This document shows positions 1 through 64,000 of a DNA stretch of 64,000 nt, piece by piece. A program made the position numbers and the translations under genes. Numbering within the stretch: position 1 is the stretch's first letter; each line of letters starts with the position of its first letter. The stretch is taken from contig CM126202.1 in NCBI GenBank assembly GCA_052327205.1, positions 262,322,001-262,386,000 of the forward strand, in the 5' to 3' direction. Source of the stretch: Somniosus microcephalus. Lineage: Eukaryota. The notes beneath the pieces are model-generated. The model saw only the letters and a list, made by a program, of their open reading frames with translations, made no database searches and had not been told where the DNA came from.

Positions 1-1149
1 ACAAACATAAAAGAGCACTTGATGACTTGCCCTCATCTCAGAGTAGGATGAGCCTGAGATTTGAGGAATCCGAGTTTCAACTACAAATCAGTCTTTACAT
101 TCAAGCGGCTTCTAAACCGTCCCAGGTGCCTTTCTAGACCTCAAGTGTATAACTGAATTGCACAAAAATTAGATTGAGAGAAACTGACCGTTTCACACTT
201 ATTAAAAATCAGGCTTTTAGTATTTCATTTCGCCCTGAAATGAAAAGCACCGATAGAAGTGTTTGCAGATCTATCATCCCATTTTAATATTCATAAAAGG
301 AATAGTAATACATATATTGAGCCCATATTGGTGTAGAATTAATAAAAATCGCTGGTTTCACGTTAAGACCATCACTTGCATTATATATATATTTCCTCAT
401 TCTAAATTTTCTTGCACGGCCTTTTGCTCTCAAGCGTTTGACTTATATTCCACTTACTGTGGTGTGGAGAACAGTGAAAGGAGGTGGATTGGGTTCACCT
501 CGGCTTTGCTCTTATTGGATAATATTATCTGATTAACAGCAAAGTGGCGAAGCCCACCTGCTCCATTTGGAATATGAAGTCGCCCCTGGGACCTGTCACA
601 CTCATACCTCTATTGCCCGCAGCAACAGTGGCCTGCACACACAGCAAGAGTTCTCACTCCTTTGGGGGGGGGGGGGGGGGGGGGGCGCGGCGGGGCAGCA
701 GGGTTGTGTTAATCCCAGCTTTAATGGAAACCGGGAAGAACATGGAAAATGACCAAAAGCCCACTGAAGAGCAAGTGTGATTCGGCTGGTAACCCGAGAG
801 TGGGTGAACGGGACAGACAGGAGCTAGTGGCTGCCAATGTTACCCAAAACATTTTTGGGTGCACAGTCTCTTTAATGGACTGCACTGCCCATTCCAAATT
901 TCACACATGTGCGAAATCTCTCATCGAGAAGCCGGTAAGCGGCCTGCGCGGGACCTCCAGATGGCTGCGCAGCTCAGCGGGAACATTGATGGCTGCCCGG
1001 GTAAATGTTTCAACTCAAGTCCCACACAATTTCAGCACCCACCCCACCTCCCCCAAGTTTGGGAACCTCTGATCTAGAATAAAGAAAAAACAAAGAGAAA
1101 GTTAAAAGTGCTAGACAAAGAGGCAGGAAGATCAAGAGGTGTCATGACA

Positions 1150-1155
1150 TTTATT
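1150..1155 (-). terminator. polyadenylation signal AATAAA
   Basis: Plus-strand tttatt; on the minus strand it is followed by a U/CU/GU-rich downstream element (about 1075-1125). Confidence 0.7.
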
Positions 1156-1487
1156 GAAAGCATGCTACAATTAGAGGAAAGATTATCAAGGCCATACAAG
1201 CAAGTACACACAATGAAAGAAATGGAACACTGTATACAGAAACATGCAATAGACAATTAGAAAATATTTTTTTTTAATATTTCATTATCTCTGCATTAAA
1301 AACAAATCATCTTAACAGAAATGGAATCCATTTTGTTTCTTCCACATTGACACAAACTGCTTTACAAATGAAACCTGGTACTGTTGCTTATCAAAATATA
1401 CAAGACAATCAATGTTTTCATATAAAAACCAGTTTGTACTTTTTCTTGTTCCCAAAAAACCTCAGATTAAAAAAAAGTTGTTACAAA

Positions 1488-1495
1488 TATTTACA
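1488..1495 (-). promoter_or_regulatory. Pumilio response element UGUAAAUA
   Basis: Exact UGUANAUA match in the distal 3'UTR. Confidence 0.45.
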
Positions 1496-2543
1496 GCATT
1501 TTCATTTTGTCAGCTGAACATTCTTACAAACTCAAGAAAGCAGGAATTTTAAGAACAGACCAAGTACATGAATGAACAGAGAGGAAAGCACTACACACCT
1601 GCCAACACCTCAATGCTAGAAGGGCAAGATTTATTAAGAAAAGCAGCTTGAAAGAGAGGTTTAGGGATTCCACGTAAATGTTACAACCCTTGCTTGAACT
1701 GCACAGGTGGGAGCATTCTGACTGCAATGCACGTCTCAAGCGTAGTTATACTACATGCCGAATACAGACGTCACCCCACTGACTGAAGGCGTGCGTTTAC
1801 AAATCTCTCTAACGGGCATCACCTCGGAGTTTGTTGTTAGTCGGGACATACCACTGGATAGTTCTCCACTGTTGGTGCAGCACAAACATCAGTTTAGTTT
1901 TTAAAATTTCAGAAACAAAATTTAGGTAGCCCACCATGTCACTCAATTTAACCCAGAGGTGACTGTTCCTTTGTCAGAAATTTCACCAGCAGTTAGAAGC
2001 TGGTGTGACTATATTTTCTTGTGAATGGAAGACCTCTGTCGCTAAACCACTCAACAGACAACAGCTTTGCTTAGATCAGTTGAGAATGCTACACCACACT
2101 GCTTGGTGTTATAGAACAAAGGAATTACACACCAATGTTTTAGGCTTTGTACGTGTGGAATGGTGAATGAAAACACAATTGCTACTTTGGGAGAGTTCTG
2201 GCTCAGGGCACCACATACGTTGGTAAGGAAATTACTGTGCGATTCCTAACAACTGTTTTAAGATGCTTCTTTTACGAAGTGAACCTCTGGTTCCATGCTC
2301 AGCATGCGAGAGTGGACAGATCTGATTCCACGTAAATTAGTGACCTTAAGGTATTCTCTTGCTCCTTAGAGCTCGGTGCAATCAAACGAAGCACCTCATA
2401 ACGAAAACAAAAAAGAGTTATTCTATTACTCTCAATCTCCCTCCTTTTATACTTGAAACTACATTCATAATAGTTTTCTATTTTAGACCTAAAACAATAA
2501 TAAGAAAAAAGATTAAATTGGAGGGAAGAGAAAAAAAAACTGA

Positions 2544-2576
2544 TTAAGACTACTGAAGGCACATAAACTTTGGTCC
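2544..2576 (-). promoter_or_regulatory. miRNA site cluster: miR-499 8mer, miR-124 7mer-m8, miR-9 7mer-m8, miR-133 8mer
   Basis: Minus strand: AGTCTTAA (2544-2551), GTGCCTT (2556-2562), ACCAAAG (2568-2574), GGACCAAA (2569-2576). Confidence 0.7.
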
Positions 2577-3505
2577 TGTTTTGGTTTTTCTCTGAAACCC
2601 TGAAATAAAAGCTCCTGTTTTCTCTACCTTATCATTCACTAATATTTAAATTTTTCCTTTTCTGTTAAGTGTCTATTCCTCTTAGAATTCCATCTGAATA
2701 GTATTAAAGAGTCTTGTATTTAATAAATGAGTACAGTTCTAACCATGGTTTAGTTGCAGCTTCGCAAAGTCTGTGCGGCTCTGAAAGAGTTCTTTCAGAA
2801 TGGATGGAAGAGTTAAGGACATGTTTTCCAGACTGGCAGTTAGTCCAGCGAGCATTCAATAAAACATGAAAGGCAAACACAAAATGCTGGATATTTAGCT
2901 AAAGACTCTAATGAAACAAAGGAAAAAACCCCAGAGAGGACTTAAAAAAAAGTACCTGCACTGAAACATTCAAAAGCCTAAATTCCCTCAAAACAACAGC
3001 CAATAACATCAACAATTAAACATTCGTAAAATTAACAGGTAATTTCACACTACAACATCAAAATAAATGAAATATTTTTAAGATAACATATCACAAACCA
3101 TTAGCACACAGATTGGATATTTAAACCATTTAGAATCTTGGATATTTAAGCGAAAAACAAAATCAACCTCTGGCATTGCGGTTTTGAATTGATCATCTTA
3201 CTTAATTTTCAATCATATCTGCAGCAGAGGCTTTTATGTAGCACTTCTGCAGCTCGTGGATGGTATGGAGACAGAATACAGATTTGCAGTTTGCCAGAGA
3301 GGAAGGAAGTTTGGACTTCCATTCCCATCTGTGTACTAAATCGTAATATAAATCAAATCAGTTAGCAACTGTTGCAACGCTGCAAAATACACAAGAAAAT
3401 TCACCTAAAATCTACAAAGGAGAAAGACTCCTTTAAAAGAACCCACAATAACATGTACTAAAGAAACCAAAAAAGCCTCTAATCTATTTGATTATAAGCA
3501 CATAA

Positions 3506-3513
3506 TAAGGCAC
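3506..3513 (-). promoter_or_regulatory. miR-124 8mer site
   Basis: Minus-strand GTGCCTTA in AU-rich context. Confidence 0.65.
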
Positions 3514-4058
3514 ATGATAATTAAACAAGTACACAGTAAATATGAAACTGATAATTTTTTAGATTATATTTTTAGTGGTATGAAAACCCATGATGTTTAA
3601 TTCTTTTTTCCAAAAAAAATTACCAAAATAATTTTGTTTAAAGTGTGTCAAACTTTTAGATCTAAACCTGATTTTTTTTCCTCTCCCCCCCCGCCACCCC
3701 CAAAGATTGTAAACTTCTCTTTAAAAAAAATTCTCTCAATCACTGAACCAGCTGTTAATAGCAGGTGAATGAACATCAGTTTATAGCTGCTGATTGCTTG
3801 CAACAAACCCACCCCTTTCAAAATTTAGAGATAAAGAAAATTGGTTTCTATTGAAGTTTAAATTGACTGCTAAACAAAAGGAAGAGTGACTGAAGACAGG
3901 ATGAATCTCATCATCACTGTTGTGTGTTCCACTTAAAACATCATTAATCTAAGCATCTCTTGCAGGCATAGTTGGTCATTGGTATTTCAGTCTCTGTCTG
4001 AATGCTAGTTTACCACATTGTGTGGTCCCAGTCTATAGGGAAAACATGAGGAGCGGAA

Positions 4059-4191
4059 TTAAATTGTAGATTTAGAAAAGGAAACTCGGAGATGGTGGTT
4101 TTCTCCAAGGTCGTGGTTGTGAAGGTCAATGAGAGCCTGGATTGCTTCTTCAAGACTGTCTAACTGGATAAGGGCCATCTTACGGTCCTTC
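4059..4191 (-). CDS. PTBP3: PTBP3 last coding exon (RRM4 C-terminus: [43 protein letters not shown])
   Basis: ttgcag acceptor; canonical PTB C-terminus; TAA at 4059-4061. Confidence 0.97.
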
Positions 4192-5935
4192 CTGCAATGC
4201 AGAGAACAAAATATATATGTTGTAAAACAATTCAACTGAAATATAGATATATACATAGATTTTATTTAAATTAATCAGCAACTTATTTGTTGGAATGAAA
4301 ACTAGAAATGGCTAAAATGGGCAGGACTCCACACGTTACTGAATATTCCCTAGCCAAGAGGGTAGACAATTGACTTGCCCACAATCTCTGCCAATGATGC
4401 TATTGGGCCCAACTGCTAAGAGGTATGAAAAATGCACAGAACAACCATTTCCAGCCATGTGGCTTCCCATACTTTGGTACCTCTCCCATAAACACTGCAA
4501 GATTGGAAACTCATTGTGCAGGGAATTACAGGTGGAAACGTGTATCCTATGAATCCGTGGATCTTCAAACTACTGGATGCTGTGCTGCCCAGTAACCAGA
4601 TAATTTACAGTCCAATACTTCATGAAGGATTACTACACATGACTTCACTTCGGACCACTGAAAAATCAAACCCGCAAGCACTCAATCACCGCAGGTTACA
4701 GAATGAGAGTTTGAAAGTGGATTCCAGAGTCATTTTGGGCATGGTTACTCTATAGACAATTCAATTGAGTGCAAAGAATCACAAATGGAAAGAGAAATAG
4801 TTTCAATCCATAATGCCTACTGACTTTACATTATGGTTTGCTTCCCAAGGGGCAAATATTTCATAATCGCTCTCGCTCAGCAAGGAGGGTATAAAACTGG
4901 ACAGGCAACAGTTCTTCTGCATGCGATATAGTTTCTGGGGAGAATTAAACTACTTAAAGATCTTGCTTATTCTTTAATTGAAGTTCACACAATAGAACAT
5001 AGGGTGCCATCCTAACAAAAACAAAATGAAGGAAATCACTTGGGGCATTGCTACTTTAAGAATACTCGCTTCGGGTATTCCCATTAACCTCCCCTGCTGC
5101 ACTGTACAAAAAGCCTAGCTGCAGTCCGCACCCCTGATCTCTTTCTGCAGGAAGCAGCACCGAGATCCTGCCAACATGAGATGATGTCAAAGATCAAATG
5201 GATTGCCTCTGGGTGGAGGCCACTGCTCAAGTTAAGAGCATCTCTTTCTTTGTACTGCAAACTTGTCAAATACTGGACTGACAGATCCACAGACTTGACA
5301 TGCCAATTCTGCATGACTTCAGTACAGAAGGCCAAGCAGCAAGTTCTGAGCTGCTCATTGTTGCAGCAGACCCAAGATTATGTTGTCAATCCATACCAGT
5401 TAAGACAAATGACTAAACTTGAAACACTAATCATTTCTGTGCCAAGAGTTGCACAGGCAGTGAGGAGTGAGTGCAGGCTCCCGTAAATCTGGACCACCTC
5501 CCTCAGCAATAGTGGCATTGGTCATCAAGGCTGTTAAATGAGCAGCAACAGGAAGTCTGGCAGCAAAGTTCAGTCCAACAATCACTACTCAAGCAGGTCT
5601 AGTCCATCTCTGGGTAACAATCCTCTGGAAGACAGAGGGGAATATGCAGTGGTTAACTGCAACTCAAACTCAGCTTCAAACTTTTTCTGATATGGGGCAC
5701 AACAGTGATCTGCTGCTGACGACGAAAGACGACTCGAGAGCATGGTCAGTTAAACAATGGAAAAGAAAATATTACACACTTCAAAAAGGAACAATGTCAG
5801 GGTACAGGAGAACTGAACTTTGATATTGCTTTTTTTTTGGAACAATGTATTGTATGTGGAGAACGAAGGAATGAGGGATGACAAACTGTCTGTCCCTCTT
5901 CATTCAGAAGAGCACTCCATGGGGCATGCTACCTA

Positions 5936-5990
5936 AATAGAATCATAGAATGGTTACAGCACAGAAGGAGGTCATTCAGCCCGTGCATGG
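5936..5990 (-). mobile_element. CR1 LINE 3' tail fragment
   Basis: atagaatcatagaa...acagcacagaaggagg tail pattern shared with other copies in the window. Confidence 0.6.
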
Positions 5991-6389
5991 CCGATAACTC
6001 ATTGCACTAATAGCCAAAAGGATTAACAATGCACATTAGAAATCTTTCCATGGTATAATTTGATAGCAAAAAGTGAAACAATCCAAGTGTACACTGTCAC
6101 TACTTTTACAAAGTGTATCTAGAGGGGGAGAGAAATTAATATTCAACATAGTTTTTAACCACACAATTTTGGGAGGGGACAAGAACAAAGTCTTTTACAC
6201 TCTTGGAAAGATAATCTTCGATGGCAGCAACTTGGCGCTTGAAATTAGCATGCCATCTGAGCAGCTTCCTCTATTTTTCATCTCAAGTTGGATAAAAGAT
6301 TAAAACAAGATCAGAATTTTAACTGTGATTTTTTGCAAAATCAATGTTCCATGGCCTTCTACAAGTCTCCATTATAATATTCCATACTT

Positions 6390-6530
6390 GAGCTTAGGAA
6401 CAGGAGAAGGTCATTTCCCCCTCTTGTGCCTGTTTAGATTATGGCAAATCTGCATCTCAACTCTATTTGCACAACGTTGCTCCATAATCTCTTGATAAGC
6501 TTACCTAACAAAAAAATCTATTAACCTCAG
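6390..6530 (-). mobile_element. CR1 LINE 3' tail fragment (old)
   Basis: Similar to the tail of the 21689-23107 element. Confidence 0.6.
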
Positions 6531-7072
6531 ACTGATGTCCCTTGATTTATAGATATTGGGCAAACAGATCTAATTACACCATGCATTCTTCTCAAATTTT
6601 CTTCCTTTACCCGAATGTGTTATATAGGTCAGGAGACAGCATTTTTTCATACAAATAAACAAACATTTTTCAATTTACCTTTTGGGGCAATATATAAGTG
6701 CTACATCTAGTGCCCAGCCATCTCTCTGGATTACAAAAGCAAAATATGTTTTTAAAAAGCCTAGAGCCAAAAATTTACAAGCAGCTACAACTGCCCCCTC
6801 ATTGACATGAGGTTTACAGTTAGCTACAATGTGGCTCATGGTTTTGTCTAATTAGAGCAGTGTCCTTAAGGACACATTAAAGGTTAGCATCAATACATGA
6901 CAGAGCCTACTTGTGTACAGCATCATAGATAATCTGCTAGCATTATGTAGTAGAAATAGCAGCGATATTTGGAGTAGCAAATTACATCACAGTACAAAAA
7001 CCGACTTTTTTTTTTAAACTATCGTTATGCAACGTCGAACAGTAGCTAGAGATATAACAAAAGTGGACTTAC

Positions 7073-7150
7073 AGGAAAAACTTGAATGCTTTCACTGAGG
7101 ATCCAGTGCTTTCAAACAGATTCTTCAGATCCTCTTCTGTGATCGAAGGT
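7073..7150 (-). CDS. PTBP3: PTBP3 exon, 78 nt (PSITEEDLKNLFESTGSSVKAFKFF)
   Basis: ttgcag acceptor, gtaagt donor, phase 2-2. Confidence 0.96.
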
Positions 7151-7294
7151 CTGCAAACAGACAAAAACAGCTCTTTACAAACAGCACAGAAGGCAGAAAG
7201 TAGGCAATTCATGACCAACATATCAAATGCATAAGCTCATCAGACTTCATCTACAATTATATAAAATGCATATTACAGATGAGAACAATGTAAT

Positions 7295-7346
7295 AAAAAG
7301 GGAGTTTTATATGTTCTTTCAAAAAGGGAGTTTTATATGTTCTTTC
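7295..7346. repeat. perfect 26-bp tandem duplication
   Basis: aaaaagggagttttatatgttctttc x2. Confidence 0.95.
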
Positions 7347-8066
7347 AACTAATAAAGGAATTACAATCTGAGCTCATGACTACACAACAATGCTGCTGGT
7401 GTTGCTCAGATTTTACATGCTGACTCTACAAAATGAATCATGCCATATACCTAAACTACACTGAGACACAATACTATAATCTGCACGGAGAGAAATGATC
7501 ACAGCGTATTTAGTGGAGGTGTTCCAGTTACATTGGATGTTGTTAGCAGTGCAACCCACCACTAAACTCTGACACACACATGATGAATGAATCTCATGGC
7601 ACAAGGAGGGATACAGAGGGTCAAATGATGCCAATTCAGTTTCATTTTCACAATTTATCAGAATACGGTCTGCAAGCATGAAACCAATCCAGAAGGCAGG
7701 CCTGCTTTTCACTGGCACCAACTCAACACTGAAATCTAACTGGGTTATACGGCATCCCAGATCAGGCTGTTCTGATACAATCTGATCATCACACAACAGG
7801 AAAAACAGCAAGGCACTGACATTTTTTCATCTCTATGAAAAAAAACTTTTCAAAAGGCAGCATAAATTTCTTTTAACTGCCAATTGCACAACATATTTGT
7901 ATAAGCAGCCAGGTTAATGCATGATTTACTAGAACTATTCCTCAATCAGCCCCATTCTCCAATTGATTCTCCTCCTATGTTTAGTATGCTCTTGATTTGA
8001 TTAAAAAAGGGGCTCTGCTGCCTTCGAGTCCTCGACGAGACATCCTATTTTCATGAAGCTACTCAC

Positions 8067-8283
8067 GGAATATTGGAGAGATGTAGGGTGGACGACGGAG
8101 GGAAAATATTCTGGAAATTCTTGGACCCTGGTTTCTTGAAGCGATGAAGTGGGGAGCTGCTGTAGTCCTTGGTCAGACCCTGGTCTTCCTGTCCTTCCCG
8201 AGGAAGTTGAACCATCTGATGCTTTGACAAAGTCACGCGTAATACCCGGCCATATACCTTCTGCCCATTAAGATGGCTCATGG
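8067..8283 (-). CDS. PTBP3: PTBP3 exon, 217 nt ([22 protein letters not shown]...STLHLSNIP)
   Basis: ccttag acceptor, gtgagt donor; RRM3 end, linker and RRM4 start. Confidence 0.97.
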
Positions 8284-8589
8284 CTAAGGAGAAAAGAACA
8301 TTTGTACTTGTAAGTCAACATGTAGAAAATTCAAGTATTCTGAAAGTGACTGCACCCTTGCATCATTTCTCTAATCAAGAGTACAGGCAAGTGATCTGCT
8401 CCCAGGCATCAAACATTTTATTCAACTCGAGAACAGATCCCCACTTATTGTAATGGATTTTTGAAACATTTTTACCAGAAATCTTTGATATAAACTGAAC
8501 GCATCAATACATTCATCTATATTTTGATTTGCTAGTTGCTACCTATAGTGGGAGGAAGGAATGGAACTTGCATTTATATAGCACCTTTT

Positions 8590-9000
8590 GCCTTGGTTGG
8601 TAAAGTCAGTCACCCTGACCACAGGACCCCCAAATTTAATTCACTGCTCCTACCTTATCTATTCAAAATGCAGGGGATGACTTGCACAGTGTGAAAAGAT
8701 AGAGAAAACATGGCTGATTTGATCTGAAATGATCTTAGCCAGGGCAGCAATTAAGGCATTACTATTGCCCTTGCAGCTCCCAGATTAGGGAAGAGAACAC
8801 TGGCAAAAGTTGGTGTTCGCAAATGTTACCTAGTGACCTCTGTTGGATGTGCACGTGTCTGGAGGCTAAGTGAAGACACAACTGACCTCAGCTGTGGTGT
8901 GCAGGTCAAATAGCCTACCAACAATGTCAAGGTTTACCCATCAACTGTGGGCACTGAGGGGATCCAGTTTTTTTTGGGGGTCATACCCCAATGAGTGAGA
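8590..9000 (+). mobile_element. old unclassified SINE-like repeat; related copies near 12860-13200(-), 26150-26370(+), 37800-38060(-), 45200-45440(-), 47720-48110(+)
   Basis: Shared degenerate core (cagtgac...ctggaaagtgcatg...cagctgtg...aatagcct), seen by eye. Confidence 0.5.
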
Positions 9001-9107
9001 GAGCAAGAAATAAGGGGGGGGGGGGGGGGAAGGGAGGAGAACTGGCAAGCAACACAAATTGTTAACTATTCAGAAAATATATTAATAAATAAGTTCATGA
9101 ACCTTAC

Positions 9108-9200
9108 CCAGCTGAGCTTGGTTTGCATCTGCCATCTGTATTAAGGCATTTTCTTTTTTATTGAACAAGATCTTCACACGATGTACATCACCATAAACTC
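9108..9200 (-). CDS. PTBP3: PTBP3 exon, 93 nt ([30 protein letters not shown])
   Basis: ctgaag acceptor, gtaagg donor; RRM3. Confidence 0.96.
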
Positions 9201-9535
9201 CTTCAGGATGATCAAAAATAAAAAGTTTCAATTTCACCAGAAGTATGAGACAGAGATTCAGTGACAATTTAAAACAAAGCAGAGTATAGACAGGAGACTG
9301 AATCAGAGCAGGAAGAAAGGAAAATAAATGTTTTAATTATTTAAACACTTAAAAAAAGACGTGCACATATTAACAAATGCTACACTGCAAAAATAAAATG
9401 TTTCATGCATTTTAATATTTAACAAAATTCATTGATAGCATAGATGTGAGATTCAGTTGAATGAAGCACCAAAGTACCAACTTAAAACTACAACAAAAAA
9501 TTCATAGTAAAATAGCAGTGGAAATGACAACATAC

Positions 9536-9569
9536 CAAAGAGGATGAACAGCCAGTGAGGTGAAACCTT
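9536..9569 (-). CDS. PTBP3: PTBP3 34-nt exon (KVSPHWLFILFG), homolog of PTBP1 exon 11 / PTBP2 exon 10
   Basis: ctacag acceptor, gtatgt donor; needed to keep the frame between 12418 and 9200; LFILFG motif. Confidence 0.95.
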
Positions 9570-9571
9570 CT

Positions 9572-9888
9572 GTAGTAGGGGGAACAAAACAAGTCAGCAC
9601 AAGATGGACCGGAGACAAACATCATCAAATCGCCCATATCGAAGAGTGTTTCAGCATTACAGTTGAAGGCCAGTTTGATCCAGAGAGAATTCGATTTGTT
9701 CACAAAAATAAAGTATAGAAGGTTCAAATGCAGTAGAAGTGTCGTTTTGGGGAAGTTTGTTGATATGGCAAATATTGGGAAAAATGATGGAATAGCGAAG
9801 CAGGACAGTGAGGGGAAAAGAAAGAAACATTATAAAGTCAGTAAAATAAATGTTCAAAACGTTTTGTTAAAAAATATAGGTATTTCAC
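9572..9888 (-). promoter_or_regulatory. 317-nt AG-exclusion zone with distant branch point TACTGAC (9837-9843) and long pyrimidine tract
   Basis: No CT dinucleotide on the plus strand between 9572 and 9888 (read base by base); branch consensus directly followed by a U/C tract. Confidence 0.8.
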
Positions 9889-11053
9889 CTATCCCATTAT
9901 TTTCATCCCTCCACAGGCACCTCTGTGGATGCAATCAACACCTTTCCTTAGTCAACCCATTAAAAGACACACTAAAATGGTGCAAAAATGGCCCAACCCA
10001 GTTGCTGCTCTTTGCTTTCACTCTAGGCACAACCAAATTTCACCATGTAGCAGAAATCTAAAGGCCAGACAGGTGTGTGTATAATATACCTCATGCATTT
10101 AATGTGTTTTTATTTGTGTTCCATTCAGAAAAACTGCCGCTGACGAAAACAGTAGGTAGCATATTTTTGAAGACTAGAATAATGCTAGTGAGCCATTATT
10201 CTGCAAAAAGATTACCAGGGTATGAGACAAATCTACATATAATAGAAATATGGGAAACACCACTTCTCTCGCCACCTACCACACAAGACATGTTGGGCAG
10301 AAATGCTTCATATCTCAAAAGCCTAATAATGCTATTCTGGCACATGAAGATAGATATTTTTGATTGCAGTTGCTTCCCTCAGGAGTATTAAAATTAAACA
10401 ACTAGAGTTTTTCTAATATAATGCAAACCAGACACTGAATAAAAAGTTTGTTGACCACAATAATTTTACTGAACTATCAATTTTGGTGGGACATATTTGG
10501 TTGAAATGACTACAGTGCAGAAAGTGCATATGGACATATTACATGAAATCAATTTCCTTTAAACTGTTCAGCCACATAATATATGCTTATGGACATTCAA
10601 TCTGAGTGTTGTAGAAAAATTGAATGCATGGATTAGAACAAATGATCGGTTTGTGAATACGCAATTGTTTTACGAATGGTATGGTTTCATTTAAATTTCA
10701 AAATAGAAAAAAGACAGTAATGCAGCAAATCTTTGTTATTACAAACTTGCATAGACCAGTTAAACAGATTGTTGTTGCTTTGAGCATACACTTTATTATG
10801 TTTGACCTCTTTTTCCAAACGGAATGCATCCTCTGTCAAGCCCAAGGGAAATAGCTACAGTACTATAAAAAGGAAGCTTGTAACAACAAAGGCTAATTAC
10901 AGTTAGGCTCGAGTGTAATGGGAAGCTAGCACACTGTAGAATGGAAATAAAAATTGCATGTACCATGGATGTAACATACATCAAAACTCCAAAGCCAGAA
11001 AATATCACAGAATATGACACAAGCATGCACACACTTGGGTAATGACCACTTAC

Positions 11054-11087
11054 TGAAGAGAAGGAGCATGAAGGGGCTCAACCACAG
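11054..11087 (-). CDS. candidate alternative 34-nt exon (LWLSPFMLLLF-R), mutually exclusive or poison
   Basis: ctgtag acceptor, strong gtaagt donor, same length and phase as 9536-9569, no stop codon, TGCATG 24 nt downstream; weak pyrimidine tract. Confidence 0.4.
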
Positions 11088-12049
11088 CTACAGTTATTTA
11101 TGGAATAACCAGGAATTTTCAATGGTAATCTACATCATTAGCTTGGGGGGAAGTTATTTATTACAGAATCTTAATGTTTATTTCTAGTAAACTCTTAACC
11201 TCAGTTTCCTTTTATTTATTTTTTAAAAAATTCAGGATCAGTAAATAAGTGAGAAAAAAAACTTAACTTTACTTGTATTAAAGAGATTCACTAATGTAAG
11301 CATTATGCTACTGGGTGGTCTACAATCAACATGGGAATTCCCCAATAGCATTAAGACCAGAGAAGAAAGATCCATTTTCAGAAGGCATTAAATACTTATA
11401 TTTGACTGGCATTCTGGCACCACATTCACAGACTAAACTTTCCTGTATACAGTTGCCAGTCCCTTGGGTTACTCTGATTGTGGTGCTTTGAGCTGTTGGT
11501 CTGGCAGTTGATTTGCATTGTGTATGCTCCAGTATGACACAAGGAGCTGTATAATGCTCCAAAATCCATTGGGCACCAGGACTTGGATCAATGCCACCAT
11601 TATACTTGGCCACCAGCAAGAGCCCAATGCCTTCGGTCAATAGATGATGTGCTATTAGGCACCTAGAACCAGTGTATACCTGCTAATTATGTCCATACAC
11701 TAGATAACCTGGCTTCCTCTGGACTGCAGAGTATTACCACTGTAAATGTGTGCAATTACCTAAGGCATTGGGACATCATGCATCACACACATTTGCATAC
11801 AGTACTGTGCCACAAATTAGAGGAAGGTGGGCACTCTACAAATAATTTGGTCAGCACCAGAGCCACATTCAGAACATGGACGTGAGGCACTGGAACTTGT
11901 AATGGTTAATGGTAACTTGTGAGCTCAAAGCTTGGAGCCAAAATGAGACTATACTTCAGCAGCCCACATAGCACATTACTATAATATGTACTAAAGGCAG
12001 AGTCTCAAGTATGTGCCAACATAGCCTTGTATCTCCTTCTGTTTGAGAA

Positions 12050-12146
12050 CACAACGTAAGAAATAGGAGCAGGAGTAAGAGTAGGCCATGCGGCCCCTCA
12101 AGCCTGCTCCGCCATTCAATAAGATCATGGCTGATATTTGACCTCA
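12050..12146 (-). mobile_element. CR1 LINE 3' tail
   Basis: Near-identical to 21695-21770 (agcctgctccgccattcaataagatcatggctgat). Confidence 0.85.
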
Positions 12147-12417
12147 ATGATTCAACCAGAGAACCCATTAATCCTCAGCTCCTAAGCATTGTGTAGATTT
12201 TATTTTGTATTAATCGGAGGCTTTGGAAGGCTGGTTTCTGTATACTGGGATGTTACAGATTACTGGCTGTACATGCGCAAATCTAAATCACTGCCTTCCC
12301 AAAAATCATAAAGGTACTTAAGAGCTCAAATATGTATATAACAATGTATTCTATGAAAAAGTGGAGTAGTAGTAGGCAGGACTCGGAGACATTGCAGTTC
12401 TTCATGATATCACCAAC

Positions 12418-12554
12418 CTCAGGGTTTAGGTTGCTGACCAGCAGGACAGAGTTTACTGCTGGGCCAACACCATGCATTGCTAGACGACCACCAACTGCAC
12501 CATGTGGAAGGCCAAGATGCCCGAGCCCTCCAGGGATTCCTTGAACAGACAGAC
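12418..12554 (-). CDS. PTBP3: PTBP3 exon, 137 nt (GLSVQGIPGGLGHLGLPHGAVGGRLAMHGVGPAVNSVLLVSNLNPE)
   Basis: ctctag acceptor, gttggt donor; linker plus RRM3 beta1. Confidence 0.94.
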
Positions 12555-13301
12555 CTAGAGACAGTAAAGACTTGGACGTTAACTTCCTTCATACATTGAA
12601 CCATTCCCTTTAGAAATTTAAAGACGACTGTCGGAGATGGCCAGAATATATGTAAATACCACAAGGGCAATTACATTTTTAAAAATTTAACAATTCAGAA
12701 AGGTTTCACAGGGTCCAGTCACTAGATACTAAAAATATATAGATGTTAAATTAAAACCACAGTGCAGCATGCATGACCACTATATTTACAACACATACGC
12801 TTTTATGTTCTCTCCCCAACACTAATTCTCCATGCTTTCTTCCTTGCTCTCTCCTGAAGCGGTTGACCCTCATTGGAATGGGTACCCTCTAGCACCTTGC
12901 ACATAGGAGCAGGCAACGAGCACTGAAGGCTTTTTACTGTGGGGAAGTGAGGGGGGAAAACACATCGAAAGCCAATGTTGTCCCCAGCATGCACTTTCCA
13001 GTAGGAGATCAATGGATAATGATCGGAAGAGGGTGACAATGCCCATGCTCAAGTCCAATGAGCTACCACGATCTCCCTGTCGCCACCGCCCCCCACCCAC
13101 AAGTTAAGGTCAGCTAACTTCGTGCACACTGAAGATTGACTTGGGATCTCCTGGTTCACACAGCTGTTACACGCTTATCATATGAACCACTGATGGAATT
13201 CCTTTATTTAAAAAGGAATTCCAAACCAACTCTAGTACAACAATCTGCTAAAGCATTAAAAAAAATCTGACATTACAAGTGACAGTCCCGAGCACGCTAA
13301 C

Positions 13302-13376
13302 CTGCAGTTTGCGGAAAGCCAAGAGCAGGGCCAAATCCACCAGGCCCATAGGGATTGGAGATGATACCCGGTGCAC
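13302..13376 (-). CDS. PTBP3: PTBP3 75-nt linker exon (GAPGIISNPYGPGGFGPALGFPQTA), PTBP1 exon 9 equivalent
   Basis: tgatag acceptor, gttagc donor; symmetric phase 1-1. Confidence 0.93.
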
Positions 13377-16204
13377 CTATCAAAAGAAAAACAGAAATGT
13401 TCATTTAATATAAAGTTAGTTATTCAACCACATTTCCTACTCTCCCTCCCAAAAGTGCAGTTTTTTTTTGTTCGAATCAATGCCTCACTGATGTTCAAAA
13501 AAATACTTGGGTTTGAATTCCCCCCTGGCGCAATCACTAGTTGTGCTTGGCTATTTTTAAGCATGTGCAAACAAGTGTTGCCCACTACTAATATGCCTAG
13601 CAGCTCGAAGAGTAACAATTTGAGGATTTATTTAATATGCAAAATACCATGAGTAGGGTGATGTAGAAAGTTCACTTGAGTGTAGCAAGGAGTTTTGCAC
13701 TCGATGAGATGTAAATTTACATTGCATCTGGCCTATGGTGAACCTGCCTTCAGAGCAGTTATTGGTAACACTAGATGTAAACAGTAGAAAAACTCATTCC
13801 AAAGCACCAACATTCTTCACTTTGATAAGCACACAAACTCACTCCAAAAATAAGGTTTTTAAACTGATACCACCTTGGACAATCCTTGTCCTTATCCCCG
13901 CAGATGCCAACTTGCGTGCAATATTGAGATAGCGGCACTGCCAGACCCGGTAGCTGAGTGTCTCAGGCAGTTTTCCCCTCAGTTCAGGTGTACAGCCCCA
14001 GGTAAAGGGTCAGGTCACGGGGGACATAACTGCAGGTTTGTGAGCAGGTAACTTTTCATGGGGTGGGAATAAAAACAATTGATTCTATATGGATTGCTGT
14101 GCTGAGTTTACATTATGTCATCAGGATTGCCACTGAGCTTGCAGTTGCTTCCCAAATCCCTTAAGTCGGTATTCCCTTTGTCCTTTTATTGAGATTTGTT
14201 CACAGATGCAAAATATTCTTTTGCTACACTTCAATGCTTTGCAAGAGTTTCTTTGACGGCTTTGATAAGTGAAGAAAGCAATAGAACTAGTGACCACTGA
14301 TGTACAAATTTACCAATAACTCAAGTATAAGCAGGTACCTCCAATCAATTGTCCATAACTAAAAACTGTAATCATGAAATATCCAATTATGCTTATGATG
14401 AAAATGAAGTACACCAAAAATATGTATAAAATCATAAACACAATGGAAAACCTACAAAACTCACAAATTTGATGTGTGTTTGGTTTGCTGTTAATACATG
14501 AACTGACTTCTCTGACTAATAAACCACCTAAGGAGTGAGATTGTCTAAATCGGAGTTCCTTCCAGTATTAAACTATTGACCACCTATGGATGATCTGGGC
14601 TGCTGACTGGTCCAGCAAGGTTATCCTAGGCAAATAATCCTTGGGGTAATCAGCAGCCCCCCCCCCCATCCTATCAAAAGATCCTGCCCAAAGGCTCTTG
14701 TGGCAATTTGGAAATTAAGTTCTCAATTGCCACCCTACATAAACCCTTTGTGGAATACAACAAATTTTCTGTTGAAAACAAATCTCAGACTGTACATATT
14801 TAAAAGCCCTGTAAATATAAAAACACCAAACTCTGGTCTTCCAAAAATGACACATTCCCTAAATATTCTTGTGTCACAAAACTCCTTCAGTGACAGGAAA
14901 AACTGACAGTTGCAAATTCCCAAAATGGGGGCCCAAACATGTTTTAGTCCCCTTTGTCCTATATCTTTTGTAAAAGGATATGACTAATTTATGGCATTTA
15001 TGCTGCAATCACATTCTCGCCACAATCTCACAATGGTACCTCTTGTTAAGACAGCCTTTTTCACTTAGGATATTAAACACTGGTTCAAAGAACCCATTCT
15101 TTGTAGTCATTGATGCATTGAAGCTTGAGTAATAAAAGAACTTTACACTTACTGTCCCTATTTGAACTATGGAGTGAATTGGATATGTGCCCTAGATCAA
15201 ACGGTCTAGTATGGAAATGCTACAGCCACCAATGCTCAAAAAAGCAGATACGCCAACCATTAAACAAGTCTTTGCCATGTGGATCATTTATATTGGTATC
15301 AAACAAGTAAAACGAAACAATGCATGGTTTTTCAGATTTGTCACATTGAACAGAATTGTGCAGTCCCTCAAGACACCAGAGATAGCTTTCGACACACCTG
15401 AAATGTCTCTGGGGAACAGTACAATGACTTAACCGAACCGATATTCTCTTTTTACCAGGGTAATTTTTTAAAAAGCCACAATTGTGTGAAGACTGCAGAC
15501 ATTTGGTGGTACCTGGAGTGTGCCCACTAGTGCTATTCTGGGTAAAGTAAACACAAACCTATCCACTAATATGCAATTAATCCAAATACTACCCTTAAGT
15601 TAGAATATCTTAGCTGATGTGAAGCACAGTGGCAGTTGATAGTAGCCAAGCTGTGGTGCGTAATGTCATTTCTGTGGCAACAGCCTTTGGCTGTCTAGAA
15701 AACCTCAACTAATTGGAGTTGAATGTTTCTTTTGGTAAAAGATAACTTCCTACCAGCCAATCCATACAACAGATGTTAAGTCAATTTAAATCTACTTTTT
15801 AAAAAAACCTTTGAACTCTTTAATTTAGTCCCCAGGATCCCCTGTACAGTACAATAGCAAAATAAAGTTTAAAAAAATATGTTCTAATGTCTCCAACAGG
15901 CACATCAAGTTTACTAACGATGAATTTTCCTTCTGGCCAGTTCATCGAAATTGTAACCTTTCAAGTCTCCTTATCCAGCCAAAAGAATAGCATCATCTGT
16001 GCCAGCTCCAAGCCACAACATTGCAGATACAGCTTCTGAATACACGGCGCCATTGACCTGCTTAGAAAATAGTGCAGTTCAGAGGTTTGCGAGCTGGCAC
16101 AGACACTTCATGATCCACCAGGATGACTTGAATGACCCACAAGATAGAGTTAACAATCTAGCGCAGTTTAAAGTTTAGTTAGCGGACAGCTGGGCAGATT
16201 CATT

Positions 16205-16760
16205 GAAAACAGCACAGGAGGCGGCCATTCGGCCCATCGTGCCTGTGCATTCTCTTTGAAAGAGCTATCTAAGTAGTCCCATGCCCCCCCTTCTCTTTCC
16301 CTGTAGGCCTGCAAACTTTTCCTTTTTAAGTACAAGAAATAGGAGGAGTAGGCCATTCAGTTCTTCAAGCCTGCTCCGCCATTCAATAAAATCATGGTTG
16401 ATCTTCTACCTCATCGCCACTTTCCAGCCCTATCTCCATATCCCTTGATTCCCTTAGATTCCAAAAATCTATCAATCTCAGCCTTGAATATACTCAACAA
16501 CTGAGTATCCACAGTCCTCTTGGGGTAGAGAATTCCAAAGATTCACAACCCTTTGAGTGATATATACAACCGCTCCCCTTTTCAAACTTACTGTTGAATT
16601 TGCTTCCATCATCCTTTCAGGCAGTGCATCCCAAAATCATAGCCCCATGTAAAAAATTAAAAAAAAATCTCCTTGAATTTCTTTGCCAAATAACTTAAAT
16701 TCTGTGCGCTCTGGTTACCAACCCTCCTGCCAGTTGGAAACAGTTGCTCCCTATCTACTT
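16205..16760 (-). mobile_element. two nested CR1 3' fragments (inner copy about 16333-16560)
   Basis: The outer copy resembles the reverse complement of 34600-34820 and is interrupted by a second tail type. Confidence 0.75.
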
Positions 16761-16923
16761 GGTCATTGGTGAAAATACTGTAAACTAATGATCTAATACA
16801 ATTAGCTGTTGTGGGCACAGTAGAGGGGGTTTGAGGAACAGAACGAAATGTAAAGAGTCAACAAGCAACAAAACAAAAATTTACCTGTCATTATGTATTT
16901 ACCTAGAAGTGAGGTTTCCTTAC

Positions 16924-17098
16924 CAAAAGCGGCGGCCACAGAAGGGTCAAGGGTCGGCTGGCCGTCGCCGGAAGGAAGATCAAGGCGCGTGAAGTCTCTG
17001 CTTTTGTCATTGTTGTATTTAACATTAAGGCTAGTCAGCTTTGAGAACTCTATACGTAAAGTACAGCAAGCATTGTAGATATTCTGGCCATCCAAAGC
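16924..17098 (-). CDS. PTBP3: PTBP3 exon, 175 nt ([58 protein letters not shown]); alternative exon ends at 16903 and 16885
   Basis: ctccag acceptor, gtaagg donor; RRM2 C-terminal half. Confidence 0.97.
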
Positions 17099-18542
17099 CT
17101 GGAGAAAGTCAAGTAGAAACAGTATTATACACCAATCCATGGATCTTTGAAGCAACAGATGACGTTCCAGAGTCGGGTAAAAGCTCACCATACACCATTA
17201 TGAATGTATGAACCACAACTCTACTCTTCAAATCTTGGATGAGCAAACAGTGAGGTACGCATAATATTTGCAATAATTTCTAAAGGGCTCTGCACTCATT
17301 ATGGCTACTGTTAAAAACATAATTGTGGTAGTTCCACACTACGCTGCAAGTGCTTCTATGAAAGTTTTATGTCAATACAAAGCACGGAATTTACTGGAGT
17401 CAAAAACACTTACTACGCAAAAGATCATCTTGCTGACGATGCAATTTAAGACTTGTAAAAAGTCTCTCCTTCTCCCTCGAAGTATGTCCACACACACTAT
17501 GCCATCCCTGGTTAAGAGCACAAGCATTCAACCAGCTCCCAGACTTCCTATGCTGCCCAACCAGTGACATGTGACAGTACAAGAACAGTCCATGGATTTT
17601 TCCTCCCTCTGTTGCCATCTCCTCACACCACCATTTCAGTAGCTCATTACATAGGGTTTAGAGGGTTCAGACCCAAGCCTTTTTGATCTGGTGCATAACA
17701 ATGAAGTTCTAATGTGCTGCCATCAGGTTTTTTTCCCCCCCAAATTAAAATTTTCCTCTTTACACTACTACATTCAGGGGTTCCATACATTGCATCGCCA
17801 ACTTCATTTAAAGAGATGGTGCTGGATGGAGAAAAGCATTCCCCCTGACGGCCGACTGGGGATGGGCTCAAGACCGCGATTAGATAAGTGACCGAGGATA
17901 AGTCTTCCTGTTCAGCACTGCATTTTTGCTTTGGACGAACATAAAATAAAGCTGCAGAAATGCAAGATGGGAAGGAAGAAAAATGACGCCACCACTTTAT
18001 TCTGGTACTTACTGGTGAGTACCAGAATAAAGTACATTTAAAAAATGCAAAGAGGATGCTATTGAATGGTGGAATACAGGGTTCATGTTTATGACCTAAG
18101 TAATAAGGCACTATTTTCAGCTAAGCCATCATGGGGAAGTGCAAGACAGAAGGGATCATTCCAAGACTGCTCTCAGGCACCTGCTTGGAGCATGTTACAG
18201 AGCAGCATTGGTGGAAGCCTTTGAGTAGGGTACCTATTCAACATCTTGGATGGGTTTGGTATGCGCTATGGGGAGTTCCAACAGAAAGGGATTACCTTTA
18301 AAAAGCAATGAACAGGTTAGTAGTATATACTTTCAGATTTGCTTTGTATTAATATGTTAAGTGTGAGAAAATCTGTGCACCAACTAGAAATAGATTAAGC
18401 AACAGCTCAGCCTATGAACAGAAGTTATATTGAAAAGACAACTTGCCCTGGAGAGTCATTTAAAAATGCAGATGAACTAGTTTTAACAGAAATACTGCAA
18501 CTAACAACTATAAATGGACTTCCTGTTCTACCCAACACTAAC

Positions 18543-18653
18543 CAGTTTAGCGTGATGTGCGTGCATCGGATCAGCATACTGAAGCAGCGCCTGGAACTGA
18601 TTGTTCTTTGTGAAGGTGATGATTTTCAGCACGGTTCCATACTTGGTGAAAAT
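18543..18653 (-). CDS. PTBP3: PTBP3 exon, 111 nt ([37 protein letters not shown])
   Basis: caacag acceptor, gttagt donor; RRM2. Confidence 0.97.
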
Positions 18654-19712
18654 CTGTTGGGAGTAATATGCATCAGAATTTTTTTTTTTTTTTTTTTTTT
18701 TTTAAATAAAAAGAGGCTGCGCTATTAAAATGGCAAGTTAATTTGTTAGCAGCCATTGAAATGGAAGGAGCATCAGGACTCAACACACAAATCTCTTACT
18801 TAAAAATACAGAGCACGTAGACACCACTGCGTCAGCCAATGAGTTGGAGGTGAACCAGGGCTTACATCAGTCTATTTTACAGCCGAGTTTAAGTGCTCAA
18901 TAAACAGCGTTGATTTAGCAGAGACTCTACAAACTACAGAACTCATGACTGAAACTACAGTTTCCCAATAAAAGCAGGATTATTTCTAAAGCAAAATGCA
19001 GAGTGGAGGACAGTTACATAATACAAATTGTGCGTGGAAAATCAATCCAAGTCACACAGCAGGCAAGACTGACTGGAGGAATTACCCAATCATCTCCATT
19101 CTGGCCAGGACTTCTGGAGTCACCATGTGAAGCCGTAAAAATATATTGTACTGACTAGCAAATGAGTTTAGGTCCACAAGAAATGCATTATTGGTGGACA
19201 TTTCTGGCACTGTGGTGGAGCAGTGTGTTAGTCCTGTGATACACTGTGCCACAGAAGTGTTAGAGACATCGGTTGACACCCACAAAACTCATGGAAGTGT
19301 CAAACATAGTTTGCCCACAGGACAGAAATGGAGAAAAATATTTTAAAATATATGGGCATGGAGGGGCACTCAGCTATACTGCCAAGCAATGAGATCAACA
19401 GTGATACTAAGGCTCGAGTAGATTGCTTCAATGCAGTCACAATGCTTCAATGCAGTCACAATTGGAGAATAGCACATGATAAAAGTTGTCCAAAGCAGAA
19501 GGCAGGAAGATGTTTGAAGGGGAGGAAAGAGGACACGATATTACACAGTTTTTAAAAAATCAGGTAGCAGCTTTCTCCCCCCCACATTTAATATATTAGG
19601 TTTACATATTCAGGATGCTGAAATGCAATTCAATTAATGCCATTAACATCTTACTTGAATCTATGCTGCTCTAAATAGCCATTTTTCACCCCCAAATATG
19701 GTCAATCCTTAC

Positions 19713-19877
19713 CTGGTGCAAGACCTCCAGAGTGACGGGATAAAAGAGATTCTCCACAATGATGCGCAGGACCGAACTTTGACCAGCGAGTAGTGCCCCC
19801 TCGTTAACAGTGCTGCCAGTCATAGACATGTTACCAGTGTGCATTGCATTTACTGCCTGCAAAGCAGCCTGGGCTCG
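19713..19877 (-). CDS. PTBP3: PTBP3 exon, 165 nt (RAQAALQAVNAMHTG...VLRIIVENLFYPVTLEVLHQ)
   Basis: ccacag acceptor, gtaagg donor. Confidence 0.97.
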
Positions 19878-20184
19878 CTGTGGAAAGACACAAACATTTC
19901 TTCAGACAGCATTTTCATTTCTAGGGGCAATTTATTGAAATACATACATTGAGAACTGATTTTTTAAAACACGTGCAGTTTGCAACAGTGGACACAAATT
20001 CCTCAGCATTTCTGGAGCATCAGGTTCCAACAGTGTGAAACAGCATTCAGTTTAAGAAATGTACACAACTATAAAATCCCAGCAGGACAAAGGAGAATGC
20101 CTGCTTCCAAACCAAATGGAAATGGCTTTAATTTTCCGATCTTCACGCCACTAATTGGGATAGAACAAAAACAACCACCTGAAT

Positions 20185-20460
20185 TTATATAGCAACTTTA
20201 ACATAGTAAAACATCCCAAGGCGCTTCATAGGAACATTCAGACAAAATTTGACACCAAGCCACATAAGGAGATATTAGGACAAGTGACCAAAAGCTTGGT
20301 CAAAGGATGTGGATTTTAAGAAGTGTCTTAAAAGGAGTGTGTCAGTTTAGGGAGTGAATTCCAGAGTTCAGGGCCTAGGCAGCTCAAGGCACAGCCACCA
20401 ATGGTGGAGCGATGGAAATCAGGGATACGCAAGAGGCCAAAATTGGAGGAGCGTAGTGGG
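20185..20460 (-). mobile_element. L2-like LINE 3' fragment
   Basis: Translates GGCALSCLGPELWNSLP; reverse complement of 62175-62510. Confidence 0.7.
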
Positions 20461-20954
20461 TCAATATGGTTCTGCTGGTATATCAAATGAAGTGCCACAG
20501 TGTGATTGGTGGTTGGGGGAAGAGGAAGAGAAGGGATGCAGAAAATACCTCCCATCAGATATACAAGAAGTGGATTCAATGACAGTAGAGTTTGACAAAA
20601 AGAGGCATCAACACATCAGCTGAGGAAGCTGCACTGGCGGCAAAAGGCCTTCACATTGACATGCACAGCAGAAAAATCTCACACACACACCCCTTTCTTG
20701 CAAATCAAACTAGAAAGCACAACTGCATGGTAAAAAAAATGATACAGCTCAAGAGACACTTAATAGCAAATGATTCAAACCATCAGTTAAAAATGACATG
20801 GAGGGTAATGGATATCCAAGGATGAACAGTCAGCTAGCCTTCGAAGAGTTCAAATATCACACTAAAATCAAAATTTGAGGTTTTGAACTGCTAGTTGAAC
20901 AAAATATTATGCTATACTCAGGCACACTTAAAATCCTGCCATTTCAAGGCCAAT

Positions 20955-21090
20955 TAGGAAGATAGGACGGAACAGGAGCAGGCTATTCTTCCCCTTAAGC
21001 CCATTTCGCCATTTAATTAGATCGTGGCTGACGTGTATCTTAACTCCAGCCATGGTTCCATATCCCTTAATACCCTTACCTAACAAGTCT
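20955..21090 (-). mobile_element. CR1 3' tail
   Basis: Same tail motif as 12050 and 21689. Confidence 0.7.
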
Positions 21091-21688
21091 ATGCAACCTG
21101 TCATAATTTAACCCTTTTAGCCCCAGCATCATTCTGGTGCCGCAAGAGAATGTGATTTTGTGCCTGGTCTGTTCAGTTTCTGTGGCTACGCATACTTGGC
21201 TAAAGAAAAGTGCAACAACAATTTTTAGATTAAAAAATATGGTGAGAGGGGCACGCGAATTCTAATAGTCAGCATGTTTGTTTGGACACTAGTTATCTTG
21301 TGTACTGCCATGGTGCCTCCTTCTGTGCAGTACGATTCTGGGGGACAAAAGTATTTTGACATGCTAACGTTTTGATTGCTAAGTTATTGAGGGATGATGA
21401 TCCACAATAACAGTTACCACAATCCCATCAGGATGGGCTGCAGAAAGAAGGGCGCTTACTTTTGATCAGAAAAATTAATTAAGTTAAGAGGTTTGAACCA
21501 AGCATGAATGGATTGTGTTTGATGTCTGTTGCGGATTGAAATGTCAAATTACCCTAAATCCAGATGATGTGATATGGGATGCTTTCAATTCAGTCATGAA
21601 TGATGTACCTTCCATTCACTGGTACCATTACTAGCTGAGCTGATCCTATGAACTCCCCAACTCCATATGTCCTTCACCACCACCTGGT

Positions 21689-23107
21689 ATAAGAACATAA
21701 GAAATAGGAGCAGGAGTAGGCCAATCGGCCCCTCGAGCCTGCTCCGCCATTCAATAAGATCATGGCTGATCTGATCCTAACCGCCAATCCACTATCACAG
21801 AACCATCTCCTGAATCTAACAGAATTAGACACACGAAATAGGAGCAGGATCAGGCTACACGGCCCCTGGGCCCGCTCCGCTACCCACAGGGCCATGACCG
21901 ATCCGAACCTAGACTCATGTCCAAATTCCTGCCCGCTCCCCGTAACCCTTAATTCCCTTTATTTCTAGGAAACTGTCTATTTCTGTTTTAAATTTATGTA
22001 ATGATGTAGCTTCTACAGCTTTTTGGGCAGCATATTCCATGGACCTACCACCCTCTGAGTGAAGTAGTTCCTCCTCATCTCAGTTTTGAAAGAGCAGCCC
22101 CTTATTCTAAGACTATGCCCCCTAGTTCTAGTTTCACCCATCATCGGGAACATCTTCCCCGCATCCACCCGATCCAACCCCTTCACAATCTTATATGTTT
22201 CAATAAGATCGCCTCTCATTCTTCTGAAATCCAATGAGTAGAGTCCCAATCTACTCAACCTCTCCTCATATGTCCATCCCCTCATCTCCGGGATTAACCG
22301 AGTGAACCTTCTTTGTACTGACTCGAGAGCAAGTATGTCCTTTCTTAAGTATGGACACCAAAACTGTACGCAGTATTCCAGGTGCGGTCTCACCAATACC
22401 TTGTACAACTGAAGCAATACCTCCCTATTTTTATATTCTATCCCCCTAGCAATGAAAGCCAACATTCCATTGGCCTTCTTAATCACTTGCTGCACCTGCA
22501 TACTAACCTTTGGAGTTTCGTGCACCAGGACCCCCAGATCCCTTTGTGCTTCAGTACTTTCCAGTTTCTTGCCATTAAGATAATAACTTGCTCTACGATT
22601 TTTCCTGCCAAAGTGCATAACCTCACACTTTCCAGTATTGTATTCCATCTGCCAAATCTCTGCCCACTTACTTAGCCTGTCTATGTCCCCTTGCAGGTTT
22701 TTTATGTCCTCCTCACTCACTACTTTCCCTCCCATCTTAGTATCATCTGCAAACTTGGATATGTTACACTCGGTCCCCTCCTCCAAATCGTTAATATAGA
22801 TTGGAAAGAGTTGGGGACCCAGCACTGACCCCTGTGGAACACCACTAGTTACTGATTGCCAGTCCGAGAATGAACCATTTATCCCAACTCTCTGCTTTCT
22901 GTTAGATAGCCAATCCTCTATCCATGCCAGAATATTACCCCCAATCCCGTGATTTTTTATCTTAAGCAATAATCTTTTGTGTGGCACCTTGTCAAATGCC
23001 TTTTGGAAGTCTAAATACACTACGTCCACTGGTTCCCCTTTATCCACCCTATATGTTACTTCCTCAAAGAACTCCAGCAAATTTGTCAAACATGACTTCC
23101 CCTTCAT
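21689..23107 (-). mobile_element. young 5'-truncated CR1 LINE (reverse transcriptase C-terminal half plus 3'UTR)
   Basis: About 365 uninterrupted codons with [29 protein letters not shown] and RPHLEYCVQFW motifs. Confidence 0.95.
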
Positions 23108-24464
23108 ATTTGCAAACACCCCTGATGGAAGGCTTTGTGCTCGAGGGTCCTTCCAGACACTGCTGGGGACCTGGGTGGGAGAATGCAATTCAGCAACTTG
23201 ATGGATGCCCTGGCTGCATGTGCATTCTGCAGCGAGGATAAGACCAAATCCCATTGTCTATATCTGCAGTCCCAGAGGCTACTACTGCAGACTCACATCC
23301 ATGTTAGATCATAACCTGCATCCCAGCAGACGACCAAGGGGAGGATTTAGTATAACAATTAAAAGTTAGAACTGGATACGGAGTTGAAATACACAAGAGT
23401 TTTAGCGGTAGGAAAACAACAGTCAGCTGGTTTAAAGCAACGAAGGCAAGCAGCAGGAACATGAGAATTAACAGAAAGGCATGCACTTCCTTTGGGTCAA
23501 AAACAGGAATATTTAAGGAGGTGTGATCAGGGGAAACTTGGGTTTCAGTGAAAATGAGGGGGGGCAGGAAATTGGAGAGAATAAAGATTTGAGGAGATAC
23601 TACCAATACTGCAGAAGAACAGGTTGAAGGAGGATGCAATGGATATGGTATTGGGCATATATTGATAATAATGGACTGTCAGCAAAAACTCCAACGATGC
23701 ACTGGGGAAACAATGGCAATTCTCCCAAGGATTAATAAAAATATATTTTAAAAACAGATTTTATGTATACCATCAACAGTAGACAGGGAAGCGCAGAGCA
23801 TTATGTAGCATGCTGGTTTCGACAACCATGCTGCATTTAAAACAGGTTTTTATTTTAAATTAATTTAGATGGTCTGCTAAATCAGCCTCTATATTCTCTT
23901 AGGAGATCTACGACAAAATAAGGTGCTGGAGGAAAATACGGGGACAGAGGGAGGGGGGAAATTTCCTTTGGAACAAAACAAAAAGCAAAATACTACAAAT
24001 CTGAAACAAAAACAGAAACACTCACCATGTCAGGCATCTGTGGAGAGAATAGACAAGTTAAAAAGCATTTCAAAAAGGAAGAGAACAGGGGAAGGAAACA
24101 CACCACACACAGGAAAATAAATAGAATAACTAATAATGTGCTTAAGGGGAGAATAGAAGATGTTGAAATGGCAGTGATATTACCAGGAGACAATGATGAG
24201 AGAGCAAAAAAGACAAGTACGAGACACAGAACGCCTGAATAGCTTGGAGGTGGGTTACAGGTAGGTAGAAAACGAGCATAAAAAGCTGGCAAAGCAGGTG
24301 CAAATGCCCAGCAGCCTGGTAAAGGAGAAGAAAGCAGGTTGGCACAAGCCATGCAGACTAGACTACCTTGCCAGCATGGTGTTCAGACACAGGCCCCCTA
24401 CCCCAAGCTCCAACCAGCTTCTTTCCTCACCCATCCACAACACTCGGCAGCCCTCTGTCTTATT

Positions 24465-24900
24465 ACATAGAATTTACAGCACACAAACAGGCCACTCAGC
24501 CCAACTGGTCCATGCCTGTGTTTATGCTCCACACGAGCCTCCTCCCACATTTCTTCATCTAACCCTATCTGCATATCCTTCTATTTCATTCGCCCTCCTG
24601 TGTTTAGCATAGATACATTTGAGAAGCTGGATAATCACCTCAACCATTCCTTGGGTAGCGAGTTCCACATTCTCACCAGTCTCTGGGTAAAGATGTTTCT
24701 CCTGAATTCCCTATTGGATTTATTAGTGACCGTCTTATATGGATGGCTCCTAATTTTGTCTCCCCCACAAGTGGAAACATTTTCTCTGTCTACCCCATCA
24801 TAATCTTAAAGACCACTATCGGGTCACCCCTCTGTCTTCTCTTTCCTAGAGAAAAAAAAGAGCTCCAGCCTGTTCAAACTTCTCGGATTGGTACAACCTC
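24465..24900 (-). mobile_element. CR1 3' fragment
   Basis: Tail catagaatttacagcac; same subfamily as 30680-31010. Confidence 0.8.
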
Positions 24901-26804
24901 CCACAAGGTCAGACCTCAATTATAGTTCTCATTTTCTTTGTGTAAGTAGTGCTGGTAATGTGGGCTAAGTGTGTGTGTGTATTTCCAAGGATTGTGGGGG
25001 TGGGAAAGAGCACTCTTGCCAGTTAGCCATCTCCTGTTCTCCACTTGACAAGTCATTCTGCTTCTGTATACACATGCACACCCCCGTTTACTGTTCCTCT
25101 TCCCCTTGTTACATTCACATCTTCCAGTTCTGACAAACGGTCTGCACTTGAAAAATCATCTCGTCAGCTCCCTTCACAGGTGCTGCTTGACCCAAGAAGG
25201 AGTTTGCATTGTATCCAAATTCTAACATAACTTAGCCTTTAGACTGCATCACTTCATTTTTAAAAAGGATCTTGATCATTTTAATGTTGAAAGTCAACCA
25301 ATCCAGTGATTTTGGTGTAATTAAGAGGCGGTTAGAATCACATGACACTGCAGCAGATGTTTATAAAAACCAGAGTATCGTAATGTCTGCTGCCATCTGG
25401 TGGTCCAAACAGGAACTGCAAACAAACATCAGCTTTAAAAGTGCGAGAACACAAAACTTTAAAAAGGCACAATTGTGTCTTTGGGTAGGTTAAGTCCCTA
25501 AAACACTGGTTTGAAAAAAAGGTTTCCACAACGAACATTGTGGATTCTGGGAAAGTCTGCGTCGTAACACAAACTATTCCAACGTGATCGGCAGTCATGG
25601 TATATTTGTTCTCTGGAGACATGGGAAAAAGAAACCAGTGACTCATGTTGCAACGCGGCTTCCAAAACCCTGAGCTTAGACACCTCACGCAATTGACCAC
25701 TCTTAATTGTAGACCCAAGACAGCGAGTGTCATCAGGCTCTTGGTTGCAGAGGGTATCATTGCCAGATCCGATACCATCCTCACCCATGAGCATTTTCTA
25801 GCGTGAGGAGCATGGCTGATATTTTTCTCTCCACTTCACCACCTCCTCAGGGACACTCACACCACTTGCAGAATCACATTGATCGCCTCAGCTGTGGTCA
25901 AGTAATTCAGCAGAGAAAAAAGGATCGAACTTGGGACATTCTTAGTCTATGTGGTTCTGTAACCATGCCACATGGTTATTGGAAAGAATCAACGTTTCTA
26001 ATTAGGTTTCTAAAATTATCTGCCAGTGCATTTTAGAAGGATGTATCTATTATTTGGCACTACTGTCTTGGTGTACACATTAATTTGCATTAAGGTAGAA
26101 CTTGTGCATAGTGCTTCACATTAAGTGTGCTTGAAAAGTGGAGCTGTCCCGATGGCTAATCCTGGATTATACAGTGAAGAGTTGAGCCCCAAGTACCCTG
26201 GTCTGTGCAGAAATAGCTGATTTCAATCAGGAAGGCTGCAATTGATCAGCAAGTCCCAGTTTAGGGTCTGGGTGTTTTAGGGGGGGGGGGGGGGGGGGGG
26301 AAAGAAAGAGAGGAGAGCGCAAAAAATTGGCACTTTCAACACCTGACTGCTTTCCAGTGATCGTCGCTGGAACTAATTAGGCATTGAAGGACAAGATCTG
26401 GTTCCACGATCATGTCTGGTAACTGAATACTTGGGTGACTGCAATTTGCACCTATGGAACAATACCCGCAGCAAGTAATCAACATATTTAGGAAAGGAGG
26501 AAAGGGGAGGAGAGATAATTGGGGACCAGAAAAAAAAACTGTTCCTGACTGGCCTGGAAACTGACCAGAATATTCTCCAGCTATTGGCTGAGCAACAGAA
26601 ACTGCTCTGATTTAGGCGCTGCTGTTTTAGGTGGCCATTGACAGTGTGTCCTGATTTATTGAAGTACAATTAATACGAGAAAAAAGTAATCACAAAGAAA
26701 ATGCGGGCAAGTTTAGATCGTTAATTTTATAACAATGCCAGTCTCATTAAGCTTGCATGTTTAACTATTGCATTCAGGCAACTTATATAACAGAAATTAC
26801 ACTG

Positions 26805-28864
26805 CTAAAATTGGTTGTGGTGGTTGGAGGTTAATCATCACAGCCCCAGGACATCACTGCAGGAGTTCCTCAGGGCAGTGTCCTAGGCGCAACCATCTTC
26901 AGCTGCTTCATCAATGACCTTCCCTCCAACATAAGGTCAGAAATGGGAATGTTTGCTGATGTCTGCAGTGTTCAGTGTCATTCACAACTCCTCAAGACAA
27001 TGAAGCAGTCCATGCCCGCATGCAGCAAGACCTGGACAACATTCAGGCTTGGGCTGATAAGTGGCCGGTAACATTCACGCCACACAAGTGCCAGGCAATG
27101 ACCATCTCCAACAAGCAAGCCTCTAACCACCGCCCCTTGACATTCAACGGCATTACCATCGCCGAATCCCCCACCATCAATATCCTTGGGGTGGGGGGTC
27201 ACCACTGATTAGAAACTGGACCAGCCACATGAATACTGTGGCAACAAAAGCAGGTCAGAGGCTGGGTACGGTGCAGCAAGTGTCTCACCTGACTCCCCAA
27301 AGCCTTTCCACCATCTGCAAGGCACAAGTCAGGAGTGCGATGGAATACTTTCCACTTGCCTGGATGAGTGCAGCTCCAACACCACAAGCAGCTCAACATC
27401 ATCCAGGACAAAGCAGCCCGCTTCATTAATACTCCATCCACTATCTTAAATATTCACTCCCTCCACCACCGGCGCACCGTGGTTGCAGTGTGTACCATCT
27501 ACAACATGCAATGCAGCAACTCCCAAACCCACGACCTCTATCACCTAGAAGGACAAAGACAGCAGGCACATGGGAACACCATCAACTCCAAGTTCCCCTC
27601 CAAATCACACACCATCCTGACTTAGAAGTATATCGCTGACCCTTCATCGTCACTGGGTCAAAATCCTGGAACTCCCTCCCTAACAGCACTGTGGGAGTAC
27701 CATCACCACACAGACTGCAGCGGTTCAAGGCGGCGGCTCACGTGTATGTACATAGATCCCTGAAGGCAGCAGGTCATGTAGATAAGGTGGTTAAAAAAGC
27801 ATATGGGATACTTGCCTTCATTAGCCAAGGCATAGAATACAAGAGCAGGGAGGTTATGATGGAGCTATCCAAAACGCTAGTTAGGCCACAGCTGGAATAC
27901 TGTGTGCAGTTCTGGTCGCCACACTATAGGAAGGATATGATTGCATTGGAGGGGGTGCAGAGGAGATTCACCAGGATGTTACTTGGGCTGGAGTGTTTCA
28001 GCTATGAAGAGAGACTGGACAGGCTTTTTTTTTATTTATTTTTTTTAAATTGGTTTATGGGATCAGGGTGTCGCTGGCCAGCATTTATTGCCCATCCCTA
28101 GTTGCCCTCGAGAAGGTGGTGGTGAGCCGCCTTTTTGAACTGCTACAGTCCGTGTGGTGATGGCATTCCCACAGTGCTGTTAGGTAAGGACTTCCAGGAT
28201 TTTGACCCAGCGACGATGAAGGATCGGCGATATGCTTCTAAGTCAGGATGGTGTGTGACTTGGAGGGGAACTTGGAGGTGCTGGTGTTCCCACGCGCCTA
28301 CTGCCCTTGTCCTTCTAGGTGGAAGAGGTCACGGGTTTGGGAGGTGCTGCCAAAGAAGCCTTGGCAAGTTGCTGCAGTGCATCTTGTTTTCCTTAGAGCA
28401 GAGAAGGCTGAGGGGGGACATGATCGGGGTGTACAAAATAGAGGGGCATAGATAGGGTAGATAGAAAGGAACTTTTCCCCTTAGTTGAGGGGTCAATAAC
28501 CAAGGGGCATAGTTTCAAGGTAAGGGGCAGAAGGTTTAGAGGGGATTGGAGGGAAAACTTCTTCACCCAGAGGGTGGTTGGAATCTGGAACTCACTGCCT
28601 GAAAGGGTGGTAGAGGCAGGAACCCTCAATATTCAAGAAGCATTTAGATGAGCACTTGAAACACCACAGCATACAAGGCTACGGACCAAGTGCTGGAAAA
28701 TGGGATTAGAATAGAAAGGGCTTGATGACCGACGTGGACACGATGGGCCGAAGGGCCTCTTTCTGTGCTGTATAACTATGACTATGACTCAAGGGTAACT
28801 AGGGATGGGCAATAAATGCTGGCCTTGCCAGCAACGCCCACATACCATGAACGAATAAAAAAAA
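26805..28864 (+). mobile_element. nested LINE cluster: outer CR1-clade LINE (26805-27741 plus 28788-28864), inner CR1 (27742-28789), innermost antisense copy of the outer family (28025-28383)
   Basis: RT motifs [14 protein letters not shown] and RPQLEYCVQFWSP; the interrupted sequences resume after each insert. Confidence 0.85.
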
Positions 28865-30679
28865 TTACAACAGTGCACTTAAATTAGCAAATGTTTTAGA
28901 TAGCAGCACAGCTTGGCACAGCCATTCAAAAGGCCCAAGTTCAAAATGCAAGTGATAACTAACATTTGAACGATAGGTTTTGCTGGTTCCCACTGGTTTT
29001 GCAAACTGATCCTTCATGGAGGAGAGCACCAAATGAGGATGGAATAACAGAAGAGTGAGAAGATTTATCTTGTCTCAATTGCCCGAGAGGGTTGGAGAGG
29101 AATTATCCAGTTAATTTTTTTTCCCTTATTGGCCATGGGTTTCTCTCTGGTTGATTGCCTCTCCTAGGATTTAAGGGGGCAGGGGGGTGAAGAAAAGGAA
29201 GTGTTTAGTCATGACGTTCCAACCATCATGGTGTGGGGCAGGCTTGATGAACAGTTGGTCTTTTCCTGCCCGTCAATTTTGTATAATTAAGATAATATCC
29301 TAATTAATTTCCATTTGTGCCACATTTCAAACAGTAGATACCACTGGGTGACAAAGCATGTGCGCTATCCTATTAAATGAGACAAATGAAAGGGATAAGG
29401 TGGTGTTTATGCATTGCATGGGGTGCTGCCATTCAAACTGCTCAGTTTAAGAAAGACACGGGCTGTAGTCTCGGGACAGCATTACAATAATTCAGTAGCA
29501 TACAATAGGGCCCAGGCACAATTTACTAAAAGTTTTCCTGCAAACTCCGAGACTATCAGAGTCTCAAAAGCTTTGGGGCCATTCGGCTAAAAATGCAGCG
29601 GGTAGAGTCTTGTATGGGAGTAAAATCGATCATCGCATGGACATGGCTGCTCCTCCATGCCCATGCCGTAACATATTAACCCAGAAAGCAAGAAACTTTG
29701 GCAGGGCCAGTGCTCATAAGCACCCTAAAAAAAAGTGAGCTATATAAAAGGATATGTCTCCTTATATTTTAGCCTGACTGGGAAAGTATTTGGAAACAAA
29801 CTGAAGCCCCTAAACTTGTGCCTCATTTAAGCCACCAATGCAGAAGTCTGAGTTTGTCAATTATACAATTTAAAATACTGATCTCAAAAACAGATAGTGA
29901 AAGAACACTAAAGAAGAAAAACCAAGATCCTTTTAACCTCATTTTCAGTTTCTTCCGAGGCTTAGATGCCCATTGCTGAAACAACTTAGCACAGCTGCAC
30001 ATGAAAACACATTTCACAAGACAAAGATTAAATACAGATGAAGTGGGGTGGGAGGAGGCTCGCATAATGGTTTTAACGATGAAGACAAATTGAATTACTC
30101 TCGATGTCAGCTAATTCCCGTCATTTGAGTAACTTCCTGATTTAGAGTCGGCAAACAGAATACGACATTTTTTGTGTAACAGTTAGTGTGCACTATATTA
30201 GTTTACAAAGCACTACAGTAGAGCTTGCTTGTAACCAGCTCGACTACTGAAGTTTTATTCTTGGTGCAATGTGACTCCATTTTAAGACCAACGTAGTCAC
30301 TGCACATGTCGAGCCTTATTTCCTGGGCCACTCCCAGGGCATCAACCCAAGAATTAATCAGCAACCAGTCTTGTTAATTTCCTAATTGACTCCAACCCAT
30401 CAGCTGTTACCAAAGGCAAATCAGATTTGTTAGCATTCCACAAACACAGACAAGCAAACAGTTCCACAAAATAACAAACTTACAGCACTCAAATTCTGCT
30501 TTGTTTTCAGGGTTGTCACCGTGCAGCAAAAGTAGTTTCACTTTCATGGTTTTTTTTTTCCTTGCCCGAGGTTTCCAACTTGGCTAAGTGTCAACTATTT
30601 GTTGCTAATTCAGATGGCAACCGAGAACCAGCTCAATTTGCTTTAACCCTTACAGCATCAGTATAATACAAGGATATAG

Positions 30680-31010
30680 AAATTATAGAATCTACAGCAC
30701 AGAATGAGTCCATTCAGCCCAACTGGTTGATGACTGTGTTTATGGTCCACACGAGCCTCCTCCCACCCCACTTCATCTAAAACCCTGTTCGCATAACCTA
30801 TTTCCATCTCCCTCGTGTTTATCTAGCCTCCCCTTAAATATATCTATGCTAGTCGCCTCAACTACTCCAATATGGTAGTGAGTTCCACATTCTCACCAGT
30901 GAGTGATGATTCTTCTGAACTCCCCATTGGATTTATTACTGACTATCCTGTATTTATAGCCCCTAGTTTTGGACTACCCCACAAGTGGAAATATCTTCGA
31001 CATCTATCCT
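30680..31010 (-). mobile_element. CR1 3' fragment
   Basis: Aligns by eye to 24465-24800. Confidence 0.8.
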
Positions 31011-31842
31011 ATTACATATTCAGGATCTGGCTGGTCACAAACGACAAAGACCAACGAGGTTCTGACGATGGATCTATGTTCGCATAAATCCACCTCCCCC
31101 CTATAGTCCACTGCTCCAAGAAAACAGAAAAGACAACCAAGGCACAAAGTTATTAAATTCACTCTTCAGGCCAGAGGACTGCAAGATAAACAGCAGCAGC
31201 AGAATGGGATGCATTTCTGAAGCTCGCCTTCAGTTTGGTTACAACCATGCAGGAGGCCAAGTACAGAAAGGCAAAATTGGGAATGGGGAGGTGAGGTGGA
31301 GCTGACGTGTTCTGACTTCTTGCGGTTCGCCACAAGTCATTGTTGGATAGACCAAACACGGTAGACTGCTTTGTCAGAGAGCAGAGTGCACCCTGTACAA
31401 TGAATACCGTAGACCGGAAGTACAGGCAAGTTGCTGTCTTGCACGCAAAGCCCGTGTACACCAGTCTCACATTGTGTTGAAATATTAGGCCAAGTACTCG
31501 ATGGGATAAATTGTCTCCCTCGCACTCAATTTAATTCATCAATTAAATAGACACGTGTCTTAGCAACAGCTCAACAAACATGCGAAGTAGAAGGTCTTTA
31601 GTTACACGTCAAGGTTTCCCTTCTGCCAATATCCAGCTTCCCTTAAAGTAAATGTGTCAGAGGCATAGCTTTCCCCTTTTTATGAAAGAAAGGTGATCCT
31701 GTTTCCTTGTTTTACCCTGCAAATCATTCTGCAATTTTTACATTTTTTATTTATGGTGAGAAAATTTAGCAGGATGAGCCACATTTTATTTCAGAAGCGC
31801 TGCAACATTCCTCCAAAATACACAATGTCGAGATACACTTAC

Positions 31843-31989
31843 AGCTTGGTTGGGCAAGTTGTCGGTCTTCAATTCCCGGTGGTTAGAATACTGGATGTAG
31901 ATGGGCTGATTGCGGAGGTGTGGAGTGACTGTGGTGTAATAGTTCACCATAGTAACAGCTGCTTCTTCTGAAGCCATTTCAAGGAAAGC
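31843..31989 (-). CDS. PTBP3: PTBP3 exon, 147 nt ([49 protein letters not shown])
   Basis: ctgcag acceptor, gtaagt donor; RRM1 C-terminal half. Confidence 0.97.
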
Positions 31990-32939
31990 CTGCAGCAGGA
32001 GGAGCAGGGAAAAGCACTGAAAATTAATAACCCGCAAAACAACAGTTTGTCTTTTTTTTTTTTTAAAACAATCATAGAAGTGAATCTCCACATTGAAGCA
32101 TTGTACTTGAGAATTCTGATCACTACTGCTGCTGATGATCCAGATACTGTACCTTAAAATGTTGTTTAATGTTGCGTTGGCCCCTCATCTAAAATGAGCT
32201 ATTCCAGTAGATGATGTCATAATTCAAGTTTAGCAGATAATGAGAGGGACATGGTTGCGATTCAATTTGAGACGTTACAGAAACAGTCTGTTGAAAACTA
32301 GGCGTCGCAGCAAATTGTACAGCAATAAAAAACACATCTCGTGAGAACTGGTCATACAAAAAGCATAAACAAGCTACTCTCTAATGTCCACATTGTCCAT
32401 GAATCAGTTATCTTTTGCAAGTACAATTTCCCAAAAAGACTTCACTTGCTGACAACAGGCCTCTGATAAGTCGGGTTTAAAATGCTACACAATCATCAGT
32501 GTTAGTGTGTGTGTAATTGCATGACAAGGGCACATGGATTATCAAAAGAAATTTCACATGCAAAAACAGAATGATTTAATCCAGCTATCCATAATCTGTT
32601 GAGGGGAGTGGAGTGAAAAATGACCCCAAAAAAGCAGTGTACCTAGAAGCATTTTACCACTATGGTTCAACTTCCCTTCACGTAAAATAAGACCTGGTGT
32701 GCTAAAGCCAATAAACCGTCTGGCCGATCACAAGATCAAAACTGAAGGCCTGGGGAAATGAGGCAAGATATAGGACAGGACAAACAAAGCCTTTGCCCTC
32801 GAGAGGGGAGGGCCCGTGAAGGTAAAAGTTTTTAAGTTGTTTTCAAATTGGATGTGTGAATGAACAAGTAAATACTGTGGTTTCTTTTGAGAAAAGTATT
32901 GATTTTTTGTTAAATACGTTTTATAATATATTATCTTAA

Positions 32940-33305
32940 CATTTGGAAACACACAAAATTCTTACAGGGCTGATGCAGGGAGGATATTTCCCCCAGCTGG
33001 GGAGTTTAGAACCAGGGGTCACAGTCTCAGAATAAGGGGTCAGCCATTTAGGACAGAAATGAGAAAAAATTTCTTCACTCGGTGGTGAATCTTGGGCATT
33101 CTCTACCCCAGAGGGCTGTGGAGGCTCAGTCTTTGAGTACATTAAAGACAGAGAGCAATAGATTTTTGAATATTAATGGAATCAAGGGATATGGGGATAG
33201 CGCAGGAAAGTGGAGAGGAGCTAGATCATCAGCCATGATCTTATTGAATGGCGGAGCAGTCTCGAAGGGCCAAATGGCCTCCTCCTACTTATGTATGTTC
33301 TTAAG
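32940..33305 (+). mobile_element. CR1 3' fragment
   Basis: SLPQRAVEA peptide plus tail. Confidence 0.85.
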
Positions 33306-34599
33306 TTTTATATCGTGGGGCGGATGAGAAAAGCAATTTGGGCACCAAAAGGACTTGGAAAGAACCTAGGGAGAGAGATTGTGAAATAAGTATTGACAAG
33401 TTTGTTGACTGACTCGGAGCCAAAGCAGAGATTTTTTCTCTCTGCTAAGTGAGACACACCCTATAAGGATTTTTTTTTATTTTATTTTTTTTATAATTGC
33501 TAGCTGTCACATGGCACTGCTCACAGCAGTAAGAGGCTATGCTGATTGAAAACAACAGGGGTGTTATGCCATGCCATGAATCAGGGATAAGAATCTTTTA
33601 ATTGCCTTATGTGCCTGGGATTTTTACCAGTGCTTTGGTGATTAAAATCTGCAACAAGGTCCATTATTCTGTGAAAACTGTAAATGAGTGGAGTGGCCTT
33701 CATTTTGAGATCTCTCTAATCTCGTCCTCATTTTTAAAAAGTTGAGCATACACAGCAAAACTATATGCAAGGTACACTAGTCGCAGGTACATATTTAGCA
33801 GTGTTGGGGTTTAGCTGCATGTGGGCAGCACTGAGGTGGTGGAGGGGGGAAAAACCTGAAGCTTGGGCAGAACGCGAGGAAATTGTGGGGTTTGGTTCAT
33901 TGGTGGATTCTCAGAGTCCAGAAGGGCAAGGGCCACATTTTCTCTGCCTGATTTTCACACTGCATTGCAAACCCAGTAGAGGTTTATTTCAGCATTCAGA
34001 GTCGTGGGAAGTGCAATAGCACCACCCGACGCCTGCAACTGCAGTGCTAAAAATACAGATATAGGGTTTTGCTATGACAGCATGTTGGTATAGCTATTTC
34101 CCATTGTAAATGTTGAGACACAATGCATGACTCACAAATCAGGACACAAAATAGGATTGTGTGGACATGAAATGCACACCATGAGAGACTTAATAAAAAT
34201 AGTTAATCTCCTACTGGAATTACAGAGTCAAGACCAAGTGTAATCATCTTGTGAAGCAGGGTTAAAGGGCAGGGAATAATTGAACCGGGGCACACAGATG
34301 TAATTCAGCCCCCATTCTGTCCTTATTTTAATATGATGCTATGTTCCTTTTTTAAATTGTAGTCAAGTAGGAAAGGTTGCAGCAATTTGGTTGGAGCACA
34401 GCTCAAGGATCTGAGATGCAAAACTAAACTGCTATAGCACCACCACTGGTGGGAGGGTATAATTATACTATGACAAGTTTGCATAGGCAATTTTCATTAT
34501 AAATGTGCATAGTCAATGCCCACACACTTGCACTTACAGACTAAAGTCAACAAAACCCACTTTGGCAGATATTCAATGCATGAGATGAGTTTCTTTTTA

Positions 34600-34820
34600 A
34601 ATGCAGCAAGTTTATGATAATCTGGAATTCACTGCCCGAAAGGGCGGTGAAAGCAGATACAATAACAACTTTCAAAAGGGAATTGGATAAATACTTGAAG
34701 GGAAAACAATTACAGGGCTATGGGGAAAGAGCAGGGAAGTGGGGCTAGTTGGAAAGCTTTTTCAAAGGGCCAGTACAGGCACAATGGGCTGAATGGCCTC
34801 CTTCTGTGCTGTACGATTCT
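34600..34820 (+). mobile_element. CR1 3' fragment
   Basis: WNSLPERAV-type end plus ggcctccttctgtgctgta tail. Confidence 0.8.
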
Positions 34821-36549
34821 TTAGGATTTAAAACAGGAAGTTTTGCAGAAAGTAAGTATAGATAATAACTAATGAAGCTCTGGTCATATTGCTTATATTA
34901 AGTTGGATGTACTGTTTTATAAGGGTAAAAAAGTGTTGTGCCATGTTGCATTATTCTACTGCTAATTTGGAGCTCTATCTCAGAGGCCACAAAGGCTAAT
35001 CCCGCAGGCAGAGTTTGTTTGATGAGAATTTTGCAGATTCATCCCAAGCATTGTTGGCTCAAATCCAATTTCACACTCGTGCATCTCAGCAGTTTGTAAA
35101 TGTTCTGCCTGGGTCACAGTAAACTCTGGGTACTGCATTAAGTCAGGAGCAGGGCAAAAACTAACACCCATTCATGCATACACAGAGGGATTGGATCTCT
35201 CGTTCTTCCTAGAGTTCTGATACAACAAGCATTATCCTGCTGAAATGCATTTCCACAAGAGTAAAAGGAGCACCCACAATGTATCGCTCACATAATTCAT
35301 CAACAGTTGTAAATTCCAGCTCCCCAGTCCACATGAGATTTCAAACAAACCAGAGACTCCACATAAAAGGGTATGCCTCGCAGAGGCAAACATTTTTTGC
35401 AGGCATTTCTAACAATCAATCACCTTTTATGGGTGTGTTTAGCAATCTCCCCCCAAAGGTATGGGCTATTTGTGTCCACTATCCAAGAATTGAGACAGAT
35501 TTGACACTTAATTATACAGATTGACTGATTTTCCTAAATTTAGTTACGAAAGCATGGCTTAAAAATCATTTATTTCACTTTGTTCACCATGTACATTTTG
35601 ACCAATATCTCAGGGACCAAATCAGGCTTCCATTTTGAGAGTGAGATACATTAGATAGGCAACCTGCTGCAGGCTGCATTCTGCCTGGTCAACAACTCAA
35701 TTGTAGTGGGGATTACTAGAAACAAGGTCAAAATCCAGTATAGGGAAAGGAGGCTATTAAAATGGCACTTTTTTTCTCCTGTGCTAGCTTATGTTTGAAG
35801 CACAAGATCGACAAGCAAACCACCTTCATCTCAAATAGTCTGCATTATATGCAAAGTTTTCCACCAGTAAAGGCAACAACCTGCATTTCTGCAAGGCTCA
35901 TTAGTGTTATGGCTCAATACATCTTTTATTCAGGGGGGCAGAGAGAGTTACAACTGAAGGCCAAAATCTGTGGGTGTACATGCAGTCATGACTTGCGTGT
36001 AGAACATGGTAACCAGAAACGGGAATACAAGGTAGAACATTGGAATCCAACTTGCTCATGAGGCTTACATAAACGAGGAGGTTTTTTTCTTTTTTGCTTC
36101 CAACCCTCCCCTGTCCCTTCTCATGCTATGCACCAACCTTGGTTAAGGGGCCAGAGAGGCCACCTTCTCCCTGAAAACTGTCTATGCTACTCTTCATGGG
36201 CTGTCAAAAGATAGGCAAAAGCAGCCTTAGGAAAAGACCCAGGCCATTTCCAATTTCTGCAGGAAAGAGCCTCACCTCTGCTCAAATGTATCCCCACCTT
36301 ACAGCAGCATAGCCAAGATTGTTAACTTTCAAAATAGGAGTACCTGCAGTCACAAACCCAGATTCAAGCACCCTGTAATGCAGTGCTCCAATACACATTA
36401 AGACAATGCCACATAGTTTATTGTTGATTTCATTAGTTTGTCACAAGGTGCAGTGGAACGGATATGGACCCTCCGATATTTATTCTTGCACTAATTTTTT
36501 TTTTTTTTTTTTTTTTAAAAAGTCTGTTGCCTGATTATCTTCCTTTCAC

Positions 36550-37005
36550 AGTAGCAAGATTCCTGGGCTGAGAGGGTTGTCCTTTGAGGAGAGATTGAGT
36601 AGAGTTTAGAAGTATGAGAGGTGATCTAATTGAAACATACAAGATTCTGAAGGAGATTGACAGGGTAGATGCTGAGAGGTTGTTTCCCCTGGCTGGAGAG
36701 CCTAGAACTAGGGGGCATAGTCTCAGGATAAGGGGTAGGCCATTTAAGAAGGGGATGAGAAGGAATTTCTTCACTTGGAAGGTTGCGAATCTGTGGAATT
36801 CTCTACCCCAAAGGGCTGTGGATGCTCAGTTGTTGAGTATATTCAAGGTTTAGATCGATAGATTTTTGGACTCTAAGGGGATCAAGGGATATGGAGATCA
36901 GGCAGGAAAGTGGAGTCGAGGTCAAAGATCAGCCATGATTTTAATGAATGGCAGAGGAGGCTTGAGAGGCCGTGTGGCCGACTCCGGTTTCTAATTCTTA
37001 TGTAA
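36550..37005 (+). mobile_element. CR1 3' fragment
   Basis: MRGDLIETYKIL...WNSLPQRAV. Confidence 0.9.
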
Positions 37006-37364
37006 GTATTTTTTAAATTAAATAGTTTACAGAAAGTTGAAATATCCAATATCTCTTCTCCAAATAAAGCAACACCCCTAGCCCATGACCAGCCCACACC
37101 AAGCACTTAATGGCCATTTTAAGCTAATCTCAAAATGCAAATTTGAAAAAAATGTACAATGAATTAAATTGTGTTGAATTGTTTGGTATATTTCGCCAAT
37201 TACAATAAATTTGCAGAAAAATTAGACACCTGATGAAAAATTGTGAAACATACATAAGAAACATTTATCACTCAGACATTTCAGTGAAGTACTGTGCCAA
37301 AAACCTGCAGTCCAACTGACATTATATTGCATTTCAGTTGAGAGAAAAAAAACAATTTACATAC

Positions 37365-37534
37365 CTGATTTTTCCCTTTTAACATCAATAGGTTAGTGAC
37401 TTTGCCGAACGGTAAACCTAGTGAAAGGACCTCTGCTTCTGAAACCTCATTTGGAATCTTACGAATATGAAGAACACGAGAGGGAGAGCTGGGAGATCCG
37501 TCTCCTTTAAATTTTTTGGTGTCGTTTCCATTAG
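37365..37534 (-). CDS. PTBP3: PTBP3 exon, 170 nt ([56 protein letters not shown])
   Basis: tttaag acceptor, gtatgt donor; NLS half KKFK and RRM1 start. Confidence 0.97.
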
Positions 37535-39412
37535 CTTAAAAGAGGAGAGGGGGAGTACCATTACTCGGTTGTGCTATTTCCTCTTATTAACACTGCACTG
37601 AATTCCCCCATATGCAGAACATTTGACAGGAAGGCCACAACAGGTTCAAGAGCTATGTAATTGTCACACACACACACACACAAATCATCTTGCATTTGTG
37701 CACTCACTTAACACCTGTTGAATTTTGCTGTTTTTATATAAACATACAACCCTGACAGGAAGTGAGAATACGCAGTCTATCACAGCTTCAATTCCCATTC
37801 CAAACTAAATTAGCTGACCTCAACGAGTGGATTCTTGATCAAAACCTCTGCACTGGGGCAAGAATTCACGTTCCTGATTATCCAGTGACACTCCGATAGC
37901 AACATGGGGATATCAGTTGAAAACAGGATTAAGAGTACAATACAATGATCAGGAGCAGAAACCCTGGCCAATCTTGCCTTCCCTACAGCCAACTGTAGTA
38001 CCTTGGTAGTGCCCCTACCACTGGCCCAGTTGACAACAGCTAACTCAGCACATTATAGATGGATATGTTTTCTACAGTTCAGCTAATCATGGGATAAATG
38101 GAGTGCTCAATCCCACTATTAACCTGGGGGCAGGATGTTCTCTTAATCTCGTTTGAGGTTTTTTTTTAAATAAAACTCATCTCCTCTAGTTTTGTGAGCA
38201 CAGTTTAAATTCAAGAGCCTGCTTACATGCATATCCATCATACCATGCAACATTCTAGGGATCAAAACTACATCCCTCACTTTAAAAAAAAACTTCCAAG
38301 TCCAAAATTAGCCTCACGGCTTTTCTACAAATCTCCTCTAATAGCTTTATGTTTAATTCATGGTAATGTCCCAAAAAATGCATACAATTATTCAATAGGT
38401 GGCCTGAGGAGGCTAAAATGACCAGTTTTAACTTATCAACTGTCTTTGTACCTTGCTGAGCCTTGAAGGTGACCGCTTTTGCATTCCCATTCAGTTAATG
38501 GGGGATAATCAATACACCCACCACCCCCCCCATTACTTTTCCATCTTGACCAATAAATACCTATCTAATGCATTGTACCAATTCCTTGCAACAGCATGCA
38601 TTTCCGTGAAGCCTTGCATTTTCAACAAAGGCATGGAAAAAATAAATCACATCAAAAACGTGTGAAATCTCAGCTTCAAAACACAATCAGTTGTAAGCAC
38701 AAGTGACTAAACTTGAAAATGGAAAATGAACTGGAATCTAGTCAATAGTAAAATTACAGAGGGCATGTCAGAGTGCATTTTAGCCCACGGTGCTCTGAAG
38801 CTGATTTCAGTTTTTAAATAATCACTCTTGCTACACTCTCTGCACTATATTGAACCAAAGCAAGAGCCAATGTAAATATAGTCACAAGGCAAGAGTTAGT
38901 TACACATCAAAATCTCTGGAGTATTTAACAAAATGAGGTTTTAAATCCTAACCATAACAGCTATGAACCTGTCAATTTTTGTTGAAAAGAATGGAAATTA
39001 TTTGACTTGGCGGCTTTGTTTATGAATACGTTTATGCACAGTCCAAGAATACGGGCCTAAAACTTTCAAATGAGGCAGCAACATCCCTTTAATCTTTAAT
39101 CCTAAATTTGCAGGGTGGAGTTGAGGAAGGAGTTTTCTACACACTTTCTAATTATACTTTGCCATTTGAGATAGATGCAAGGTTAATTTTGTAGAAGTTA
39201 ATGTTCCAGAAAAGATTGCGCCATTCTAAAAATCGGGGGGAAAATGTTTGAGTGTCAAGCAAAGTAAACCCATAAAAGCACACATGTAACCAAAACCCAG
39301 AATTTGGCTTTCTTCTGAAAGAGTCCAGCTACTTTGAAAATACAAAACTTATCAGAACAAACAGAAATACAGCAGCTGTTTTGCCGGTCTTTTGCTTTCA
39401 GAGTTTATCGTG

Positions 39413-39530
39413 AATGTTTCCTACATTACAACAGTGACTACACTTCAAAAAGTACTTGATTGGCTGTAAAGCGCTTTGGGACATCCGGTGGTCATGAAAG
39501 GCGCTATATAAATGCAAGTCTTTCTTTCTT
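39413..39530 (+). mobile_element. DeuSINE (AmnSINE1/SacSINE1-like) 3' part
   Basis: cctacattacaacagtgactacacttcaaaaag...aaggcgctatataaatgcaag plus (tctt)n tail; recalled consensus. Confidence 0.7.
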
Positions 39531-40859
39531 ACTTTGGGGTCTCCCTAAAGGACAATTGTAACTCTCCTCCACATATTCTCAAATCAAAAAAGTTTGATAA
39601 GAGCAAAATTTTATTTAAATCCTTAAACCTTCAGTAACAAGGATTCATTACTTATGTTACCAAGTAGGCTCACATTTTGCTCCAACATGTGTATACTATA
39701 GTTGGCAATAATATAGTTGGCAGGTAATAAAAGTGGAATGGTCAGTGATAATATACGGCAAAGATTCGAGATTTCAATTGCCCACTATACATTACACTAT
39801 ACTGTTACACTGAATCATGGGGTGCATTTTTGAATGGGAAGCTGTGTTTACACTGCTGCCCATATCAATGTAAACTTTGGAAAGAGAGCTCTGCATGTGC
39901 ATGCATTCAAATGTCAACAGTGCCAGCGTTCGATCAGTCAAATTTTCACTGAATGGAAGTAGGTGGAGAAAGTTGTACAAATGCAAATATCTTAAATATT
40001 TACCTTTTAGACAGGCCTCGATACTAGCTGCATTATATGCAGCTGATGAAGTGCACTGTTACCAGTAAAAGACCATCACTAACAGCACATCAAAGGGCAC
40101 TTGAGTGTTACTCTGCGCCTTGGGTGCCAGGTTGAAGCCCAATACCCTGCTGCTCAAACACCAAAGCTGATGTGTTAGCCAGTGCTTTTTGTGAGCATTT
40201 AACCCATATGCCATAAAAAGCAATCTATCCTGATCCATTATATTTTAAAAAGACTTTTCAGAATCTGTTTCAGTACTCCCTATGTCAAGATCAAGTATCT
40301 CAGTTAAGGCGAAACACTATGAAGGATTTGCACTGAACAGGAACATGATGGTCTCAGTCAGACAATCTAATGGATTTTAACTTAACTGAAGTTACAATAT
40401 TTAAAATGACATCTTGCTGTCAAAGCACAACACACACTAGAGTGCTACTTTCCTAGAAGGCAATTTCTTCAAAGTGATACCAAGTTGAATCTTCCCATAT
40501 TATAAAATGATGAACTATACAGGAGTAATTTTAACCTTAGCCACCACGTGGGAAATGGACACGGTCCAACTGTCCTCCTTTTTACACCCTTCCTGAAAAT
40601 CGGGCCATTAAAATTATCCCCATGGTCGTTGGTTGCCAAAAATTTACATATATTTTTAAACAGCTGATACAAAATTTTCAACAAAGGTGGTGGCGTGGAA
40701 ATCAAAAATCTATACCACTGAAAGCATAAAAACAAATCTGCAAACGTTAAAATACCTTTGAAAATAGGGTGTTGAAAATTGCATACCTATTAACTTGGCA
40801 GCTCAATTGACCAAGTTTTCAATTCCTTTTACAAATGAATTTGGGATCTTAGGAAACAC

Positions 40860-41280
40860 AACCGATCTTGCCTGACTAACCTCCTCATACAACCCAAGCC
40901 TAAAATTCCAAAAGACTTGACGAAGTTCCACATAAAAAAATTATAGCTCAAGCTCAAAGTTGGAGATTCAAAGAACATTTTGGAAATTGGCTAACTGATA
41001 TTGGTTAGAGGTTCTCCCAGAATGGGGGTGGGGAATTACAAAATGGGGTGCCCCAGTGCTTAATGTTGGGACCATGACTTTCGAATTTGGATCAATGACT
41101 TACATTCCGAAACACAACACAAATTGGTCAAATTTACACATGACACAACTAGGATGGGCAGCAGAACTGGAAGTGGCAGCTTCGAAATTACAGTCTCAGC
41201 TGCATAAAAAATAAATGGACAGAAAATGACAAATGAAATTCAATGCACAGTGTTAAGTACTGCAATTCAGAAGGAAAATG
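40860..41280 (+). mobile_element. old degenerate CR1 RT fragment
   Basis: Remnants of CLTNL, KVPHKK and GVPQ motifs. Confidence 0.6.
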
Positions 41281-41804
41281 AGTGACTCAAGTACCCCAAG
41301 AATGATACTGAAACAGCCATGGATAAAATTACGACCCTAAATGGCCTTCCTCATACATAATTATCTCATCAGCTTGCTACAGCAGTTTATAAAGACATAT
41401 TCAGGGGATTACACGATGAAGGCACTCAGGTCAGGTGAAAATATCAAAAATTAGCTTTTTCAATTAAGGCAACACACTTTTGTAGGTACAAGGAAGAGAC
41501 AAATGATTCTGAATGCGCCGGTTTTATAAAGTGCAGTCAGAAGAGGGCACCAGTGTCTGACAGCAAGTTGTTAATTATTAGTGGCATACTGCTTCTCATC
41601 AATGTGCAAGTATGTACAAATGACCCAAAAGTGGGTCTTTGAAAAGGAAACCAATGCCCAATTAGAATGCTTTACAATGTAGGTGAAATATAAATAAATG
41701 TTCCAAGTTAGAGGTGACAAGTTCGTGCTCAAAGATGCAGGAGATAAAACCGTAATATGCTTGAATTTTACATTAAGTTTGAGAGAGTGATGTAGTCCAA
41801 TCTG

Positions 41805-43968
41805 AAACTAAGGTCTTCAATCTAAACAGAGGAAATTACAAGGGTATGAGGGACAAGTTGGCCATGGTAGATTGGGAGACTACACTAAAAATGTATGACG
41901 GTGGACATACAATGGCTAACATTCAAAGGAAATAATGCATAATTTGCAACAAACATATATGCCTCTAGGGCATAAAAACCCAAAAGGAAAAGTGATCCAA
42001 CCATGGCTAACAAAAGAAATTAAAGCTAGCATTACATCAAAGGAGTAAGGTTGCCAGAAAAAGCAGTCAGCCTGAGGTTGGGATCTTTTTAGAAATCAAA
42101 GGGGGACCAAGAAATTGATAAAGGGAAAATGGAATATGAGCACAAACTAGCGAAAAATATAAAAACGGATTGTAAAAGCTTCCATAGGTATGTGAAAAGG
42201 AAAAGACTGGCGAAGGTAAATGTAGGTCCTTTACAGTCAGAGACGGGAGAATTTATAATAGGGAATGAGGAAATGGCGGAGAAATTAAATAAATACTTTA
42301 TTTCTGTCTTCACGAAGACACAAAGAACCTCCCAGAAATACGAGAAAACCAAGGGTGTGGAAAGAATGAGGAACTTAAAGAAATTAGTAAAAAAAAAAAA
42401 AACAACAACAGTACTAGCAAAATTAAATGGGACTAAAAGTCGATAAATCACCTACATCCTAGAGTTTTGAAAGAGGTGGCCATTGGGATAGTGGACGCAT
42501 TGGTTGTCATCCTCCAAAATTCTATAGATTCTGGAATGGTTCCTGCAGATTGGAGGATAGCAAATGTAACCCCGCTATTTAAGAAAGGAGGGAGAGAGAA
42601 AACGGGGAACTACAGACCTGTTGGCCTCATCAGTATTTGGGAAAATGCTGGAATCTATTATAAAGGATGCAATAACTGGGCACTTAGAAACTAATAGTAA
42701 GATTGGCAGAGTCAGTGGATTTATGAAAGGGAAATCCTGTTTGACAAACCTATTGGAGTTCTTTGAGGATGTAACTAGTGGAGTAGACAAAGGGGAACCG
42801 GTAGATGTGGTGTATTTGGATTTTCAGAAGGCCTTCGATAAGGTCCCACACAAGAGGTTGGTGAACAAAATTAGGGCACATGGAATTGGGGGTAATATAC
42901 TTGCATGGATTGAGAATTGGTTAACAGACAGAAAACAAAGAGAGTAGGGATAAACGGGTCTTTTTCAGGATGGCAGGCTGTGACTAGTGGGGTACCGCAA
43001 GGATCGGTGCTTGGGCCCCAGCTATTCACAATCAATATCAATGATTTGGATGAGGGGACTACATGTAACATTTCCAAATTTGCTGACGGTACAAAGCTAG
43101 GTGGCAGTGTCAGTTGTGAAGAGGCTTCAAGGGGATCTCAACAGGCTCAATGAGTGGGCGAGAACATGGCAGATGGAATATAATGTGGATAAATGTGAAG
43201 TTATGCACTTTGGTAGAAAAAACAGAAAGGCAGAGTATTTCCTAAATGGTGAAAGATTGGGGAATGCAGATGCTCAAAGGGACCTGGGTGTCCTTGTACA
43301 AGTCACTGAAAGTAAATGTGCAGGTGCAGCAAGCGATTAGGAAAGCAAATGGTATGCTGGCCTTCATTACAAGAGGATTTGCTTACAGGAGTAAAGAAGT
43401 CTTACTCCAATTATATAGGGCCTTTGTGAGACCACACCTGGAGTACAGTGTACAATTTTGGTCTCCTTACCTAAGGAAGGATATACCTGCCATAGAGGGA
43501 GTGCATCGCAGGTTCACGAGATTGATTCCTGGTATGGCGGGAATGTCATAAGAGATTGAGTAAACCAGGCCTGTATTCTCTTGAATTCAGAAGAATGAGA
43601 GGGGTTCTCATTGAAGCACACAATTATTACATGGCTTGATAGGGTGGATGCTGGGAGAATGTTTCCCTTGGCTGGTGAGTCAAGAACCAAGGGCCACAGC
43701 CTCAGGATAAATAGTAGGCCATTCAGGACTGAGATGAGAAGAAATTTCTTCACAGGAGGGTGGTGAATCTTTGGAATTCTCTACCCCAGAGTGCTGTGGA
43801 GGCTCAGGTCATTGGGTATCTTCAATACAGAAGTTGACAGATTTCTAACTAGTAAGGGCATCAAGGGATATGGCGATCGGACTGGTGAATGGCGTTAAGG
43901 CAGAAGATCAGCCATGATCTCATTGAATGGCAGAGCAGGCTAGAAGGGCCTACTCCTATTTCTTATGT
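41805..43968 (+). mobile_element. CR1 LINE, ~2.2 kb, frameshifted ORF2
   Basis: Successive ORFs with [37 protein letters not shown] and RPHLEY; 3' tail present. Confidence 0.95.
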
Positions 43969-44420
43969 TATTTTCTTAAATCCTCTTGGCCCACTCCAAT
44001 CAGAATGGAGAGATTTTAGGACCAATATACTCTACCTTCAATGGGAGCATATTGAGCAGTTTAAAAGGAGTCATAGTTGACCTGGTGCACCTCCAATCTC
44101 ACGTGCTTTTAGAGCAGCAGAAATGAGGCACAATAATGAAGCCTGTTGTGTACCACAAGCACACTGCTATACAGGGCAGTGATGCAAGTAGTTAGTAACA
44201 TACTGTTATGGTTATTCAACCGAACCAATATTAAAATGCCAGGTACGTTAGGAAGTATGTTCAGCTCAATCATCTCTCGCGTTGCTTTTTTAAAATTATG
44301 GTGGGGGGCAGAAAGCAGAGAGAGAAAAATGAACAGGTTATGAGGAGAACGGAAAAAGCTAGCAATGAAGCATCTGTATTTTCATTTCCTCGCTTAAACA
44401 TCTATGACAATCACAACCCA

Positions 44421-44486
44421 ACCTTGCTGGTGCCCACCCACCACCTCTTCCCTGGCCCATCCTTGCTGGTGCCCACCCACCACCTT
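44421..44486. repeat. imperfect ~39-bp tandem duplication
   Basis: ccttgctggtgcccacccaccacct x2. Confidence 0.8.
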
Positions 44487-46378
44487 TCTTGGCAGTTATC
44501 ACTTTGCTTAACCTTATCTTGGAGCTTTTTAGTTTTAATTCTGATGTTACATTTAAAATGCCCAGGATAGCCTGCTGCATTCAGTATCCCACCTACAACC
44601 AACACTAGTAAGTGTAGCTCGGTTTCACAGAAGTCTGATCCCAATGCAGTTCTGGTACACAGACCACATTCACATTTGGGTGTCTTGATGATGGCCTACA
44701 TTTTTTCCACCCCACTCCACAACTTAGAAACCAAACTTGGTCTAGGTTCTATTTTATTTCACGATTTCTCCCCATTGAGTTTAAAAAAAATAAAAATGTT
44801 TTTTCTATGGCATTTCATGCTTAAGCCTTGTGTATCTTCTACCATTGTAATTTGCACTGACTACTGCCTGCCATGAATGCGGACAAAAAATGAACAACCC
44901 TCTAACTACACGGTGCTTAAAATTAACAGATACATGGGAGTGATTCCAAAGTTTTAAAGTTCGGGTTCAAATGTTTGTGCTTTTTGAGCATCGCTCTCCT
45001 GTTTAAATATCATCCGCAAATGCCTTGTTAAAACGATCCCATCACCAGCGCCAAGTACCTGAATATCATTCTCCAAGGGCCATTTCTTGGCAGCTTGACT
45101 ACAATGTTAGCATTTTTTAATTGAAATACCAATTTAAAGGCAGTTTTGTCTCAAGAGCAGTGGGAAACATAACTGCCAAACTCACTTAATTTGAGTTTTT
45201 CTTGTCCCAACCTCTGCTGAAGGTAGCGATTCATGCTGTGGTACAGTTCCACGGACACCAACAGCCTTTCAGGACTAATCCCAAGTGGCCATATTTCATG
45301 TACAAGCCTGGACAATGGGTATTGATTAGCCTATTCAAATTTATGGGATATCACAGCAGAGTCTAAACCTGTTCACACCCAACATCCACGTGCGTGGGCT
45401 TCATAATAAGCCACTGTAAAGCAGTTAGAAGTCAGAGTAGTACCCAATTGTTCCCTCTTCTGGCCCAAAACTTAAGGTTTCCGGATCTCATGGGCCACCA
45501 AAATGTTACATTCCTACCCATTTTATCAGATTTCTGATGTTTCTTTTTCTATTAGCAAATGATTTCTGCTGTTATAAGACACTTTTGCTGCAATGATCAC
45601 ACTCAAGGGGGTCCCCAACACAAAAGTTTGAAAGTTACGTAGGACACAAAAGCATCCTACAGCAATCTGTAGGTCACAGTGGGTGCTCCAATTTTTTATT
45701 TAGCCATCTTGCACAGCATTTATAGTGTCGCTGAACTCAAAGCCAAATCGAACTCCAAAAGATGAAGTAACAGTGTTCCAACTCACTGCCTTCATGATTA
45801 AAACACCAGTTTATCTATCCTCCCCAAGGTTATAAAGCATGAAATAGTGAAGGGCAGATATGGAGAACACACTTGATATGGTTTTATCAAAGGAGGGAGG
45901 CTCTAAACAATGTGTTGAAGATCATGGTACATCAAAAGACCATTTGATTTAGTTTTCTGTAGGATAAAACCCATAATGAAACAGTGCAACCCATTGTTGA
46001 AATTAATTTCTACAACTACACAGTACATCTACTGTGTCACCATGACGTCAGGACCTTGTATCATTTCATGAAACAGGAACGTTTTTATTTACCACAAAAG
46101 ACAGAAGCGTTTCAAAGCACTGTGTTCAGTTACTATACTCATTCAGAATGTGCTGTACTATCATTTATAATATTTAAGTTTTATTGAACATGTTTCATAG
46201 AACATTATTGGTTTTACTTTAGTCAAATATTAGCGAGAACGTTATCGTTTTACATTAGTCAAATATTAGCTGTAACAGCATTAAAAAATGTCAGTAAGCA
46301 ATGAAGCAAGTTCCAATTAGTTTCAGGTATTCAAAGTGCTATTACAATCAGATTTGATATACAAAATAAAAGAAATAC

Positions 46379-46454
46379 CTGTAGCTGCAGTAGAATTGCT
46401 CATGATAGATGGGCCGTTAATAATACCAGCAGAAAGAAGCTCGTCAGATCCCCG
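46379..46454 (-). CDS. PTBP3: PTBP3 exon 3 equivalent, 76 nt (RGSDELLSAGIINGPSIMSNSTAAT)
   Basis: tttcag acceptor, gtattt donor; RGSDEL motif. Confidence 0.95.
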
Positions 46455-48613
46455 CTGAAAAACAAAAATAATCAAATACTTCAGTAAATGGCCATTAACT
46501 CATCTGTGTAATATTCATTGCTGTTAAATAACGTGCCATGTGGGGAACTAGGTTTGTATAAACAATCAAGGTATTGGGCTAGTTGCTAATTCACAGAATG
46601 TTTTGAAGAAACTAAATTTGACAAATGAATGCAAGCTGTAAACATATACTGACTAATCGTACTCTTTATATAAATATTCTGTTAATCAGTATCACAAATG
46701 GGACAAGTTTATCCATAAACACCTTGCTTATAATGCAATACGAGCTTCCAGAATACACCTTAAACAGTCCAAGTGCAGTAGCTTTCATAATCAGTATTGC
46801 CAATAGAAAAATATGCGTTGAAAACTGGGTTTTCTTGAACAAAGTTGACCCCACAGCCTTCTAAAGATGCACACCCAAAACACAGTAGGCAACATACATC
46901 CAACCTGATGGCTCAAATCTTTCCAAAATAGTTTGAGTTATTTTCTCACACTGAACATACATTCAAAAAGTGACACTCTAATAACCAGCTTTTGGGGGGG
47001 GGGGGGGGGGATACACAACCTTTTAAAAAAAAAAAAAAAAAAAAAAAAAGTCCTCTTCTTCCTTCCATTCCTCAGCCACACATATATCTTTCCTGCTTGA
47101 AAGGGAAAGCTGGAGACCTGTTACAGGAAACTCTTGTTTAAACAGCACCCAAGTATCCGGAATTCTCTATTAATCGGCAAAATTCATACTCCGAAAACAA
47201 CACCTCAATAACCAGAAATGTTGCCAAGTCAGAGTCTCCCGCAGTGGCAGAGTTAGTCAGTGGGGGTAGTTCTCCAAACTGCCACTACTTGGCTTCTTGG
47301 TGCTGTCGTAAGTCCGAACACCTCAATAACAGGATTCTGACTCTCCCGTGCTGCCGGGAGTACCCAATTACTGTACACTGCACATTTCTTGATTTAATTT
47401 ATTTTTGTGTTAAAAATAGCCTCGGTAGTTAACCCTCTCCGTCATCTGGCATTTTAATCAACTGGCAACGTCCCGGTCCCGGATACCAAAGAGTTTCCTG
47501 TACATTACTTCTGCTACTCTACAATTTGTTGCCACATCTGGTCGGGCCATTAATGTCTCCCCCTCAGATTTCTTTCCCTCCATATGGGGTAGGCATCTGG
47601 CTTCTAATTGATGTCTCTAACAGCAGGAAGGTTGAAATTAGGAACTCAAGTGTGAGCAATATCGAGAGCATCAACTCTTGCGCAGCAGAGTCACGTAATG
47701 CAACAAATTAGTCCGAGCTCCCCTCGAGTGCCTCATGGTTAAGGGCACAACTAGCTGGTACATCAAGCTATACAGACCAGAAGGTTCTGGGTTTAATAAC
47801 TGGTCAGTGTGGAGATCGCTGATCAAAGCTATAACAGCAAACAGAGCAGCACACCTGGCCTCTGTGCCTCTTAAGGGGGGGAAACTAGGGAGTCCATTCT
47901 CCCAATCATTACCTAGTGATATATATTGGAAAGTACATGTGTGGACATGGGCTGAGCAGGATCAAGATTGGCCATAGTGACTTTATAGGATCGAAATAAC
48001 CCACCAACATTCACTAGTGAACAACCACTTGCCCGAGGTTCTGGAGAGCCATCAGCTCCGGTGGAATTGCATCCAAGCAACAGCACTTTAAAGGACTGGG
48101 AGAAAAATAGACTATCCTGTCTGCAAAACCTCCAAAAGAACCAAACTTTCTTCCACTGGGATATCACGGTAACTTCACCTTACTATGCAGCTGAACATCA
48201 GTGTGTTCCATTAATTTGCCAGTTGCTAAATCAGAGAGAAAGCAGGTCATAGTATGTTTCTTTTGAAGATCTAACCATTGAAATAACTGATCAATCCTAA
48301 AGATCCCTTCAGTTCTCTCAACATTTTGTTTAGATGGCAATATAATTGCAGGAACATCGGGTATAAATTCGTCAATTTAAATCCTTCCATCTTGACTCCA
48401 GTAAGCCCTTCAGGCCAATTTAATTAATGCCCATGTTAATCATTAAAACAAAAATATTGTTGAACAAATCTAGATTTTCAACCATTTTTACCTATACTGA
48501 AGGATTCTGGATGCGGAGACTTCACTCGGTCTTAAAAAAAAGGGTAGGGCAGCATTGTGGTGTGGAGCATTAACAAACCAATGTGGAGCAGGAACGGATG
48601 CAAAATTTAAGTC

Positions 48614-48781
48614 CTCACAGAATCACAGAAACCCCACAGTGCAGATAGAGGCCATTTCGGCCCATCGAGCCTGCACCGACACATATCCCACCCGATCCCC
48701 GTAACCCCACGTATTTAATCCCCCTAACACTAAGGGTCAATTTATCATAGCCAATCAACCTTAACCCGCACATCTTTGGAT
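48614..48781 (-). mobile_element. HE1-type SINE, 3' half
   Basis: Nearly identical to 55626-55783. Confidence 0.85.
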
Positions 48782-50789
48782 GTCCTGCTTCATCCCATTC
48801 TGGATATGATCCACCTTGATCAGGAAGAGGCTGAGCAGATGCTGAAAGTTTTTTTTAAATCTAGTGAAGTGTTCTCATCTGTGACCTCTGTTGTAAAATG
48901 TGTAGGTGTTGTAACTAAGTGATCAAATAATCAGTCTCAGCTATGAGGCCCTTTCTATTAGAATAGCTCGACCAACACACCGGCTCAGCTCAAAGCATGA
49001 AACTTGGTCTTTTGTCAGGGCAACAGAATATTTATGATGCCTCTTAATTCCACTTCTGTTGAGCAAGAAAAAAAAGGTTATTTAACTGGGGCTCCAATGT
49101 AGAATTAAAATCAGGAGGACACATCCAAAAATCAGTAAGTCTCAATGAAGAGATCAAGAAACTTCTGCTCCTTACCAGTGCAGTGGGAATGTGCCATTTA
49201 TGACTAAATAATTCCTTTAAAAGGGTGTTGCATAAGGAGATCAAATGATGCAATTCATCCCTGTACTTTCCAGTCACATTTAACCTAATGAATGTCGCTG
49301 CACTGGTTGCATGGATACGAGACGAAACCGATTTTGGTATTCTCAGCACAGTTGGGAAGGAAAAGAACTTTATAGCACAAAAATTCCCACACTCGGCCCA
49401 AATTGGTAATGCTACTCAAAGGCCTCAAATGTGACTGCTGCGAGAAATATGAAATTCATACAGATTCAGTAAAGGGTTCCTTTCTGATGTTGAAGCAGAG
49501 CAAGGGAAACTTGAAGCTGCATTTGGCAATGCTACACCTGACCGGAAATGCCAAAAACTGAACGAGTATCCAAAGTGGAACAATGTGATATTTCCCAGCC
49601 GAACACCCCTCTCCGAGAGAACTAGACTACAACTGAAGAGTCAAAAAGAAAGTTTAACAAGAGTGTGAGTTAGAGACAGATTAAACAATTTGGGCTGAGT
49701 CTACAATAGTGTTATATGCAGTCTTGAAGACTATTTAATATAAAATGTGGAGCAGTAAATGATGCATCATAAACTTGTCGCAACAGTCAGGCAAAAAAGG
49801 GATTAACAAACTCGTCACATACTAAATTATTTAAGAAGTTATAACAACCTGAAACGTGGGAAAGAAGTGAAAACATAAAGAAATATATTCATGCAGGGTT
49901 CAGGCTATCCCAACATACTGGCCGTTTCAATATCATACCAACTTGGTCCTGCAACAGTGGGTTATACTTAATTCTTTACACCGCCAAGAAGGAGGCAGAG
50001 CTCCTTGAATACGCGCGTACCAAGAGCGATTTACTAGCTTTCTGTACAGCCCCAGACGTATTGTACATCAGGCACGCAATCTATACTTCAAAAGTACATT
50101 AACTATTACAATATAATTGAAGATACTTTCCATAGAAATGCACATGAATGGATTTGGCCCTTGAGGATGCAGACCAACAGGAGATATTTTGGTCAGTTTA
50201 GCCGAGTCGAATAGCTATCGCGTGTTCCTAAAAATTCTTGAATTTTACACCTGCTACTGCTGGTTGGCAGCAGAGGATCGAAATACCAGTGAACAAGGCA
50301 CAGATTAGCCTTGAGCTGCAACAAGAAACCATCAGCTAATCATGGTTTCTACTGAAGGCCCATTCCCTCCACAAAAACAAAATCACGATTAATATATTGA
50401 AAAGTATCACTGGTTTTGTAATTAATTAGCATCACCATTGACAATGACTTACCAGAGTTCATTTTCAGACAAGTTTTTGGTACTTGCAAACACAGACATT
50501 CCTTATGCACCAGTCAGCATAGTAGCTGGAGATGTTATCAAAGCATAAAAGTTAGATGTTCAAGGCAGTAAAATGAACAGCGTCACCCAGTATGACCAGA
50601 ACTCAAACTGTTCACAAAATCACAAACTGCTGCAGCTGTTATTTCGTATTAGCATTTAACAGAGATCCAGTACTATGAGTAGAACATGGACCAAAAATAG
50701 CTTGTGAAAACTATTCATAACTCAAATACTTGAATACGACAGTTTATTCCTCTTTATTCAAGTTACGAAGCATTTAAATTTTTTAGCCC

Positions 50790-51850
50790 AAGTTCTCATT
50801 TTCCGACAGGTCTTCTGTTTTGCTCAACCGAGGAGTCCCTTCTAACGTGGTTGACACGGCCCTTGACCGTGTCCGTTCTATTTTCCCGTACTGCTGCTCT
50901 CACCCCTTCCCCTCCCAGAACCACGATAGGGTTCCCCTTGTCCTCACCTTTCACACCACCAGCCTCCACATTTAACTGATCATCCTCCACCATTTCCGCC
51001 ACCTCCAGCGTGATCCCACCACCTAACATATCTTCCCCCTCCCCTTTCAGCATTCCAAAGGGACCGCTCCCTCCGCGACACCCTGGTCCACCCCTCCATC
51101 ACCCCAACACCTCTTCTCCCAGCACCTTCACGTGCAAGTGCAGGAGATGCAACACATGCCCTTTTACCTCCTCCCTTCCCACTGTCCAGGGCCCCAGGTG
51201 AAAGTGATTTACTTGTACTACTTGCAATTTAGTATACTGTATTCACTGCTCATGATGCAGTCTCCTCTACATTGGGGAGACCAAACGCAGATTGGGTGGC
51301 CGCTTTGCGGAACACCTCCGTTCAGTCCATACGGGTGACCTTGAGCTTCTGGTCACCTGTCTTTTTAATTCTCCGCTCCACTCCCACTGACCTGTCCGTC
51401 CTCTGCCTCTTACACTGTTCCAATGAGGCTCAACGTAAGCTCGAGGAACAGCGCCTCATCTTATGATTAAGCATTTTACAGCCTTCTGGAGTGCAACAAT
51501 TTCAGACCATAACCTCTGCCCATCATTTTTTTGCTCTCACATGGCAGCTGTCAATCATTCTGCCATTGCAATTTACACTTTTGTTTCTTAACTTGTCCCA
51601 TTACCATCTCCTTTTGCCCTGCACCATCATCCCTTTTGTCTCTCAATCTCTCCTGCCTTCCATCCCATCAGACTTTCCTTTTTGTTCTTTCCTCTCCTCC
51701 CCCCTTCCCTGCCTCTACACTTGCTTAAGAAACTGTTCCACCTCCAACATTTTCCAGTTGTGACAGTGTCATCGACCTGAAACGTTAACTGTTTCTCTCC
51801 ACAGATACTGCATGACCGAGTATTTCCAGCATTTTCTATTTCTAATTTTG
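50790..51850 (+). mobile_element. Penelope-like element fragment (GIY-YIG endonuclease plus terminal repeat region)
   Basis: Broken frame CRRCNTCPF...NLVYCIHC...LYIGETKRRLGGRFAEHLRSV...RKLEEQRLI. Confidence 0.85.
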
Positions 51851-52155
51851 CTCTCATGTTTTAATTCAAACATTTTTAGCAATAAAAAAAATGGCACAAT
51901 CAGGAGATTATACAAAATTATAAACTAACTTCCCATGTAATCTCCAGCTGTGCCTATTATGCAGTTGTTCTACTGTTAAGAGCTCAGTTCAGCTAGATCG
52001 AGTAACCTAATACGGATGATCAGCTCTCATTGGTGTTACGCCATTTTAACACAGCAACAGCCACAAAAACACAAGAAAAGCCTGGAATGAGAAGTCATTT
52101 GACTCGGAGCTCACCTCTCACCTTCAAGTGCTTAACTGACCCATTATGGCATCTC

Positions 52156-52898
52156 AATGGCCTGGAATTTGCATCAAGGATAACCGTTAGGCCATCAGCG
52201 CTCAGTTATTATGGAGTAAATTGTACAGCAATTTCCACCGACCGCACATGCGCTGTTAAACGCGGAAATTGCTATCAGAGTTGCCCTGCTCCTTCACAAG
52301 CTTTGCTCCACCGGTATCTCGCCGAGAGATTCAGCATTAAAATCCATGCAAGGGTGTGAAGTTGCTGTACTTGCCCACTAGATAACCACTAAACATGCCA
52401 GGAGAGTGTTAGGGCTTGTCCATTCAAGTATAAGTGAATTTTTAAACAGTGATAAGTCTTAATTACTGCCAAACAACCCTGACACTGAAAATTTAATTTT
52501 ACAACTGTGGCATCTCATTCCTTCAGAATTTAGTTATTGTTGGAGATGGTTTTAAAAAATTGAAAATTAATTGACTTATCTCTCTCTGAATCCCATCTTT
52601 CCCTCGCTATTTTCCTTTCTGCACATGATTTTACAATGAAGTAAATATTCTGATATATACTTCCTGGTTTAGACTGGGTCTCATGGAGAATTCTTCAATC
52701 TGATTGGTTGAGAAAACACACTGATTCTTGTCCTGCTCACACTTGCCACAGATCCCCTCCAGAGGGTGCCACGCTGCATCAGACACCCAATGACATCAAG
52801 TGCCGCTCAAAAGTCAATGTAAAGTCTGTGGGCAGCTGCAAGTGTGATCAAGAGAAAGCCCCATTCCTTCGCCACTGACCACAAATTCTGGGTCATTG
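52156..52898. mobile_element. possible old non-autonomous DNA transposon
   Basis: Imperfect terminal inverted repeats caatggcctggaatttg / caaattctgggtcattg (14/17). Confidence 0.4.
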
Positions 52899-55031
52899 TA
52901 TTTTGAATAACCCCATTGCTTTTATCGCTAGTAACTTGCTTGGTAGATTATTCCAATTATGTGTTACAAGTGCATAGTTTTTTATTAACAATTTTTTTTT
53001 TAAATTACAAGTTCAATTTATTTCCACTAGCATTCATGGCAATACTGTGACAATCTAGGTTTTCCTTATCTACACCATTTAATATACTTCAATCAGATGC
53101 CTCAACAACTTTCCTTTCTAATCTGGTCATAGCTCATTCATTTTAGGTTCAGTCTTATTGCTCCTCTCTGTACCCATTCAAATGCAAGTAGCATGTTGAG
53201 CAAAAGTGAATTCAGTATTCTAGGTGCACTGTAACTAGTATGAAATGAAGTTGAAATCCCTGTGAACTTTATTTTACTGTTCCAGCAATACATCCTGGTA
53301 TTGCATGACCCTGCCCCAGCCACCCACCCTCCCTCTCCGCAAATTACTTGAGCACACTATCTGCCTATTCAATTAAATGTCTACAACAACTGCTAAATAC
53401 CATAATGTGTTCATTCTATTAGTCTTCAACCTGCGTTTGAACTCCTCACATTGATCAGCAAATTTAATTTGCCACCTCCAGGTTTTCATTCATCTTGTCA
53501 GTCTTTAAACGAAGAGTGACGATAGTGGCCAGCTCCTTTTAAGGTAACTTGTGTGTTAGGGCTTCGCACCAGCTGCTTTCATACTTCAGCCAAAGCAGAG
53601 CGTCATAAATGTGAGACCACTTTCATTGCACTAATGTACATTTGCCCATTTCAAACCACTGTTGCAGATAGAAAAATGAAACATCTATTCTAATGTTGTA
53701 TAAAAGCATTGCAAGTGCCTTGCAAACTATTTCAAATGGATAACCAGGAAATATACCACATACCATATTGATTTTTTAAAAACTTGGGTAATTATCACTT
53801 GGGGTTCCAATTCTGGGTTACTAACAGCTAATCAACTCCTTGTACTTGGCCGGGAATCCCCGTCGCCTCTCTCCGCTCCATTTGCTCTCCTGTGCTACCT
53901 AACCCCCACATCCCTTCTCCCATCCCTATGCTCGCACTGCCCACACTGTGGTACAACAAGCACTTGAAATAAGAAATACTGGCGCAACAGGTCCATGAAG
54001 AGCAGAAAGGCCCCCCAAAAATTGTTAAATGGCTGATACCGAAGAAAAGATAATGCACAGGGTAGGGTGGGAAGCTTGGTAGTGTCAGAAGCAGCAATAA
54101 CCAAGGCAGAGTGGAGATTAACTGGGTATAGGAGGCAAGATCGACAGGACAGCAGTGCAGGGCCAAAAGCAGCAGGGGAAGGCCAGTAGAGGCCACTGTG
54201 ACCGGTGGTGTGACTGACAGGAGTGGGACAAGAGCCAGGGATGTTGTGGGGGGGGGCCCTAAGGCCAAGGTTAGGAGCAGCAGTGCGCGGTCAGAAGCAG
54301 CCAAGGGGGTGCTAGAGACAACATCAGCACAGCAGAGAGAGCAAGGCCAGAAGCTGCAGGGCAATGCCGGGAAAGGGCAGGAGACCACCTGTATGCAAGG
54401 GGGTCAAATGTCAAGGAAAGGTTTTGGGTGGTGAAATACGAAATTAAATGAATTAAAAATTAAACTTACCCCCCAAAAATGACAGGCAGACGTGGGCAAC
54501 TCACCACAGCGCCAGCTAATATTGGGAAAACTGAAAGGTAATCAAAGGTTAAGCATAAAGATAATTTAAGCGGGTGTTACAGCTTTGCCCATTAAAAGCT
54601 GGCGTGATTTCAGGCATTACACCAAAAGGCATGCTGAACTGTATACATCTAGAACTTATCAAAAATGTTATGTGCTTTTGCATCAATAAAACCTTACCTG
54701 TTAGGGATATTTTTGACAAGGGCTGGGACGCTGAGCTGAATTTGGATTTTGTATTAAGTAGCAGGAGAAGAAACTAAGAGACAAGAGTGTCTGTCCTCAC
54801 TACTATTTGAATTATTGTAAAGAAAAACCGTGATGAAATTCAGAAGCAAACTAAACCTGAGAGAAACAAGAAGGGAACTGATGAGTTGATGGGATGGCTG
54901 GGGTGGAAGAAGAGGAAATCAGGCAGAGTTTGAGGGGACCTTTGCCCTCCCGCCAACTGCTCTTAAAAATGTCTTGGAAAAAAATTGCATGAGCCAAGCA
55001 GCTGCAGGAAGATTGCAATGAATATATTTAC

Positions 55032-55059
55032 CTTTAATAACAGGTAGAGCAGCGACATA
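55032..55059 (-). CDS. PTBP3: candidate PTBP3 exon 2, 28 nt (t ATG TCG CTG CTC TAC CTG TTA TTA AAG)
   Basis: ttttgtgtctag acceptor, AAG|gtaaat donor; phase 2-0 as required; ends TTA AAG to give LK|RGSDEL. Confidence 0.5.
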
Positions 55060-55187
55060 CTAGACACAAAATGTGCACAGGATATAGCCTTGGTATATAG
55101 CATTGCTCACAGTACGTTGAACAATGTTGATGCACCATTTTTGCATTCATTGCTCAACCAGCATGACCAAATGTAGCTTCAATGGCC

Positions 55188-55280
55188 ATTTATTGCATCG
55201 CTGTTTGTGGGACCTTGCTGTGCTCAAATTGCCTGTCGCATTTGTCTACTAAATGCGATTACTTTTCAACAGCTATTTAC
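55188..55280 (+). mobile_element. DeuSINE core fragment
   Basis: gctgtttgtgggaccttgctgtgctcaaattg resembles the recalled Deu-domain consensus. Confidence 0.55.
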
Positions 55281-55625
55281 AGTATATGTAACTTCACAGG
55301 GACCAGAGCAATACAAATATTCAGTCCACCCACTGAACTTTTACAAAAAGACATTGTTGTATCAGTGTCATTCTGACAATGATTCATAAATGTTACCAGT
55401 GGAAGTTCAGCTTTCAAAATCAAAACAACTGCCACACGACAAATTGACAACCGACTATTACTTGCTTATGTGGCCTAAAATTATTGAGTTATAGTTCAAG
55501 CTTCCATCAAACTATATAAACGCACTGTGAACAAAATAGTAAATTAAGTACCATTCAATCCAGCCATTTAAAATGTCAATTTATCATTCTTAAAATTCAC
55601 AAGCCTCCCCACCCAACCCATGTTT

Positions 55626-55929
55626 AATCACAGAAATCCCACAGTGCAGATAGAGGCCATTTCGGCCCATCGAGCCTGCACCGACATATACCCCACCCGA
55701 TCCCCGTAACCCCATGTATTTAATCCCCCTAACACTAAGGGTCAATTTATCACAGCCAATCAACCTAACCCGCACATCTTTGGACTGTGGGAGGAAACCA
55801 GAGCACCCGGAGGAAACCCACGCAAACACGGGGAGAATGTCTGTGTGGAGTTTGCACAGTCACCCGAGGCCGGATTCGAACCCGGGTCCCTGGCGCTGTG
55901 AGGCAACAGTGCTAACCACTATGCCACCA
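55626..55929 (-). mobile_element. full-length HE1-type tRNA-derived V-SINE
   Basis: A box (tggcatagtgg), B box (ggttcgaatcc), V-domain gggtttcctccgggtgctctggtttcctccca, CR1-like tail. Confidence 0.9.
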
Positions 55930-58879
55930 ATCTTGAAAGATGCATCTTCCAGAAACAAACGTAAACAAATGACGTGAATACACCTCATTTTCTAATAGCC
56001 ATAAACATAGAAAATATCAATCTGACCGAGGCTTAAAGATGAAGCACAGACAGAAGAGAAAATAGCAACTACTGCCACTTTTGCATCAATGCAAGTGTGT
56101 TTTTGGGTGCTTGCAATGCAAAAATGAGTACAATTAAGAAAACTACCAAGCACGCATAGGCAGCGAGGTTTGAGACCCTCTCCAGGATGCAGTCTTGCAG
56201 CAGTTTGAATTGGCGCTGGAGTACAGTATAACTCCAGCCAACGAACTGAAACAACCTGGCAAAAAACCATTAGATCAAGCACCTACTGCACTAATGGCTT
56301 AGTACACAGTACCATCTCAGAGCACAAGATGTCAATACTCTGATGAGATGTTTTAGAATCTAGCGTCTTAACAGTTTTGCTATACTGCAAGACAGCTTGC
56401 CGTGCTACGAAGTGTTGGAGACTGAGATGGAATCAAAACTTATGACATACCAACCACTCAATATATAATGCGCTGTAAGGAACCAGGTTCATTAGGGATA
56501 TCTTCATTTTATTTCTCCAGAACTGGCAGTAATGTACTGGCAGTGATAGATAACATGCTCCCAGAATTGAATTTAACTTCACAAAAATTCACTTGTTTTT
56601 AAAAATAAAAACAAGAGTAGCATTAGGATTTATTTAATTTAATTACTCAGGATATTTTTTAGCATATATATTATCCACTCTTCTACAGGAGAAATCCTGC
56701 ATCGGTTTATCGACTCAGATGCACGAGTATTGTACAGCTTGTGTACGCGCTTATACACGAATTCAAAGTGAAAATTTTATATTTATTTAATTAAAAAAAA
56801 AAATTTTTTTTTTTTTTTAATAAAACTGTTGTACACAGCATCTAAGCAATTAAAAAACTCAAAACCCTTTAGATACTGAAAGCAAACAGAATATGTTGGT
56901 TGTTATTTTATGCAAATTTTCCATGAAAAATATACTGTGGCACCAGACACTGAAAACTGCAAGTCAACTAGAAGACAAGTTACTGTTACGTCCTCTCAGA
57001 AAATCTATTAAAATATAACTGAATTTTTAGTATTGTGATGGCTAATCAAAACAGGATGTTGCTTTGTTTACAGAATTATCAAATCCTTTTTAAAATAAAC
57101 TACAATTTACTAGTACACAAACCTTCAGCTCAGCTGATGTATAAAAAAAATTACAACAGGCCGTCAAAAGACAAGCTCCTGCAAAACATAAAAGGTAAAT
57201 GGGAAAGACCTTTAAGTCTATTTACTGCTGTAATCTTTCCAAAGCTCAATTTTAAGTTTAATCACTAACTGTCCCAAAATATCCCAGCGATGGCACCACC
57301 AAAACAAATGCCATATGACTATCAGATTTAGATGACCCATGTTGCAGCACAGACCAGAGAAGGCAAACACAAACGGAATACCTGCAACACTTGACTACAG
57401 CATTCAGTAGCATACCAGTCAGTCTTCCTCAAAGCAGAAAACAAATCCCATCTAATGAAGCAAATTAGCAAACAGATGAAAGCTATTTAAACTGAAGAGG
57501 CTGGGGGAAGCAAGCTGCAGACACTGATGCGAGCCAACAGGAAGTTACAAAAGTTTGGTATTTTGTGGAATAAATAAATTAACCTTACTTGGTGCGCTGT
57601 CGCTTGAATACGCAACCAAATACACTGGCTGAATGGATGCAAGCATCATGGAGAGATTGCCTCAACAGATTGATTGGTCGTCACCCTAGAAACAGAGTCT
57701 CTCCAGAAGACTGCAACAGCTGCAGGGTAAGCCACACGTGCTGGGCCCAGCTCCGAGCTCAGAAGGTTCATTGTCTCATGCATCAATTATTGAGAGGCAC
57801 TCGCTCACTAGCAGTAAGGAGACACTGCCCGGTCTCCTCACCCAAACACTCAAAAAAGTGCTTCAATTAGAACTTCTGCTGAAATCGAACAAGTTTCTTT
57901 CATATAATGTCCAAGTTCTGAACTGCAAACTAATAAATGGCACACAGGTGGAAATGTTTGGCGTGGCTGTTATTTTATGTATTGCTACCAAATTACTCAG
58001 TTTCCTGTTGCATTTAGCCCCCAGGTTACAAGTCTTTATACAGCTACATCTGGGATCATGCTACTCCTTTCCCCACCACACACAAAAATGCTCAAAACTC
58101 TTTATGACTACATTTCAACACCAAATACTATTGCAATATTCCAATCAAGTGTTACTCATTGAGAGGAAACATCACAAAGCACAAGAAAAACCACCATCCT
58201 GCCTAGCTTCTATGGGAGTGACGGAGTAGACTAGCTTGTCCTATGAGGATGCCCTTCAATACAGAATCACAAGATTGAGAGGTACCTAGAGAGAAAATAC
58301 ATACCGCTATATATTTACTGTTTAAAATGATACAAAAAGATACACAGGGATGACAATAGTCTGATATTTTCAGCTTAGTGTTTATCATAGCACAATGAGT
58401 GATAAAAGCAGGAATTTAGAAGCTACATCTTTGTGGCCCACTTGGGTGCACATCAAAGCCTCAAGAGCCATGGATAAAAATTCATATTCCTATTCGCGTA
58501 CATACATCAAGCTGCAGATATTAACATCTTCAGGTTTCAATGTAGAATTTGTTGGCCAATGAGGAACAACCATTTGCCAACCCACAGAAACATAAAATTC
58601 AAACCGATCCGATCAAACCAAAATTTAAGCATAAATAGAATTGTCAAGACCATGTGAGCCATAGCTTGAACATCTCGGGATTACTTGGAGGGAAAGTGAA
58701 CGCCTTTTCTTGCATTGCACAAGAACCCAATGGTGGGGTTCCAATAACCTTGATTGCACAGATTAAAATTTGTGCCTTCCAATATCTCCACAAGTAGGAT
58801 CCCAGGTTACTATTTAACATTGCAGTAATCTAATTGCAGAGATTCATTCAAGATTATTAAACCACAAGAACACAACTCA

Positions 58880-59960
58880 TGTCGCTTTGTACAGTGATGA
58901 CACTGCCATTTTACCACTGGAGCCTGGGTTCAAGCCCAACCAAGACAGGTGTGAGAAGAGTCTCTTCTGTCTGCTAGCTGAAGGAGTCCAGTGAAATGAG
59001 TTTGGGAGCAGTTTCAATTCAGTTCCTAGTGGCTGTATACTGACAGCACAAAACAGTCCCTAATTCAGCATTACAGGTAGACTATCCTTTATCCGCACTT
59101 CCGAAAACTGAAAACCTCAAGTTTTTTCATGGAGCATAAGTCGTGCGCACGACATGACCCGAGTGGCCCCAAACATGACAGGAGTGGTCCGGCAGCTCTG
59201 CCTTTCCCTGTGAGCAGGGCAGAGGGTCAGAGTTCCCTCCTGGGTAGCAGATTGCAAGCCGAGCAGTGTGGAGGGGGTCCCGGGAGAGTGAACCCAACAA
59301 TACAGCGGCCCGTCCGACAGTCTTTTCTTCTCCCTCCCACCCCCACCACCCCCCCCCACCCTGCAGCCTGATTTGCAGGCCAGCTTAGGTGTAGGAGTCA
59401 GCCGATATCCGGCTTTCCCACAACTGGCGGCGGCAGTCGAACCCCAGGCCCCCGCCAAGTCAAGGAATTCAGATACGGAGCAGGGGGAGCCGGAAACCTC
59501 AATCTAACGGCAGAAATCAGCAGCCGTTTTGTTAGGTTTTTTTTCTTCCCCTAGCATTTTTTTAAAAAAAAGTCAGGCTGTGTAAAGAGTCTCTGTAGCT
59601 TAGCAACAGCTTCAGAGACACTTCCAAGGCAGGGCCCGAGTGTTTACAAGCTGTTAGTGTTTGTTGCCAGATCGAGATGAAAACCTTCTGAAATCCGAAA
59701 AATTCCAAAAACCGAAACACAGCTGGTCAAGGTTTTCAGATAAAGGATAGTCTACCTGGACTTGGTAGTCTCACTCAGGAGGCCACAGGAAGCTGGTGTG
59801 GGAAACAGCAAATAAGATGTCAGTGGTGCAGCAAGGAGTGCTTTTCTGATGCTGGAGCCAAACACACTCTTGGGCCAGAGGAAAGAGAATACTACTCTGC
59901 CTCAGGCGGTGCTGCACTCGACTTGACAGTGCTTCAGATTTACTATTGATGACTGGGAAA
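58880..59960 (+). mobile_element. LF-SINE-like element interrupted by a MITE
   Basis: B-box gggttcaagcc; gtgaaatgagtt...cagttcctagtgg; resumes after the MITE with ttggtagtctca...gaggcca, matching the recalled LF-SINE core. Confidence 0.6.
59074..59758. mobile_element. Tc1/mariner (Tigger/pogo-like) MITE, 685 bp
   Basis: 20-bp perfect TIRs caggtagactatcctttatc; left flank TA, right flank GA; no transposase ORF. Confidence 0.85.
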
Positions 59961-61189
59961 CTAGTCTGTCATGAGGATACTCAATGGGCAAGCCAGAACC
60001 CACAATTTAGACCACTAAAAATTGTGCGAAACAGCTATAAGTGCAATGAGTCAAGTATGAAACCTGGGTGCGCAGTGAAGGGTTGACCTTTCACAAAAGA
60101 GGAAAAGGTTTCATGTGTGATTATTGGTCATTCATTTGAAGTCTCCAGTTCACCTGTAGGCATTATAAACAAGGCTGAACGTCGATTAAATGCAACTCGA
60201 GGGCTTTCTGATTTAAATTACTTTTTAGCCTGTGATGCATCAATAAATCTACATTTAGAAAACTGGACCTTACACCACATTGATGCACTGAAAGGAAGAT
60301 TAACCAGAAGGAGGGGGGGAAATGGGGAGGAAAGGAGTTATTAAAAGGTGGCGTGATGCATGTTTAAGAATAATGTAGACCTAAGCACCTTGTTTAAAAG
60401 CTGCAATCGCAAGCCTAGAGATTAGAATTCCTCCCAACCGTAGGGCAGCAGCAGATAGGTGGAATCAACAGCCCCATTTCAAAAGAAACTAAAGCCAGAT
60501 TAATTAACTCATTTAAAAAAGGGGCTGCTTAAATGTCTGTTTAAGAACATGAATGAAGATTAAGTAAACAGGATTGAAGGTTTCAAGTGCAGACAATGAT
60601 AATGAAATCCTTCATGAAACACAATGATGCAATGCGAGGAGGACCACACGTCACTGGAATGCTACTGGTCAGGTTAAATAATGAATTGCAACTTGAATCT
60701 AAAATTAGTCTAAAGTTTAGCAATACTGTATTACATTAGGTCTTCAAGCAGAAACTTAACAGAAATCCAACTTCTTGTGGCTATTCTGCCCTAAATAAAT
60801 TGGGTGGAGCCCATGATGGTGGAAAGAACATTGTCAGTGTAGGAGCTGGCTCAGTGGCTGTGTACAATTATTTTCTCTTACATGTCTAAGTCCCACATGC
60901 AAATATAATTAATTCTGTTTGTACCAACTCTTGGTAAAAATACTAATGTTAGTCTGAGCTAACAATGATCAAGCTGCTTACTTTCATGTCTCTCCAGAAG
61001 ATATTGCTCATGTATCTCATAAGCCCCATTAGCAGGGATTAAAGTTAGAAATTCTAAGCAGATAGCGCCACTCAACCACCTTTTCGCAATTAGTCAAGGA
61101 GCTACTTCAAAATGCCATCACTATTATGTTTTGGCACTTCAAGACAATAATTCTTCAAAAAATTTAACCAATGTCGGTATATAAATCTC

Positions 61190-61435
61190 AGCTGTCTTTT
61201 GTCTCCGCTGGCCCATTACCATCTCGTCTGGTTTCGAATACCTTTTATTGTCTCTTTTACTTCTTTTGTTCGATCGCAGCCCTGCCTTCGATCTATTTTA
61301 TTTTATTTCCAGTTTTGAACAAGGGTTTCGACCTGAAACGTCAACTCAAATTTCTCTCCACAGATGCTGCCTGACCTGCTGAGTTTTTCCAGCAATTTCT
61401 GTTATTTCGGATTTCCAGCATCTGCAGTATTTTGC
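61190..61435 (+). mobile_element. Penelope-derived terminal fragment
   Basis: cgacctgaaacg...tctctccacagatgctgcctgacc, shared with 51750-51850. Confidence 0.7.
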
Positions 61436-62174
61436 TATCGGTACATAAATCGATGGCTGTTCCTTCCATTTTCCTCATCTGAATAGATCATCCAAATTAA
61501 AAGACGGTTGAATAACAAAGTTAATCAGCAACCTGCATCTTTATTAGGACGTGTACAGGTGTAGTGGGGGTGGAATAATTAAATGCCAGGTTTATTTCAA
61601 GTGAAAGAAAATCATGAAAACTCATTGGAAATGAGTTGCTGGTTGCAAAGCACTGCAGAGGCTAGTGTGTGTGTTTTGGCAGTTATGTCATGAGTGGTCT
61701 TGTGTAAACACCAGCCTCAATTAATATAAACATTTGATTTCTAAATTTGTCAGGGCATTTCCCCTCCCCCAACCAATTTTTTTTCCCCCCCACTGCACGT
61801 GTTAATACCCTACGGAGTGACACGCACAGCAAAATCTTATGAAGCAGTCTGGTGAAAAAGTTAACATTGATTTAAACTGGTTAAAACTTCACCCCCAAAA
61901 ATTTCAGCAATGGTTTAATCCAGGTATAAACTAACAGGCTAAACAAAATGTGCCATCAGAGAGCAGGCATTCCAGAATATCTTGTTTATCCTGCACTCAC
62001 ATTAGAACCTAACTGAGTACTGTGATAATTATTAACTGCCAACCCACATGCCTCCCACTTCAAATGGCTAGAACAAAAACAGAACTGAACAGGACCAAGC
62101 TCACATACGGCAAGTTTCAGTTAAGGAGCTGCATGAAAAGGTCAGCATAAAAAAAGGAAATTGTACACAACAAT

Positions 62175-62510
62175 TTTAAAATGCTCATGCTCGTTTTGAA
62201 ATCCCTCCATGACCTCGCCTCTCCCCATCGCTAATGTCATCCAGCCCAACAACTCTACGAGATCGCTGCACTCCTCCAATTCTGGCCTTCTGTGCATCCG
62301 ATTTTCATGGCTCCACCATTGGTGGCCGTGCCTTCAGCTGCCTTGGACCCAAGCTCTGGAATTCCCTCCCGAAACCTCTCCTTTATGATGCTCCTCAACT
62401 TCCTGTTCTAATATCTCGTGGCTCACTGTCAAATTTTGACTGGTCACATTCCTGTGAAGCGCCTTGGGATGTTGTGTCAAATTAAAGGCACTACATAAAT
62501 TCAAGTTTTT
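62175..62510 (+). mobile_element. L2-like LINE 3' fragment
   Basis: GGRAFSCLGPKLWNSLP plus tail aaaggcactacataaat. Confidence 0.75.
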
Positions 62511-64000
62511 GTTGTTACACAAGATGATTGCAGATACATGCAATCTGCCAGCTCCCAATTTTTATTAGCTGCTTAGAACAAAACCAAAGAGAACTATCAA
62601 TGAAGTCTCTTTGAAGCTACTGCCACGGGTGGCAAGGCCACAAGGGGCTGACGGCAGTAAAGTTAGCCTTTTGCCGCAATTTGTGAGAGCTAGCCAGCAA
62701 CTATACTGGCAAGAACTTTGCGCACCAGGGAGCGGGTAGATCAAAGATTCGGCCACTTGTCCTGTTCAGTTCCCAATGAGATTGGGTGCCACCCTAGAAA
62801 GAAAAAAAGTGTGGTGGGCAGGTTGGTTGGGAAAATAGAAAAACACAGGACATCAGCGTTTAAACAGTAATTCAGCCAACCAAAACTTGTGATCTTCAAA
62901 CTCACTACAACTGCCTCACCTCCACCCCCTTATCATTCACCCCTCAGGTTAACACTGGTGGATGTTTGCAAACAAGCCTTCCACCCACCCTTTCAGGAGC
63001 AAATTCGAACCATGCAAACCCAAGGTAGAAAGACATGGGGATAAATTGCAAAAAAAAAGACAATGCTTTACTACGACTACTACATTCCAGTCTGTCATCT
63101 CAGCAGTGACGACGGGATCAAATGAATTCACTCCATTGTTGTCTGTTCTGAACTAGCCTGGCTGCTTCAGACATCTGCAGCCCTTCTGTGATAAGTCACT
63201 CTTTACATTCTCTATCCAGTGCTTGGTCTTCCACAACGTCATTTGGTGTTAATGACAACTATTTTGAGAGATCATTTTAAAGTCATTAGTTCTGGCTCTC
63301 AATTAAAGAGTTCCCCGAATTGTCCCAAAGAGCTTTTGAAATAATTCACTTTGCCTCAAGTATAGTAGCCACTTGAATGTAGAAACTGATTTGCGGTTGA
63401 AACCCTCTGAAATCAAACCGATATTCCATAAATTGTGCGCTAGCAGAGTACGGGCTCACCTATTCGCTGAGACAATGCCAAGTCAAAAAGCATTGTGTGT
63501 TCAAGTTTATTCAGTAGTGTTGTGCTATTATTGTTACATTCTGTTACCATCAATATGTTAAGTTAGCTGAGAAAATAAACCCTCTTGTTCTGCACAAAGA
63601 TATTGTTTATTTGAAGAGGGGTGCACGCATGTGACAGCAATCTCTGAAGGGGGGGGGGGGGCGGTTGAGTTCAGCAAAAGTAGTTTGGGAACATCTGGTC
63701 TAGAGGTAAAGCACTGGATGATGTAGCACAAAGCATGGATGATGTAGCACAGAGCAAAAAACTTAACCAGAGGTTTCAGGCCTGATTTTGAATTGTTTGG
63801 TCTCAGCATCAGGGTACTGCAGTCGTTATTGCTACCCAGCGATCCCCGTCATAAAGTGAACTTGCATGGATGTGGAGTACAAGCAGGATTGAGTGTCTCA
63901 TATCATCCATGGTCAACTTGGTCACTGGAAAGCAAAGAAAATCCACGAATATGGGAATTTATAACCCACAGTGCCCCTCCACCACAACTGCTACTACTTT

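Follow-up and report, generated by a model that had tools for sequence, protein, structure and literature searches.

A candidate 34-nt cryptic exon in an intron of shark PTBP3, likely a decayed duplicate of the neighbouring regulated exon

We analysed a 64,000-nt stretch of Somniosus microcephalus DNA (hereafter, the window) and found, within an intron of PTBP3, a candidate 34-nt cryptic exon that probably arose as a duplicate of the canonical 34-nt exon lying downstream of it in the same gene. Overall, the feature is real and a duplicate origin is likely; a decoy role is a candidate function only, and use as a coding switch is unlikely. Its sequence anatomy, the in-register match of its 3' half and donor flank to the canonical exon, and unspliced sense RNA in one raw run are directly established. 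The coordinates of all features are given in Table 1.

Table 1. Features of the PTBP3 locus around the candidate exon, in the order of transcription (window coordinates).
Feature	Position	Strand	Basis or remark
Upstream coding exon, ends in phase 0	12418..12554	minus	
Host intron, 2848 nt	9570..12417	minus	
Weak acceptor TAG of the candidate; CAG in organism E; poor pyrimidine tract	11088..11094	minus	positions -7 to -1 same as canonical acceptor at 5/7
Candidate 34-nt cryptic exon, likely a decayed duplicate of the canonical exon	11054..11087	minus	sequence comparison
Second reading: 3' half of candidate as pyrimidine tract (18/20) before CAG at 11055-11053	11053..11076	minus	
GTAAGT donor of the candidate and its flank, 13/16 same as canonical flank	11038..11053	minus	unchanged, as far as listed, in organisms C, D and E
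RBFOX motif in TGTGCATG context	11024..11031	minus	once in the homologous intron of PTBP1 (-992) and PTBP2 (-541)
Possible 73-nt stop-first cryptic exon, in-frame TAA first, donor GTATGT at 10979	10980..11052	minus	predicted
CCAWGGT word, 55 nt past the RBFOX motif	10962..10968	minus	motif picked after seeing the alignments
AG exclusion zone before the canonical exon, 317 nt	9572..9888	minus	longest of 3849 AG gaps on the strand, next 135
Canonical 34-nt PTBP3 exon, equivalent to PTBP1 exon 11 / PTBP2 exon 10, start of RRM3	9536..9569	minus	RNA junctions and peptide
Downstream coding exon, site of the stop for frameshifted forms	9108..9200	minus	

The host gene was identified as PTBP3 by its 31 best protein matches, all of them elasmobranch (30 named PTBP3 and one hypothetical). 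The search of the same genome yielded three PTB loci at E <= 0.001 (four candidates scored), and the two of these that are separate from the locus of the window read as PTBP2 and PTBP1. The window exons are most similar to those of Pristiophorus (95.4%), with all others at 92.6% or below; a metagenome scan for further shark loci returned none. The 34-nt exon 2 of PTBP3 was looked for in the window and not located. Two repeats were observed along the way: at about 12050-12150 the host intron holds a high-copy short repeat, presumably SINE-like, that is covered to very high depth by reads in both orientations, and a PTBP3 intron carries at 22016-23257, on the minus strand, an open frame of about 410 residues that resembles a LINE reverse transcriptase, presumably of a CR1-like LINE.

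The anatomy of the candidate had been described exactly in the earlier note on this DNA: on the minus strand, ctgtag is followed by 34 nt (11087-11054) and gtaagt, a TGCATG lies at 11029-11024, 24 nt past the donor, and the block agrees with the canonical exon (9569-9536) at 15/34 positions, 10 of them within the last 15 nt. Swapping the candidate for the canonical exon preserves the frame, the two being equal in length and phase and the candidate having no stop; including both leads to ...WSLW-stop early in the next exon. The note's caveat about a weak tract also holds, as the acceptor has 11 pyrimidines in 20 positions and the window median is 10.

How often such a block is expected by chance depends on how strictly it is defined. 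The minus strand of the window holds no YAG-N34-GTAAGT other than the candidate, which is one among 222 AG-N34-GT; the chance expectation is 0.015 per intron of host-intron length. With any GTRAG donor the expectation is 0.13, and it rises to 0.53 if lengths of 31, 34, 37 and 40 nt are all permitted. The 15/34 identity is weak on its own (shuffle P 0.04), being reached by 7 of 425 AG-34-GT pseudo-exons and by 1.7% of all 34-mers. Similarly, the candidate peptide scores 4-5 against the canonical one by BLOSUM62 (rank 5 of 425 pseudo-exons), compared with 27-36 for the true paralogs. On the first-noted features alone (identity, peptide and acceptor), the case for the block is modest. A 130-nt span here offers two acceptor motifs and as many as three donor motifs. 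Three further ideas were tried and rejected: a repeat origin (the block has a single match in its own genome, in a search that skips common words), RNA structure at the block (z -0.65), and clustering of TGCATG (seven in 4.1 kb, scan-corrected P 0.13).

The argument for duplication comes largely from a feature absent from the earlier note, the downstream flank. Intron positions +1 to +16 of the candidate match those of the canonical exon at 13/16, and besides the canonical flank itself no other site does so in 206,610 positions (the window plus four paralog stretches, both strands). When the canonical exon plus 16 nt was used as the query over the same positions, the candidate (28 of 50) ranked right after the three true paralog exons (self 50, PTBP2 36, PTBP1 34). 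Outside the donor consensus, at +7 to +16, 8/10 bases match the canonical flank, a level reached by 4 of 5961 GTR donors, the canonical and candidate donors among them; when the end point is left free, 15 of 5960 donors reach the flank-match score. A score of 28/50 is expected 1.2 times by chance across the searched set and 0.017 times per host-size intron, where the AG is additionally in register, so that support for duplication derives from the match lying in the same intron with its AG in register and not from the score alone. The flank lends a twin origin independent support, and by our judgement that origin is about twice as likely as not.

Identity to the canonical exon is unevenly distributed along the candidate, with 5/19 over nt 1-19 and 10/15 over nt 20-34; comparing 5/19 with 23/31 from nt 20 onward including the flank gives a Fisher P of 0.0013, for a breakpoint chosen afterwards. 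Such unevenness is expected if splice-proximal bases were retained and coding ones were not. Upstream of the candidate, positions -25 to -4 show no similarity to the canonical exon's (6/22), and together with the first 19 nt this limits the related-looking parts to the 3' half, the donor flank and positions -7 to -1. The flank similarity was found after several other features had been inspected, and local alignments of flank plus exon (P 0.002-0.09), which include the selected exon, were not counted as evidence. The PTBP1 and PTBP2 introns of the same genome yielded no matching twin exon. Taken together, we regard it as fairly probable, from these comparisons, that the candidate is a duplicate of the canonical exon.

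The same bases allow a second reading, in which the candidate's 3' half would serve as the pyrimidine tract of an overlapping CAG acceptor (Table 1). This tract is the best in the host intron, in the top 0.4% of 1896 YAG sites, and exceeds both that of the canonical acceptor (17/20) and those of all eight real acceptors compared. If the upstream exon were joined to the acceptor CAG at 11053 (12418-12417, 11053-11052), a GTAAGT donor would be rebuilt one base inside that exon, and this would constitute a putative off-by-one recursive site.

Downstream of the candidate, the RBFOX motif may belong to an older element. In PTBP1 and PTBP2 of the same genome, CCAWGGT follows TGTGCATG by 63 and 69 nt, respectively, and among 91 TGCATG sites only four have CCAWGGT at 40-100 nt, three of these being the PTB paralog sites. 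Similarity to the paralogs downstream of TGCATG gave P 0.02 for PTBP1 and 0.07 for PTBP2 in composition shuffles, and P 0.21 and 0.23 once the first 10 nt were removed. Because the motif was chosen post hoc and the shuffles are weak, the combination TGTGCATG...CCAWGGT is no more than suggestive of an element predating the paralog duplications. In the available parts of two studies, RBFOX2 acts on PTBP2 exon 10, mostly via downstream sites (PMC3967051, PMC8455679). More TGCATG motifs were seen at 9404-9409, 10097, 11782, 12476, 12773 and 12993; one of these follows the canonical donor by 126 nt, and in PTBP1 as well as in PTBP2 two copies stand about as far downstream.

We compared relatives over 10945-11225 using four runs, three of which gave one long piece each and one (X19) none; word shares put the divergence at roughly 4.4% for organism C and 6.1% for organism E. 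The donor, its flank and TGCATG had no listed difference in organisms C, D and E. Organism E retains the 34-nt length and its acceptor reads CAG, and the acceptor of organism D is probably, not certainly, intact; differences near contig ends were left unlisted (two in X10, one in X11 and four in X15). Over the 43 nt of exon and splice sites, organism E has three changes against an expectation of 2.6, and over 277 nt it has 13 events against an expectation of 17 (P 0.2); the probability that the 14 signal bases survive neutrally is 0.41. Organisms D and E have no difference listed anywhere in 11017-11076 (at 6.1% divergence, P 0.02), for an intron in which runs of about 84 unchanged nt are expected somewhere. 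At about 4-6% divergence, conservation of the block is thus not above background and proves little. Two indels follow TGCATG at distances of 7 and 20 nt, and at one of the two the window's own species is itself variable. Same-species run X4 differs from the window at 10716, 10734 and 11016 by a 2-nt deletion, one substitution and a 5-nt insertion; this insertion is common to X4 and organisms C, D and E, and the window allele is therefore likely a derived deletion.

Four same-species RNA runs were aligned over 8000-13500, including X4 as contigs and X21 and X22 as raw reads. The X4 contigs contain the canonical exon joints at depths of 107 and 165, and one X4 contig spans the candidate unspliced at depth 7.6; unspliced contigs cross the candidate donor in X4 and, among the runs of relatives, in X10 and X11. 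In X22, sense-strand depth of 2.6-5.8 was present in 7 of the host intron's 14 non-repeat bins, compared with none of 8 in the introns next to it (P 0.02, for bins that are not independent). X21 had no depth on the candidate, and its canonical downstream joint was covered by four reads from one start. These data suggest partial, sample-dependent retention of the host intron, seen in a single one of the two raw runs; the X22 intron reads are few and could also be slowly spliced pre-mRNA.

No junction was listed at 11087, 11054, 11052 or 10979 in eight runs (X19 having no alignment), at a raw depth of about 2-10x, and the junctions by which the earlier note proposed to recognise use of the exon (12418>11087, 11054>9200 and 11054>9569) accordingly did not appear. 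This is weak evidence, because raw depth was low, thresholds were strict and contigs drop rare forms: a joint was listed only with three reads from two starts, and the loose ends among the rows listed were dominated by the repeat near 12050-12150, so that one or two junction reads could be hidden. Skipping of the canonical exon (12418>9200) was likewise not listed in the same-species runs; a substrate of nonsense-mediated decay (NMD) would be rare in untreated RNA. Contig starts at 11091 (X11) and 11070 (X10), beyond which upstream cover ends, were considered as traces of splicing and rejected, the two positions being different. Splicing into 11087 predicts a start at 11089, and the offset of 2 in X11 misfits the contig-end logic that suits the canonical exon.

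The earlier note had taken the downstream exon to be the PTB autoregulatory exon without naming the paralog. Human PTBP3 is reported to be without the AG-free zone and distant-branch-point motif of PTBP1/2, and in the available parts of the literature no ESTs show skipping of its exon 10, whose branch point lies 21 nt upstream (PMC1940037, PMC1431707, PMC3967051, PMC8455679); the autoregulatory premise for the shark exon therefore required a separate check. In the accessible portion of PMC1431707, human PTB exon 11 has an AG-free zone of 381 and a UACUGAC at -351 verified by mutation, and from this source we took the marks of a distant-branch-point exon. The canonical shark PTBP3 exon has all of them: an AG exclusion longer than 150 nt, UACUGAC near its 5' end (TACTGAC at 9843-9837, with the A at -269) and an adjacent U-rich tract. 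A second branch-like word lies at -25. In the shark, the PTBP1 and PTBP2 exons are similarly built, with 328 AG-free nt and TACTGAC at -299, and 396 AG-free nt and TACTGAC at -360, respectively; alignment of the AG-free zone to the paralogs is modest (P 0.017 and 0.068). Shark PTBP3 thus retains the PTBP1/2 layout reported absent from human PTBP3, and we infer that its distant branch point is in use. The AG-free zone and motif, with the possible RBFOX element, suggest that the common ancestor of the three paralogs already had the feedback exon, which human PTBP3 then lost.

The earlier note had also proposed the candidate as a mutually exclusive coding exon, and here the protein evidence points the other way. 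We picked 96 cartilaginous-fish proteins, comprising 93 PTBP3 models from 23 named species plus two further records, and three chimaera PTBP1 models. The candidate peptide occurs in 0/93 PTBP3 models and the canonical peptide in 93/93, for isoform lists that may be incomplete (Pristiophorus X3 is outside the set) and species that may lack the block. The swap peptide would break 5 of 7 columns that are invariant across 23/23 distinct PTB exon peptides, altering P4, L7, F8, I9 and G12. Both exonic differences listed in relatives are nonsynonymous (W>R in organism E, S>I in D and E), with no silent change. The last five candidate codons keep a T at the second position in 5/5 cases (P 0.058), so that the helix would remain hydrophobic. 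A search for a read-through peptide turned up no candidate, and a search with the upstream exon for truncated isoforms gave none in 33 matches (32 already in the set); both are weak negatives. The proposal of a twin is thus strengthened as to origin, by the flank, and loses its coding half: judged by these comparisons, the candidate is unlikely to code for protein.

We consider the best reading to be a decayed tandem duplicate that may act as a non-coding decoy or poison cassette, a reading we hold tentatively. We infer each of its functional steps. U1 would bind the consensus-type GTAAGT donor, the weak acceptor at 11087 would compete with the overlapping strong tract and CAG at 11053, and the host intron, engaged but not removed, would be retained. 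Alternatively, the cassette would rarely be included beside the canonical exon, and the resulting frameshift is predicted to trigger NMD. Both cassette use and retention would be tuned through the RBFOX site 24 nt past the donor, and retention and poison inclusion alike would lower PTBP3 output. This reading is weakened because the distant branch point explains retention more simply and because retention is absent in X21. All weights given here are judgements, not computed values, and an inert remnant and chance jointly weigh about the same as the decoy. The former, a rather unlikely account by itself, holds that a local duplication of the exon 3' half and donor has decayed neutrally, with retention caused by the canonical exon's distant branch point. 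It shares the homology signal with the decoy and fits the background substitution rate of exon and sites, the two amino-acid-changing differences in close relatives and the lack of listed candidate junctions, and the AG-free zone with TACTGAC offers it an independent cause of slow splicing, as described in the available part of PMC1431707. It accounts less well for an exact AG-to-GT register retained while nt 1-19 are at random identity, and for the unchanged run at 11017-11076, whose P of 0.02 is to be read against the longer runs expected somewhere in the intron. Under a chance origin, which we consider unlikely, the block is a pseudo-exon whose pyrimidine tract happens to look like the canonical exon's pyrimidine-rich end, and an older RBFOX element common to all three PTB paralogs happens to lie next to it. 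The frequency of 15/34 matches among 34-mers and pseudo-exons and the 0.13 expected AG-34-GTRAG blocks per such intron agree with this, and TGTGCATG...CCAWGGT occurs in PTBP1 and PTBP2 with no twin exon upstream, so TGCATG need not belong to the candidate; against it stands the 8/10 match at +7 to +16, which lies outside the donor consensus, is independent of the earlier note's criteria and is matched by few donors even after end-point correction (15/5960).

Two other accounts change what the block would be for. If the working acceptor were the CAG at 11055-11053, which is improbable, the "34-nt exon" would serve as branch point and pyrimidine tract for a 73-81 nt poison exon opening with an in-frame TAA, or for an off-by-one recursive site. 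The best tract of the intron, the lack of listed differences at 11054-11076 in D and E, the absence in both of an AG at 11078-11077, and donors available at 10979 and 10963 favour it, whereas contigs of X4, X10 and X11 span both ends unbroken, two length-changing indels fall within the putative exon, and the flank match to the canonical donor is left unexplained. Very improbable is a mutually exclusive coding exon, whose RBFOX-driven use in brain or muscle would swap the start of RRM3 and escape feedback skipping. Equal length and phase, the open frame, the retained second-position T's and the likely duplicate origin speak for it, and since the tissues of the runs are not given, the right one may be unsampled; its absence from all 93 PTBP3 proteins, the five broken invariant columns, the W>R and S>I changes with no silent one, and the lack of depth in X21 on the candidate, where the canonical junction has its four reads from one start, speak against it. 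We likewise give little credence to a broader version in which a shark-lineage duplicate would have been kept as an RBFOX-gated switch between being ignored, holding the intron or causing decay, and forming a tissue-specific RRM3 variant that escapes feedback.

The decoy reading has precedents in the decoy exons described in the available part of PMC6097662, which sit in large retained introns, often compete for splice sites and yield junctions mainly after NMD inhibition; those of SF3B1 are 29-56 nt long. Like the decoys of SF3B1 intron 4, OGT and ARGLU1, the candidate is a short cryptic cassette with competing sites in an intron of over 1 kb of a splicing-factor gene, and the host intron may be partly retained; junctions of such decoys are rare in untreated cells (PMC6097662). 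Conservation of the published decoys extends to reptiles or fish, and junctions and minigenes have demonstrated them, whereas the shark candidate is known from its sequence and its conservation has been seen at 4-6% divergence only, not above background. The accessible part of that study describes no decoy that arose by copying the regulated exon next to it. The shark PTBP3 exon shares with PTBP1 exon 11 and PTBP2 exon 10 its 34-nt length, a long AG-free zone bearing TACTGAC close to the 5' end of the zone, and flanking introns that both carry TGCATG; the available parts of the literature on that system mention no second exon of 34 nt (PMC1940037, PMC1431707, PMC3967051, PMC8455679).

True duplicated-exon swaps retain key residues and change conservatively (accessible part of PMC9741552), and the candidate does not retain such residues. 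Pairs such as SCN-alpha 5a/5b were found by protein similarity, according to the portions available (PMC9741552, PMC12772994). The shark pair resembles SCN-alpha 5a/5b in equal length and phase within one gene, a nearby TGCATG and an apparent paralog-shared intronic element, for which PMC12772994, as far as its available part goes, offers the closest parallel, RBFOX elements at duplicated exons that paralogs share; unlike SCN-alpha, it scores only 4-5 by BLOSUM62 and its likeness lies mainly at the donor flank. The papers listed highest in our literature searches include no report of a duplicated 34-nt PTB exon or of shark PTBP3 splicing, and the accessible part of a preprint on PTBP evolution mentions sharks just for annotation gaps and codon use (10.1101/2020.08.30.274191). 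Feedback splicing in the PTB family is a standard model, hence the interest of the setting if the candidate is functional: a regulatory exon copied into a decoy for its own parent would be a route by which decoy or poison exons originate. If inert, the candidate is an ordinary decayed copy or pseudo-exon.

The canonical exon itself yielded a further observation. Its peptide (9536-9569), the same in 93/93 cartilaginous-fish PTBP3 proteins, has a tryptophan at position 6 that is absent from the bony-vertebrate peptides compared, in which positions 1-3, 5 and 6 are variable. The invariance of the cartilaginous-fish peptide may reflect constraint at the nucleotide level.
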